DNA from: a virus
Taxonomy: Duplodnaviria > Caudoviricetes
Reading direction: 5' to 3' (one strand)
IMG/VR virus record: IMGVR_UViG_3300020045_004061
Span: 1 to 37,249 of that record
DNA: 37,249 bases
In this document: piece after piece, positions 1-37,249 of the stretch
Position numbering within the stretch: position 1 is the first letter of the stretch
Layout: the number at the start of each line of letters is the position of its first letter
Program-made: the position numbers and the translations under genes
The notes under the pieces: model-generated
Databases searched by the model: none
What the model was told of the DNA's origin: nothing
Seen by the model: only the letters and a program-made list of their open reading frames with translations

Positions 1-249
1 CGGTTTAAATTGGGGGAATATTTTTAACCGACAAATAAAAAAACGTTTTTTTTGGGGGGTTTGAATTAACGATTTATTTAAAAAAGGAAGAAATTAAACA
101 AACATTTAAAATAAAAAAATTAAAAGAAAAAAAAGAAAGGGGGGCAACGTGCCGGCTTGAAGTTATTTGCTCCTAATTTAGTTTAGTGTCAATGTGAGGG
201 TTCAGAGTTTTCACCCCCCCCCCCCCCTGACGGTTATACTTCCCGTTAG

Positions 250-257
250 CAAATATA
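250..257 (-). promoter_or_regulatory. Leftward Bacteroidota-type -7 promoter element (TATATTTG)
   Basis: caaatata on + strand, directly next to an attC-like half site at 228-251. Confidence 0.5.
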
Positions 258-403
258 CAAATATTATGTAATAAAACGTAAAACTAATATATTTTTATTT
301 TCGTTAAATTTTATTTTACTTTTTAAACGCTCAAAACCAACCATTTACAAAATAAATCAAAAACAATCTTCCAAAACATTAGGAAGTTATTACAAAAGTT
401 TTG

Positions 404-411
404 TATATTTG
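404..411 (+). promoter_or_regulatory. Bacteroidota-type -7 promoter element (TATATTTG) for early genes
   Basis: Matches TAnnTTTG; A-rich leader and ATG at 437. Confidence 0.65.
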
Positions 412-436
412 TCAGACAAAACAAAAGATAAACGAC

Positions 437-595
437 ATGAAAAAACTTTTCAATTTATCCATGGTAATTTTCGCGCTTGTTGTCGCGTTCATGGTAGCCT
501 ATTCAATCGGAATTCAATCGAATCGAACCGAACACACGATTTTAATCAACGACCATTTCATCGATAGTATTAACCACGTAATGAATCAACCATGA
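437..595 (+). CDS. Small hypothetical membrane protein
   Basis: MKKLF followed by a hydrophobic helix; start moved from 401 because the promoter motif overlaps the longer ORF. Confidence 0.6.
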   Translation: MKKLFNLSMVIFALVVAFMVAYSIGIQSNRTEHTILINDHFIDSINHVMNQP

Positions 596-777
596 CACCA
601 TCACAAAACAGAAGAAGGAGAGAATTATTGGGTACTGTTTCACCAATACTTGACTGTTTCGGAAAAAGAATAGGTCGTATAATGATGCGATTTGACAAAG
701 ATTTTCAAGTTCAAAGAGTTAGATTTTACGAACCGATTGAAGTTAAAGACACTGAAATAAAAAATGTGAAGCCATGA
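592..777 (+). CDS. Hypothetical protein
   Basis: ATGA-coupled to both neighbours. Confidence 0.6.
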   Translation: MTPSQNRRRRELLGTVSPILDCFGKRIGRIMMRFDKDFQVQRVRFYEPIEVKDTEIKNVKP

Positions 778-1043
778 AAACAAATGAAGGAATCATAATT
801 ACCAACCAAGACGAAAAAAAGCAACTGTTTACCGAGTTCAAACACTTCATTGAAAAGAACGGTTACAAGTCGGTCAACGCGTTCATGCAACAAAACAAAC
901 TTTCAACGCACAATGTGTACGGAGTGTTTCGGTGTAATTGCTTCACTAAAATCGACAAAGTAAACGCGCTCGTTGAATTGGTTGACAAATCAAAGCAAGT
1001 CGTTCGATTGAATGGTAAATGGATAATCGGAAAGGAGTATTGA
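774..1043 (+). CDS. Hypothetical protein, possible HTH
   Basis: Coupled ORF, 89 aa. Confidence 0.6.
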   Translation: MKTNEGIIITNQDEKKQLFTEFKHFIEKNGYKSVNAFMQQNKLSTHNVYGVFRCNCFTKIDKVNALVELVDKSKQVVRLNGKWIIGKEY

Positions 1044-1044
1044 T

Positions 1045-1305
1045 ATGAGAAGCGAAAAAGAATTGTTACAAGTTTTGTTGGATAACATTGATAAGCTTGA
1101 ATATGGGCTTTGTCTTTTGATAATCATATTAAAAGAAAATAGTTTAATTTCAGAACAAGAAGAAGAAATTTTAAATGAATTTATCTCAAATAAAGCTCCT
1201 GAAAGGTATCACTCAATTAGAAAATACAGAATGGCTTACAATTGGGAAAGTGGCGAAAAACAACCCCGAATCGATTGGTTGAACGAACAAATCGCGAAGT
1301 TATGA
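1045..1305 (+). CDS. Hypothetical protein
   Basis: Operonic ORF, 86 aa. Confidence 0.6.
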   Translation: MRSEKELLQVLLDNIDKLEYGLCLLIIILKENSLISEQEEEILNEFISNKAPERYHSIRKYRMAYNWESGEKQPRIDWLNEQIAKL

Positions 1306-1523
1306 CATTAAAAAGATACCCCGCGTTTAAAGGCACGTTTGAAGATTACGTAGAAATATATTCGCTAATTGAAACGAATCCAATAGACATCAATTCAAGA
1401 GCAAAAACAGCGGTTACAATGGGCGGAATATTTTACACCGACAAATACAAAGACGTTTATTGTGGGCGGTTTGATTTACGCATTGATTTAACAAAGGATG
1501 AATTTAAACAACTATTGAAATGA
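1302..1523 (+). CDS. Hypothetical protein
   Basis: ATGA overlap at 1302-1305 suggests this start rather than 1242. Confidence 0.55.
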   Translation: MTLKRYPAFKGTFEDYVEIYSLIETNPIDINSRAKTAVTMGGIFYTDKYKDVYCGRFDLRIDLTKDEFKQLLK

Positions 1524-1846
1524 AAGAATTTAAAGGAACAAAAGGAAAGTGGAATGTTAGACATTCAGATAGTAAAACTGCATTCAATATTGTTGGAAGT
1601 GTTTTGGGTGGTAATTATAAAATTGCAAGATGCTCTTATTTAGTAGACTGGAGCTTGAGCACAGAATGGAATGAAAAAGAAAAATCTGAAGCTGAAGCCA
1701 ACGCCAAACTTATCGCAGCAGCACCCGAACTTCTAGAAGCGTTGAAAAATATGCTATTTATTTTTGACCGCGATTTATCGGAAGACACTATTGGAAGGGA
1801 TTATTGCGATAAAGCAAAACAAGCAATCGAAAAAGCATTATTATGA
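1520..1846 (+). CDS. Conserved phage hypothetical protein
   Basis: Common phage motif EANAKLIAAAPELLEAL. Confidence 0.75.
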   Translation: MKEFKGTKGKWNVRHSDSKTAFNIVGSVLGGNYKIARCSYLVDWSLSTEWNEKEKSEAEANAKLIAAAPELLEALKNMLFIFDRDLSEDTIGRDYCDKAKQAIEKALL

Positions 1847-2277
1847 TTTCACTTGAACAATACAACGAAGCCGTTGAAACAATAAATCAATGGAACATAG
1901 AAGAATTAGAACGTGAAAGGGCGGTTCAATCCATGCAATTATCGTTACTTGAAATTGAAACTGAAATTGTAAAGCGCGTTGAATACATAATGACTTATTA
2001 CGACTTATCAAAAAAAAGCCGAAAGCGAAAATATGTAACAATGCGACAAGCGTTAATGTTTTGGCTACGAGAAAACACTAACTTTAGTTACCGAAAAGTC
2101 GCTAAAATGATAATGAAGCACGTTAAAACTTCGGAAAGCACAATACATTCAAATTGTGTTCATGCTTGTATCGTTTGCGAAGCAGCAACCAAAAAGATTG
2201 ACCCCGAATTATGGCACGCAATCGAAACTGTAAAAGCCGAAATGGCTGGATTAGAAAATAAATTAAACAACAAATAA
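1843..2277 (+). CDS. DnaA C-terminal (domain IV)-like HTH DNA-binding protein
   Basis: KSRKRKYVTMRQALMFWLRENTNFSYRKVA...HSNCVHA resembles the Bac_DnaA_C signature. Confidence 0.7.
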   Translation: MISLEQYNEAVETINQWNIEELERERAVQSMQLSLLEIETEIVKRVEYIMTYYDLSKKSRKRKYVTMRQALMFWLRENTNFSYRKVAKMIMKHVKTSESTIHSNCVHACIVCEAATKKIDPELWHAIETVKAEMAGLENKLNNK

Positions 2278-2278
2278 C

Positions 2279-2575
2279 ATGGCAATTTTAATAAATGCAA
2301 GCATCGACCTTGCGAAAATCGACAAATCAAAGATTACAGAAAAAGATGGTAAAAAATGGTTGTCGCTTACGATTGGAGTGAACAACGAGTTCAACGACTA
2401 CGGTCAAAATGTGAGTATCCAAGTTTCACAAAGCAAAGAAGAAAAGGATAGTGGACAACCTAAAGTTTATTTAGGTAACGGGAAAGTAGTTTGGACTGAT
2501 AATGTGATGCCGAACGTAGCGCCTAAACAAGCACCCGCAACTCCGAGTAATAACGACGACGATTTTCCTTTCTGA
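2279..2575 (+). CDS. Putative single-stranded DNA-binding protein
   Basis: Small beta-rich core, flexible linker and acidic DDDFPF C-terminal tail. Confidence 0.7.
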   Translation: MAILINASIDLAKIDKSKITEKDGKKWLSLTIGVNNEFNDYGQNVSIQVSQSKEEKDSGQPKVYLGNGKVVWTDNVMPNVAPKQAPATPSNNDDDFPF

Positions 2576-2724
2576 TGCACCCAAAGCGCGGAACGGTCAT
2601 TATAATCGACGGAATTGAACACACCGTTGTCCAACCTTGTTTAAATTACGTTCTTTGCGAGGTTGGCGGTGAAAAAGTTAAATTGAATTATTCAAAATTT
2701 AGAAAGTATGAGAAAAACGTTTGA
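2575..2724 (+). CDS. Small hypothetical protein (49 aa, not in ORF track)
   Basis: TGATG coupling; MHPKRGTVIIIDG...; fills the gap between genes. Confidence 0.5.
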   Translation: MHPKRGTVIIIDGIEHTVVQPCLNYVLCEVGGEKVKLNYSKFRKYEKNV

Positions 2725-2980
2725 GCAATACGACAACGAAAACCCCGAAATCTGGAAGGCTTTTCTGAAGTACACAATCGAAACGATAAATAAAGGTTTC
2801 GACCATTACGGCGCAAAGGGCATCTTTGAACTTATCCGATGGCACACCGGCGTAAAAGGTAACGACGGATTTAAAATCAACAATTCATACGCACCCGATT
2901 ACGCACGGAAATTCATTGAACGATACCCTGTTTGGAAAGATTTCTTTCGATTACGAGAATTAAAAAAGTTGGACAGATGA
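2708..2980 (+). CDS. Conserved phage hypothetical protein
   Basis: NPEIWKAF...FELIRW...FKINN..APDYAR..FFRLR. Confidence 0.7.
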   Translation: MRKTFEQYDNENPEIWKAFLKYTIETINKGFDHYGAKGIFELIRWHTGVKGNDGFKINNSYAPDYARKFIERYPVWKDFFRLRELKKLDR

Positions 2981-3360
2981 ACCACGCCGAATACAAGCTA
3001 CAAGTTTCCGTCTGTGAGTACTTAAACACGCAATATCCGAATGTGAAATACTATTCAGATACAATCGCAGCGGTAAAACTTACACCGATGCAAGGGTATC
3101 GAAACAAGCAAATTCAAAAGGATGAATTTAAAACGCCAGATTTAACGATTTTACAGCCAAACGCAATGGACCACGGATTGTTTATCGAACTGAAGATTAA
3201 AAGTCCGTACAAAGCAAACGGTGAGCTTTACAAAGATGAACACTTGGAAGGTCAACAACGCGCAATTGATGACTTGAACGCGCTCGGATATTACGCCTGT
3301 TTCGCATGGACTTTCGAAATGTGCAAAGAAATTATTGACAGGTACATGATGACTGTATAG
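2977..3360 (+). CDS. VRR-NUC domain nuclease
   Basis: E..LQ, PDL, FIELK, Q....L...GY motifs; ATGA-coupled start at 2977. Confidence 0.8.
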   Translation: MNHAEYKLQVSVCEYLNTQYPNVKYYSDTIAAVKLTPMQGYRNKQIQKDEFKTPDLTILQPNAMDHGLFIELKIKSPYKANGELYKDEHLEGQQRAIDDLNALGYYACFAWTFEMCKEIIDRYMMTV

Positions 3361-3367
3361 TTTTTTG

Positions 3368-3375
3368 TATATTTG
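3368..3375 (+). promoter_or_regulatory. -7 promoter element TATATTTG
   Basis: Consensus match in an intergenic region. Confidence 0.65.
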
Positions 3376-3377
3376 CA

Positions 3378-3485
3378 ACGTCTAGACATCCACAGACGTA
3401 AAAAAAAATTATTTAAAGCCTTGGAATTTCAAACGGAGTGGATGCTGTTTGTTTTTTCAGGGCTTTGTTATTTAACATCCACATT
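3378..3485 (+). promoter_or_regulatory. Structured 5' leader with two hairpins and complementary loops
   Basis: Loop CATCCAC (3387-3393), loop GTGGATG (3438-3444), second CATCCAC (3476-3482) just before ATG 3486. Confidence 0.55.
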
Positions 3486-3746
3486 ATGGAATCAGAGGAA
3501 ATCTGTTACGCGATTAAATTAAATGTAGAAATTTATCGAATAGATAATTTTATTACAGATTACAACAAATTAGCTTGTACTATTAGTACAAATAATCTCA
3601 AGAAAATTGTTGACAATCATTTTTCATTAACAAATCAAAAGAAACCTTTTCTGATTTCAGAGTTTAAGGTTTACGGAATTATAATTTTTCCTAGTGATTT
3701 TATTTCTGATTCTGATTTTTTGATTGGTGAAATAAAAAATATGTAA
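3486..3746 (+). CDS. Hypothetical protein
   Basis: ATG after the structured leader; ends 1 nt before the initiator gene. Confidence 0.55.
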   Translation: MESEEICYAIKLNVEIYRIDNFITDYNKLACTISTNNLKKIVDNHFSLTNQKKPFLISEFKVYGIIIFPSDFISDSDFLIGEIKNM

Positions 3747-3747
3747 A

Positions 3748-4539
3748 ATGGCAGAAGGTAAAAAAAAGGTAATCGTTTATACCGATTGGATAAGCACCTT
3801 TGATTCATTAACCGATGAGGAAGCGGGAAAGCTTATTAAACATTTCTTTCAGTATGTAAACGACCTAGAACCTAAAAGCGATAGGTTAACAGAATTATTG
3901 TTTATGCCAATAAAAGCAACACTTAAACGCGATTTAGAATCATGGGAAAAGAAGCAAGGAATAAACCGAGAAAACGGGGCAAAAGGTGGTAGACCAAAAA
4001 AACCGACTGAAACCCAAAATAACCCAATGGGTTTTTTAGAAACCCAAAATAACCCAGAAAAAGGCGTTAGTGTTAGTGTTAGTGTTAGTGATAGTGTAAT
4101 TGTAAGTGAAAAGGATATTCTTTTAAAAAAAGAAACAAAAGAATATATAGCTGAATTGCCTAAAAAATTTGACTTTAAAAAAGCACTTTTACAAATCGGA
4201 GTAATTGAATCGGTTGCTAGTGATTGGATGGCTGTTAGGAAAACCAAAAAAGCATCTAATACCGAAACTGCATTTAACGCAATACTAACTGAAATAAAAA
4301 AAACAAACCTTTCTCCAAACGATTGCATCACAGAAGCGGTTGCGCGTTCATGGCAAGGATTCAAATCACAATGGATTATTAACCAACAACAACAAAATGG
4401 AACTACAACAAAAAAGTCACTCGCTCAGCAAGCAGAAGAAATCACAGCCAGAGTATTTGGATATGATACAAGCCAAAGCAATGGCAATGAACACACCAAT
4501 ACGAATTTCGAAGAAGCTGATTGGCGCAATGCTGAATGA
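3748..4539 (+). CDS. Phage replication initiator / replisome organiser (DUF6291-like N-terminus)
   Basis: LTDEEAGKLIK..F.Y, RENGAKGGRPKK, low-complexity VSVSVS linker, helical C-terminal domain. Confidence 0.75.
   Translation: MAEGKKKVIVYTDWISTFDSLTDEEAGKLIKHFFQYVNDLEPKSDRLTELLFMPIKATLKRDLESWEKKQGINRENGAKGGRPKKPTETQNNPMGFLETQNNPEKGVSVSVSVSDSVIVSEKDILLKKETKEYIAELPKKFDFKKALLQIGVIESVASDWMAVRKTKKASNTETAFNAILTEIKKTNLSPNDCITEAVARSWQGFKSQWIINQQQQNGTTTKKSLAQQAEEITARVFGYDTSQSNGNEHTNTNFEEADWRNAE
4009..4095 (+). repeat. Iteron-like repeats, candidate replication origin
   Basis: 18-bp GAAACCCAAAATAACCCA at 4009 and 4039; (GTTAGT)x4 at 4066-4089; inside the initiator gene as in lambda O. Confidence 0.6.
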
Positions 4540-5236
4540 AGATGATTTTTGCAAAGACAATCTTAACAGGCTATCAGGTGCGTTGGTTTACATTACTCGC
4601 GTGTACTACGGATTAAACCCCGAAAACGTGCCCGAAGATATTTTTCGTCTGGCAGTTCAAATAATTTGCGAGAAATATCCAACACTTACATTCGAACAAT
4701 TGAATTTAACATACCTAGAACAAACGATTGAAAAGAAACAAGGTGTTTCCCTTACAAAGGATGAGTTAATCGCTCCAATAGAAGATATGACACGTAAAAA
4801 GCATATCGTTAAAACGATTGAAGAAAACGAAAAACAGGAATACGAAAAACAACAGGCAGAAAAGGAAATAATCCGAAACGAATACAACACTGCTAAACAA
4901 CTGTATTTTGATTCCATGGGTACTGGAATCTACCAAGGAAGCGTATTTCAAGCATCTATGATTATGGAAGCTTTCGCCTCGTTACTTTCGGACGCTGAAA
5001 AAATCGCAATTGGAAAAGAAGCGTTTGAAGATTATCGCTATGAAATGCAAGTTTTCGGAACGGAACAAAGTATGTTTTTTGGTACGGACGTATTTCAAGT
5101 GCCAACAGGATTCGGAATGTACAGCAACGGAAAGCCAAAACCAGCGCATCATTTCTTCATCTCAATGCGTGTTGTGAATAGCGCGTTACAAAGGAATACA
5201 ATTGATAATTTGGGGTGGAAATTTATTGAGGATTGA
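4397..5236 (+). CDS. Hypothetical replication-associated protein
   Basis: Long ORF after the initiator; likely ATG 4397 after an A-rich leader, overlapping the initiator by 143 nt. Confidence 0.6.
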   Translation: MELQQKSHSLSKQKKSQPEYLDMIQAKAMAMNTPIRISKKLIGAMLNEDDFCKDNLNRLSGALVYITRVYYGLNPENVPEDIFRLAVQIICEKYPTLTFEQLNLTYLEQTIEKKQGVSLTKDELIAPIEDMTRKKHIVKTIEENEKQEYEKQQAEKEIIRNEYNTAKQLYFDSMGTGIYQGSVFQASMIMEAFASLLSDAEKIAIGKEAFEDYRYEMQVFGTEQSMFFGTDVFQVPTGFGMYSNGKPKPAHHFFISMRVVNSALQRNTIDNLGWKFIED

Positions 5237-5254
5237 AAATAATTTTAGTGAAAA

Positions 5255-5285
5255 TTTGCATTAGTGACATTTATCACTATATTTG
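5255..5285 (+). promoter_or_regulatory. Bacteroidota promoter with an operator-like inverted repeat in the spacer
   Basis: TTTG (5255-5258), 19-nt spacer, TATATTTG (5278-5285); TAGTGA-N6-TCACTA at 5262-5279. Confidence 0.7.
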
Positions 5286-5305
5286 CATAACAAAAAATAA
5301 ACAAG

Positions 5306-6172
5306 ATGGACGAAGTAAAAATTATTGAACAAGGTCAAATTATCTACAATCAAGACCGAGCGAACATAGATTCGCAAGTATCAACAGCGAAGCAATATCC
5401 TAGAGATATTCAGAAATCTGTTAACAACGCAATTTTCACAGTTACAATGGACAAAGATACAGCTTCAAGTTGTACCTATTCAGTGCCACGTGGAGGAAAA
5501 CCTATTACTGGTGCTTCAGTTCATTTGGCTAGAATATTAGTTCAATTCTGGGGTAATTTGCGAGTTGAAACAAAAGTGATTGATATTACAGATAAGCACG
5601 TAATTAGTCAGGCTACTTGCTGGGATATTGAAAATAACGTTGCCGTTAAAGTCGAGGTTCGTCGTTCAATTATGACTAAAACAGGTCGAATGAGTGAAGA
5701 TATGATAACGGTAACAGGAAATGCGGGTAATGCAATCGCATATCGTAATGCTGTTTATTCTGTTATTCCAAAAGCTGTTATTGATAAAGTATATCGTTCG
5801 GCTATGGGTGTTTTAACGGGTGATATTTCAGACGAAACGAAGTTGATTAAACAAAGAAACAAAGTAGTTGAAGGATTAAAAAAAGCCTACGGGGTTACAG
5901 ATGAAGAAATTCTTTACGCCATTGGAAAATCAAAGTTAGAATACATTGGTGCTGAAGAACTAGTTGTTTTGATTGGTATTGGTACTGCTATCAAAGATGG
6001 TGATACAACAATTCAAGATGCTTTTAAACATCCAGAAAAGAAAGTGCCTAAGAAACCGACTATTTCAAACGATGAAGTTGTGACCGCAATTACCGACGGT
6101 TTGACGTTAGTACAATTGGAAAGCACCTACACGCTTACTGAAGAACAAATCAAAATGTTTGACAATGAGTGA
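5306..6172 (+). CDS. Putative recombination / single-strand annealing protein
   Basis: IDSQVSTAKQYPRD phage motif; adjacent to an exonuclease; function inferred from context. Confidence 0.55.
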   Translation: MDEVKIIEQGQIIYNQDRANIDSQVSTAKQYPRDIQKSVNNAIFTVTMDKDTASSCTYSVPRGGKPITGASVHLARILVQFWGNLRVETKVIDITDKHVISQATCWDIENNVAVKVEVRRSIMTKTGRMSEDMITVTGNAGNAIAYRNAVYSVIPKAVIDKVYRSAMGVLTGDISDETKLIKQRNKVVEGLKKAYGVTDEEILYAIGKSKLEYIGAEELVVLIGIGTAIKDGDTTIQDAFKHPEKKVPKKPTISNDEVVTAITDGLTLVQLESTYTLTEEQIKMFDNE

Positions 6173-6980
6173 ATTTAAGTTACAATTCAGATCGCATAAT
6201 TTTGGGGAGTTATGCGCTTCACTTTCAAAACCTTCGTTAACAGAAACGCAAGAAAAAACCCTTAAAAATTTAATCGATAAAGGTGAGAACGCAACTCTAA
6301 AGCAAAAAGAAACACGTGCTGAATTAATCAAAAAACGTGATGCGCCAATGCAATTAGGCGCTGTTGGTAAATCATTGGTTAAACGAATATTTAACGAAGA
6401 AATTCGCCAAACGTACAAGCAGAATCTTGAATCGATGTACACGTCAAAAGGTAACGAAATGGAAAGTTTCGCAATCCAAAGAATTGCACGAGTGAACGGT
6501 TGGGGTATTTGCGTTAAAAACGAGCAAACTTTTAAAGATAATATCGGTTTTGGAACGCCCGACGTTGTAAAAAAAAATTTTGGATTCGATAGTAAGTGTT
6601 CTTTTACCGATGAAACATTTCCGTTGTGGGAAAACGAGTTAAAAGAATCAAATTACATTTGGCAGAATTACCGATACTGTATGCTTACAGGTCGCACGAA
6701 ATGGTACACTTGTTATTCGCTTGAAAATTCACCCGAAGAAGCGGTTATTAAGCACGCTTGGCAACTGCTCAAAAAATCTGGTCAAACAGAAATGACAGAT
6801 TCGTTTATTGATGACGTTCGTGGATTGCATAATTTCGACCATTTACCCGATTGGGCGCGTGTTAAAACCTTTGAGGTCAATTTAACCGATGAACACGTGA
6901 AAATTGCTCAAACAGCCTACAAATTAGGCTTAGAATATTTTAACGAATTAATTGAAAATTATAAAACTTTTGAGAAATGA
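6165..6980 (+). CDS. YqaJ/lambda-type exonuclease
   Basis: KGNEME, GTPD, DSKCS, YIWQ..YC.LTG motifs. Confidence 0.75.
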   Translation: MSEFKLQFRSHNFGELCASLSKPSLTETQEKTLKNLIDKGENATLKQKETRAELIKKRDAPMQLGAVGKSLVKRIFNEEIRQTYKQNLESMYTSKGNEMESFAIQRIARVNGWGICVKNEQTFKDNIGFGTPDVVKKNFGFDSKCSFTDETFPLWENELKESNYIWQNYRYCMLTGRTKWYTCYSLENSPEEAVIKHAWQLLKKSGQTEMTDSFIDDVRGLHNFDHLPDWARVKTFEVNLTDEHVKIAQTAYKLGLEYFNELIENYKTFEK

Positions 6981-7237
6981 AAGACTTAAAACAATACTAC
7001 TGCGAGGTTACGCAAGAAGAAGCCAACGAAGCGCGGGATTTGCTTGTTAAGGCTGGGGAGGAAATTTATCAAGAACGTAACGCTTTTGATGTTTATGAGG
7101 ACAGAATATACTTACAAACATATACTCATGATGATGATTGGCTAGTTGATTATTTATACGAAAAAACAGAATCAAAAACCCAAATCACCTACCCACAATT
7201 CCGGGAAATGTTAATCGAGAAAATTAAGGAGAAATGA
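6977..7237 (+). CDS. Hypothetical protein
   Basis: Coupled ORF. Confidence 0.6.
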   Translation: MKDLKQYYCEVTQEEANEARDLLVKAGEEIYQERNAFDVYEDRIYLQTYTHDDDWLVDYLYEKTESKTQITYPQFREMLIEKIKEK

Positions 7238-7563
7238 AAACACTAATAGCACTATTACTTTGCGGTCAAATGTACTCGCAACAGGTAGACAAATTTGCCC
7301 ATTTAGGAGTGGGTTACATAGCAGGCGCAACAACAAGCGCAACGACATTAATATTCTCAAACGGCAAAAACGAAACGCTTAAATCGTTATCGGTTGGAAT
7401 TGGTTCGGGGGTAATTCTAGGAACGGCTAAAGAAATTTACGACTTCAAAAGTTACGGAGTGTTCAATTGGAAGGACTTAGGAGCAACCGTTCTTGGTTCG
7501 GCACTTGGAAGTATAACGATAAAAATCAGTATTAATTTATACGAAAGAAAGCATTTGATATGA
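7234..7563 (+). CDS. YfiM/DUF2279-like membrane or exported protein
   Basis: DKFAH...KEIYD...FNWKDLGATVLG; N-terminal signal. Confidence 0.7.
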   Translation: MKTLIALLLCGQMYSQQVDKFAHLGVGYIAGATTSATTLIFSNGKNETLKSLSVGIGSGVILGTAKEIYDFKSYGVFNWKDLGATVLGSALGSITIKISINLYERKHLI

Positions 7564-8027
7564 ACAACGAAACATTAAAACGCGACCTTTGTGCAAGGTT
7601 GCCGTATGGATTAAAAATACTAAGACCCGACAAAGAAACAATTCTTGAATTAAAAGGTGTTTTAGGTGATTTACTTCAATTTCAAGAATATGGAAAACCA
7701 TTTGAAACGTTTGGTAGTATAAAAGCAGGTACTAATTTACCAATCCTATTTCAAACCTCCGCACTAACAAAGGAAATCCAAATAGCAACTTACAACGATG
7801 GAAAGCCGTTTGTACCGATTGAGGAGATGAGAAGGCTTGGAATTCACGACCACTTAGATTTTATAAGTGTTGAAGCGGACGGATTAATACGCAACAGGGG
7901 TTTAAATGGTTGGTTTGGTGAAATTCCTTTTAAAATTATAGAGCTATTACAAAAATGGCACATCAACTACCGCCTTTCACCCGATCAATTCATTGAAGTT
8001 ACTGACGAATTTAATCCTTATAAGTGA
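7560..8027 (+). CDS. Conserved phage hypothetical protein
   Basis: DLCARLPYGLK...LPIL..LTKEI...FVPIE. Confidence 0.65.
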   Translation: MNNETLKRDLCARLPYGLKILRPDKETILELKGVLGDLLQFQEYGKPFETFGSIKAGTNLPILFQTSALTKEIQIATYNDGKPFVPIEEMRRLGIHDHLDFISVEADGLIRNRGLNGWFGEIPFKIIELLQKWHINYRLSPDQFIEVTDEFNPYK

Positions 8028-8028
8028 T

Positions 8029-8214
8029 ATGACACCAACAGAAATAACACAGCAAGCATTGAAAAAATGGGTAAAAGCGGGGAAAGCGTTAACCCCTATT
8101 ACAATGGCTACAAATGTACGCAAGGAGCGTTTAGAACAGGTTTTGAAAGGTAAGGCAGTTATCAGCTTAAGAGGTGCGGATAAAGTGGTTAATTACATAA
8201 AGGAGAATTTATGA
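8029..8214 (+). CDS. Small hypothetical protein, possible HTH
   Basis: ATG right after the upstream stop; ATGA-coupled downstream. Confidence 0.5.
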   Translation: MTPTEITQQALKKWVKAGKALTPITMATNVRKERLEQVLKGKAVISLRGADKVVNYIKENL

Positions 8215-8591
8215 GAGAGATATTATTTAAAGCAAAAAGGGTTGATAATGGTCGATGGATTCAAGGTAGTTTATTGCTACCGACAACCAATTGTAAAGAA
8301 ACTAAAATAGTCGCATGGAATGGGATAATATTTAAAGTTCACCCCGAAACAGTTTGCCAATTTACGGGTAAAGAAATTAAGGGTGTTAAATTATTTGAAG
8401 GTGATATTTTTAAGGTCGTTAATTATTTTAAGTTGGTTAGCTATAACGCTGAAAGAATGGCTTTCTCAATTACTAATTGTGACGAAAATGGAAACATATC
8501 CTATTCATTTGAACAACCTCAAAACCCATCCGATTATTGGTGGAATGAATTCAAAGAAGATATTAAAATAATCGGAAACATCCATGACTAA
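8211..8591 (+). CDS. YopX family protein
   Basis: MREILFKAKR..NG.W..G, PETVCQFTG, FEGDI, IIGNIHD. Confidence 0.88.
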   Translation: MREILFKAKRVDNGRWIQGSLLLPTTNCKETKIVAWNGIIFKVHPETVCQFTGKEIKGVKLFEGDIFKVVNYFKLVSYNAERMAFSITNCDENGNISYSFEQPQNPSDYWWNEFKEDIKIIGNIHD

Positions 8592-8820
8592 ACCTTGCTT
8601 TACGTGCAAATTAGTTAAGCCTTTAAAAGCTTTTAACGTCGAGCATAAGCCTTACGCTGCCAAACTTAATAAAGGGCGCGTAATGGTTTGTATTGATTGC
8701 TCAATTCAACGCGCTAAAATAACACGAAAAGCACTTAAATTCAACTTTGAAAGCAACCAATACGAAACGATTGAATTTTGCGACGATGAAGCAATTGAAA
8801 ATTATTTTCGCAAAAAGTAG
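8584..8820 (+). CDS. Zinc-binding hypothetical protein
   Basis: CxxC...K...F...CxxC. Confidence 0.6.
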   Translation: MTKPCFTCKLVKPLKAFNVEHKPYAAKLNKGRVMVCIDCSIQRAKITRKALKFNFESNQYETIEFCDDEAIENYFRKK

Positions 8821-8839
8821 TTTTAATGTAAAAAAGCAT

Positions 8840-8847
8840 TATGTTTG
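8840..8847 (+). promoter_or_regulatory. -7 promoter element TATGTTTG
   Basis: Consensus match 20 nt before ATG 8868. Confidence 0.55.
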
Positions 8848-8867
8848 CTCAAACAAAAAGTAAATTT

Positions 8868-9275
8868 ATGAAAGCATATTTAAACAGAGGACGAGTTTTT
8901 GCAGATTTTGACCATGCAGTTTTGCACAACGATTCCATGGATATTCAAGAAATCGAAGTGAAAAACACCAAACACGTAATTGAAACGGTTGTTGACTTTC
9001 TCGACCTTAGTCAGTATTCTGGTGAGTTATTCATTCACCCCGTTAACATCGACGAACACGGTGAAATCATGGACGCGTTGTTTCAGTACTCGCAAAAGTT
9101 CACGTTTCATTCAGATGGTGAAAACGTAACCAATATTCAATTCGAATCTAACAACCTTAAAGAAAAGGAAATGGACTTAGAATGGTTGCAAGAAGAAATT
9201 CAGAAACGTAACGCTGGTATGTTTGATTACAGCAATGACGATTTTATGAGTGAACCAGAGTATTTACGCGATTAA
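8868..9275 (+). CDS. Acidic hypothetical protein
   Basis: Start moved downstream of the promoter motif. Confidence 0.65.
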   Translation: MKAYLNRGRVFADFDHAVLHNDSMDIQEIEVKNTKHVIETVVDFLDLSQYSGELFIHPVNIDEHGEIMDALFQYSQKFTFHSDGENVTNIQFESNNLKEKEMDLEWLQEEIQKRNAGMFDYSNDDFMSEPEYLRD

Positions 9276-9284
9276 ATTAGGATT

Positions 9285-9533
9285 ATGAAAAGATACGTTA
9301 TAACATTTATTAAAATACTCCTATTATGGGATTTACTAGCTTCTTTTGTAACAATGGACTTGTATTGGTTTATACCATATTTCTTTACAACGGAAGATGA
9401 TAGAGCAATTTTTCTATTCATGATGGTTATGGTAGGTATTCTTGCTATACCCTTAAGTCAAACTACTTGGAAAGAATTTCTAGAAGAAGTAAGTGTAGAA
9501 CACGACAAAATTAATAAGGACAAATACCTTTAA
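9285..9533 (+). CDS. Hypothetical membrane protein
   Basis: Two hydrophobic segments. Confidence 0.6.
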   Translation: MKRYVITFIKILLLWDLLASFVTMDLYWFIPYFFTTEDDRAIFLFMMVMVGILAIPLSQTTWKEFLEEVSVEHDKINKDKYL

Positions 9534-9536
9534 GAC

Positions 9537-9719
9537 ATGAAAACACAAGACAAAACACGCGAAGAATTGGTGGAGTTGGTTCAAGAACAAAACTTGCTAA
9601 TCGATACGCTAGAAGACAGGCTATTCGACGAACGATTATTTCGACGATGGGTTTATCCGATTATTTCGGTGGGGCTTATCACATTGACGGTTGTAGTAAT
9701 TAAATTTTTTGAGTTATGA
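9537..9719 (+). CDS. Hypothetical membrane-anchored protein
   Basis: Coiled coil plus C-terminal TM segment. Confidence 0.6.
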   Translation: MKTQDKTREELVELVQEQNLLIDTLEDRLFDERLFRRWVYPIISVGLITLTVVVIKFFEL

Positions 9720-9871
9720 AAACTTATCATATCACATGGTTAATCGGCAAAGACCAAAACGGATTGGACTTGCTAACAGGAATCACAATCGAAGCTGAAG
9801 ATATGGAATCGGCTTTGCATACATTCAAACAAAAACACAATGTTGAACCTTATTATATTTTAACAAGATGA
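9716..9871 (+). CDS. Small hypothetical protein (51 aa, not in ORF track)
   Basis: ATGA-coupled on both sides; MKTYHITWLIG... Confidence 0.6.
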   Translation: MKTYHITWLIGKDQNGLDLLTGITIEAEDMESALHTFKQKHNVEPYYILTR

Positions 9872-10119
9872 AAGTAAAAGTAAACGAAACGCAATCACAG
9901 GAAGTTGATTGGAGTAAAAATCCGCAGTTGGTTGTTAGTGGAAATGGTACAGTTGTAATGACAATGATTCGTCAAATAGATGACGGAAAAGGTGAGTTTA
10001 TTGGAATGGTTGTTTTAGCTGGAGAATCAAGTGCTGACATTTTAGGCTATTATGATACCACATTCTATAGAAAATCTTTCAAACCATTCCACGGTTCAAT
10101 AACACTTCAAAACGATTAA
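9868..10119 (+). CDS. Conserved phage hypothetical protein
   Basis: C-terminal FKPFHGSITLQN. Confidence 0.65.
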   Translation: MKVKVNETQSQEVDWSKNPQLVVSGNGTVVMTMIRQIDDGKGEFIGMVVLAGESSADILGYYDTTFYRKSFKPFHGSITLQND

Positions 10120-10120
10120 C

Positions 10121-10753
10121 ATGAAAAGAAAACTAGAAGATTTAACGGATAAGCAAGTGATTCAAACAACGCGCGAAAATGATTTGGCGTTTAGAACGTT
10201 GTTGCATGATAAGGGGTATAAGTGGTACAGTGGCGCTTCTTATATCGGAAGTTACAAACCTAATGAGAATTGCTATAATGTTTTAGATGGACTTCAAGCC
10301 TCAAAAGATCACTACCTAAATAAAGGTTACGAAATACTCCAAGCGTCCGATTTCATAAAGACTTCAAAGCGGGAAATGTTGGAGCAAAACGAAGCGCGGT
10401 TGGATGATTTGGAAAAAAAGTTCAGTGAGTTGTTTAGTAAGACGGTTGAAGATATTCAAACAGAAACAAGATTAAGTGCTTTAGAAGCTAAAGTAAAAGC
10501 TTTGCATGTTCCTCACATACAAACACAAAGCATTAACAGTAAATTTGTTCCGTATAAAATAGAACTACAACCAGCCGAACCAGAAATCAAAGTCGGAATG
10601 TTCGGAGCGTTTGCGGATAGGAAGGATAGTTTCGAGAAAGGATATTTTTATTATGGTAAATTAACACTTATAAGAAATTCCGATATTAAATATATATGCA
10701 ATGGTGGTAGTTCTTGGAAACACTTCCGACCTTTAGAAAATCCATTTAAGTAA
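10121..10753 (+). CDS. Hypothetical protein
   Basis: LHDKGYKWYSG motif, central coiled coil. Confidence 0.65.
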   Translation: MKRKLEDLTDKQVIQTTRENDLAFRTLLHDKGYKWYSGASYIGSYKPNENCYNVLDGLQASKDHYLNKGYEILQASDFIKTSKREMLEQNEARLDDLEKKFSELFSKTVEDIQTETRLSALEAKVKALHVPHIQTQSINSKFVPYKIELQPAEPEIKVGMFGAFADRKDSFEKGYFYYGKLTLIRNSDIKYICNGGSSWKHFRPLENPFK

Positions 10754-10757
10754 TTAC

Positions 10758-10782
10758 AGCACGGTTAAGTCCGTGCTTTTTT
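10758..10782 (+). terminator. Intrinsic terminator ending the early region
   Basis: AGCACGG/CCGTGCT stem followed by a T-run. Confidence 0.7.
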
Positions 10783-10796
10783 GTAAATTTACAAGT

Positions 10797-11060
10797 ATGA
10801 AAACAGAAAAAGAAACAAACGAATTAGTTTTTGAATCGTATTTAACAGACGTACCAACAACAACAAGCGAGCTACAAAGTAAAGTAGACGAATACGCGCA
10901 AATGAGCGTACAAGAACAAAACGCTATTTTGATAGTTGAAACAAAGTTAATGCACCGTAAGATTATGCGTGTTCAACGTGTCGTTTCGATTGTGTTCAAT
11001 TTGACTTTGATTGGGGTTGCGTTAGGTGTGACTTGGTTATTCATTAAAAACTTTGCGTGA
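10797..11060 (+). CDS. Hypothetical membrane protein
   Basis: C-terminal TM segment; coupled to terS. Confidence 0.55.
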   Translation: MKTEKETNELVFESYLTDVPTTTSELQSKVDEYAQMSVQEQNAILIVETKLMHRKIMRVQRVVSIVFNLTLIGVALGVTWLFIKNFA

Positions 11061-11542
11061 TGGCTGCTGAAAAAGGGAATCAATGGTGGAAGCTACGAAG
11101 CAAACACGGACGAGATAGGCTATTTGCAAGCCCCGAATTGCTTTGGGAATCTGCTTGCGAGTATTTCAATTGGTGTGACGAAAACCCATGGATTACCGAA
11201 AAATCAGGCTCAAATACTAACGGTTCTTTTCACGAAGAAAAGCCTACACAAAGACCATATTCTTTGACTGGGTGGTTCTTGTATATTGGTTGTTCGGAAA
11301 CTTGGTTAATAAATTTCAAGGCTACTTGCGGAAATGATTTTTTAAGGGTCATTGAACAAGTCGAACAAGTTATCCGCAAACAACAATGGGAAGGTGCAAC
11401 AGTAGGAGCGTTCAAAGAGAACATTATCGCACGTACATTAGGCTTAAAAGATGCTTCAGATTTGACAACAAACGGAAAAGATTTACCAGCGGTCAATCCA
11501 AGTATTACAGTAGAAATAATTAAACCAAAGGAAAGTGAATAA
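11060..11542 (+). CDS. terS: Terminase small subunit, P22 gp3-like
   Basis: MAA.KGNQWWKLRSKHGRD.LF.SPE.LWE.ACEYF.W and NIIAR.LGL. Confidence 0.9.
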   Translation: MAAEKGNQWWKLRSKHGRDRLFASPELLWESACEYFNWCDENPWITEKSGSNTNGSFHEEKPTQRPYSLTGWFLYIGCSETWLINFKATCGNDFLRVIEQVEQVIRKQQWEGATVGAFKENIIARTLGLKDASDLTTNGKDLPAVNPSITVEIIKPKESE

Positions 11543-13704
11543 TGCAAGCTACAATAGTATTCGAAAAGAATTGGAAAGCGATTAACGAGCGTAATGAAGA
11601 CGGAAGTAGAAAGTACAGATACATTATCAACACGGGTAGTTCGCGTTCATCTAAAACCTATTCAATATTACAAAGCCATTATTTAACCGCTTTCTCAAAG
11701 CCAAACTATCGCGTTTCAATTTGGCGCGAAACAAAGCAAGATGTAAAAAATACGGTATTAGCAGACTTTCGAAAAGCGTTACCTAATTTTCCACACAATG
11801 AATCGGTAACGTTTAATAAAACCGAATCAATTTATACGTTCCCGAATAATTCAACAGTTGAGATTTGCGGGGGTGATGACACGAACCGCGTACATGGTTT
11901 CCAAGGTGATGTTGCGCATTTTAACGAGCCTTACAAGATGCCGAAAGAAGTATTTGACCAAATTGATATGCGTACTTCCGATTACATTGTAATAGATTGG
12001 AATCCGAAAGCAAACCATTGGATTGATGAGTTGTCAAAACAAGATAACGCAATTGTCATTCATAGCACATTCAAAGATAACCCATTTTGTCCCGAACAAC
12101 AGCGTTTGAAAATACTATCCTACGAACCAACTGAATACAATACGCAACAGAATACAGCTAACGAATGGATGTGGCAAGTTTACGGACTTGGAATGAAAGC
12201 AGAGAAGCCAAACCGAATCTTTAAATGGAATAAAATTGCACGATCTAAATTCGATGAATTAACACCAAAAGCCGAATTGATTTGCATTGACTGGGGAAAA
12301 TCCGACCCGTGGGGAATATTGCACATGAAGTATTATGATGGTGCTATTTATTTACGTGAATTGAACTACAAATCGGAAAACGAATGGCGTGAATCATTAC
12401 CACCAACCGAGCAGATTAAAATTGGAAGGGATGAAGAAGGTTTAGGAATTGTCGTGTGGATGATGAATAGGTTGAATATTTCAAAGTCCATGGACGTTGT
12501 TTGTGATAATAACCGACCTTTAAAAATCGCTGCATTACGTCGGGCGGGTTGGGAACGTGCATTTCCAGCATCAAAGCCAAAAGGTTCGATTTTAGAAGGT
12601 ATTGATATACTGCAAAACGTCGATGTTTATTTCACCGACGATTCACCAAATATTGAAATGGAACAGGAAAACTATTCATGGAAAGTTGACCGATACGGAA
12701 TTGTTTTAGAGGAAGCAGAAGACGCTTATAACCATTGCTTTGTTGGTAGCACGATGATAAACACAATTGAAGGTCAAAAAAGAATTGATTCAATTAAACT
12801 AAATGATTATGTTTTAACAAGAGAAGGTTACAAAAAAGTACTTAATAAGTATAATAACGGACTAAAAAAGGTTAATGTATATTTGATGCAGTTCGATACT
12901 TTTTCAGTATATTTGCATTCAACAGAAAATCATAAGGTAAAATGCGAAAAAGGATGGATGAAAATATCAGAATTGAAACAGGGGCAAACGGTTTACCTAT
13001 GCAACAATTCAACGGAAAAGAATACTATTTATACCCAAATGAAAGGTATTTTTCAAAAGGCAAAAACAGAATGCATCGTATTGTTTGGGAGTTTCATAAT
13101 GGCTTTATTGAAAAAGGATTTCATATACACCACAAAAACAGAAACACATGGGACAATAGAATTGAAAACCTTGAAATCGTTGAGTCTAAAAAACACTTAT
13201 CCGAACATATCAAAAAAAGGTTTGCAGAAAATCCAGAATGGGTTAAACTTTTTCATCAAAAAGGTATTCAAGAAGCTAAAAAATGGCACGCTTCAGAAGA
13301 AGGAAAGCAATGGCATAGAGAACAAGCTAAAACGACAGGATTCGGAAATAGAACCTATGGAAATTCAAAATGCGAAGTTTGTTCAACAGAATTTGAAATC
13401 AAAACTAAAGGACAAAGATTTTGCCATAACAATTGTAAGTCAAAATGGAGAAGAATGCAAAGAATTGACATCATCAAAGTTGAATGCGTTTCTTGCGGAA
13501 AAGAGTTTGAAAAAGATAAATATTCAAAAGCAAAAACTTGTTCAAATAAGTGTTCTTGGAACTTACGAAGAAGTTGTCTATGATTTACAAATTGATGAAA
13601 AACATGAATATTTTGCAAACGGGGTCTTAGTTCATAATTGCACAGACCCCGCGCGCTATGGTGCGCTACACTTACAAAAGTCTGGGATTATTCGAGTGGT
13701 ATAA
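11542..13704 (+). CDS. terL: Terminase large subunit (PBSX/Terminase_3-like) with intein; 419 aa after splicing
   Basis: Walker A GSSRSSKT, HFNE, DWNP, STFKDNPF, IDWG; NH|C.D..RY nuclease motif split by the intein. Confidence 0.93.
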   Translation: MQATIVFEKNWKAINERNEDGSRKYRYIINTGSSRSSKTYSILQSHYLTAFSKPNYRVSIWRETKQDVKNTVLADFRKALPNFPHNESVTFNKTESIYTFPNNSTVEICGGDDTNRVHGFQGDVAHFNEPYKMPKEVFDQIDMRTSDYIVIDWNPKANHWIDELSKQDNAIVIHSTFKDNPFCPEQQRLKILSYEPTEYNTQQNTANEWMWQVYGLGMKAEKPNRIFKWNKIARSKFDELTPKAELICIDWGKSDPWGILHMKYYDGAIYLRELNYKSENEWRESLPPTEQIKIGRDEEGLGIVVWMMNRLNISKSMDVVCDNNRPLKIAALRRAGWERAFPASKPKGSILEGIDILQNVDVYFTDDSPNIEMEQENYSWKVDRYGIVLEEAEDAYNHCFVGSTMINTIEGQKRIDSIKLNDYVLTREGYKKVLNKYNNGLKKVNVYLMQFDTFSVYLHSTENHKVKCEKGWMKISELKQGQTVYLCNNSTEKNTIYTQMKGIFQKAKTECIVLFGSFIMALLKKDFIYTTKTETHGTIELKTLKSLSLKNTYPNISKKGLQKIQNGLNFFIKKVFKKLKNGTLQKKESNGIENKLKRQDSEIEPMEIQNAKFVQQNLKSKLKDKDFAITIVSQNGEECKELTSSKLNAFLAEKSLKKINIQKQKLVQISVLGTYEEVVYDLQIDEKHEYFANGVLVHNCTDPARYGALHLQKSGIIRVV
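12736..13638 (+). mobile_element. Intein, 301 aa (TerL residues 399-699)
   Basis: Block A CFVGSTMI, block B STENHKV, block F VYDLQI, block G YFANGVLVHN, +1 residue Cys. Confidence 0.93.
12942..13583 (+). CDS. HNH endonuclease with C-terminal zinc fingers, nested out of frame in the intein
   Basis: MHRIVWEFHNG...IHHKNRNTWDNRIENL..H...H; CxxC..FCxxxC and CxxC..TCSxxC; alternative start at 12954. Confidence 0.85.
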   Translation: MRKRMDENIRIETGANGLPMQQFNGKEYYLYPNERYFSKGKNRMHRIVWEFHNGFIEKGFHIHHKNRNTWDNRIENLEIVESKKHLSEHIKKRFAENPEWVKLFHQKGIQEAKKWHASEEGKQWHREQAKTTGFGNRTYGNSKCEVCSTEFEIKTKGQRFCHNNCKSKWRRMQRIDIIKVECVSCGKEFEKDKYSKAKTCSNKCSWNLRRSCL

Positions 13705-14920
13705 CCTTTTCAGCTTCTTCACGTGAATAGCCAGAATCCAAAAGTGTTTTAATAGCCTTGGTTTTTATTTCCATAACTCGTGCGTGTGTTAATTCATCTT
13801 TTTGCAACGCTTGGATATGTGAATAGTCAAGTTCAAGCCATTCATCATCAGGTAAACGTAAACCTTTCGACATAGTAGAACAAAAGTCGTTTGCAAATGG
13901 AATAATTGAATCTTGGTAAGCCATTCGTAATCCTTCATTCAAATTCGCTTGAATCTTTGATTTTTCTTTACTGAAGATGTTGTCATTTAAACCAACCATA
14001 TCTATAATCTTCTTCATATCCTCGGAAATTTCCTCAAATAGCATCATTTGATTGATTGGATAAGCCGTTGATTCAAACTTTAGATTTGCGTTCGATATTG
14101 CTATTGCACTTTGACCGTCAAAATGACCATGACTTTCCTGTGAAAATTGCTTTTCGATTTCTTTTCTATCTTCGCTACCAACCGCAACAGCACCTATTTC
14201 ATCTTTTGTTGAATTGGATATAAACCCAAGCGCACCACGTTTGTTGATATTCGCGTTTCGGAATCCATACGCTCCACGAATATTTGTGATAGGCATATTC
14301 AACGCAATCAAAGGTGAAACTCCCATGAAAGGGTTTTCCGCTGAAATGTTTTTGTGATGGATTAACTCGGATGGTGCGAAATCTCGCTTTGTTTCTCCGT
14401 AGTTTTCAAGAACGTACTTTTCTATAATTTCCTCGATTGTTGACTGTTCCCAACGCTTTTTGGTAAGTTCGATTTTTATTTTGTCGGGTGGTAAATTATT
14501 CATTACCGTTGGAAGCGTTGAAAGTGAACTACCATAAACAGGGTATGTGATACGGTTGCCATAAATCAAATAATGCAACGCGCTTTCAATTTTCCATTCT
14601 TCACCACTTTGTAACGGGTTTGGATTTTCAAGGAATCTAACAAGTTCAGAATCTTCAATGACTTTACCCTGTTTCGTTCCGTTCATTTTCTTATGAACAA
14701 ATCTACCATTTGAAAACATGGATGCAAATCGGTCAAAAACGATTTTAATTTCGGGTGTTGTGTTATAATATTGAAACTCTTTACCGTCAATTGTTAGCCA
14801 GATTTCGCGTTCATTTCCCACATAAGGGTAGTAATTTAAAGGCGGTGTTCTTGTGAAATTATCCGTACCACCCATACGACCCCATTTAATATCTAACTTT
14901 CCGATACTGAAAAAACCCAT
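13688..14920 (-). CDS. Portal protein (HK97-like), inverted
   Basis: LENPNPLQSG.EW, LIYGN, IIHH-like ELIHH, FMGVSPL, AYQDSIIPF, LDYSHIQALQ. Confidence 0.88.
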   Translation of the reverse strand: MGFFSIGKLDIKWGRMGGTDNFTRTPPLNYYPYVGNEREIWLTIDGKEFQYYNTTPEIKIVFDRFASMFSNGRFVHKKMNGTKQGKVIEDSELVRFLENPNPLQSGEEWKIESALHYLIYGNRITYPVYGSSLSTLPTVMNNLPPDKIKIELTKKRWEQSTIEEIIEKYVLENYGETKRDFAPSELIHHKNISAENPFMGVSPLIALNMPITNIRGAYGFRNANINKRGALGFISNSTKDEIGAVAVGSEDRKEIEKQFSQESHGHFDGQSAIAISNANLKFESTAYPINQMMLFEEISEDMKKIIDMVGLNDNIFSKEKSKIQANLNEGLRMAYQDSIIPFANDFCSTMSKGLRLPDDEWLELDYSHIQALQKDELTHARVMEIKTKAIKTLLDSGYSREEAEKVIPLE

Positions 14921-14941
14921 AACAAATATTTATATTTACGT

Positions 14942-14968
14942 CAAATGTATTGATTTTAATTATATTTG
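14942..14968. promoter_or_regulatory. Divergent promoter pair
   Basis: TACATTTG on - strand (14942-14949) toward portal; TATATTTG on + strand (14961-14968) toward head genes. Confidence 0.65.
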
Positions 14969-14971
14969 CGT

Positions 14972-15067
14972 ATGGAAAACGAAAAAGACCGCGAAAAAAT
15001 TGATATTAAAACCATCAAAAATGACCGTGATAAAGTCGTTAAAGGTGATAAAATTGTAAAAAAATGA
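14972..15067 (+). CDS. Small basic peptide (31 aa, not in ORF track)
   Basis: MENEKDREK...KIVKK; ATGA-coupled to the next ORF; would be nearly leaderless. Confidence 0.4.
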   Translation: MENEKDREKIDIKTIKNDRDKVVKGDKIVKK

Positions 15068-15237
15068 TGTTTTCAAAAGAACAACTTATCGATGCACAAC
15101 ACGCTTATAATCTTGAATGGAAAAATAACCCAGAAGATTTTAACACTGAATTAGAGTTTTTAAATCAGGTTACAGAAAATGACAAGTCATGTGCTATTCG
15201 TCAAATTGAATACCTTCTAAGTAAAGTAAAAGATTAA
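15064..15237 (+). CDS. Small hypothetical protein (57 aa, not in ORF track)
   Basis: Fills the gap and ends 2 nt before the protease gene. Confidence 0.5.
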   Translation: MMFSKEQLIDAQHAYNLEWKNNPEDFNTELEFLNQVTENDKSCAIRQIEYLLSKVKD

Positions 15238-15239
15238 GC

Positions 15240-16052
15240 ATGGAAAAACCAACGTTTGCGAATAAAAGCGAGGAAATTAAATGGATGGTTGAAAACAAGG
15301 AGTTTTTGATTAGCCAGAAAAAAAGCGCGGTTAAACATGCCGATATTATTAATTTTTCACCCGAATTAACTACTAAGGAATCCACAAACAAAGCTGAATC
15401 AACAGATATGTTGGATAATCGTTTGCGAGTAAAGGCGGTTATCAATACAACAGGTTTGATTGATTCTCACATGGATTTACACATTGATGGAATTTGGACA
15501 AAATCATTGAAAGAACAATCGTATTTACTTTGGCTTCAAGAACACGAATGTGAATTTGAATACATTATTGCTGATTCAAAGAACGACGAATTGAAAGCGA
15601 GTGCAAAAACAATGAGTTGGAAGGATTTGGGATTCAACTTTGAAGGAAACACGCAAGCACTTATTTTCGACGCTAAATTGAATAAGGAGCGTAATGAGTT
15701 CATGTACAAGCAATACGCTAACGGATGGGTAATGAACCATTCAGTCGGTATGCGTTACGTTAAGTTATATTTGTGCGTTGATTCAAACGAACCAGAATAT
15801 GCAAGCGAAAAGGACGCATGGGATAAATACTATCCATTAGTTGTGAACAAAGAAGTTGCAGACCAAAGAGGTTATTTTTGGGCGGTAACTGAAGCAAAAA
15901 TAGTTGAGGGTAGCGCGGTTGTGAAAGGTTCAAATTACGCAACGCCTACGCTTTCAGTAAGCAATAAAAATATTGAAGCCGTCGACGACACTTCAAAAAC
16001 CGAGCCGTCAGATGACACTCAAAAATCAAAATCAATTCATTTATTAATTTAA
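15240..16052 (+). CDS. Prohead maturation protease
   Basis: DSHMDLH..G.W.KS, LQEH, HSVG, EGSAV..GSN..TP; precedes the capsid gene. Confidence 0.8.
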   Translation: MEKPTFANKSEEIKWMVENKEFLISQKKSAVKHADIINFSPELTTKESTNKAESTDMLDNRLRVKAVINTTGLIDSHMDLHIDGIWTKSLKEQSYLLWLQEHECEFEYIIADSKNDELKASAKTMSWKDLGFNFEGNTQALIFDAKLNKERNEFMYKQYANGWVMNHSVGMRYVKLYLCVDSNEPEYASEKDAWDKYYPLVVNKEVADQRGYFWAVTEAKIVEGSAVVKGSNYATPTLSVSNKNIEAVDDTSKTEPSDDTQKSKSIHLLI

Positions 16053-16064
16053 ACAAAAACAAAG

Positions 16065-17327
16065 ATGTTTGTAGAAAAAACAATCGAAGAGTTTGAAGCA
16101 TTGACGGCAAAAGAACAGGCTGAATATATCGTTTCAAAACGTGCGCATGATGCGGAAGCAGCGCAAAAACAAATTGCAGATGCAATTGCAGAAGCACAAA
16201 AAAACAACGCAAGCAAGGAAGAAGTTGAAGCGTTAACAGCGAAAGCAGAAGCAATCGTTAAAGAATTGGAAATCCACGGAATGCGATTGAAAGCGATGGC
16301 AGAAAAGCCAAACGCAACAATTGGTGCATCTAAGGATTTACGCACAGCTTTAACTGAAGCGTTCGAAGCAAAATCAGAAGAGTTCAAGAAACTTGCTGAT
16401 GGTGATGTGCAAACTGTTAAGGCGGTTGTGAACATTACTGATGCAACAACAATTGATGCGGCTGGTTCTGAATCACAGTATTCATTGACAACAAACACAG
16501 GTATTATTTCAAAGATTCGTTCTCGAATTATGAAGTATTTGTCAAACGTTTCAGTTGGACGAATGACAGGAAACCGTGTGATGTGGATGGAGGAATTAGA
16601 CGAACAAGGAACGCCAATCTTCATCGCAGAAGCTGCAACAAAAACAAAAATTTCAGTTCGTTACGAAGAACGCGAGAAGAAATCAAAGAAAATTGGTGTT
16701 CACGCAAAAGTTTCAACGGAATTTTTACGCAATTTGCCACAGTTGGTTAACTATGTTCGTATGAACTTGGTTAAACGTGTTGACATTGTAACTGAAGACC
16801 AATTGTTCGACGGTAACGACACGGGCAACAACTTGGCTGGTTTGACAGGTTACGCAAGTGCATTTACAGGTGGTTCTTTGGCTGCTTCAATTGCAAACCC
16901 AACAACAGCAGATGTATTCCGTGCGATTGCCTTACAAGTAGAAGAAGCGTTTGGTATTGCTAGTGCAATATTTGTACGTCCTTCTGTTTTGGCTGCAATG
17001 GACGTTGAAAAGTCAGTTGATGGAGTTTATTTGTTGCCACCTTTCCGCGCAATGAATGGAAATATTGTAGCTGGAATGGAGTTGATTTCCTCAAATGGCT
17101 TGCCAGCTGGAATTGATTTCATTGGTGGTGATTTATCAGTGGTAAACATCGCTTTTGCAGACCAATTAAACGTACAGGTTGACATGTCAGGAGATGACTT
17201 TATCAACAACTTACGTACTGTTTTGGTTGAACAAGAATTAGTTCAATATGTTTCCGCAAACGATACGCAAGTATTAGTCCAAGGTGACATTGCAACAGCA
17301 ATTACAGCTTTAACAGTAGCACCTTAA
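16065..17327 (+). CDS. Major capsid protein (HK97 fold with delta domain)
   Basis: N-terminal coiled coil; FIAE...K, KIGVHAKVSTEFL, EDQLFDG..GNNLAGL, DGVYL, DFINNL. Confidence 0.9.
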   Translation: MFVEKTIEEFEALTAKEQAEYIVSKRAHDAEAAQKQIADAIAEAQKNNASKEEVEALTAKAEAIVKELEIHGMRLKAMAEKPNATIGASKDLRTALTEAFEAKSEEFKKLADGDVQTVKAVVNITDATTIDAAGSESQYSLTTNTGIISKIRSRIMKYLSNVSVGRMTGNRVMWMEELDEQGTPIFIAEAATKTKISVRYEEREKKSKKIGVHAKVSTEFLRNLPQLVNYVRMNLVKRVDIVTEDQLFDGNDTGNNLAGLTGYASAFTGGSLAASIANPTTADVFRAIALQVEEAFGIASAIFVRPSVLAAMDVEKSVDGVYLLPPFRAMNGNIVAGMELISSNGLPAGIDFIGGDLSVVNIAFADQLNVQVDMSGDDFINNLRTVLVEQELVQYVSANDTQVLVQGDIATAITALTVAP

Positions 17328-17337
17328 TTTCTAAGCC

Positions 17338-17490
17338 ATGAAAAAGATTGAAATTACACAAGAAGTCGCTGGTATGAAAGTAGGAACAATTAAGAGTGTT
17401 CCGAAAAAAGTAGCCGACAATCTTATTTCAAGAGAATTGGCAAAGGAAGTAAAAGCAAAAGAAACGGCTAAAAAAGCCACAAAAGAGTAA
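17338..17490 (+). CDS. Small head-associated protein (50 aa, not in ORF track)
   Basis: MKKIEITQEVAGMKVG...ADNLISRELAKEV; typical position after the capsid gene. Confidence 0.65.
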   Translation: MKKIEITQEVAGMKVGTIKSVPKKVADNLISRELAKEVKAKETAKKATKE

Positions 17491-17492
17491 CA

Positions 17493-17999
17493 ATGGCAAT
17501 TATACAAACATCGGATTTCACAGGGAGCTACCAAGTTCCGCAAGACCAATATACATTGATTGACTTACAACGAGTAATCGATGAGCATGAAGAGGTTTAT
17601 CTTGCGAAAATGTTTGGTGCTGAATTATCCAATGATTTGTTGGTTTATGTTAACGGGGGATTTACTCCCGTTAACCCATTGTTTGACTTTATTTACAATC
17701 CTTTCAAGATTGATTTAAATTGTGAGTTGTTGATTTCTGAAGGTGTTAAAACTGCTTTGATTGGGTTTGTGTACTACGAATGGGTTGTGAAGAATAAAAT
17801 TAAACCTTCGCAAATCACAGGTGTTGAACGCGTAAAGATGGAAAACGCCACTAGTAATGCGATTGTTGAACCACAGGTTTATAATGCGTATAACAAAGGT
17901 GTAAAGACAACGAACGCGATTCAACGATACATTCTGAATAACCTATCTGATTACGACAAATTTAATGGTCGTAAAATGTTACTAAACTATTCGATGTAA
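17493..17999 (+). CDS. Putative head-tail connector
   Basis: Position and size; E..YL..MFG.EL, FVYYEWV. Confidence 0.6.
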   Translation: MAIIQTSDFTGSYQVPQDQYTLIDLQRVIDEHEEVYLAKMFGAELSNDLLVYVNGGFTPVNPLFDFIYNPFKIDLNCELLISEGVKTALIGFVYYEWVVKNKIKPSQITGVERVKMENATSNAIVEPQVYNAYNKGVKTTNAIQRYILNNLSDYDKFNGRKMLLNYSM

Positions 18000-18709
18000 T
18001 GCAAAAGACGGGCAGACAAATATTCAAGGGGAATATCTTTGATAAGATTGACAACCATGTAATGATTGAAGAAATCATAAGCACGGGCGATTCTTACGAG
18101 TTTCGAGTGTGTGAACCTAAATGGATGCGCATTGGTAGCACTTTCACGGATACAAACTCTTATACTTGGAATGTTACGTCAATTGATTACGACACGAAAA
18201 CGGTTATTGCAACGCGTCCAGATGTACTAGCTACATTAAAACGATTCGATGTAATACTGATTGAAATGCCTGTTTTTAAATCGGGTACTCCGATTTCAGT
18301 GAACAAAGAACACGCAATGATTTTAAATTCGGGTTTAACGGATGGGAATATTTTGATTTGGTTGTTAGAAACAATTCAAGGTGAGGACGGTTTACAAACG
18401 GAAACAACGGGTGGGAAAGTCGATTTTGTGTTTTACATTCTTTTCAAGATTGACACAATCAATACTCTGAATGAAGATAGACACAATTTAGGCATTATTC
18501 AGGCTACACAATTGCGTTATGAATTAAAACGAATAATGGACAACACGAACGGAGTTAGCAGAGATTCCCGTATTGCTTGGAAAGAATTCAATTTGTTCGG
18601 ACGTGAAACCACAGAAGGTATTGAAAGGTACATTCTCGATTCCAATTTGTCGGGTATCGAGTGCCGTGTTACGGTGAATTTTTCGACAAAATTAATTTGT
18701 AAATGCTAA
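17999..18709 (+). CDS. Putative neck / tail completion protein
   Basis: Position in the morphogenesis operon. Confidence 0.5.
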   Translation: MQKTGRQIFKGNIFDKIDNHVMIEEIISTGDSYEFRVCEPKWMRIGSTFTDTNSYTWNVTSIDYDTKTVIATRPDVLATLKRFDVILIEMPVFKSGTPISVNKEHAMILNSGLTDGNILIWLLETIQGEDGLQTETTGGKVDFVFYILFKIDTINTLNEDRHNLGIIQATQLRYELKRIMDNTNGVSRDSRIAWKEFNLFGRETTEGIERYILDSNLSGIECRVTVNFSTKLICKC

Positions 18710-18720
18710 AAAAATAAAAT

Positions 18721-19725
18721 ATGGCTACAAGTATTCAAGGTTGTTGCGCTGAAGCGTTACATTCAGTTGGTCAAGGTTGCGATTTAAACGCAATCGCATT
18801 GACTGACATTTTCACATTCTCACGTTTTAGAAATGGTTTGCGTGCTGGTTTACCAACCAATCCAGCGACAACTTCACCAAACACAATTGGAGAAGAGATT
18901 CAAGAGCAAGTAGCTCAAACATCAACAGGTTTCAACTACGTGTACCCAATTCCACGCCCTACACAAATCTTGTTTGTTCCAAGTGATGAAACGAGCAATG
19001 CAGACCCAGTAGGATTTGAGCAAGTTAACGGTGGTGGTGATATTAACATGGTTACTGTTACTTGGACAGGTGACAAAGCTACAAGCCTTTTAAAATTGAA
19101 CATCGACAGAATGTTTAAAGGTTGTGGCGATGTTGATGTGGTTTTCGGTGACGACAATGGCGCGTTGGTCGGTGTTAAAAAATTGTTGAATGACGAATTA
19201 TTATTTGGTTACCAAGTAGTTCGTTCGACTGTTAAAACAAAGTTCGAACAAGCGGGTATCGGTTCAACAGTAAACACATTGACGTTGATGTTTCAAGTTC
19301 GTAAAGAGCCGAAAAATTCATCTTACATGGCAATTATTCCAAGTGATGTACTTGGATATTCTGCTGACGAATTGGAAGCATTGCGTTTGTTCACAGGTCG
19401 TTTAGAAGTTGTTTCCGCAACTGTGTTGAATGTGCAATTTATTGGTGATGCAGCAGACGCAACCAAAAAACTGTATTTGCAAGGATTCACCGGTGCATCA
19501 CCGCAAGTGTTGACACTTCGAAATTTGACAACAGGAACAGATACAACGCTTTTAGCGGCTGCAATTGTTGAAAACGTTGTTCCAGATTCACAGGTTACAA
19601 ATACCGTTGGAACGAACTACACTGTAACAATAACAGCGCAAACAGCTTTCGATGAAATTCAATTGATTGCTTCGGGTGTTGCTGGTTACGAAACGATTGT
19701 GTCTAACATTGCAACTGCATTGTAA
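18721..19725 (+). CDS. Putative major tail protein with C-terminal beta domain
   Basis: Position, composition, downstream terminator. Confidence 0.55.
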   Translation: MATSIQGCCAEALHSVGQGCDLNAIALTDIFTFSRFRNGLRAGLPTNPATTSPNTIGEEIQEQVAQTSTGFNYVYPIPRPTQILFVPSDETSNADPVGFEQVNGGGDINMVTVTWTGDKATSLLKLNIDRMFKGCGDVDVVFGDDNGALVGVKKLLNDELLFGYQVVRSTVKTKFEQAGIGSTVNTLTLMFQVRKEPKNSSYMAIIPSDVLGYSADELEALRLFTGRLEVVSATVLNVQFIGDAADATKKLYLQGFTGASPQVLTLRNLTTGTDTTLLAAAIVENVVPDSQVTNTVGTNYTVTITAQTAFDEIQLIASGVAGYETIVSNIATAL

Positions 19726-19916
19726 TGGAAACAATCAAGGTAGACGGGGAAACGTTTAACGCTGATTACTTTCGTAAGGTAACGGATAAACAAGCGGTCA
19801 AAGCATTGCAAGGCAGCTATGAATATTCGACCATTATGAAAGCATGGAAGGTGGCAAATGGATTCTCTGTTCCGAACGAGAAGAAAACGAAAAAAAGTAA
19901 CGATTCGGAAAATTAA
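19725..19916 (+). CDS. Small hypothetical protein
   Basis: TAATG-coupled. Confidence 0.6.
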   Translation: METIKVDGETFNADYFRKVTDKQAVKALQGSYEYSTIMKAWKVANGFSVPNEKKTKKSNDSEN

Positions 19917-19939
19917 TCGTAAATTTGATTCATTAATGG

Positions 19940-19968
19940 AAAGGCAGCGTATATCGTTGCCTTTTTTT
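19940..19968 (+). terminator. Intrinsic terminator
   Basis: AAAGGCAGCG/CGTTGCCTTT stem followed by a T-run. Confidence 0.75.
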
Positions 19969-19979
19969 GTTTAAAGATT

Positions 19980-20444
19980 ATGTACTTGGATTGGTCGGAT
20001 ATTCTAGATTTATGCACACGTGGTTTGTCAATCACAGAATCGGGTGCGTGGACTTATTCTATATCAAAGCGCGAAATCCAAGCTGAAATAATTCGATTGA
20101 ACCAAGAACAACTTTATGAAGAGGGAATCGACAGTAATAACGCAAGCCTTGGAAGTTACCGACCATTCACAATCGAAAAGAAACTTTCCAAAGGGCGCGG
20201 TAAAGGAAGGCGCGTTGACCATGTTACGCTTTACGATGAGGGCGATTTTTACGCGTCGATGCGTGTTATTTACGATTCAGATTCATTCGAGGTTACAGCG
20301 GACGATTCAAGTAAATATGACAGACCATTATTTGAGATTTACGGGGAAAACGTGGTTGGACTAACTAAATTCAATATCGAACGGATTCAATTATTTATTA
20401 TGAAATATTATATCGAGTATGTTAATAAGACACTATTACGTTAG
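19980..20444 (+). CDS. Putative virion morphogenesis / neck protein
   Basis: N.EQLY..GID...Y...T...K...VTLYDEGDFY.S. Confidence 0.6.
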   Translation: MYLDWSDILDLCTRGLSITESGAWTYSISKREIQAEIIRLNQEQLYEEGIDSNNASLGSYRPFTIEKKLSKGRGKGRRVDHVTLYDEGDFYASMRVIYDSDSFEVTADDSSKYDRPLFEIYGENVVGLTKFNIERIQLFIMKYYIEYVNKTLLR

Positions 20445-20943
20445 TATTGACGAATTAATGCTACACAACTGGCAACAATGCCAAAGTGGTGAATTGCGCT
20501 ATTTGCGTAGAGATATGACGCACATAGTAAATGAAAAGCGTTCTTTATTGCGTAGGATTTTCACAACGTCTAAAAACGAGATTTACACCGATGAAAACGA
20601 TTTGTTAGCATGGGAAGAAATTCAAAAAGATTTCATTGCGCGGTTGGGTATGCCACAACATACGAAAGAATTTGCAACTGTAATAGCAAAACACACAAAA
20701 GCGATTTATAAGTACTTGCGAGCGGATGACGAGCACCCACAGAAACGGTTTTTCTTGAATGATGTATCGCATTGGAAAAACGAAATAGACCGACTTTTAA
20801 AGACCGATACCAACACACCAAAGAACACGGTGGAAGAAACACTTTTAACGCTTTCAAAGGCTGAAGGACGGCAATTAACAACGCGAAACACAACAGTACT
20901 TGAATTTCATTTACTAATAAACAGATACTCGAAAAATGGCTAA
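20419..20943 (+). CDS. Putative tail assembly chaperone
   Basis: YY.SIDEL.LHNW, TTVLEF; directly before the tape measure gene. Confidence 0.55.
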   Translation: MLIRHYYVSIDELMLHNWQQCQSGELRYLRRDMTHIVNEKRSLLRRIFTTSKNEIYTDENDLLAWEEIQKDFIARLGMPQHTKEFATVIAKHTKAIYKYLRADDEHPQKRFFLNDVSHWKNEIDRLLKTDTNTPKNTVEETLLTLSKAEGRQLTTRNTTVLEFHLLINRYSKNG

Positions 20944-23938
20944 ACAGAAACTTTGGGAGGGCGAAAAATCCCCGATAGCGCAATTGAACGAAGATGCGAA
21001 AGCGTTACAAACTTCGATAAATGCGAATATTGCATTGATGGAAAAATTGAAAGCAGTTAACGCTTCGATTCAAGCCGATGCGAAAAATGCCACTATTGGT
21101 GGTAAGGTTGACAAAAACTCGTTAGACAGCCTAAAACAATTAAACAGCGAGCATACAAAAGCCGTCGATTTATACAGGCGTGAACAATTAGCAAAACGCG
21201 CATTAGAACAAACAGAAAAGGAATTGGAAAGACAAAGACTTTCTGAAATTCGATTGATGCAAGCGAGGGAAAAAGCATTTGATAATTATGAGCGTAAACT
21301 TGCTAAAGAAGAAGCGACACAGACGCGTTTGAGTAGTATTTATTCAAAGGTTGACCAGAAACTTGCTGCTTTGGTTCGTGAGTATCGAGATTTAGCGGTT
21401 CGTAAGGAGTTGAATATAAAATTGACTGATTCCGAAGCCAAACGAATGGATTTTTTAGCAACGAAAATTCAACGATATGATTCTGCATTAAAAGCAACGG
21501 ACGCAAATAGTGGTAAGTTTCAGAGAAACGTCGGTAACTACGCAAGTGGATTTAATGGACTTGGAAACTCGGTCAACCAATTAACGCGAGAATTACCAGC
21601 CTTTGCAAATAGTATGCAAACGGGATTTATGGCTATTTCCAACAACTTACCTATTTTCTTTGACCAAATTGCACAATTAAAGAAAGCAAATATTGAATTA
21701 GTAAAAAGCGGTCAAGCTCCACAAAGTATATTTAAGCAACTTGGAGGGGCTGTTTTTTCCGTTTCTTCATTACTTTCAATTGGTGTAACGCTACTTACTG
21801 TTTATGGTGCTAAATTGGTTGAGTGGGCTGCGAGTGCTTTTGGTGCTTCAGAGGAAGAAAAGAAGCTACAAGAACAAATGAAGAAAAGCAACCTTGAAAA
21901 AAAATGGGCGAACGAAGAAAGTCAACGACATGCTGAATTTATAGGTCGAGAATCTGGTGAAATGGTTAGCTATTTAATGCAATTAAGCCTAACAAACCAA
22001 GGGAGTAAAGAGCGTTCAAGATTGATTAGTGAGATTAACGATAAATACGGTACAACGCTAAAAAACATGGTGGATGAGGCTAATTTTCAAGCACAAATTA
22101 ACCATGAAATTGACAAGTATATAAAATATCAAACATTGCGTTATCAAGTCGATAAAAACCAAGGTTTAATGAATAAAAACCTTGAAACACAAGATAAGGC
22201 GCAACGTGAGATAAACAAAATAATGAAGGAGTATAACGAATACCTTCGTGAAGCTGAATTAAATAGAAAATCAAATCCTAATTTTTACAAAGACGAGATT
22301 AAAAGTTTGGCAGATTATCGAGAATCTTTTAATGATTTCGATTTAGCATTATCAAAACAAGAATCTATCATAATGGATGCGCAACAACGTCAAAGAGGTT
22401 ATGCAACAAACTTGTTTTACACTAATTCAGAATTGACAAAATACAGCTATAAAACGAATGAATCAACTAAAAGAACAAAAGACCATTCAGACAGTATAAA
22501 AGAGTTGAATTTAAACTTAAAAGAATACAACGACCAACTTGAAAGGCGTTTATCATTAGGCGAGAAAGAGCGTCAATTACTCGAAGAAATAGCGCAAATT
22601 GACGAATCTGAAAGGCTGAAAAAAGTATCAAAACTCGCTGAAGCTGAATTTCAAGAACAATTAAAATATGCGCAAGAAACAGGTCAAGTATTTATTGATA
22701 CAGCTGAAAAACTAGTAGATGAAGAATTTGAGCTTAGAAGACAGGCATTGATTAAGCGTTCAGAATTTGAGAAATCAGAAGCGTTGAAAAGAGTTGATGA
22801 AACACGAGTTTTAGAATATGAACGATTAACAAAAGAACGCGACGAACTATTAAAGCAAGAAGGATTGACTGAAAATGGTCGTTTAGCCATTCGTTCGTCA
22901 TATGAACAACGTTTACAGGAATTACACATTAGAATGTTAGAAGATGAACGTTTGGTTGCATTGGAGCGCGAAAAAATTGAGCTTGAATTACAAGCAAGTA
23001 TTGGTGATTTGAACCAAGAAAAAGCAGACCGTTTAAATAGTATTAACGACCAGATTTACGAAGCACAAAAAACGTATTCCGACAAATACAATAAAGACGT
23101 TCAAGACGCAAATAAAAAGATTCAAGATAGCAACAAGAAAACAACCGACGATGAATTAAGGAACCAAAAGCAAATAGCTGATTTCAGAAAGAAGTCAATT
23201 GAGGAATTAATACAGTTTCAAATTGATAAATCGAAATCGGTTCAAGATTCAATCGACAAAGAAATTTCCGCAAATCAGAAACTACAAGACCAATTGAAAG
23301 AACAGGCGAACGCTGGAGTTGATACGGCGCAACAATCTTTGGCAACGTTGAAAGAATCGGAAATTGAAGCGACGAAAGCGAAACAAAAAGAAGCGGAAAA
23401 ACAGCAAGCACTTGAAAAGATAAAGGTTGCTTATTCGCTATTTGAACAATTCATTTCGAAGGGTGATAACGTAGCAACGGCAACGGCAAAAACAACCGCC
23501 AGCATGAGCGTAATCGATACTATTATAAACAGCTTCAAAAAGTTTTACCACGGTACGGACGATACAGGAACGGGCGGAATGTTAAGAGACCAATACGGTG
23601 CAATTACGGGAGTTACCCACGAAAATGAAACGGTGCTTTCTAAAAAGGATAAAGCGGAATTGGGTTTTGTAAGTCGTAAAGACTTGAAAGAAAAAGTACA
23701 AATTGCAAACACCGTTCTTTACCAAAAACAGTTGGAAGTTGACACTTCACGAATTGGTTTCGCTCAAAACGTTGCCTTTTCATTGAATCCTTTGGCGGGC
23801 AAATTGGATAAATTGATTTCTATAATGGAAAACCAACCAAGCCAAACGATAAGCGAGGAAGTGGTTGACGGCATCGGACGCGCGGTGGTTGCGACTTACA
23901 GTAAAGGAAATGATAAACTAACTAAAATTTACAATTAA
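20936..23938 (+). CDS. Tail tape measure protein
   Basis: 1000 aa helical; G.FQRNVGNYAS, QLTRELPAFA..TGFMAISNNLPI. Confidence 0.88.
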   Translation: MAKQKLWEGEKSPIAQLNEDAKALQTSINANIALMEKLKAVNASIQADAKNATIGGKVDKNSLDSLKQLNSEHTKAVDLYRREQLAKRALEQTEKELERQRLSEIRLMQAREKAFDNYERKLAKEEATQTRLSSIYSKVDQKLAALVREYRDLAVRKELNIKLTDSEAKRMDFLATKIQRYDSALKATDANSGKFQRNVGNYASGFNGLGNSVNQLTRELPAFANSMQTGFMAISNNLPIFFDQIAQLKKANIELVKSGQAPQSIFKQLGGAVFSVSSLLSIGVTLLTVYGAKLVEWAASAFGASEEEKKLQEQMKKSNLEKKWANEESQRHAEFIGRESGEMVSYLMQLSLTNQGSKERSRLISEINDKYGTTLKNMVDEANFQAQINHEIDKYIKYQTLRYQVDKNQGLMNKNLETQDKAQREINKIMKEYNEYLREAELNRKSNPNFYKDEIKSLADYRESFNDFDLALSKQESIIMDAQQRQRGYATNLFYTNSELTKYSYKTNESTKRTKDHSDSIKELNLNLKEYNDQLERRLSLGEKERQLLEEIAQIDESERLKKVSKLAEAEFQEQLKYAQETGQVFIDTAEKLVDEEFELRRQALIKRSEFEKSEALKRVDETRVLEYERLTKERDELLKQEGLTENGRLAIRSSYEQRLQELHIRMLEDERLVALEREKIELELQASIGDLNQEKADRLNSINDQIYEAQKTYSDKYNKDVQDANKKIQDSNKKTTDDELRNQKQIADFRKKSIEELIQFQIDKSKSVQDSIDKEISANQKLQDQLKEQANAGVDTAQQSLATLKESEIEATKAKQKEAEKQQALEKIKVAYSLFEQFISKGDNVATATAKTTASMSVIDTIINSFKKFYHGTDDTGTGGMLRDQYGAITGVTHENETVLSKKDKAELGFVSRKDLKEKVQIANTVLYQKQLEVDTSRIGFAQNVAFSLNPLAGKLDKLISIMENQPSQTISEEVVDGIGRAVVATYSKGNDKLTKIYN

Positions 23939-25653
23939 TGAACATAGTCGGAGGTTTAAGTGATACACCGTTGAATCCCGTTGGATGGGAGGATTTCGGA
24001 TTGGTTCGTGAATTTGAGGTGCAAGGACAGCGATTAACTGTTACGAATGGTTCATTGAAATTGGCAAATGAAGACCGTGAACTTTTATTTAATTGGTATT
24101 ACAATCAATTTGGTCGATTTATCAACTATCCAATTACCGTTACGTCTTCCAACGGATTTAATCAACGCTATTTTCTGGACTTAAAAACAGGTAAGTTTTC
24201 GGATTCAGATTTTGAAGCGGATTTGGTTGTTCGTCAAGGAAACGATAATTTCTTTGATCGCTCCAAAGGATTGACCTTTGAGGAAATCTACAAGAAAGGA
24301 TTTTTACCAGATTCTTTGTTTGTTGATTGCCCCTTTCAAGTTGTTCAGCAATACACAACACTTGAAAAGATAGTGTTGCTAGCTACGTTATTGAGCCTTT
24401 CGCAGACGCTTATCAACATAACTAAAGAAGCGATTTATTTAGTGAATGAAGCTGCCAACCCGACAAACGTAGCAGCGTTGATTTTAAAGGCTATTACATT
24501 CGCTATTTGGTTAACAGCCACAATCGTTCTATTGATTACGATTCTACAACAAATCAAAGCGTTAGTTTATCCAAAAGTTCGGAATTTCAAAATGTGTTCA
24601 GATTACGACCTAATCAAAGCGGGGTGTGATTACCTTGGATTCACTTTGAGTTCGACGTACCTATTCGCGTTAAAAGATTCGTATTTTACGCTTCCCGTTC
24701 CAAAAGCAAAGGTGAATAAAAGTATCTTTGATTTCACACAGGATGAACTTACAAACGTTTTCCATAATCAAGGTTATCCGACTTCCTTAGATGGTTCTAT
24801 TGCTACGCATTTCGGGTTAATTGACGATTGGTTAAGATTGCATAATCTGGAAATATTCGTAAAGGATGGAGTGGTGCAAATTGAACAACCTACTTTTTTT
24901 GATTCAACGCCTTTACTAACTATTCCCGTTGCATTTTCAGACCAAGAAAACAGCGAAAAGGTTTGGACTTATAACAACGAGTTGCGCGATGTTTGGAGAA
25001 GAAAATACCTAACATACGCAGTTGATTATGTTGATAGCCATTCGCCAGATATTGACGGAAGTGTGCGAACGGAATACATAACCGAACCAATTACAATTCC
25101 AACAGGATGCAATGATTTGGTAGGACATGAGGGATTTTACGAGGTTCAAGGTGCGCACGCATTGTTAAAGCGAAAAAATAAGTTATTACCCGCTGAAAAG
25201 TTATTGTTTGAAATCGCATCAAAAGTTAACCAGATAACCGCGATTTTTGGAGGTGGCTCAAACCTTGCGAGTGGTATTTTAGACCGTCAAGGAATAGGCA
25301 TGATAGGTTCGCAATGGTTTAGTGTTCCAAAGCGCGTTTATGCGAATAGACAAAACGGAAAACAGCCTTTCAATTATTTATCGGTGCTTTCAATGGACAA
25401 TTTGTACGTTAACAACCATGCGCAATACGATGTGATTAACCAAAACGCACGACGATTCGCGTCTACCATTCCATTATCGCCAAATGACTTTGATATTCTA
25501 CAAGTCAACAACCGCGTTTTCTTGGAAACGGGCGAACTTGCAAAGGTAATGAGTTGCAAATACACCGAATCGGAAAGCCAAAGAACGGCAGAAATGATAC
25601 TACAAATTGCAGACGGTAGCGCGTTTAACACAAAAACAACTAAATTAGCATAA
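23938..25653 (+). CDS. Tail tip / baseplate hub protein
   Basis: Follows the tape measure gene; internal hydrophobic segment. Confidence 0.6.
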   Translation: MNIVGGLSDTPLNPVGWEDFGLVREFEVQGQRLTVTNGSLKLANEDRELLFNWYYNQFGRFINYPITVTSSNGFNQRYFLDLKTGKFSDSDFEADLVVRQGNDNFFDRSKGLTFEEIYKKGFLPDSLFVDCPFQVVQQYTTLEKIVLLATLLSLSQTLINITKEAIYLVNEAANPTNVAALILKAITFAIWLTATIVLLITILQQIKALVYPKVRNFKMCSDYDLIKAGCDYLGFTLSSTYLFALKDSYFTLPVPKAKVNKSIFDFTQDELTNVFHNQGYPTSLDGSIATHFGLIDDWLRLHNLEIFVKDGVVQIEQPTFFDSTPLLTIPVAFSDQENSEKVWTYNNELRDVWRRKYLTYAVDYVDSHSPDIDGSVRTEYITEPITIPTGCNDLVGHEGFYEVQGAHALLKRKNKLLPAEKLLFEIASKVNQITAIFGGGSNLASGILDRQGIGMIGSQWFSVPKRVYANRQNGKQPFNYLSVLSMDNLYVNNHAQYDVINQNARRFASTIPLSPNDFDILQVNNRVFLETGELAKVMSCKYTESESQRTAEMILQIADGSAFNTKTTKLA

Positions 25654-25904
25654 TGGATTTACAACAATCAATAAATGACTTGAATGGAATGATAACGAAG
25701 TTACTTCCAGAATCGGGATTAAACACCGAACAGCGTATGCAAATTTCAAGTATAATGAATGGAACAGCAAAGGCAACAACCATTTTAAAAGGCGTTGATT
25801 TGACCGATTCAAACCTTACAAGCCAACTAAAAGAGGTTACAGAAATGCAAGCAAAACACGAAGAAATGTATAATAATTTGAAGGATGGGATTAGTCGTAG
25901 TTAA
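25653..25904 (+). CDS. Hypothetical protein
   Basis: Coupled ORF. Confidence 0.6.
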   Translation: MDLQQSINDLNGMITKLLPESGLNTEQRMQISSIMNGTAKATTILKGVDLTDSNLTSQLKEVTEMQAKHEEMYNNLKDGISRS

Positions 25905-28900
25905 TAGAGAATGGGAGGATGAACAAGGGCGTGTTCTGAATCAATATATCGCGAATGTATTGGATTCAAGATTCGCTAGAATAACCGTTCAAACTGATTA
26001 TACCGTAAATATTGCGGGTGGCGTAACTCTTACCAAAACAGATAATTTCTTTGAACTTCCAATCGGTCAATCGTGGGAAAGTTACGGAATTATTGAGGGA
26101 TGCACCGTTTCGGGTACATTTGGAGGTAATACGGTTGTATTAGGTACAACGGTAACGCACGTTGAAAATAATTTCATGGTGCTTTCTGTAAATCAAACGG
26201 GTGCGAATGGAATTTATACAAGTGGTGCGATTTCATTTGATATTGTTCCAGAATCTTTTGAGTTGTTTACAAACTACGTTTTATCTTCGAGCAATCCGGG
26301 CGATGAATTTTCACTAATCGACGGAAACCCGAACCGGTTCGTTGCAGATGGAATTTCAGCATTGACAGTTGGTGGCGCGTCAATTGCTTTTAGTCAACTT
26401 GGAAACCAAAGCGGTGGGTTTAATGTGTTCCCGACGATTCAACGCGTTGCCGATGTAAATGGACATAGAAATTACCAAATAAATATCCCGAATGATAGAC
26501 TTCCTTTATACCTTAACTCGGAATTATTTGAGTTTGGCGATTGCTTAAAGCCGTGGTATCGTTTTTCGGCTATTTCACAAACAGCAAATCCAAGCGTTAG
26601 AATTAGTACTGTAAGCACTTTTTCACTCGGAAACACAGGATTTTTTAATGAAGTTTTCAACGGTGGAGTTCCCGACTATTCGGTAACAAGCGCGGTGTTT
26701 AAAATTGGTGGCGTTGCAGTTGATACGTTCGACCATAACCAGCCTACTGATTTTGAAATTCGAGTTGATGGTGTTTTCGATGCAAGTTCAAAGTTTGGTA
26801 TTGCATTTTTCAGACAAGCGAGCGACGAAGAAACGCAAAACGTTCCAAATGCTATTAATTTCAATACTTCGCTTTCAATAGGTGATAATTTAAGCGTTGG
26901 AACGCCAGCAGATATTATAGGGTTTTTGAATCCAAACGGTGCAAAAGTTGATATTACCGACATTGAAATAACCGAGTTTGGAACTTATGCAACGATAAAA
27001 GGTACGTTAACTCCAAATGGCGCGTATTCATCGTATATCAATGGTAACGATGTATCACGCTTATTCAGACTTGCGGTTAAGTTAGAAGACTATACGCTTT
27101 CTGGCAACTTAATTCGCCCCGTTTGGCTTTCTGTTTTTTACGAAGATTCAGCAAAGTATTTCCCGCCACTTGGACCATGGTTGGACGCGTTTGGTTTTAC
27201 TTTATTTGACCATGACAACGAATCAATACCTTATGTTCTTGGAACGGTTGGCGGTATTCCTGCGCAATTAGTACCGAAAAACTTATTCACAGAAGATAAC
27301 GCAAATCTTCAGTTTAAACTTCGTATTCCACGACCAACACAACAGGAAATCGATGAGCGATTTTTCACAGGTATAACGCTAAATGTAATCGTTCGTAAAT
27401 TCGACGGTACAAGCTTCGTGTTAGAAAGCTACGATTCAAATTTTGGCGCAATACTAACGGGTGATGATACCATGGTAGTCGATTCATTCCAAGCGCGTGG
27501 ATTCAAATTGCCACCTACTAGCGTAAACAACGAAATAAGAGTTTCCCGTGCGTCTGCAATTGATACAGGTACGCACTTTGGTATTCAAGTAGATTATGGA
27601 TTTCTTGTAAATTGGCAATATTGGTTAGCACAAACAAATGCCGACATTGTGTTTTTCCCGAATCAAAATAAAGATTGGTATCACTACCAAAATGAAGATG
27701 GTGCGCAATGGGGTGTATGGGTTGAATTTTTGTTACATACAAGCGATGGTGACTATGAAAACAAAGCAAATATTAACCATTACGATTATGATACATTCGC
27801 GGGCGTTGCTGGTGGTACTTCGGTAATATCTTACCATTTAGTCGATGGAACGCCGATAACAATGCCACTAGCTGACCAAGTTACCATGGTACGCGCAACA
27901 CACACCGCACCAAGTGGATTCATAATGGATGCTTTGCGCACATGGGGTGAAATCACAGTCGAACCAAAAGAAAACGCGCCACGTTGGTTAACTTCGAGTG
28001 TTTACGACAATGGAAGCGTTACAGGTAATCCGTTCCAACCGCTTGCGGGGCAAACAAAATGTAAATTAACGATTGCGGGTTCGGTTGCAATACTTGAAAC
28101 GCTTATCGACCCAACAGTATTAAACCTTTCAAATGGTCTTAAATTCACTTCGGAGATCAGTAGCGAGGTGCGAAAAGGTTCAGATATTGAACGATTTAAA
28201 AACCGAACAAAGGACGAAACCGACACTGTTAAAACACCAAAAACGTTTGAAAGTGATGACCGTGCAGAGTTCGATTGTTGCGAAAAACGTAAGGTTATTG
28301 GAGATTTAACAAGCACCGAACCCAAGAAGAACGATGTTACAGGACATTGGATGGCGGGCGAATCGGTTACTTTTAAACTATTCGACCATGACGGAGATAC
28401 GGGATATGTTATCGATTCATTACCATTCGCTCAACAGGCAAATATGTGGTATTGTCAGTTGAATTGGCGTGAAATACTTGGGCTTTATGGTTCGGGCTGT
28501 TACCGATTAGTAACGGAAGTTGACTACGCTGGATTAACGGAAACTTTGACAATAGAAAACTATCAGTTGCTACCTTATTCAATTGAATCAACGGTTAATG
28601 ATGTGCGCGTAACGAGTGTGTATAACGCTTATGACCTTAAAAACGGGGTGATTTTCAACGGTACGAATGTTATCGATTCGATTCGTGTTGATGGACAATT
28701 TAACTATTCACAACCAAATTTGAATGTTCGTAATTACACAAAAACAAGTTTTGAGCAAAACAAGATAACGCGCCAACAACGAGAAACCTTTGAACTTCGA
28801 ACGGGTCAGTTGACGGATAAATTTGTGAAGTTGTTGAAATACGCTTTGCAGCATGAAAACTATCTATTGATTACAGACTATTGTTTAATTAATCCACGTT

Positions 28901-29250
28901 ATGATTTAATTGATACAGCGGTTATTTTGACGGAAACGCCACAATTAAACTATGTTGACACAGGAAGTAGAACGATTTCGGTAACGGCAAAGTTTGAAGA
29001 AAAGATTTTGAATAATATTTCAACTTTTTCGAACGATAATCCACAAGCACAACCGATTAGTATTACATTTGCAAACGGTGGATTTGCAACGGTTATAAAT
29101 TCAGATGGTAGTTTTGAGGTTACATTCGATTCAACCGCGCCTTACGAGTTGCCAGATTATACGGTGAACGTGTTACGAAATGGCGTGTTGGTTTCAACGT
29201 CAACATTCCCAACACTTGAACCGATAACAGATATAAACATTACGATATGA
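25885..29250 (+). CDS. Large tail structural protein
   Basis: 1121 aa, beta-rich, in the tail module. Confidence 0.65.
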   Translation: MGLVVVNREWEDEQGRVLNQYIANVLDSRFARITVQTDYTVNIAGGVTLTKTDNFFELPIGQSWESYGIIEGCTVSGTFGGNTVVLGTTVTHVENNFMVLSVNQTGANGIYTSGAISFDIVPESFELFTNYVLSSSNPGDEFSLIDGNPNRFVADGISALTVGGASIAFSQLGNQSGGFNVFPTIQRVADVNGHRNYQINIPNDRLPLYLNSELFEFGDCLKPWYRFSAISQTANPSVRISTVSTFSLGNTGFFNEVFNGGVPDYSVTSAVFKIGGVAVDTFDHNQPTDFEIRVDGVFDASSKFGIAFFRQASDEETQNVPNAINFNTSLSIGDNLSVGTPADIIGFLNPNGAKVDITDIEITEFGTYATIKGTLTPNGAYSSYINGNDVSRLFRLAVKLEDYTLSGNLIRPVWLSVFYEDSAKYFPPLGPWLDAFGFTLFDHDNESIPYVLGTVGGIPAQLVPKNLFTEDNANLQFKLRIPRPTQQEIDERFFTGITLNVIVRKFDGTSFVLESYDSNFGAILTGDDTMVVDSFQARGFKLPPTSVNNEIRVSRASAIDTGTHFGIQVDYGFLVNWQYWLAQTNADIVFFPNQNKDWYHYQNEDGAQWGVWVEFLLHTSDGDYENKANINHYDYDTFAGVAGGTSVISYHLVDGTPITMPLADQVTMVRATHTAPSGFIMDALRTWGEITVEPKENAPRWLTSSVYDNGSVTGNPFQPLAGQTKCKLTIAGSVAILETLIDPTVLNLSNGLKFTSEISSEVRKGSDIERFKNRTKDETDTVKTPKTFESDDRAEFDCCEKRKVIGDLTSTEPKKNDVTGHWMAGESVTFKLFDHDGDTGYVIDSLPFAQQANMWYCQLNWREILGLYGSGCYRLVTEVDYAGLTETLTIENYQLLPYSIESTVNDVRVTSVYNAYDLKNGVIFNGTNVIDSIRVDGQFNYSQPNLNVRNYTKTSFEQNKITRQQRETFELRTGQLTDKFVKLLKYALQHENYLLITDYCLINPRYDLIDTAVILTETPQLNYVDTGSRTISVTAKFEEKILNNISTFSNDNPQAQPISITFANGGFATVINSDGSFEVTFDSTAPYELPDYTVNVLRNGVLVSTSTFPTLEPITDINITI

Positions 29251-29957
29251 GTACAATAAACATAGATTTAACAGGGGAAACGCTTTACACGGGTGACGGA
29301 ACGCTTGTTTCAGACCGTTTAGTTGACTGTGATGGAAAGCTATTCTTTATCCAAAACAATAAACAGTTTTCGCTCGATTCAAGTGTCGCACCTTCTGCGG
29401 GCGCGTCTATTAACATAAACGGGTTCGGTACAACATCTAGCGATATTACGCACCGATTTGGTAGCACATTGGGTAATACCTTAGAAATGTACGGAGATAG
29501 AAGCGCACAATTCAAGGGTCGTATAGGTGTAGGAATTGCACCGACAGCAACCGCGCAAGCTTACTTTTTCACTAATACTTTACAGGAAGCGATTTTAGGC
29601 GAAGGTACAAATCTAGGTTTTCGCGGGGTTGGAACGAATGTAGGCGTTGTTGGACAATCAGCTGGTGGTATTGGTTTAGATGGTAGCGCGCCTATTGCCA
29701 TTCGTGGAATTGGTAGCACTTACGGAATCATTGCAATTGGTGGCACGGCTGGTGGTTATTTTTACGGGTCAGCTCCAAGCGCATTTGGAGTTAACGCTTA
29801 CGAATTACCATCAACAGCGGGCGCAATTACTAGTGATGGAAGGATTAGAAGTCAAAACCTACCTATTTACGCGGATAACGCAGCCGCTTTGGGTGGTGGA
29901 TTAGGTTTAGATTACCTTTACAAAACGGCAACGGGTGAAATTAGAATTGTAGTATAA
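29247..29957 (+). CDS. Glycine-rich tail fibre-like protein
   Basis: Repeating GxxGxxG units; LPIYADNAAALGGGL...LYKTATGE tail. Confidence 0.65.
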   Translation: MSTINIDLTGETLYTGDGTLVSDRLVDCDGKLFFIQNNKQFSLDSSVAPSAGASININGFGTTSSDITHRFGSTLGNTLEMYGDRSAQFKGRIGVGIAPTATAQAYFFTNTLQEAILGEGTNLGFRGVGTNVGVVGQSAGGIGLDGSAPIAIRGIGSTYGIIAIGGTAGGYFYGSAPSAFGVNAYELPSTAGAITSDGRIRSQNLPIYADNAAALGGGLGLDYLYKTATGEIRIVV

Positions 29958-29967
29958 AATAAAAGAC

Positions 29968-30414
29968 ATGATAAGAACAACAAAACAAGTATTTATTGAC
30001 TCTCAAAATGATGTTTGGGGTCAAGTGTATGTCTCAAATGGCGAAATCGTTTTAGGCGATATTGTCAAAGTAGAAGTAATTCAACAAGTTTTAACGCCAA
30101 TTTCAACACAAATGTTGGTTGAAGGAGTTGTGCAAACAGTTCAAAAGAACGTATTCCAAACGTTTAAACAATCAATTGCACTATACAAGCGGTCAACATG
30201 GGATGCGTTATTTGTTGGATTAACGCGCAACGATTACGACCAAGCATTGATAAATTCAATCCTATTCGTTAACGCGAAAACGATCAACGACACTTGGACA
30301 GGTCAAGAAATTCAACGCGTTTCGTACTACGCAAAACCAGAAAGCGGTGGTATTTCGCAAGCTTCTGACTTGGAAATTGTAACACCAGAAATTTTACAAG
30401 GCTTGAATCTATGA
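29968..30414 (+). CDS. Hypothetical tail-associated protein
   Basis: Position after the fibre gene. Confidence 0.55.
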   Translation: MIRTTKQVFIDSQNDVWGQVYVSNGEIVLGDIVKVEVIQQVLTPISTQMLVEGVVQTVQKNVFQTFKQSIALYKRSTWDALFVGLTRNDYDQALINSILFVNAKTINDTWTGQEIQRVSYYAKPESGGISQASDLEIVTPEILQGLNL

Positions 30415-32123
30415 TTCTTTACCGAGAAAATACCGAGATAATTTTAGACTACGAAAACGGGAGTATTCCGCGTATTCCCGTTGGTAGTTTGCAAGGCTTA
30501 AAGAATGGAAGCCTTTACACTTTGATTAGTGGTGTAAGTGGTATTTTGGTAGAAGATTTAGATTTATCAAACTTTAAAAAACAGGATTTATCGCCTTATA
30601 CAGACGATGAATTAAATTTATTTATCGTTAGTCAAGGATTCATCACAGAATACAATGGTGGAGGTGGATTAACACCTTCTTTATTGCTTCGTGAACAATT
30701 CACCTATTCTGGCAGTCAAACAATCACTTTAGCAAACGATTACGCACAAGTCTATTCCGTAGAAATAAGCGGTCAAGGCGCGTTGAATACAAGTCAGTAT
30801 AATCTAGTTGCACCGAATCAAATAACGATTTTAGATACACTTGAAAGTGGTGACTATATTGTGGTGTTTTATTCCAATACAGAGGTTGGAGTTCAGCCTT
30901 ATTACACACAATCGGAAACAGATAATTTACTAAATGCCAAACAGGATTTAATCGTTAACCGTATTTACATTTCACAAGAATCGGATTTTGGAACATTGCA
31001 GAGTGGTAAAGAATATTTTATCACAGGCATTGTAACTATTTCAAATCCTATCACAATTCCAACGGGTGTTAATATTCGATTGAATGGTTACGGTACAGAT
31101 ATTTCACAGTTAGTTGCGACATCAAATAATTTCACAATGTTTAGTGGTTTAGCTACGGGGAATTTTACGTCAACAAAAGTAGCGTTTCAAGCAAGTGGTA
31201 CGAACTCGCAAGTATTCGACATTAAAAGCCAAACAGGAAATGAAGCGGTTGAAATGGAAGAGTGCAATTTTAATAGTTGTACAAAGATTGGAACATTAGA
31301 CAATTACCGTCAAGGATTAGGTGTTAATCTAGGTTACTTTGGAGGAACGCCAACCTATGAATTTAAGGGCGTTTGGCAAGGATTTCGACTATCAACTGCG
31401 ATTATTCGTGGTACAAGTGGCGCGTATTCATTTTGGAAAGCCGGAACAGGATTTACTTTCAATGGTAGATTTTTAACCGATGTAAACGCGGTTATTCCAA
31501 CGGGTGCAACTTTCTGTGATTTCGCAGTTGGTAACGTATTGACCGATGAAGGGTTGCAATTCACAAATGCAGACTTTAACCCAACGCTTTCAACAGGCAC
31601 AGTATTACCAAATATAGCGACAACATCTACAAAGGTTCGTGTTTCTCGTTCACGTGGCTTACCGAATACTTACATTGGTGGTTATTGGAATGTATCAGCA
31701 AGTGCAAATACAGCCTTAACAGGTGGCACGATTGCGAAAGTAGCGGGAACAACAGTTTATTACGATTTAAGTTGGTTTTCATCTAGTGGAAATAACGCGT
31801 TTGTTTCTTTATCTACAAAGGAAATTGTAGTCGAAGCGGTTTTTAACGGTGGGTTTACAGGCGTTTCCAATGGAGAATATACGCTAACAATTAGACAATG
31901 GGATAATTCATTAAGTGCATACGTGAATATATCACAACTTACATTCACAACTAATGGAGGTTTGTTTGCAGATACCACGGAAAGCGTTTCATTGATTTCA
32001 AAGAATATTGTTTTAAATGAAAATGACAGAATTGAAGTGTGGGTGCAAGATGCAAATGCGACAGGCAACGACATAACCATGAATTTAAATAGTATTCTCA
32101 AACTTCGTGAAATTCAATCGTAA
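30411..32123 (+). CDS. Putative tail spike / receptor-binding protein
   Basis: YYTQSETDNLLNAKQD linker followed by a beta-helix-like region. Confidence 0.6.
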   Translation: MILYRENTEIILDYENGSIPRIPVGSLQGLKNGSLYTLISGVSGILVEDLDLSNFKKQDLSPYTDDELNLFIVSQGFITEYNGGGGLTPSLLLREQFTYSGSQTITLANDYAQVYSVEISGQGALNTSQYNLVAPNQITILDTLESGDYIVVFYSNTEVGVQPYYTQSETDNLLNAKQDLIVNRIYISQESDFGTLQSGKEYFITGIVTISNPITIPTGVNIRLNGYGTDISQLVATSNNFTMFSGLATGNFTSTKVAFQASGTNSQVFDIKSQTGNEAVEMEECNFNSCTKIGTLDNYRQGLGVNLGYFGGTPTYEFKGVWQGFRLSTAIIRGTSGAYSFWKAGTGFTFNGRFLTDVNAVIPTGATFCDFAVGNVLTDEGLQFTNADFNPTLSTGTVLPNIATTSTKVRVSRSRGLPNTYIGGYWNVSASANTALTGGTIAKVAGTTVYYDLSWFSSSGNNAFVSLSTKEIVVEAVFNGGFTGVSNGEYTLTIRQWDNSLSAYVNISQLTFTTNGGLFADTTESVSLISKNIVLNENDRIEVWVQDANATGNDITMNLNSILKLREIQS

Positions 32124-32557
32124 TGCAGTCAAGTAAAAAAATACCATTAGGTCAAGTAAAAAGGCAGTTACCTGTATTCGTACAAGCAACAAGCACAAGT
32201 CCAGCTGATGCATCAACGCAATATTTCGGAAACGCACCGCGTGGAATGTTAACCACAGCAAATAGAAACTTGCAAACAGCGCGTGTTGCTCAAATTATAA
32301 CCGTTGCAGACATTACAATTTCAAGTGGTACGGCTGGTACGGCTGAAAGTTGGTCGATGTACATTCGGGTAAATAACACAACCGACTATTTAATTGCAAC
32401 GGTAGCAAGTACGGCGAATGATAGGATTTTTTACAACGATTCTCTATCAATAAATTTAGCGGTTAACGACACGTGGGAAATTAAACTTGTTTGCCCTACT
32501 TGGGTAACAAATCCAGCAACTTGCGTGGCTAGTGGAAACGTTTACGTAACAATATAA
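32123..32557 (+). CDS. Putative virion beta-sandwich protein
   Basis: T/A/S-rich; ends PTWVTNP. Confidence 0.55.
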   Translation: MQSSKKIPLGQVKRQLPVFVQATSTSPADASTQYFGNAPRGMLTTANRNLQTARVAQIITVADITISSGTAGTAESWSMYIRVNNTTDYLIATVASTANDRIFYNDSLSINLAVNDTWEIKLVCPTWVTNPATCVASGNVYVTI

Positions 32558-32588
32558 AATAATTAGTAAATTAGCAAAAATAAATATC

Positions 32589-32759
32589 ATGAAAAACCTA
32601 GAATTAACACTTACTTATCCAGATGCAACGGGTGAACCGATAACGGAAACGTTTAACATTACTTATAATGAAAGCCAATCTGGATTGGTTACATGCATTG
32701 AGTTTGTTTCAGCTTCTAACGGCGGACCTATTATGCGCCCTAAAAAACCACGTGATTGA
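32589..32759 (+). CDS. Small hypothetical protein (56 aa, not in ORF track)
   Basis: MKNLELTL...GGPIMRPKKPRD; overlaps the next start by 4 nt. Confidence 0.55.
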   Translation: MKNLELTLTYPDATGEPITETFNITYNESQSGLVTCIEFVSASNGGPIMRPKKPRD

Positions 32760-33121
32760 ACCATTTCGCCACCATAATCGTTTTCATGTTGTGCTTATTA
32801 AATTTAGTGCCACCACTTTGCCGTGGAACAATTTATTTTGATAATATTTACAATGTGATTTTATATCTATTACTAGCATTTCTAGGTATTTCAATACCTT
32901 TTGTTTTTAAAGCGTTATTCAAGCCATTAAGAACGATTTCTTCATTGATTGGTGGTTGGTGTTTCGCTGGATTAATTTTTGAGATAATGAATTTCAGATT
33001 CCCAACAGAGGTATTTAATTCAGTTGATAACGAGTTTTATTACATTAAATTTATGATCGCATTTACCGTGGGTGTTGCATTCATTATTACATCAAACACA
33101 TGGAGCAAACAGAAGAGTTGA
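32756..33121 (+). CDS. Multi-pass membrane protein
   Basis: About four hydrophobic segments. Confidence 0.6.
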   Translation: MNHFATIIVFMLCLLNLVPPLCRGTIYFDNIYNVILYLLLAFLGISIPFVFKALFKPLRTISSLIGGWCFAGLIFEIMNFRFPTEVFNSVDNEFYYIKFMIAFTVGVAFIITSNTWSKQKS

Positions 33122-33381
33122 GAAAAATAGTTGAAAGCGCATCGCATGGATATTGGTTGCCGTTGACAATTGTCGCAACTGCATTTTCATTAATTATTGT
33201 GCTTTTACTGTATATCTGGAATCAGATGTTAAAGCAAAATGATAAACGTCACGAAGACCATCAAAAGCATAACGAGAAACAGGATAGGATACTAGAGGAG
33301 ATGTCTAAATCAACACAGTCGCTAACAATATTAGTTACTGAAATAAAAACGAAACAAGAAATTCAAACATTGAAAAGATGA
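33100..33381 (+). CDS. Holin-like membrane protein
   Basis: One TM segment plus coiled coil, in the lysis region. Confidence 0.5.
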   Translation: MEQTEELRKIVESASHGYWLPLTIVATAFSLIIVLLLYIWNQMLKQNDKRHEDHQKHNEKQDRILEEMSKSTQSLTILVTEIKTKQEIQTLKR

Positions 33382-33581
33382 AAATTATCGAAAGAATTAA
33401 GGCACGAACGCCACGTAAAGACAAAAAGAACGGACAACTAGCAACCGTAATAGGCGCAACGTGTGCTACCATTTTAAGCCTTGGACTAGTCGCAAATCCT
33501 ATTGGAATAGTAGCGTTAACAGTTGGCTCAATCGTATTCGGTGGTAAGGCATTTTATCACGCGCAAAAAGTACAGAAATGA
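33378..33581 (+). CDS. Holin-like membrane protein
   Basis: ERIKARTP basic N-terminus plus two TM segments. Confidence 0.55.
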   Translation: MKIIERIKARTPRKDKKNGQLATVIGATCATILSLGLVANPIGIVALTVGSIVFGGKAFYHAQKVQK

Positions 33582-34081
33582 TCTTGCAAGATTTCGACAT
33601 ATTGTTTTGTTCGAGAGATACAAAACTTTCAAAAGCCATTCAGACGGTTACTAATAGTGAGTTTTCCCACACCGCTCACGTTCGTTCACATAAAGGAAAG
33701 TTATACGTCCTAGACGCGCAAATTGATGGCTATCAAATGAAGCCTTTTGACGCTTGGAAAGAAAAATATAACTATGACTTTATCGCGATGCGATTGGATG
33801 GCTTAAACCATGCAGAATGTTTAGCGCGTGAAATTGAAATCGTCGGTAAAGGTTACGACTTCGAAAGTCTTGCTTTTAGACAACCTAAACGACTTATTAC
33901 TCGCTTGCTTAACAAGTTTCGCAAAGTTCAAAAGGATGACTGGAATGAGCGCGAAAACGAATTGACGCGCGTTTATTGTTCTGAAGGCACGGCTTATGTT
34001 ATTGGACTTCCAGAAATTCAGTTAACGCCGAAAGAAGTATTCCATGAAGTTACGATGCGAGGTGGTAAGGTCGTGAAATAA
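33578..34081 (+). CDS. Permuted papain-like amidase (YaeF/YiiX, NlpC/P60 superfamily)
   Basis: DILF, FSHTA, GYDF, YCSE with His before Cys. Confidence 0.82.
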   Translation: MILQDFDILFCSRDTKLSKAIQTVTNSEFSHTAHVRSHKGKLYVLDAQIDGYQMKPFDAWKEKYNYDFIAMRLDGLNHAECLAREIEIVGKGYDFESLAFRQPKRLITRLLNKFRKVQKDDWNERENELTRVYCSEGTAYVIGLPEIQLTPKEVFHEVTMRGGKVVK

Positions 34082-34130
34082 ATTCGTATATTTACAACTC
34101 TTAAGTTTATTTTTTGTTTTAGGTACACGA

Positions 34131-34156
34131 AAGGCGGTTCATACGAATCGCTTTTT
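34131..34156 (+). terminator. Terminator-like hairpin before the endolysin
   Basis: AAGGCGGTTC/GAATCGCTTT stem followed by T residues. Confidence 0.55.
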
Positions 34157-34176
34157 GTATTTTTAAAGAAAAATTT

Positions 34177-34635
34177 ATGACAACACAAGAAGCAATTAAA
34201 CGATTTGGAACGCCAAATGAAGCTGGTACATACCTAACAACAATCGAACTACCATACCCAATGCGCATAGCTTGGGACACAAAGACAACTGTTAAAAAGA
34301 TGCGATGCCATAAATCGGTTGCCGAAAATTTTAAGGCAGTATTTACTGAATTACTCGCTGTTTACGGTTACGATAAAATCAAAGAATTAGGAATTGATCT
34401 ATTTGGAGGTTGTTTTAATTTCCGAAAAATGCGCGGTGGCACGTCTTACTCAATGCACGCATGGGGAATTGCAATTGACCTAGACCCAGCACGAAACAAG
34501 TTGAAAGAAACTAGTAAAACAGCAAGATTTGCACGTACAGAATATAAACCAATGATTGATATTTTTTACAAGCACGGATTTATTTCTTTGGGCGTAGAAA
34601 AGAATTATGATTGGATGCACTTCGAAATCAAATAA
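34177..34635 (+). CDS. Endolysin, M15 family zinc peptidase
   Basis: [31 protein letters not shown]. Confidence 0.88.
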
Positions 34636-34727
34636 TTTACTATCTTTGAAAAAGTATAAAGGGGTACGAATCTTTTATAACTTTTCAAATTGAAGCACGT
34701 TGCATTTGAGTAACACTTTTTAAAACT

Positions 34728-34756
34728 AAGCCGTTCATAAATGTTCGGCTTTTTTT
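34728..34756. terminator. Terminator at the convergence of + and - gene blocks
   Basis: AAGCCG...CGGCTT stem followed by a T-run. Confidence 0.6.
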
Positions 34757-34758
34757 AC

Positions 34759-34992
34759 TCAAAACGGCGTGTCTTTATGCGTTACAATTGGAAGTGACCA
34801 ATAAACATCGACAGTCATTGATTCAAGCTGACTGAACGACTTTCTTTGCATACCCAGCATAAATCCTTTATCTTCCCATTTAGCGCACTTCAGAACTCCA
34901 AAGTATCGTTTATGGCTTTCAAATGGTAACCTATAAAGTTCTTTTTTATGCCAGATATACTTTTTTCCGTTATATTCAAATCCTTTATTCAT
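34759..34992 (-). CDS. Hypothetical protein
   Basis: 77 aa; LYRLPF motif; last gene of the minus-strand block. Confidence 0.65.
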   Translation of the reverse strand: MNKGFEYNGKKYIWHKKELYRLPFESHKRYFGVLKCAKWEDKGFMLGMQRKSFSQLESMTVDVYWSLPIVTHKDTPF

Positions 34993-35028
34993 AATGCTTT
35001 TACATATTATGTGGCGCGTAGTAGCTAG

Positions 35029-35253
35029 TTATGGGCAAGCGATTTCTCGCCACGCAATAATTTCAGCAAATGGAAAATTTTCATCACTGAAATTCAATAT
35101 TGTTCCATCATCAAATAGCACCTCAAAATCTCTGTCATTAGGCATAGCTTTTAAATTTTCCTCGTTATCCTTAACGAATCGCCAGCCCATAACATCGGCT
35201 ATATTCAATGCCGAAGATTGTGCTTTATCAATACTCTGTTTTTCTTTACTCAT
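35029..35253 (-). CDS. Hypothetical protein (cassette 1)
   Basis: Starts in the loop of element A; stop TAA coincides with the cassette boundary. Confidence 0.7.
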   Translation of the reverse strand: MSKEKQSIDKAQSSALNIADVMGWRFVKDNEENLKAMPNDRDFEVLFDDGTILNFSDENFPFAEIIAWREIACP

Positions 35254-35319
35254 TTTATTTATAATTTAAAGTTTCTACTATTTAATTCGGCACTGAAATA
35301 TAGCCGAGTACCGTTACCG
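35187..35319 (+). repeat. attC-like element A (133 bp)
   Basis: CCATAAC-A-TCGGCTATATTCAATGCCGAA ... TTCGGCACTGAAATATAGCCGA-GTACC-GTTACCG. Confidence 0.82.
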
Positions 35320-35338
35320 CTAATTGCTCGTATCGTTT

Positions 35339-36034
35339 TCAAAAGAGCGATTGTTGAGCAACGTGGTTGATAATTCTTTGTTTTGTATCTGTAAAATATT
35401 CTTTGTCAATTTCACAAGCGGTTAATGTTAAGTTCATTTTTTCAAATCTGTTCATTTCTTCAATAGCTATTGCGTGACTTCCAGAACCAAGATGTGTATC
35501 AATTATTTTAAATCCTTCTTTTGCATAGTTTTTTAAAATCCATTTATACAGCTGAGTAGGTTTTTGAGTTGGGTGTATTCTTTTATCCGTTTGCTGTCCT
35601 CTGTGGTATCTAAAAAACCTTACAGCAGTATCAAATGAAGTCCAAGCCATTTCTCCATCAGCAAACGAAAAACCATCATTTTTTTTATCCCAAATTAACC
35701 AACATTTACTATCAAATGGTATTTTAGAAATAAAATGATTTGCCCCCCAAATGATTTGATTTTTTGAAACTCTTTGTAATTCCATAAAATATTCAATACT
35801 TGGTGTTTCATTATCCCAATCTTTTACTTTATGTTTTGAACCACTCCAATTAGCATTACCATCCATTCCAATTCCATAAGGCGGGTCAACAATAGCTAAA
35901 TCAAAGTAATTATCTGGATAACGGCTCATTAACTCCATATTATCCTCACACGTTATCGTTAAACCACCCACAACTAGCGGTAACACGTGTTTGGAGCAAT
36001 GCGGGGTTTGGTCTTTAATTTTAATATCTTGCAT
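35339..36034 (-). CDS. N6-adenine/N4-cytosine DNA methyltransferase (cassette 2)
   Basis: DLAIVDPPYG, IIWGANHF, HPTQKP, DTHLGSGS. Confidence 0.92.
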   Translation of the reverse strand: MQDIKIKDQTPHCSKHVLPLVVGGLTITCEDNMELMSRYPDNYFDLAIVDPPYGIGMDGNANWSGSKHKVKDWDNETPSIEYFMELQRVSKNQIIWGANHFISKIPFDSKCWLIWDKKNDGFSFADGEMAWTSFDTAVRFFRYHRGQQTDKRIHPTQKPTQLYKWILKNYAKEGFKIIDTHLGSGSHAIAIEEMNRFEKMNLTLTACEIDKEYFTDTKQRIINHVAQQSLF

Positions 36035-36110
36035 CTTTGTTATGTTTTGTTATTAATTGAAAATTGGTGCATTTTTAGCCCGCACTGCACCAAGCACGGG
36101 AACGTTAGCA
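35978..36110 (+). repeat. attC-like element B (133 bp)
   Basis: CGGTAAC-A-CGTGTTTGGAGCAATGCGGG ... CCCGCACTGCACCAAGCACG-GGAAC-GTTAGCA. Confidence 0.82.
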
Positions 36111-36506
36111 AACAGTTTCAACAACCGTTTCGTAATTGAAAGCCGTCCCCATCCACATTGAGTGAATAATGCTTCGGTAAAGTCTTTTAGAGTTCATTGC
36201 ATATTTATTTTGAGAATGAAAACTAATCGGTTCTAATACTTGTGCCGGAGTTGAGTAATTTCTTTTTGTAAAATCATATTTACCGCCTTTATCTTTTACA
36301 CAATTTTCAAGATAATATTCAAAAGTTGGCAACTGTAATCTTCCTGTGTTTAACCATCGGTTTGGATTGTTTGCGATAATATCTATTCTTAATTTCAGAT
36401 ACTCTTTGTAATGCTCCATATCCTCATAAATCCTGCACAAAACCGATTTGCTAACATCGGTTTGCACGCATTGTGGCTTTGGGTCTGTGTTTGAATTTTT
36501 AGACAT
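36105..36506 (-). CDS. Hypothetical protein (cassette 3)
   Basis: Starts in the loop of element C; stop at the cassette boundary. Confidence 0.7.
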   Translation of the reverse strand: MSKNSNTDPKPQCVQTDVSKSVLCRIYEDMEHYKEYLKLRIDIIANNPNRWLNTGRLQLPTFEYYLENCVKDKGGKYDFTKRNYSTPAQVLEPISFHSQNKYAMNSKRLYRSIIHSMWMGTAFNYETVVETVC

Positions 36507-36583
36507 AATTTAAAGTTTAGTTTATTTTTGTTAATATTGTTTCTCACTCGCCACAACGACGAGCAAGCCGAAGACCGTTATGC
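36449..36583 (+). repeat. attC-like element C (135 bp)
   Basis: TGCTAAC-A-TCGGTTTGCACGCATTGTGGC ... GCCACAACGACGAGCAAGCCGA-AGACC-GTTATGC. Confidence 0.8.
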
Positions 36584-36829
36584 AACAGTTTCAGAACGTA
36601 TGCGTTTAAAAACCTCTAATAATCCATTAATATCTACAGGATTTTTTCTTGAAACCTGCGCTCTACTTTCTGAAAAATACAATCCATCATCATCTTGCAT
36701 AATTGTTTCTTTCCATAATGCAAATTCAATAGCGAATATTTCGGCTACTACAATTATTTCGTTAACAGCTCCTTTAAGAACTCCACCATCATTTAATATT
36801 GCATTTTCTATTTTTTGTTCTAAATCCAT
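36578..36829 (-). CDS. Hypothetical protein (cassette 4)
   Basis: FAIEFALW motif; stop at the cassette boundary. Confidence 0.7.
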   Translation of the reverse strand: MDLEQKIENAILNDGGVLKGAVNEIIVVAEIFAIEFALWKETIMQDDDGLYFSESRAQVSRKNPVDINGLLEVFKRIRSETVA

Positions 36830-36853
36830 TTTGTGTTATTTTAAAAACCGATT

Positions 36854-36986
36854 ACATAACAGCAATTATGCGGGATTTTCGGCTTAGTTATTAATTTAAT
36901 TAATTTTTTGTGTTTGTGAATATTAGTTTTTATCTGATAAGTTAGGCTTTTTAAGTCCCTAACTAGAGTTATGCTCAACGTTACTC
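36854..36986 (+). repeat. attC-like element D (133 bp, poorly paired arms)
   Basis: ACATAAC-A-GCA ... TGC-TCAAC-GTTACTC; same length and end boxes as A and B. Confidence 0.55.
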
Positions 36987-37214
36987 TTCAAATGATTCAT
37001 AATGTTTTTTCTCTACCGCCTCAAACAGCAACTGCCTATCGATTATTTCTAATATTTTATAAAAATGATCTTCTGGTATTGGATTGTCTAATTTAGAATT
37101 AAACCATCTTTGCCTAACTTGCCCGAACGATGTTTTAGTTTTATTTGCAATAACTTTTAATATTGCTGTCTTATGCTTCATTAAAGCATATTTTTCTGTG
37201 ATTTGTTTTTTCAT
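36981..37214 (-). CDS. Hypothetical protein, possible HTH (possible cassette 5)
   Basis: Stop TAA lies on the GTTA box of element D. Confidence 0.65.
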   Translation of the reverse strand: MKKQITEKYALMKHKTAILKVIANKTKTSFGQVRQRWFNSKLDNPIPEDHFYKILEIIDRQLLFEAVEKKHYESFEE

Positions 37215-37249
37215 TATTTTAATAAGTTTGGGTGTTCGTGAATGTTTCC

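What the first reader, a model, noticed from the sequence alone, without database searches (positions are those of the whole stretch)
12736..13638. Terminase intein with its homing endonuclease in an alternative overlapping frame
Seen: the intein frame has intact splicing blocks but its ~200-aa middle is K/N/Q-rich with no recognisable nuclease motif. A different frame (12942-13583) encodes a clear HNH plus two Cys4 zinc-finger modules. Both frames stay open across 642 nt of AT-rich DNA. Established: intein endonucleases are normally in-frame domains between blocks B and F. Inference: a dual-coding selfish element in which the nuclease is translated separately and the intein splices out the off-frame filler, uncoupling nuclease expression from TerL.
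Basis: partly seen in the sequence, partly recalled or inferred. Interest (0 to 1): 0.87.

Follow-up and report, generated by a model that had tools for sequence, protein, structure and literature searches.

The report
Terminase intein with overprinted HNH gene
A phage DNA-packaging gene carries a predicted self-splicing insert (intein) whose middle also encodes, one base out of step, an intact HNH nuclease gene that is likely made as a separate protein and likely spreads the insert; the layout is real and common in phages, but this kind of element has been in print since 2015.

Summary
Confirmed. TerL (11542-13704) holds a 301-aa class 1 intein (12736-13638) inside the nuclease H-x-x-D motif. 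An I-HmuI-like HNH gene with two Cys4 fingers lies in frame 3 (likely start 12954, stop 13583). It is not an assembly error: 119 of 170 relative clusters share the layout and frame offset, none is in frame, and 58 of 61 inteins found without using the HNH carry an intact HNH frame. Selection acts on the HNH (dN/dS 0.18); the filler only avoids stops (1.17). Separate expression is inferred from a fixed ATG built from the intein's Gly-Trp codons, a Bacteroidota-type promoter box 46 nt upstream (a subclade trait) and Shine-Dalgarno sites in other lineages. Patchy presence among close terL alleles fits homing. The same HNH family also occurs free-standing beside terL, between split-intein halves, and deleted to mini-inteins. 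The kind is known: brucellaphage TerL (2015), actinophages (2025), cyanobacterial dnaX (2026); this scan also found it in at least 9 other genomes. I found no paper on this site, family and continuum. New variant of a known kind; splicing, expression and cutting are untested.

The parts
11057..11542 (+). Small terminase (P22 gp3-like)
   Evidence: Pfam GP3_package E 9e-26
11542..13704 (+). Large terminase precursor, 720 aa (398-aa N-extein, 301-aa intein, 21-aa C-extein); predicted spliced product 419 aa
   Evidence: Terminase_3; intein-free relatives span 407-482 aa where near full length
12736..13005 (+). Intein N-terminal Hint part: C1, block B T63-x-x-H66, G73-W74
   Evidence: pLDDT over 90 for residues 1-90; Foldseek gp41-1 intein E 3.9e-7
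13006..13518 (+). Off-frame filler in the intein frame (about 170 aa)
   Evidence: mostly pLDDT under 70; dN/dS 1.17 across relatives
13519..13638 (+). Intein C-terminal Hint part: block F V281-Y282-D283, block G H300-N301
13639..13704 (+). C-extein: Cys+1, then T-D-P-A-R-Y; carries the Asp of the nuclease H-x-x-D motif
12954..13583 (+). Nested HNH gene in frame 3 relative to TerL, 209 aa (alternative upstream ATG at 12942, 213 aa)
   Evidence: model pLDDT 95
13071..13193 (+). HNH_3 (I-HmuI-like) catalytic core
   Evidence: Pfam E 5.5e-15; I-HmuI 1U3E by profile E 1.6e-4, VIA Z 6.6
13371..13436 (+). Cys4 zinc finger 1 (C144, C147, C161, C165)
   Evidence: invariant in 64 aligned homologues
13485..13553 (+). 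Cys4 zinc finger 2 (C182, C185, C200, C204); absent from about half of nested relatives
12908..12915 (+). Putative Bacteroidota -7 promoter box TATATTTG, 46 nt before the HNH ATG (a second copy at 12878-12885)
   Evidence: consensus from PMC6847099
12952..12957 (+). GGA-TGG (intein Gly73-Trp74) containing the HNH ATG
13579..13584 (+). TAT-GAT (intein block F Tyr-Asp) containing the HNH stop TGA

Best explanation
This is a terminase intein whose middle carries a complete HNH nuclease gene one base out of step; the intein likely splices itself out to give a 419-aa terminase, while the nuclease is likely made as a separate 209-aa protein that would nick intein-free terL alleles and so copy the whole insert into them. 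Steps: (1) Shown: both frames are open, the splicing residues are intact, and the insert splits the nuclease metal-binding H-x-x-D motif. (2) Inferred: splicing is essential, because the equivalent SPP1 residues are needed for cleavage and packaging, so stops in the intein frame are purged. (3) Inferred: the HNH starts at ATG 12954, probably on its own transcript from an internal Bacteroidota-type promoter, or else by internal initiation on the terS-terL message. (4) Inferred: it nicks near the H-x-x-D codons of empty alleles during co-infection, and repair copies the intein plus the Cys+1 codon. (5) Shown by dN/dS: the filler is passive. (6) Inferred origin: a free-standing HNH gene from beside terL entered a mini-intein at this site. 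This frame offset is the cheap one: about 4 stops to remove instead of about 26.
For: Same layout and frame offset in 168 of 229 family-level loci, 119 of 170 clusters at 90% identity, none in frame. HNH-independent sample: 58 of 61 intact. dN/dS 0.18 (HNH) against 1.17 (filler) in 28 disjoint pairs; the empty +1 frame of free and split genes gives 1.14 in 7 pairs; that frame holds a mean of 7.3 stops in 19 free-standing genes. An ATG precedes the core in 102 of 107 nested loci against 24.9 expected, and lies exactly 58 codons before the HH motif in 72 of 119. Gly before the Trp is GGA in 60 of 67, against 508 of 1669 extein Gly codons and 6 of 15 in split inteins. TAnnTTTG lies upstream in 40 of 75 of the window's group against a mean of 3.5 (max 10 in 500) after synonymous resampling. 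Other nested lineages have SD sites in 18 of 38 against 18 of 117 control ATGs, p 0.002. Patchy presence: 20 of 21 TerL relatives with a complete site are empty; the window, L013 and L044 each nest among empty alleles; L071 and L090 have 93% identical splicing ends in 41% identical exteins. Site.
Against: No experiment and no expression data. The promoter box is in only 11 of 34 clusters at 65% identity and 24 of the 36 copies at -46 are one octamer, so it may have arisen only once or a few times. The A-rich start context coincides with conserved Lys-Thr codons. My 'true start' control for SD was weak (5 of 24 TerL first ATGs). dN/dS pairs were picked by HNH identity, which favours HNH conservation. 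The closest nested HNHs are only 49-59% identical to the window's, so recent homing of this very copy is not shown. Patchiness could also come from repeated precise loss. The HNH tree is FastTree with a midpoint root and does not order the states.
Confidence: 0.83

Rival explanations
1. The element splices and the HNH gene is intact, but this copy no longer homes; it is a recent relic on its way to a mini-intein.
For: Mini-inteins exist at the site (3 of 61), and L294 keeps fused first and last pieces of the HNH frame, so decay by deletion happens. L358 has lost both zinc fingers.
Against: The window's ORF keeps all catalytic His/Asn residues, all eight Cys, the conserved ATG and the promoter box; family dN/dS is 0.18.
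Confidence: 0.07
2. The HNH is reached by a -1 ribosomal frameshift from the TerL frame, giving a TerL-IntN-HNH fusion.
For: The HNH frame opens at 12936, inside the intein N-part, and is the -1 frame, the usual direction of programmed frameshifts (own knowledge).
Against: A fixed ATG under synonymous selection is not needed for a frameshift. By eye I see no X XXY YYZ heptamer in the TerL frame from 12936 to 13030 (no script was run for this). Folding of 12900-12990 is unremarkable, z -1.05.
Confidence: 0.05
3. The HNH is a packaging cofactor of terminase, like HK97 gp74, kept for the phage's benefit.
For: The family stays at terL in nested, split and free forms. The brucellaphage paper raises this link, citing Kala et al. 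2014.
Against: The intein-free close relatives L006-L012 and L014-L028 have no family member in the fetched flanks (up to 2.5 kb); only two weak 19-bit hits. The nearest solved relative is the homing nicker I-HmuI. The SPP1-type TerL suggests headful packaging, not cos cleavage (inference).
Confidence: 0.04
4. Two compensating assembly errors moved an ordinary in-frame HNH out of frame.
For: The window's own reads were not available.
Against: Hundreds of independent contigs and four cultured phages show the same offset and none is in frame. The HNH ORF has its own ATG and stop overlapping the splicing blocks.
Confidence: 0.01

Closest known systems
Brucellaphage Tb/Pr terL intein with out-of-frame HNH (PMC4422536, 2015; GenBank JN939331 ORF07/ORF08)
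   Same: [quoted passage not shown]
   Different: Tb's intein is in the ATPase domain just before Walker B, its HNH is in frame 2, the fingers precede the core, and it scores only 17 bits on my family profile, against 145-215 for the four cultured members with a near-whole gene. Different site, frame and nuclease family.
Actinobacteriophage inteins with an endonuclease VII-like HEN in frame 3 (Gosselin, Arsenault, Gogarten, bioRxiv 10.1101/2025.01.02.630785)
   Same: Same strand, same frame 3, unstructured filler, proposed origin from a free-standing HEN; TerL is among the hosts of the non-canonical inteins.
   Different: EndoVII-like (IPR004211) rather than HNH_3; called rare there, whereas this family has about 1800 stretches estimated in the viral collection. 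Their supplements and Figure 3E could not be seen, so overlap of members is not excluded.
Cyanobacterial dnaX intein with out-of-frame LAGLIDADG HE (Phillips et al., bioRxiv 10.64898/2026.09.14.751524)
   Same: Overlapping HE under purifying selection, relaxed filler, SD before the nested start, mini and empty alleles.
   Different: LAGLIDADG, chromosomal dnaX host; no split or free-standing forms in the parts I read.
ShiLan element (Arsenault et al. 2025, PMC11855218)
   Same: Frame-3 HNH with zinc fingers inside an open host frame.
   Different: No splicing domain; host is a methylase.
Fractured genes with split inteins (Dassa et al. 2009, PMC2677866)
   Same: The split members of this family have the IntN-stop, nuclease, overlapping IntC layout.
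   Different: Dassa's nucleases are GIY-YIG and Vsr-like; the step they propose for rejoining puts the nuclease in frame, whereas here the contiguous form keeps it out of frame.
I-HmuI (PDB 1U3E)
   Same: Closest solved relative of the nuclease core.
   Different: Intron-encoded (own knowledge); the match covers only residues 2-95, and the C-terminal part here is a long helix plus Cys4 fingers.

Membership tests
Class 1 intein | Cys/Ser at position 1, block B T-x-x-H, block F Asp, C-terminal His-Asn, Cys/Ser/Thr at +1 | tested here: met
   C1, T63/H66, D283, H300-N301, Cys+1
Class 1 intein | Hint fold formed by the N- and C-terminal parts | tested here: met
   Model pLDDT over 90 for those parts; 37 PDB matches at E under 0.001, best gp41-1
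Class 1 intein | In-frame insertion absent from homologous alleles | tested here: met
   20 intein-free alleles read through the site
Class 1 intein | Protein splicing activity | not testable with these tools
   Inferred from the essential site
Canonical bifunctional intein | Endonuclease in frame between blocks B and F | tested here: not met
   No nuclease family in the intein frame; 0 in-frame among 229 loci
Intein with out-of-frame HEN (non-canonical, Gosselin 2025) | Complete nuclease ORF in another frame within an open intein frame | tested here: met
Intein with out-of-frame HEN (non-canonical, Gosselin 2025) | Signs of horizontal spread | tested here: met
   Patchy on the extein tree; similar inteins in distant exteins
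EndoVII-like frame-3 subtype (Gosselin 2025) | Nuclease of the endonuclease VII family | tested here: not met
   Pfam gives HNH_3 and no EndoVII family at E up to 0.1; best solved relative is I-HmuI
Brucellaphage terL intein element | Same insertion site, frame and HNH family | tested here: not met
I-HmuI-like HNH homing endonuclease | HNH_3 core with catalytic His/Asn intact | tested here: met
I-HmuI-like HNH homing endonuclease | Site-specific nicking of the empty allele | not testable with these tools
   needs an assay
gp74-like terminase cofactor HNH | Required by the packaging module, so kept in related phages | tested here: not met
   Absent from the fetched flanks of 22 related terL loci without a nested intein, 2 of them truncated before the site

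The most novel reading that the evidence does not exclude
Overprinting is a stable, successful end state for this lineage, not a rare passing stage. One HNH family at one terL site spans free-standing, split-intein, contiguous dual-coding and mini-intein states across many bacterial phyla without moving in frame, and in the Bacteroidota-phage branch the intein's own codons have been taken over as the nuclease's promoter, start and stop. That would make the Dassa/Gosselin model of how inteins gain nucleases directly testable in one family, with cultured phages for the nested (TJE1) and split (CL2) states.
Probability: 0.5. Interest if true: 0.6.

Novelty: new variant of a known kind. Interest (0 to 1): 0.4.

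Why it matters
Published surveys call out-of-frame intein nucleases rare; here one family is large and sits at an essential active-site motif of TerL. It gives a natural series (free, split, nested, mini) for testing how inteins acquire homing nucleases, and a clean case of a 200-codon overlap made by stop avoidance alone. In practice, annotation hides it: the nested gene is unannotated in phiCDHM19, TJE1, Highwayman and LS06-2018-MD07, and the 21-90 aa C-terminal piece of split terL is missed or unnamed in CL2 and BL3. It is not a new kind of system.

Tried and rejected
Read check: no RNA holder listed and no run holding half the words. One contig of run X1 covers 13394-13657 with 2 differences and no gaps; the rest of the overlap is uncovered, so reads were not decisive. 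Sigma-70 scan: 4 sites against 2.7 +/- 1.7 expected, so the 10/12 match at 12827-12855 is not counted. RNA structure at the HNH start is not significant. Foldseek of the HNH model gave no match at E under 0.001 (best I-HmuI, 0.13). A scan with the intein alignment could not run for lack of a conserved stretch. Invariant HH and Cys counts in HNH-found loci are partly circular, since the search patterns held those residues, so I rely on the block-G sample. In that sample 46 of 119 loci were dropped for short upstream sequence and 12 as duplicates. Literature searches with no hit: intein + terminase large subunit + HNH + overlapping reading frame; Brucella phage + intein + terminase. Searches found the papers cited; none describes this site and family in the parts I read. 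I did not search by the names of the cultured carriers, and subscription journals and bioRxiv supplements were not visible. The by-sequence look-up in earlier scan findings was empty. Assembly error, gp74-like cofactor and frameshift fusion were considered and ranked low.

Full report
Observation. The window is a 37-kb virus record whose closest cultured relatives by TerL are Flavobacterium phages (47%); by bit score the best capsid matches are too (33%), so a Bacteroidota host is likely. TerL (11542-13704, 720 aa) carries a 903-nt in-frame insert, NH|C...HN|C, with Hint hits and no nuclease hit. A second ORF in frame 3 (12942-13583) is a clear HNH_3 protein with two Cys4 fingers. With the HNH protein fixed, the intein frame is open in 129 of 20,000 synonymous recodings (mean 4.3 stops; the other frame would hold 26); other genes of the window have 11-17 stops per 213 codons in that frame. 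AlphaFold models the intein ends as a confident Hint domain around a low-confidence filler and the HNH at pLDDT 95, nearest to I-HmuI (profile E 1.6e-4; Z 6.6 over 83 residues, rmsd 4.1; Foldseek only E 0.13).

The site. An intein-free relative aligns to the SPP1 terminase nuclease domain, with NHLCD matching NHTID. I take this as the H400-x-x-D403 metal site, whose mutation blocks cleavage and impairs packaging (PMC3592435, passages). The intein sits right after the His and leaves a 21-aa C-extein, so the phage should need splicing. The 20 empty alleles have Leu, His or Thr at +1, never Cys, so the Cys codon likely travels with the element.

The family. An alignment of 64 HNH proteins fetched 240 loci from viral, genome and metagenome contigs; the viral scan estimates about 1800 matching stretches. 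Of 273 loci examined (these plus earlier loci, four phage records and the window), 229 had a family-level match. Of those, 168 are nested in a contiguous intein, always with the same offset; 8 more are spanned by the same frame with one intein end found; 28 have the intein halves in separate ORFs; 4 have one half only; 21 are free-standing; none is in frame. At 90% identity this is 119 nested, 6 partial, 26 split and 19 free among 170 clusters. By their flanks, read by eye, the nested inteins lie at or within about four residues of the same TerL motif. To avoid circularity I also sampled by the intein's C-terminal motif: 119 loci, 46 dropped as too short, 61 distinct; 58 have an intact frame-3 HNH ORF (L358 lacks both fingers) and 3 are mini-inteins of 129-136 aa. 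Cultured carriers: nested in phiCDHM19, TJE1, Highwayman and LS06-2018-MD07; split in CL2 and, with a truncated HNH, BL3; free beside terS in BP10.

Selection. In 28 disjoint pairs dN/dS is 0.18 in the HNH frame and 1.17 in the intein frame; the non-coding +1 frame of free and split genes gives 1.14 (7 pairs), so the filler shows no constraint beyond stop avoidance. Free-standing genes carry 1-14 stops in that frame (mean 7.3, n 19). Pairs were chosen by HNH identity, a mild bias.

Expression (inferred). An ATG lies before the core in 113 of 119 nested clusters; in the 107 with a usable control, 102 against 24.9 expected. In 72 it is exactly 58 codons before the HH motif, which is 12954 here. 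It is formed by the last base of the codon before the intein's Trp74: that base is A in 81 of 91 nested against 7 of 18 split inteins, and Gly there is GGA in 60 of 67 against 30% in exteins. The stop is TGA in 91 of 119, most often from the block F Tyr-Asp codons (48). In the window's group of 75 there is no SD, as expected for Bacteroidota, but a TAnnTTTG box lies upstream in 40 (36 at exactly -46), against 3.5 after synonymous resampling. All 36 fit the refined TAHHTTTG consensus of F. johnsoniae, and the window has A at -3, -6, -12 and -13 (PMC6847099, passages). Against this: only 11 of 34 deeper clusters have the box and 24 copies are one octamer, and the A-run overlaps conserved codons. 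Nested members outside this group have SD sites in 18 of 38 against 18 of 117 control ATGs, though the TerL-start control gave only 5 of 24.

Mobility (inferred). On a quick tree of 32 exteins (18 empty, 14 chosen carriers), the window groups with three empty alleles (96), L013 with four others (96) and L044 with L023 (95); at least 4 changes are needed. The tree cannot tell gain from loss. Distant exteins share close inteins (L071/L090: 93% against 41%). No close copy of the window's own intein was found.

Origin. At least 8 of 19 free-standing genes directly follow an intact terL (read by eye). Split members form mostly one branch mixed with free genes, while nested members occupy several branches (FastTree, midpoint root, order not established). 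L131 and L138 look like broken nested copies or assembly errors. In most split loci the C-half has an SD-backed start inside the 3' end of the HNH gene (best candidate per locus, no control), extending the overlap Dassa described. L294 shows a nested copy reduced to a mini-intein by deletion. The simplest reading is that a terL-targeting free HNH entered a mini-intein at its own target; whether the split or nested form came first is open.

Prior knowledge. The 2015 brucellaphage paper states an intein-encoded HNH out of frame in terL (PMC4422536, passages); I checked that it differs in site, frame and family. Gosselin et al. 2025 describe frame-3 EndoVII-like HENs and call such insertions extremely rare (abstract, passages, sections 8, 15, 28; supplements closed). 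Phillips et al. 2026 show the same per-frame selection for a LAGLIDADG in dnaX (first part, passages, section 17). ShiLan: abstract and passages. Dassa 2009: passages. Kala 2014 was seen only as cited. Earlier scan notes list 10 such findings in at least 9 genomes; one cites over 100 related loci and may be this same family, which I could not check.

Verdict. Real, selected and likely an active homing element. It works like the published out-of-frame-HEN inteins and belongs to that class; it is not a member of the brucellaphage or EndoVII subtypes. New variant of a known kind; interest 0.4.

Noticed in passing
window 13688-14920 (-): The portal gene is inverted between terL and the head genes and overlaps terL's 3' end by 17 nt. 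A similar-sized minus-strand ORF follows terL in L006-L010 and L013-L017, while L018 and L020-L024 have a plus-strand one, so it looks like a lineage trait.
   Followed up: partly
L107, L112, L118-L124, L130, L139-L144, L250-L265; phage CL2 (L275): About 21-24 clusters of natural split TerL inteins with the HNH between the halves; the C-half mostly starts 32-52 codons before block F inside the HNH gene. Possibly undescribed split inteins.
   Followed up: partly
L268:2125-4729: An HNH of this family lies antisense between a TerL N-part and an intein C-end on the other strand.
   Followed up: no
L294, L313, L354: Mini-inteins (129-136 aa); L294 and L354 sit at the same TerL motif. L294 keeps fused ends of the HNH frame. 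L294 and L354 lack the Trp that supplies the HNH start.
   Followed up: partly
L044, L046, L154, L161, L271: The insertion point drifts by about -4 to +4 residues around the H-x-x-D motif among family members.
   Followed up: no
L003-L005: These TerL genes carry a second, longer intein in the N-terminal part with an in-frame LAGLIDADG-like region (read by eye).
   Followed up: no
L273 (phage phiCD119 1-2600): The terL and nested HNH are broken into several ORFs relative to phiCDHM19; real decay or sequencing errors.
   Followed up: no
window 35339-36034 (-): Adenine/cytosine DNA methylase-like gene (Pfam N6_N4_Mtase E 1.4e-11).
   Followed up: no
window 3748-4539 and 4340-5236: Two long plus-strand ORFs overlap by up to 200 nt if the TTG start of the second is real; the first has DUF6291.
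   Followed up: no

Follow-up and report, generated by a model that had tools for sequence, protein, structure and literature searches.

Integrons gather genes as cassettes, mobile units whose attC hairpins end in AAC/GTT, have covarying arms, recombine at a G|TT crossover and carry cassette-specific matching boxes, and their arrays, which can be long, adjoin an entry site that is not a hairpin and that neighbours the gene of a tyrosine recombinase, the integrase IntI. Canonical attC sites feature a 6/5 spacer and flipped-out bases on the R''-L'' arm. Integrase-less clusters of such hairpins (CALINs) with DNA methyltransferase cargo have been published from virulent phages (Qi et al. 2023, PMC9892861), and in the accessible sections of that study the sites are taken as ordinary attC, with polarity, starts in hairpin loops and a recombinase undescribed. 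For Bacteroidetes proper, the accessible part of the IntegronFinder 2.0 report lists one complete integron, and standard tools report almost none (PMC9024848).

Here, we describe an array of four gene cassettes in a virus contig of 37,249 bp, which as a whole constitutes the window analysed, together with related arrays from other phages and from Bacteroidota chromosomes. The AAC/GTT hairpins with covarying arms, the G|TT crossover, the cassette-specific boxes and the long arrays, of up to ~0.5 Mb in one chromosome, recur in this family, and a non-hairpin end site, a candidate attI, is present in the window and adjoins a tyrosine recombinase elsewhere. The family differs from integrons in its recombinase, which has no IntI insertion and in hosts is mostly co-oriented with the array, in its sites, marked by a 5/1 loop, a C.A mismatch and a G.T pair and by boxes of 12 nt, and in the opposite strand of the phage genes. 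The system is integron-like in its working, yet its integrase, site anatomy and gene polarity place it outside the integrons. We consider it probable that the four cassettes are exchanged as exact AAC units, most likely by a Xer-like recombinase, and that the loops are likely to supply translation starts. In the openly accessible literature that was searched, we found no description of such a reversed-cassette system.

Setting and composition of the array

The contig encodes a terminase, a portal, a capsid and an M15 endolysin (Pfam), and its nearest cultured relatives are phages of Flavobacteriia. The array region is a minus-strand run of small genes, convergent with the endolysin gene (34177-34635, plus strand). 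A six-frame profile search found no tyrosine recombinase on the contig (best E 0.14), and since none is encoded there, the enzyme would come in trans. An overlap between the contig ends was looked for and not found, and a two-box promoter pattern is absent upstream of the array. Two divergent TAnnTTTG boxes are located at 257 (minus) and 404 (plus), and in a circular genome the leftward -7 box at 257 could be a candidate promoter for the operon of the array. Elsewhere in the window, positions 1-230 form a low-complexity start that looks like poor sequence and holds a weak match to the hairpin model (131-228; 23.5 bits, E 0.018). The large terminase gene (11542-13704) has a Pfam match, under the cut-off, to an intein, and a 213-aa HNH-like ORF (12942-13583) is nested in it on the same strand in another frame. 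The portal gene (13688-14920) lies on the minus strand, flanked by plus-strand terminase and head genes, and a search for a flanking inverted repeat of at least 8 nt found none.

The features of the array region, in window coordinates, are:

34722-34756, no strand: terminator-like stem (sequence and fold; putative function) separating the array operon from the endolysin gene that converges on it
34759-34992, minus: 77-aa gene behind the end site, in the slot of the short recombinase of related phages; no Pfam or PHROG match
35005-35040, minus: attI-like end site without a hairpin, crossover G|TTA at 35028/35029; box matches cassette 1
35029-35313, minus: cassette 1, 285 bp; 74-aa gene 35029-35253, start in the loop of hairpin A, stop the crossover TAA
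35191-35315, minus: hairpin A, attC-like, AAC..GTT, 5/1 internal loop; z = -4.4
35314-36104, minus: cassette 2, 791 bp; N6/N4 DNA methyltransferase gene 35339-36034 (PF01555), start in the loop of hairpin B
35982-36106, minus: hairpin B, AAC..GTT; z = -3.3
36105-36577, minus: cassette 3, 473 bp; 133-aa gene 36105-36506, start in the loop of hairpin C, stop the crossover TAA
36453-36579, minus: hairpin C, AAC..GTT; z = -2.5
36578-36980, minus: cassette 4, 403 bp; 83-aa gene 36578-36829, own start downstream of the site
36857-36983, minus: decayed hairpin D, 127 nt, arms no longer pair; crossover 36980/36981
36981-37214, minus: upstream 77-aa gene, stop the first crossover TAA; weak phrog_3423 match (E 0.009)

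The array (35029-36980) has three strong hairpins of 125-127 nt, one decayed hairpin and, at 35028, an end site that is not a hairpin. The z values listed for hairpins A-C score folding against 200 base shuffles; on that measure the fold of site D (z -1.2) is no better than chance, while the family model, built without site D, gives it 32.9 bits (E 2e-4). A 34-nt hairpin ending at 36890 was dropped as a candidate for site D in favour of the 127-nt decayed site. The window hairpins gave no matches in Rfam. R-box matching ties each hairpin to its own cassette, as in a preliminary description, with the 9 nt after GTT agreeing with the cassette's own box at 7, 8, 7 and 6 of 9 positions and at 1-4 in the other 12 pairings. 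All cassette genes are likewise on the minus strand, as that description had it, with the attC-like site at the gene's 5' end because the phages use reverse polarity, and this holds for all four cassettes. The plus-strand ORFs at 34994-35269 and 36528-36887 have no Pfam or PHROG matches. The match of a related contig starts exactly at 35028, a related-contig match ends at 36979, and 36576-36869 of the cassette 4 region is also matched by a related contig. The end site is placed like those preceding the recombinase in other phages, which it resembles beyond the box by eye only.

Cassette exchange, site anatomy and the recombinase

Both mobility and polarity were established by comparing sequences. 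Outside the window, the methyltransferase cassette is found in 12 viral loci, where it keeps its own boxes amid different neighbours, and a plasmid search with an array returned methyltransferase matches only. Cultured Lillamyvirus and Muminvirus phages carry such arrays, and hemulen6-1 has 16 detector hits, all on one strand. Alignments of near-identical cultured isolates, from which the breakpoints come rather than from the 37,249-bp contig, show that what distinguishes isolates of Flavobacterium and Polaribacter phages is whole cassettes whose ends fall precisely at AAC. In lillamy9-7, compared with lillamy9-1, a 439-bp cassette is relocated to the end site and a 476-bp cassette is absent, mumin6-4 and snork6-2 each miss one cassette, and all breakpoints among the lillamy, mumin and snork isolates bracket TAAC. 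The Polaribacter phage Freya_9 lacks the 307-bp cassette of Freya_10, and the junction shares only AAC. The moving unit is a hairpin plus its gene without target duplication, which sets it apart from MITEs and dispersed repeats; the part of a MITE paper available to us does not mention attC (PMC11602168). Nor does the word 'cassette' occur in the available text of the papers that report the isolation of these phages (PMC7077304, PMC8776804). Single gene bodies are found with several hairpins and single hairpins with several bodies, a pattern suggestive of additional exchange at the GTT box or of cassettes being built more than once. One viral contig (L013) has two arrays facing each other (4551-6866 and 8893-9877).

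The phages' own homologous recombination between similar hairpins, with no site-specific enzyme, could also shuffle cassettes, and the short stretches common to hairpins, the same gene occurring with different hairpins and the lack of an array recombinase in the window contig and hemulen6-1 would fit it. However, identity at the junctions spans only 3-7 nt, centred on AAC, one cassette was relocated to a non-hairpin end site, and other phages have a dedicated recombinase at a fixed distance behind the end site, which makes this route very unlikely.

A tyrosine recombinase with PF13495 and PF00589 and intact catalytic motifs adjoins the chromosomal arrays; the recombinases of array loci were detected by profile searches, a first regex search having found none. 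They lack ~40 residues of the IntI insertion, the spacing from K..K.R to HxxR being 53-62 residues, compared with 100-101 in 14 of 14 IntI, and they score 172-215 bits on TIGR02249 (cut-off 265). A midpoint-rooted FastTree phylogeny of 94 sequences, from which 15 loci without a recombinase ORF were left out, places the array recombinase outside the IntI clade, although deep nodes are weak, and the phage enzymes do not form a single clade. The best structural match is XerA (4a8e, Z 24.0; IntIA 2a3v, Z 19.8), and NCBI labels these proteins XerA or XerD. In lacking the IntI insertion and in the XerA match they are similar to the XerA and 'Integron-like' simple tyrosine recombinases, none of which is tied to a cassette array in the available text of their description (10.1101/542381). 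The host form has an additional 78-residue N-terminal domain (pLDDT 51 when predicted alone), whose predicted resemblance to the T4 UvsW N-terminus (Z 7.3, rmsd 2.3, 64 residues) is a lead only; an Atlas search with this domain returned only unnamed Bacteroidota clusters, at < 0.9. A 552-aa host recombinase (L167, 3009-4667) apparently has three copies of the domain.

Of 80 viral loci with a recombinase relative, 19 have the array, the end site and the short enzyme in line, as in Freya, three have the host layout, and 58 are without an array nearby, many of these being short or other recombinases. The short phage enzyme (265-298 aa) is mostly found 47-56 nt after the end site, on the same strand as the array. 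In the Danklef loci L260/L264 the annotation reduces the recombinase that follows the array to a fragment of 43 codons, and phi19:3 gp036, considered as an array enzyme, was ruled out as a different integrase. In the genus of G004 the recombinase (E < 1e-70) is present in 36 of 61 genomes, and hairpins occur in 35 of these 36 as compared with 12 of the 25 others (p 9e-6, with at most 57 candidates scored per genome). From this linkage we infer the role of the recombinase; the 58 array-less viral loci, the 12 enzyme-less genomes holding hairpins and the one enzyme-bearing genome holding none speak against enzyme-driven shuffling. A close relative of the recombinase was present in 52 of 151 sampled Bacteroidota genomes, and given the near-absence of integrons reported there by standard tools, the system matters.

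With at least two attC-type sites and no integrase nearby, the window has the arrangement of a CALIN, yet its sites are not canonical attC. Were they nevertheless ordinary attC sites served by a canonical IntI, with the Xer-like gene as a bystander, the AAC/GTT boxes, the G|TT crossover and the published CALINs of lytic phages (PMC9892861) would be accounted for. This reading is highly improbable given the different internal loop, the absence of any IntI above the cut-off in five array-bearing Bacteroidota genomes, and the behaviour of P12002L_attC1, a short member of the present hairpin family and its sole assayed member, which in the accessible results of Qi et al. gave zero recombinants with IntI1 (PMC9892861). 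Qi et al. found one family site in the P12002L array region, where we count ~8 in the 18 kb scanned, as far as their accessible text goes (PMC9892861). Their P12002L_attC2 is the array's end site on the other strand (L317, NC_028924, ~29170-29243), and it recombined in the published assay, according to the same text (PMC9892861).

On the coding strand, 91 sites read AAC, 5 unpaired nt, an arm of ~20 bp with a C.A mismatch and a G.T pair, the loop, the second arm, 1 nt and GTT, the 5/1 loop being partly built in because the detector was tuned to that shape. The inner structure of canonical attC is not seen in family sites. The detector requires AAC[G/A] and TGTT, by which some sites are missed, and cassettes with a box match < 6/9 or a body outside 90-3500 nt were left out of the counts. 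Among 51 diverse sites, 94% of cells are paired (slid controls 33-51%) and 19 of 23 pairs changed on both sides. Folding is more favourable on the coding strand in 172 of 246 sites, but the margin is only 1 kcal/mol, and hairpin B folds better on the non-coding strand. From the crossover position within the coding strand's 5' AAC, and from tyrosine-recombinase chemistry, we infer that this strand would be the one folded and cut. Exceptionally long hairpins (185-195 nt) whose loops hold at least 43 codons of the gene occur in L004 (5155-5339), L015 (3526-3719) and L258 (3791-3978).

If the hairpins were mainly RNA elements, such as terminators, processing signals or translation-control stems, with mobility secondary, the nearly invariant G.T pair (49 of 51 sites on the coding strand) would suit RNA, and attC stems do influence translation in class 1 integrons, according to the accessible part of PMC8876359. 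The same asymmetries persist, however, in chromosomes, which transcribe the other strand; a U-tract is missing after the hairpin, as are Rfam matches, and box pairing across a whole gene is sensible only for a circular DNA unit. We regard an RNA role as extremely improbable.

In the favoured scheme, a Xer-like tyrosine recombinase would most likely act on the folded gene-sense strand. The coding-strand cassette would comprise C, a 5-nt spacer, arm, loop, arm, GTT plus 9 nt, the gene, and 9 nt plus AA, and after excision, pairing of the two 12-nt boxes within the circle would close the hairpin. New cassettes would probably enter at the non-hairpin end site at 35028, the promoter-distal end. An integron-type Pc at the end site could not drive the phage genes because they read toward it.

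Probable translation starts in the hairpin loops

The preliminary description had cassette genes starting inside the hairpin. This applies to three window genes, with starts at 35253, 36034 and 36506 in loops, 60, 50 and 51 nt ahead of GTT, and peptides (SALNIADV|MG, PHCSKHV|LP, PQCVQTDV|SK) as quoted there, but not to the fourth (36578-36829), whose start lies downstream of its site. Loop starts account for 52 of 141 phage cassettes, starts behind the box for 86 and starts in an arm for three, so a loop start is one of two designs; loop starts were found in 52 of 116 long hairpins and in none of 25 short ones, and no host cassette among 44 has a loop-started gene on the coding strand. Four of five window stops are indeed the TTA of G|TTA (35029, 36105, 36578, 36981), the methyltransferase stop lying 25 nt away, but as a rule this overstates the case because, of 141 phage cassettes, 31 stop at the crossover TAA and 47 at 12 nt before. 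With 78 of the 141 stops falling at the hairpin base or 12 nt short of it, a putative coupling of translation to termination there is possible, and a loop of 60-70 nt could accept a 30S subunit without coupling. A general rule that mini-ORFs end just ahead of downstream starts was unsupported, with only a few among 57.

Loop starts have A at -12 in 45 of 52 and at -13 in 38 of 52, positions shown to be important for initiation in F. johnsoniae in the available text of PMC6847099. The counts at -3 (34 of 52) and -6 (27 of 52) are hardly above the 51% A of the loops. The A-rich tract behind the box is lacking in loop-start cassettes (0.27 vs 0.43, p 2.5e-7, 88 cassettes). Judged by the A at -12, the A-rich loop looks like a Bacteroidota initiation region. 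For all three loop-start window genes, some homologues have no leader and others have leaders that are unrelated to one another and fused at the box, and, as had been suggested for the first ~20 aa, the initial 14-25 residues are a non-homologous extension. By hand count, 29 of 120 methyltransferase homologues among the matches listed have a leader; the 133-aa gene has homologues with many leaders joined at V|SKSV as well as leaderless ones, and relatives of the 74-aa gene have other leaders or none.

Under an alternative that keeps the cassette system, the loop ATGs go unused, translation begins behind the box and the leaders result from misannotation. An in-frame GTG there in 12 of 12 methyltransferase loci would give a length like that of leaderless homologues, the 74-aa gene has an ATG (Met22) there, most phage cassettes (86/141) do start there, and leaders have no common sequence. 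On the other side, of 13 methyltransferase loci matched, one was cut, and the 12 with a full hairpin all have an open in-frame loop ATG, over unrelated hairpins with eight arm sequences, compared with 33 of 312 and 12 of 183 frame slots in control hairpins (7-11% per frame). The GTG is not preceded by A at -3, -12 or -13, Met22 is missing in relatives of the 74-aa gene, and the 133-aa gene offers no Met until residue 30, a Met that is missing in most close homologues. We judge this alternative unlikely.

Use of the loop start thus remains the preferred reading for roughly one in three phage cassettes (and for three of the window's four), in which the A-rich loop probably holds the initiation region and the ATG and the 3' arm would be translated as a dispensable leader, while the remaining phage cassettes would start just behind the box. 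The proposed portable initiation module is borne out insofar as the hairpin travels with the gene downstream and its loop resembles an initiation region, but loop starts are confined to the 52 cassettes; the proposed leader role finds the extension present, but leaders vary freely and look tolerated rather than functional. In class 1 integrons the site also aids the cassette's translation start, through ORF-11/17/18 in attI1 and short ORFs in attC; there, in the accessible text, the aid is a separate short ORF or the upstream unit's site, whereas in phage cassettes the gene's own site would give the start codon and N-terminus (PMC8876359).

Polarity of phage and host cassettes

Among 153 viral cassettes from 47 loci, which are not independent, 141 are reversed, two conventional and 10 unclear, the two exceptions being doubtful ORFs. 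In contrast, 137 chromosomal cassettes from 31 loci, also not independent, comprise 105 conventional, seven reversed and 25 unclear. At least four of these seven look like true phage-type cassettes in host arrays, and phage-polarity cassettes lie inside oppositely oriented chromosomal arrays in L132 (8267), L254 (9847, 11329) and L255. Scanning 185,579 genomes for the pattern yielded 44 stretches, most of them from Bacteroidota. In G001, of which four 20-kb stretches were read closely, one-strand hairpin hits extend from 3.486 to 3.978 Mb (~0.5 Mb) and end beside a 368-aa recombinase, a layout also seen in G002, G003, G014, G024, G030 and G064. The recombinase is divergent from the array in G011 and G036, and otherwise mostly co-oriented. 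Host chromosomes carry the same hairpin family, but there the genes occupy the opposite strand, which is the arrangement of ordinary integrons. Somewhat tentatively, we suggest that the system may be a second, independent integron lineage, in which a Xer-like recombinase that lacks the IntI insertion, and that in hosts has a UvsW/HARP-like N-terminal domain, would act on folded single strands throughout Bacteroidota, with the direction reversed in their phages.

If this is true, the opposed polarities would form a firewall at the level of expression: any cassette that crossed over, be it a host defence cassette into a phage array or a phage methyltransferase cassette into a host array, would land antisense to the operon. 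Were both boxes used for exchange, gene bodies would also trade hairpin 'heads', which would re-tune translation and N-termini. Lytic phages would shuffle methyltransferases via this cassette system, and the available text of the isolating study links methyltransferases to host-dependent plating (PMC7077304). Cultured phage-host pairs allow asking whether hairpin recombination needs the IntI insertion, and the system bears on the origin of cassettes and on the opposed facing of the phage and host cassette pools.
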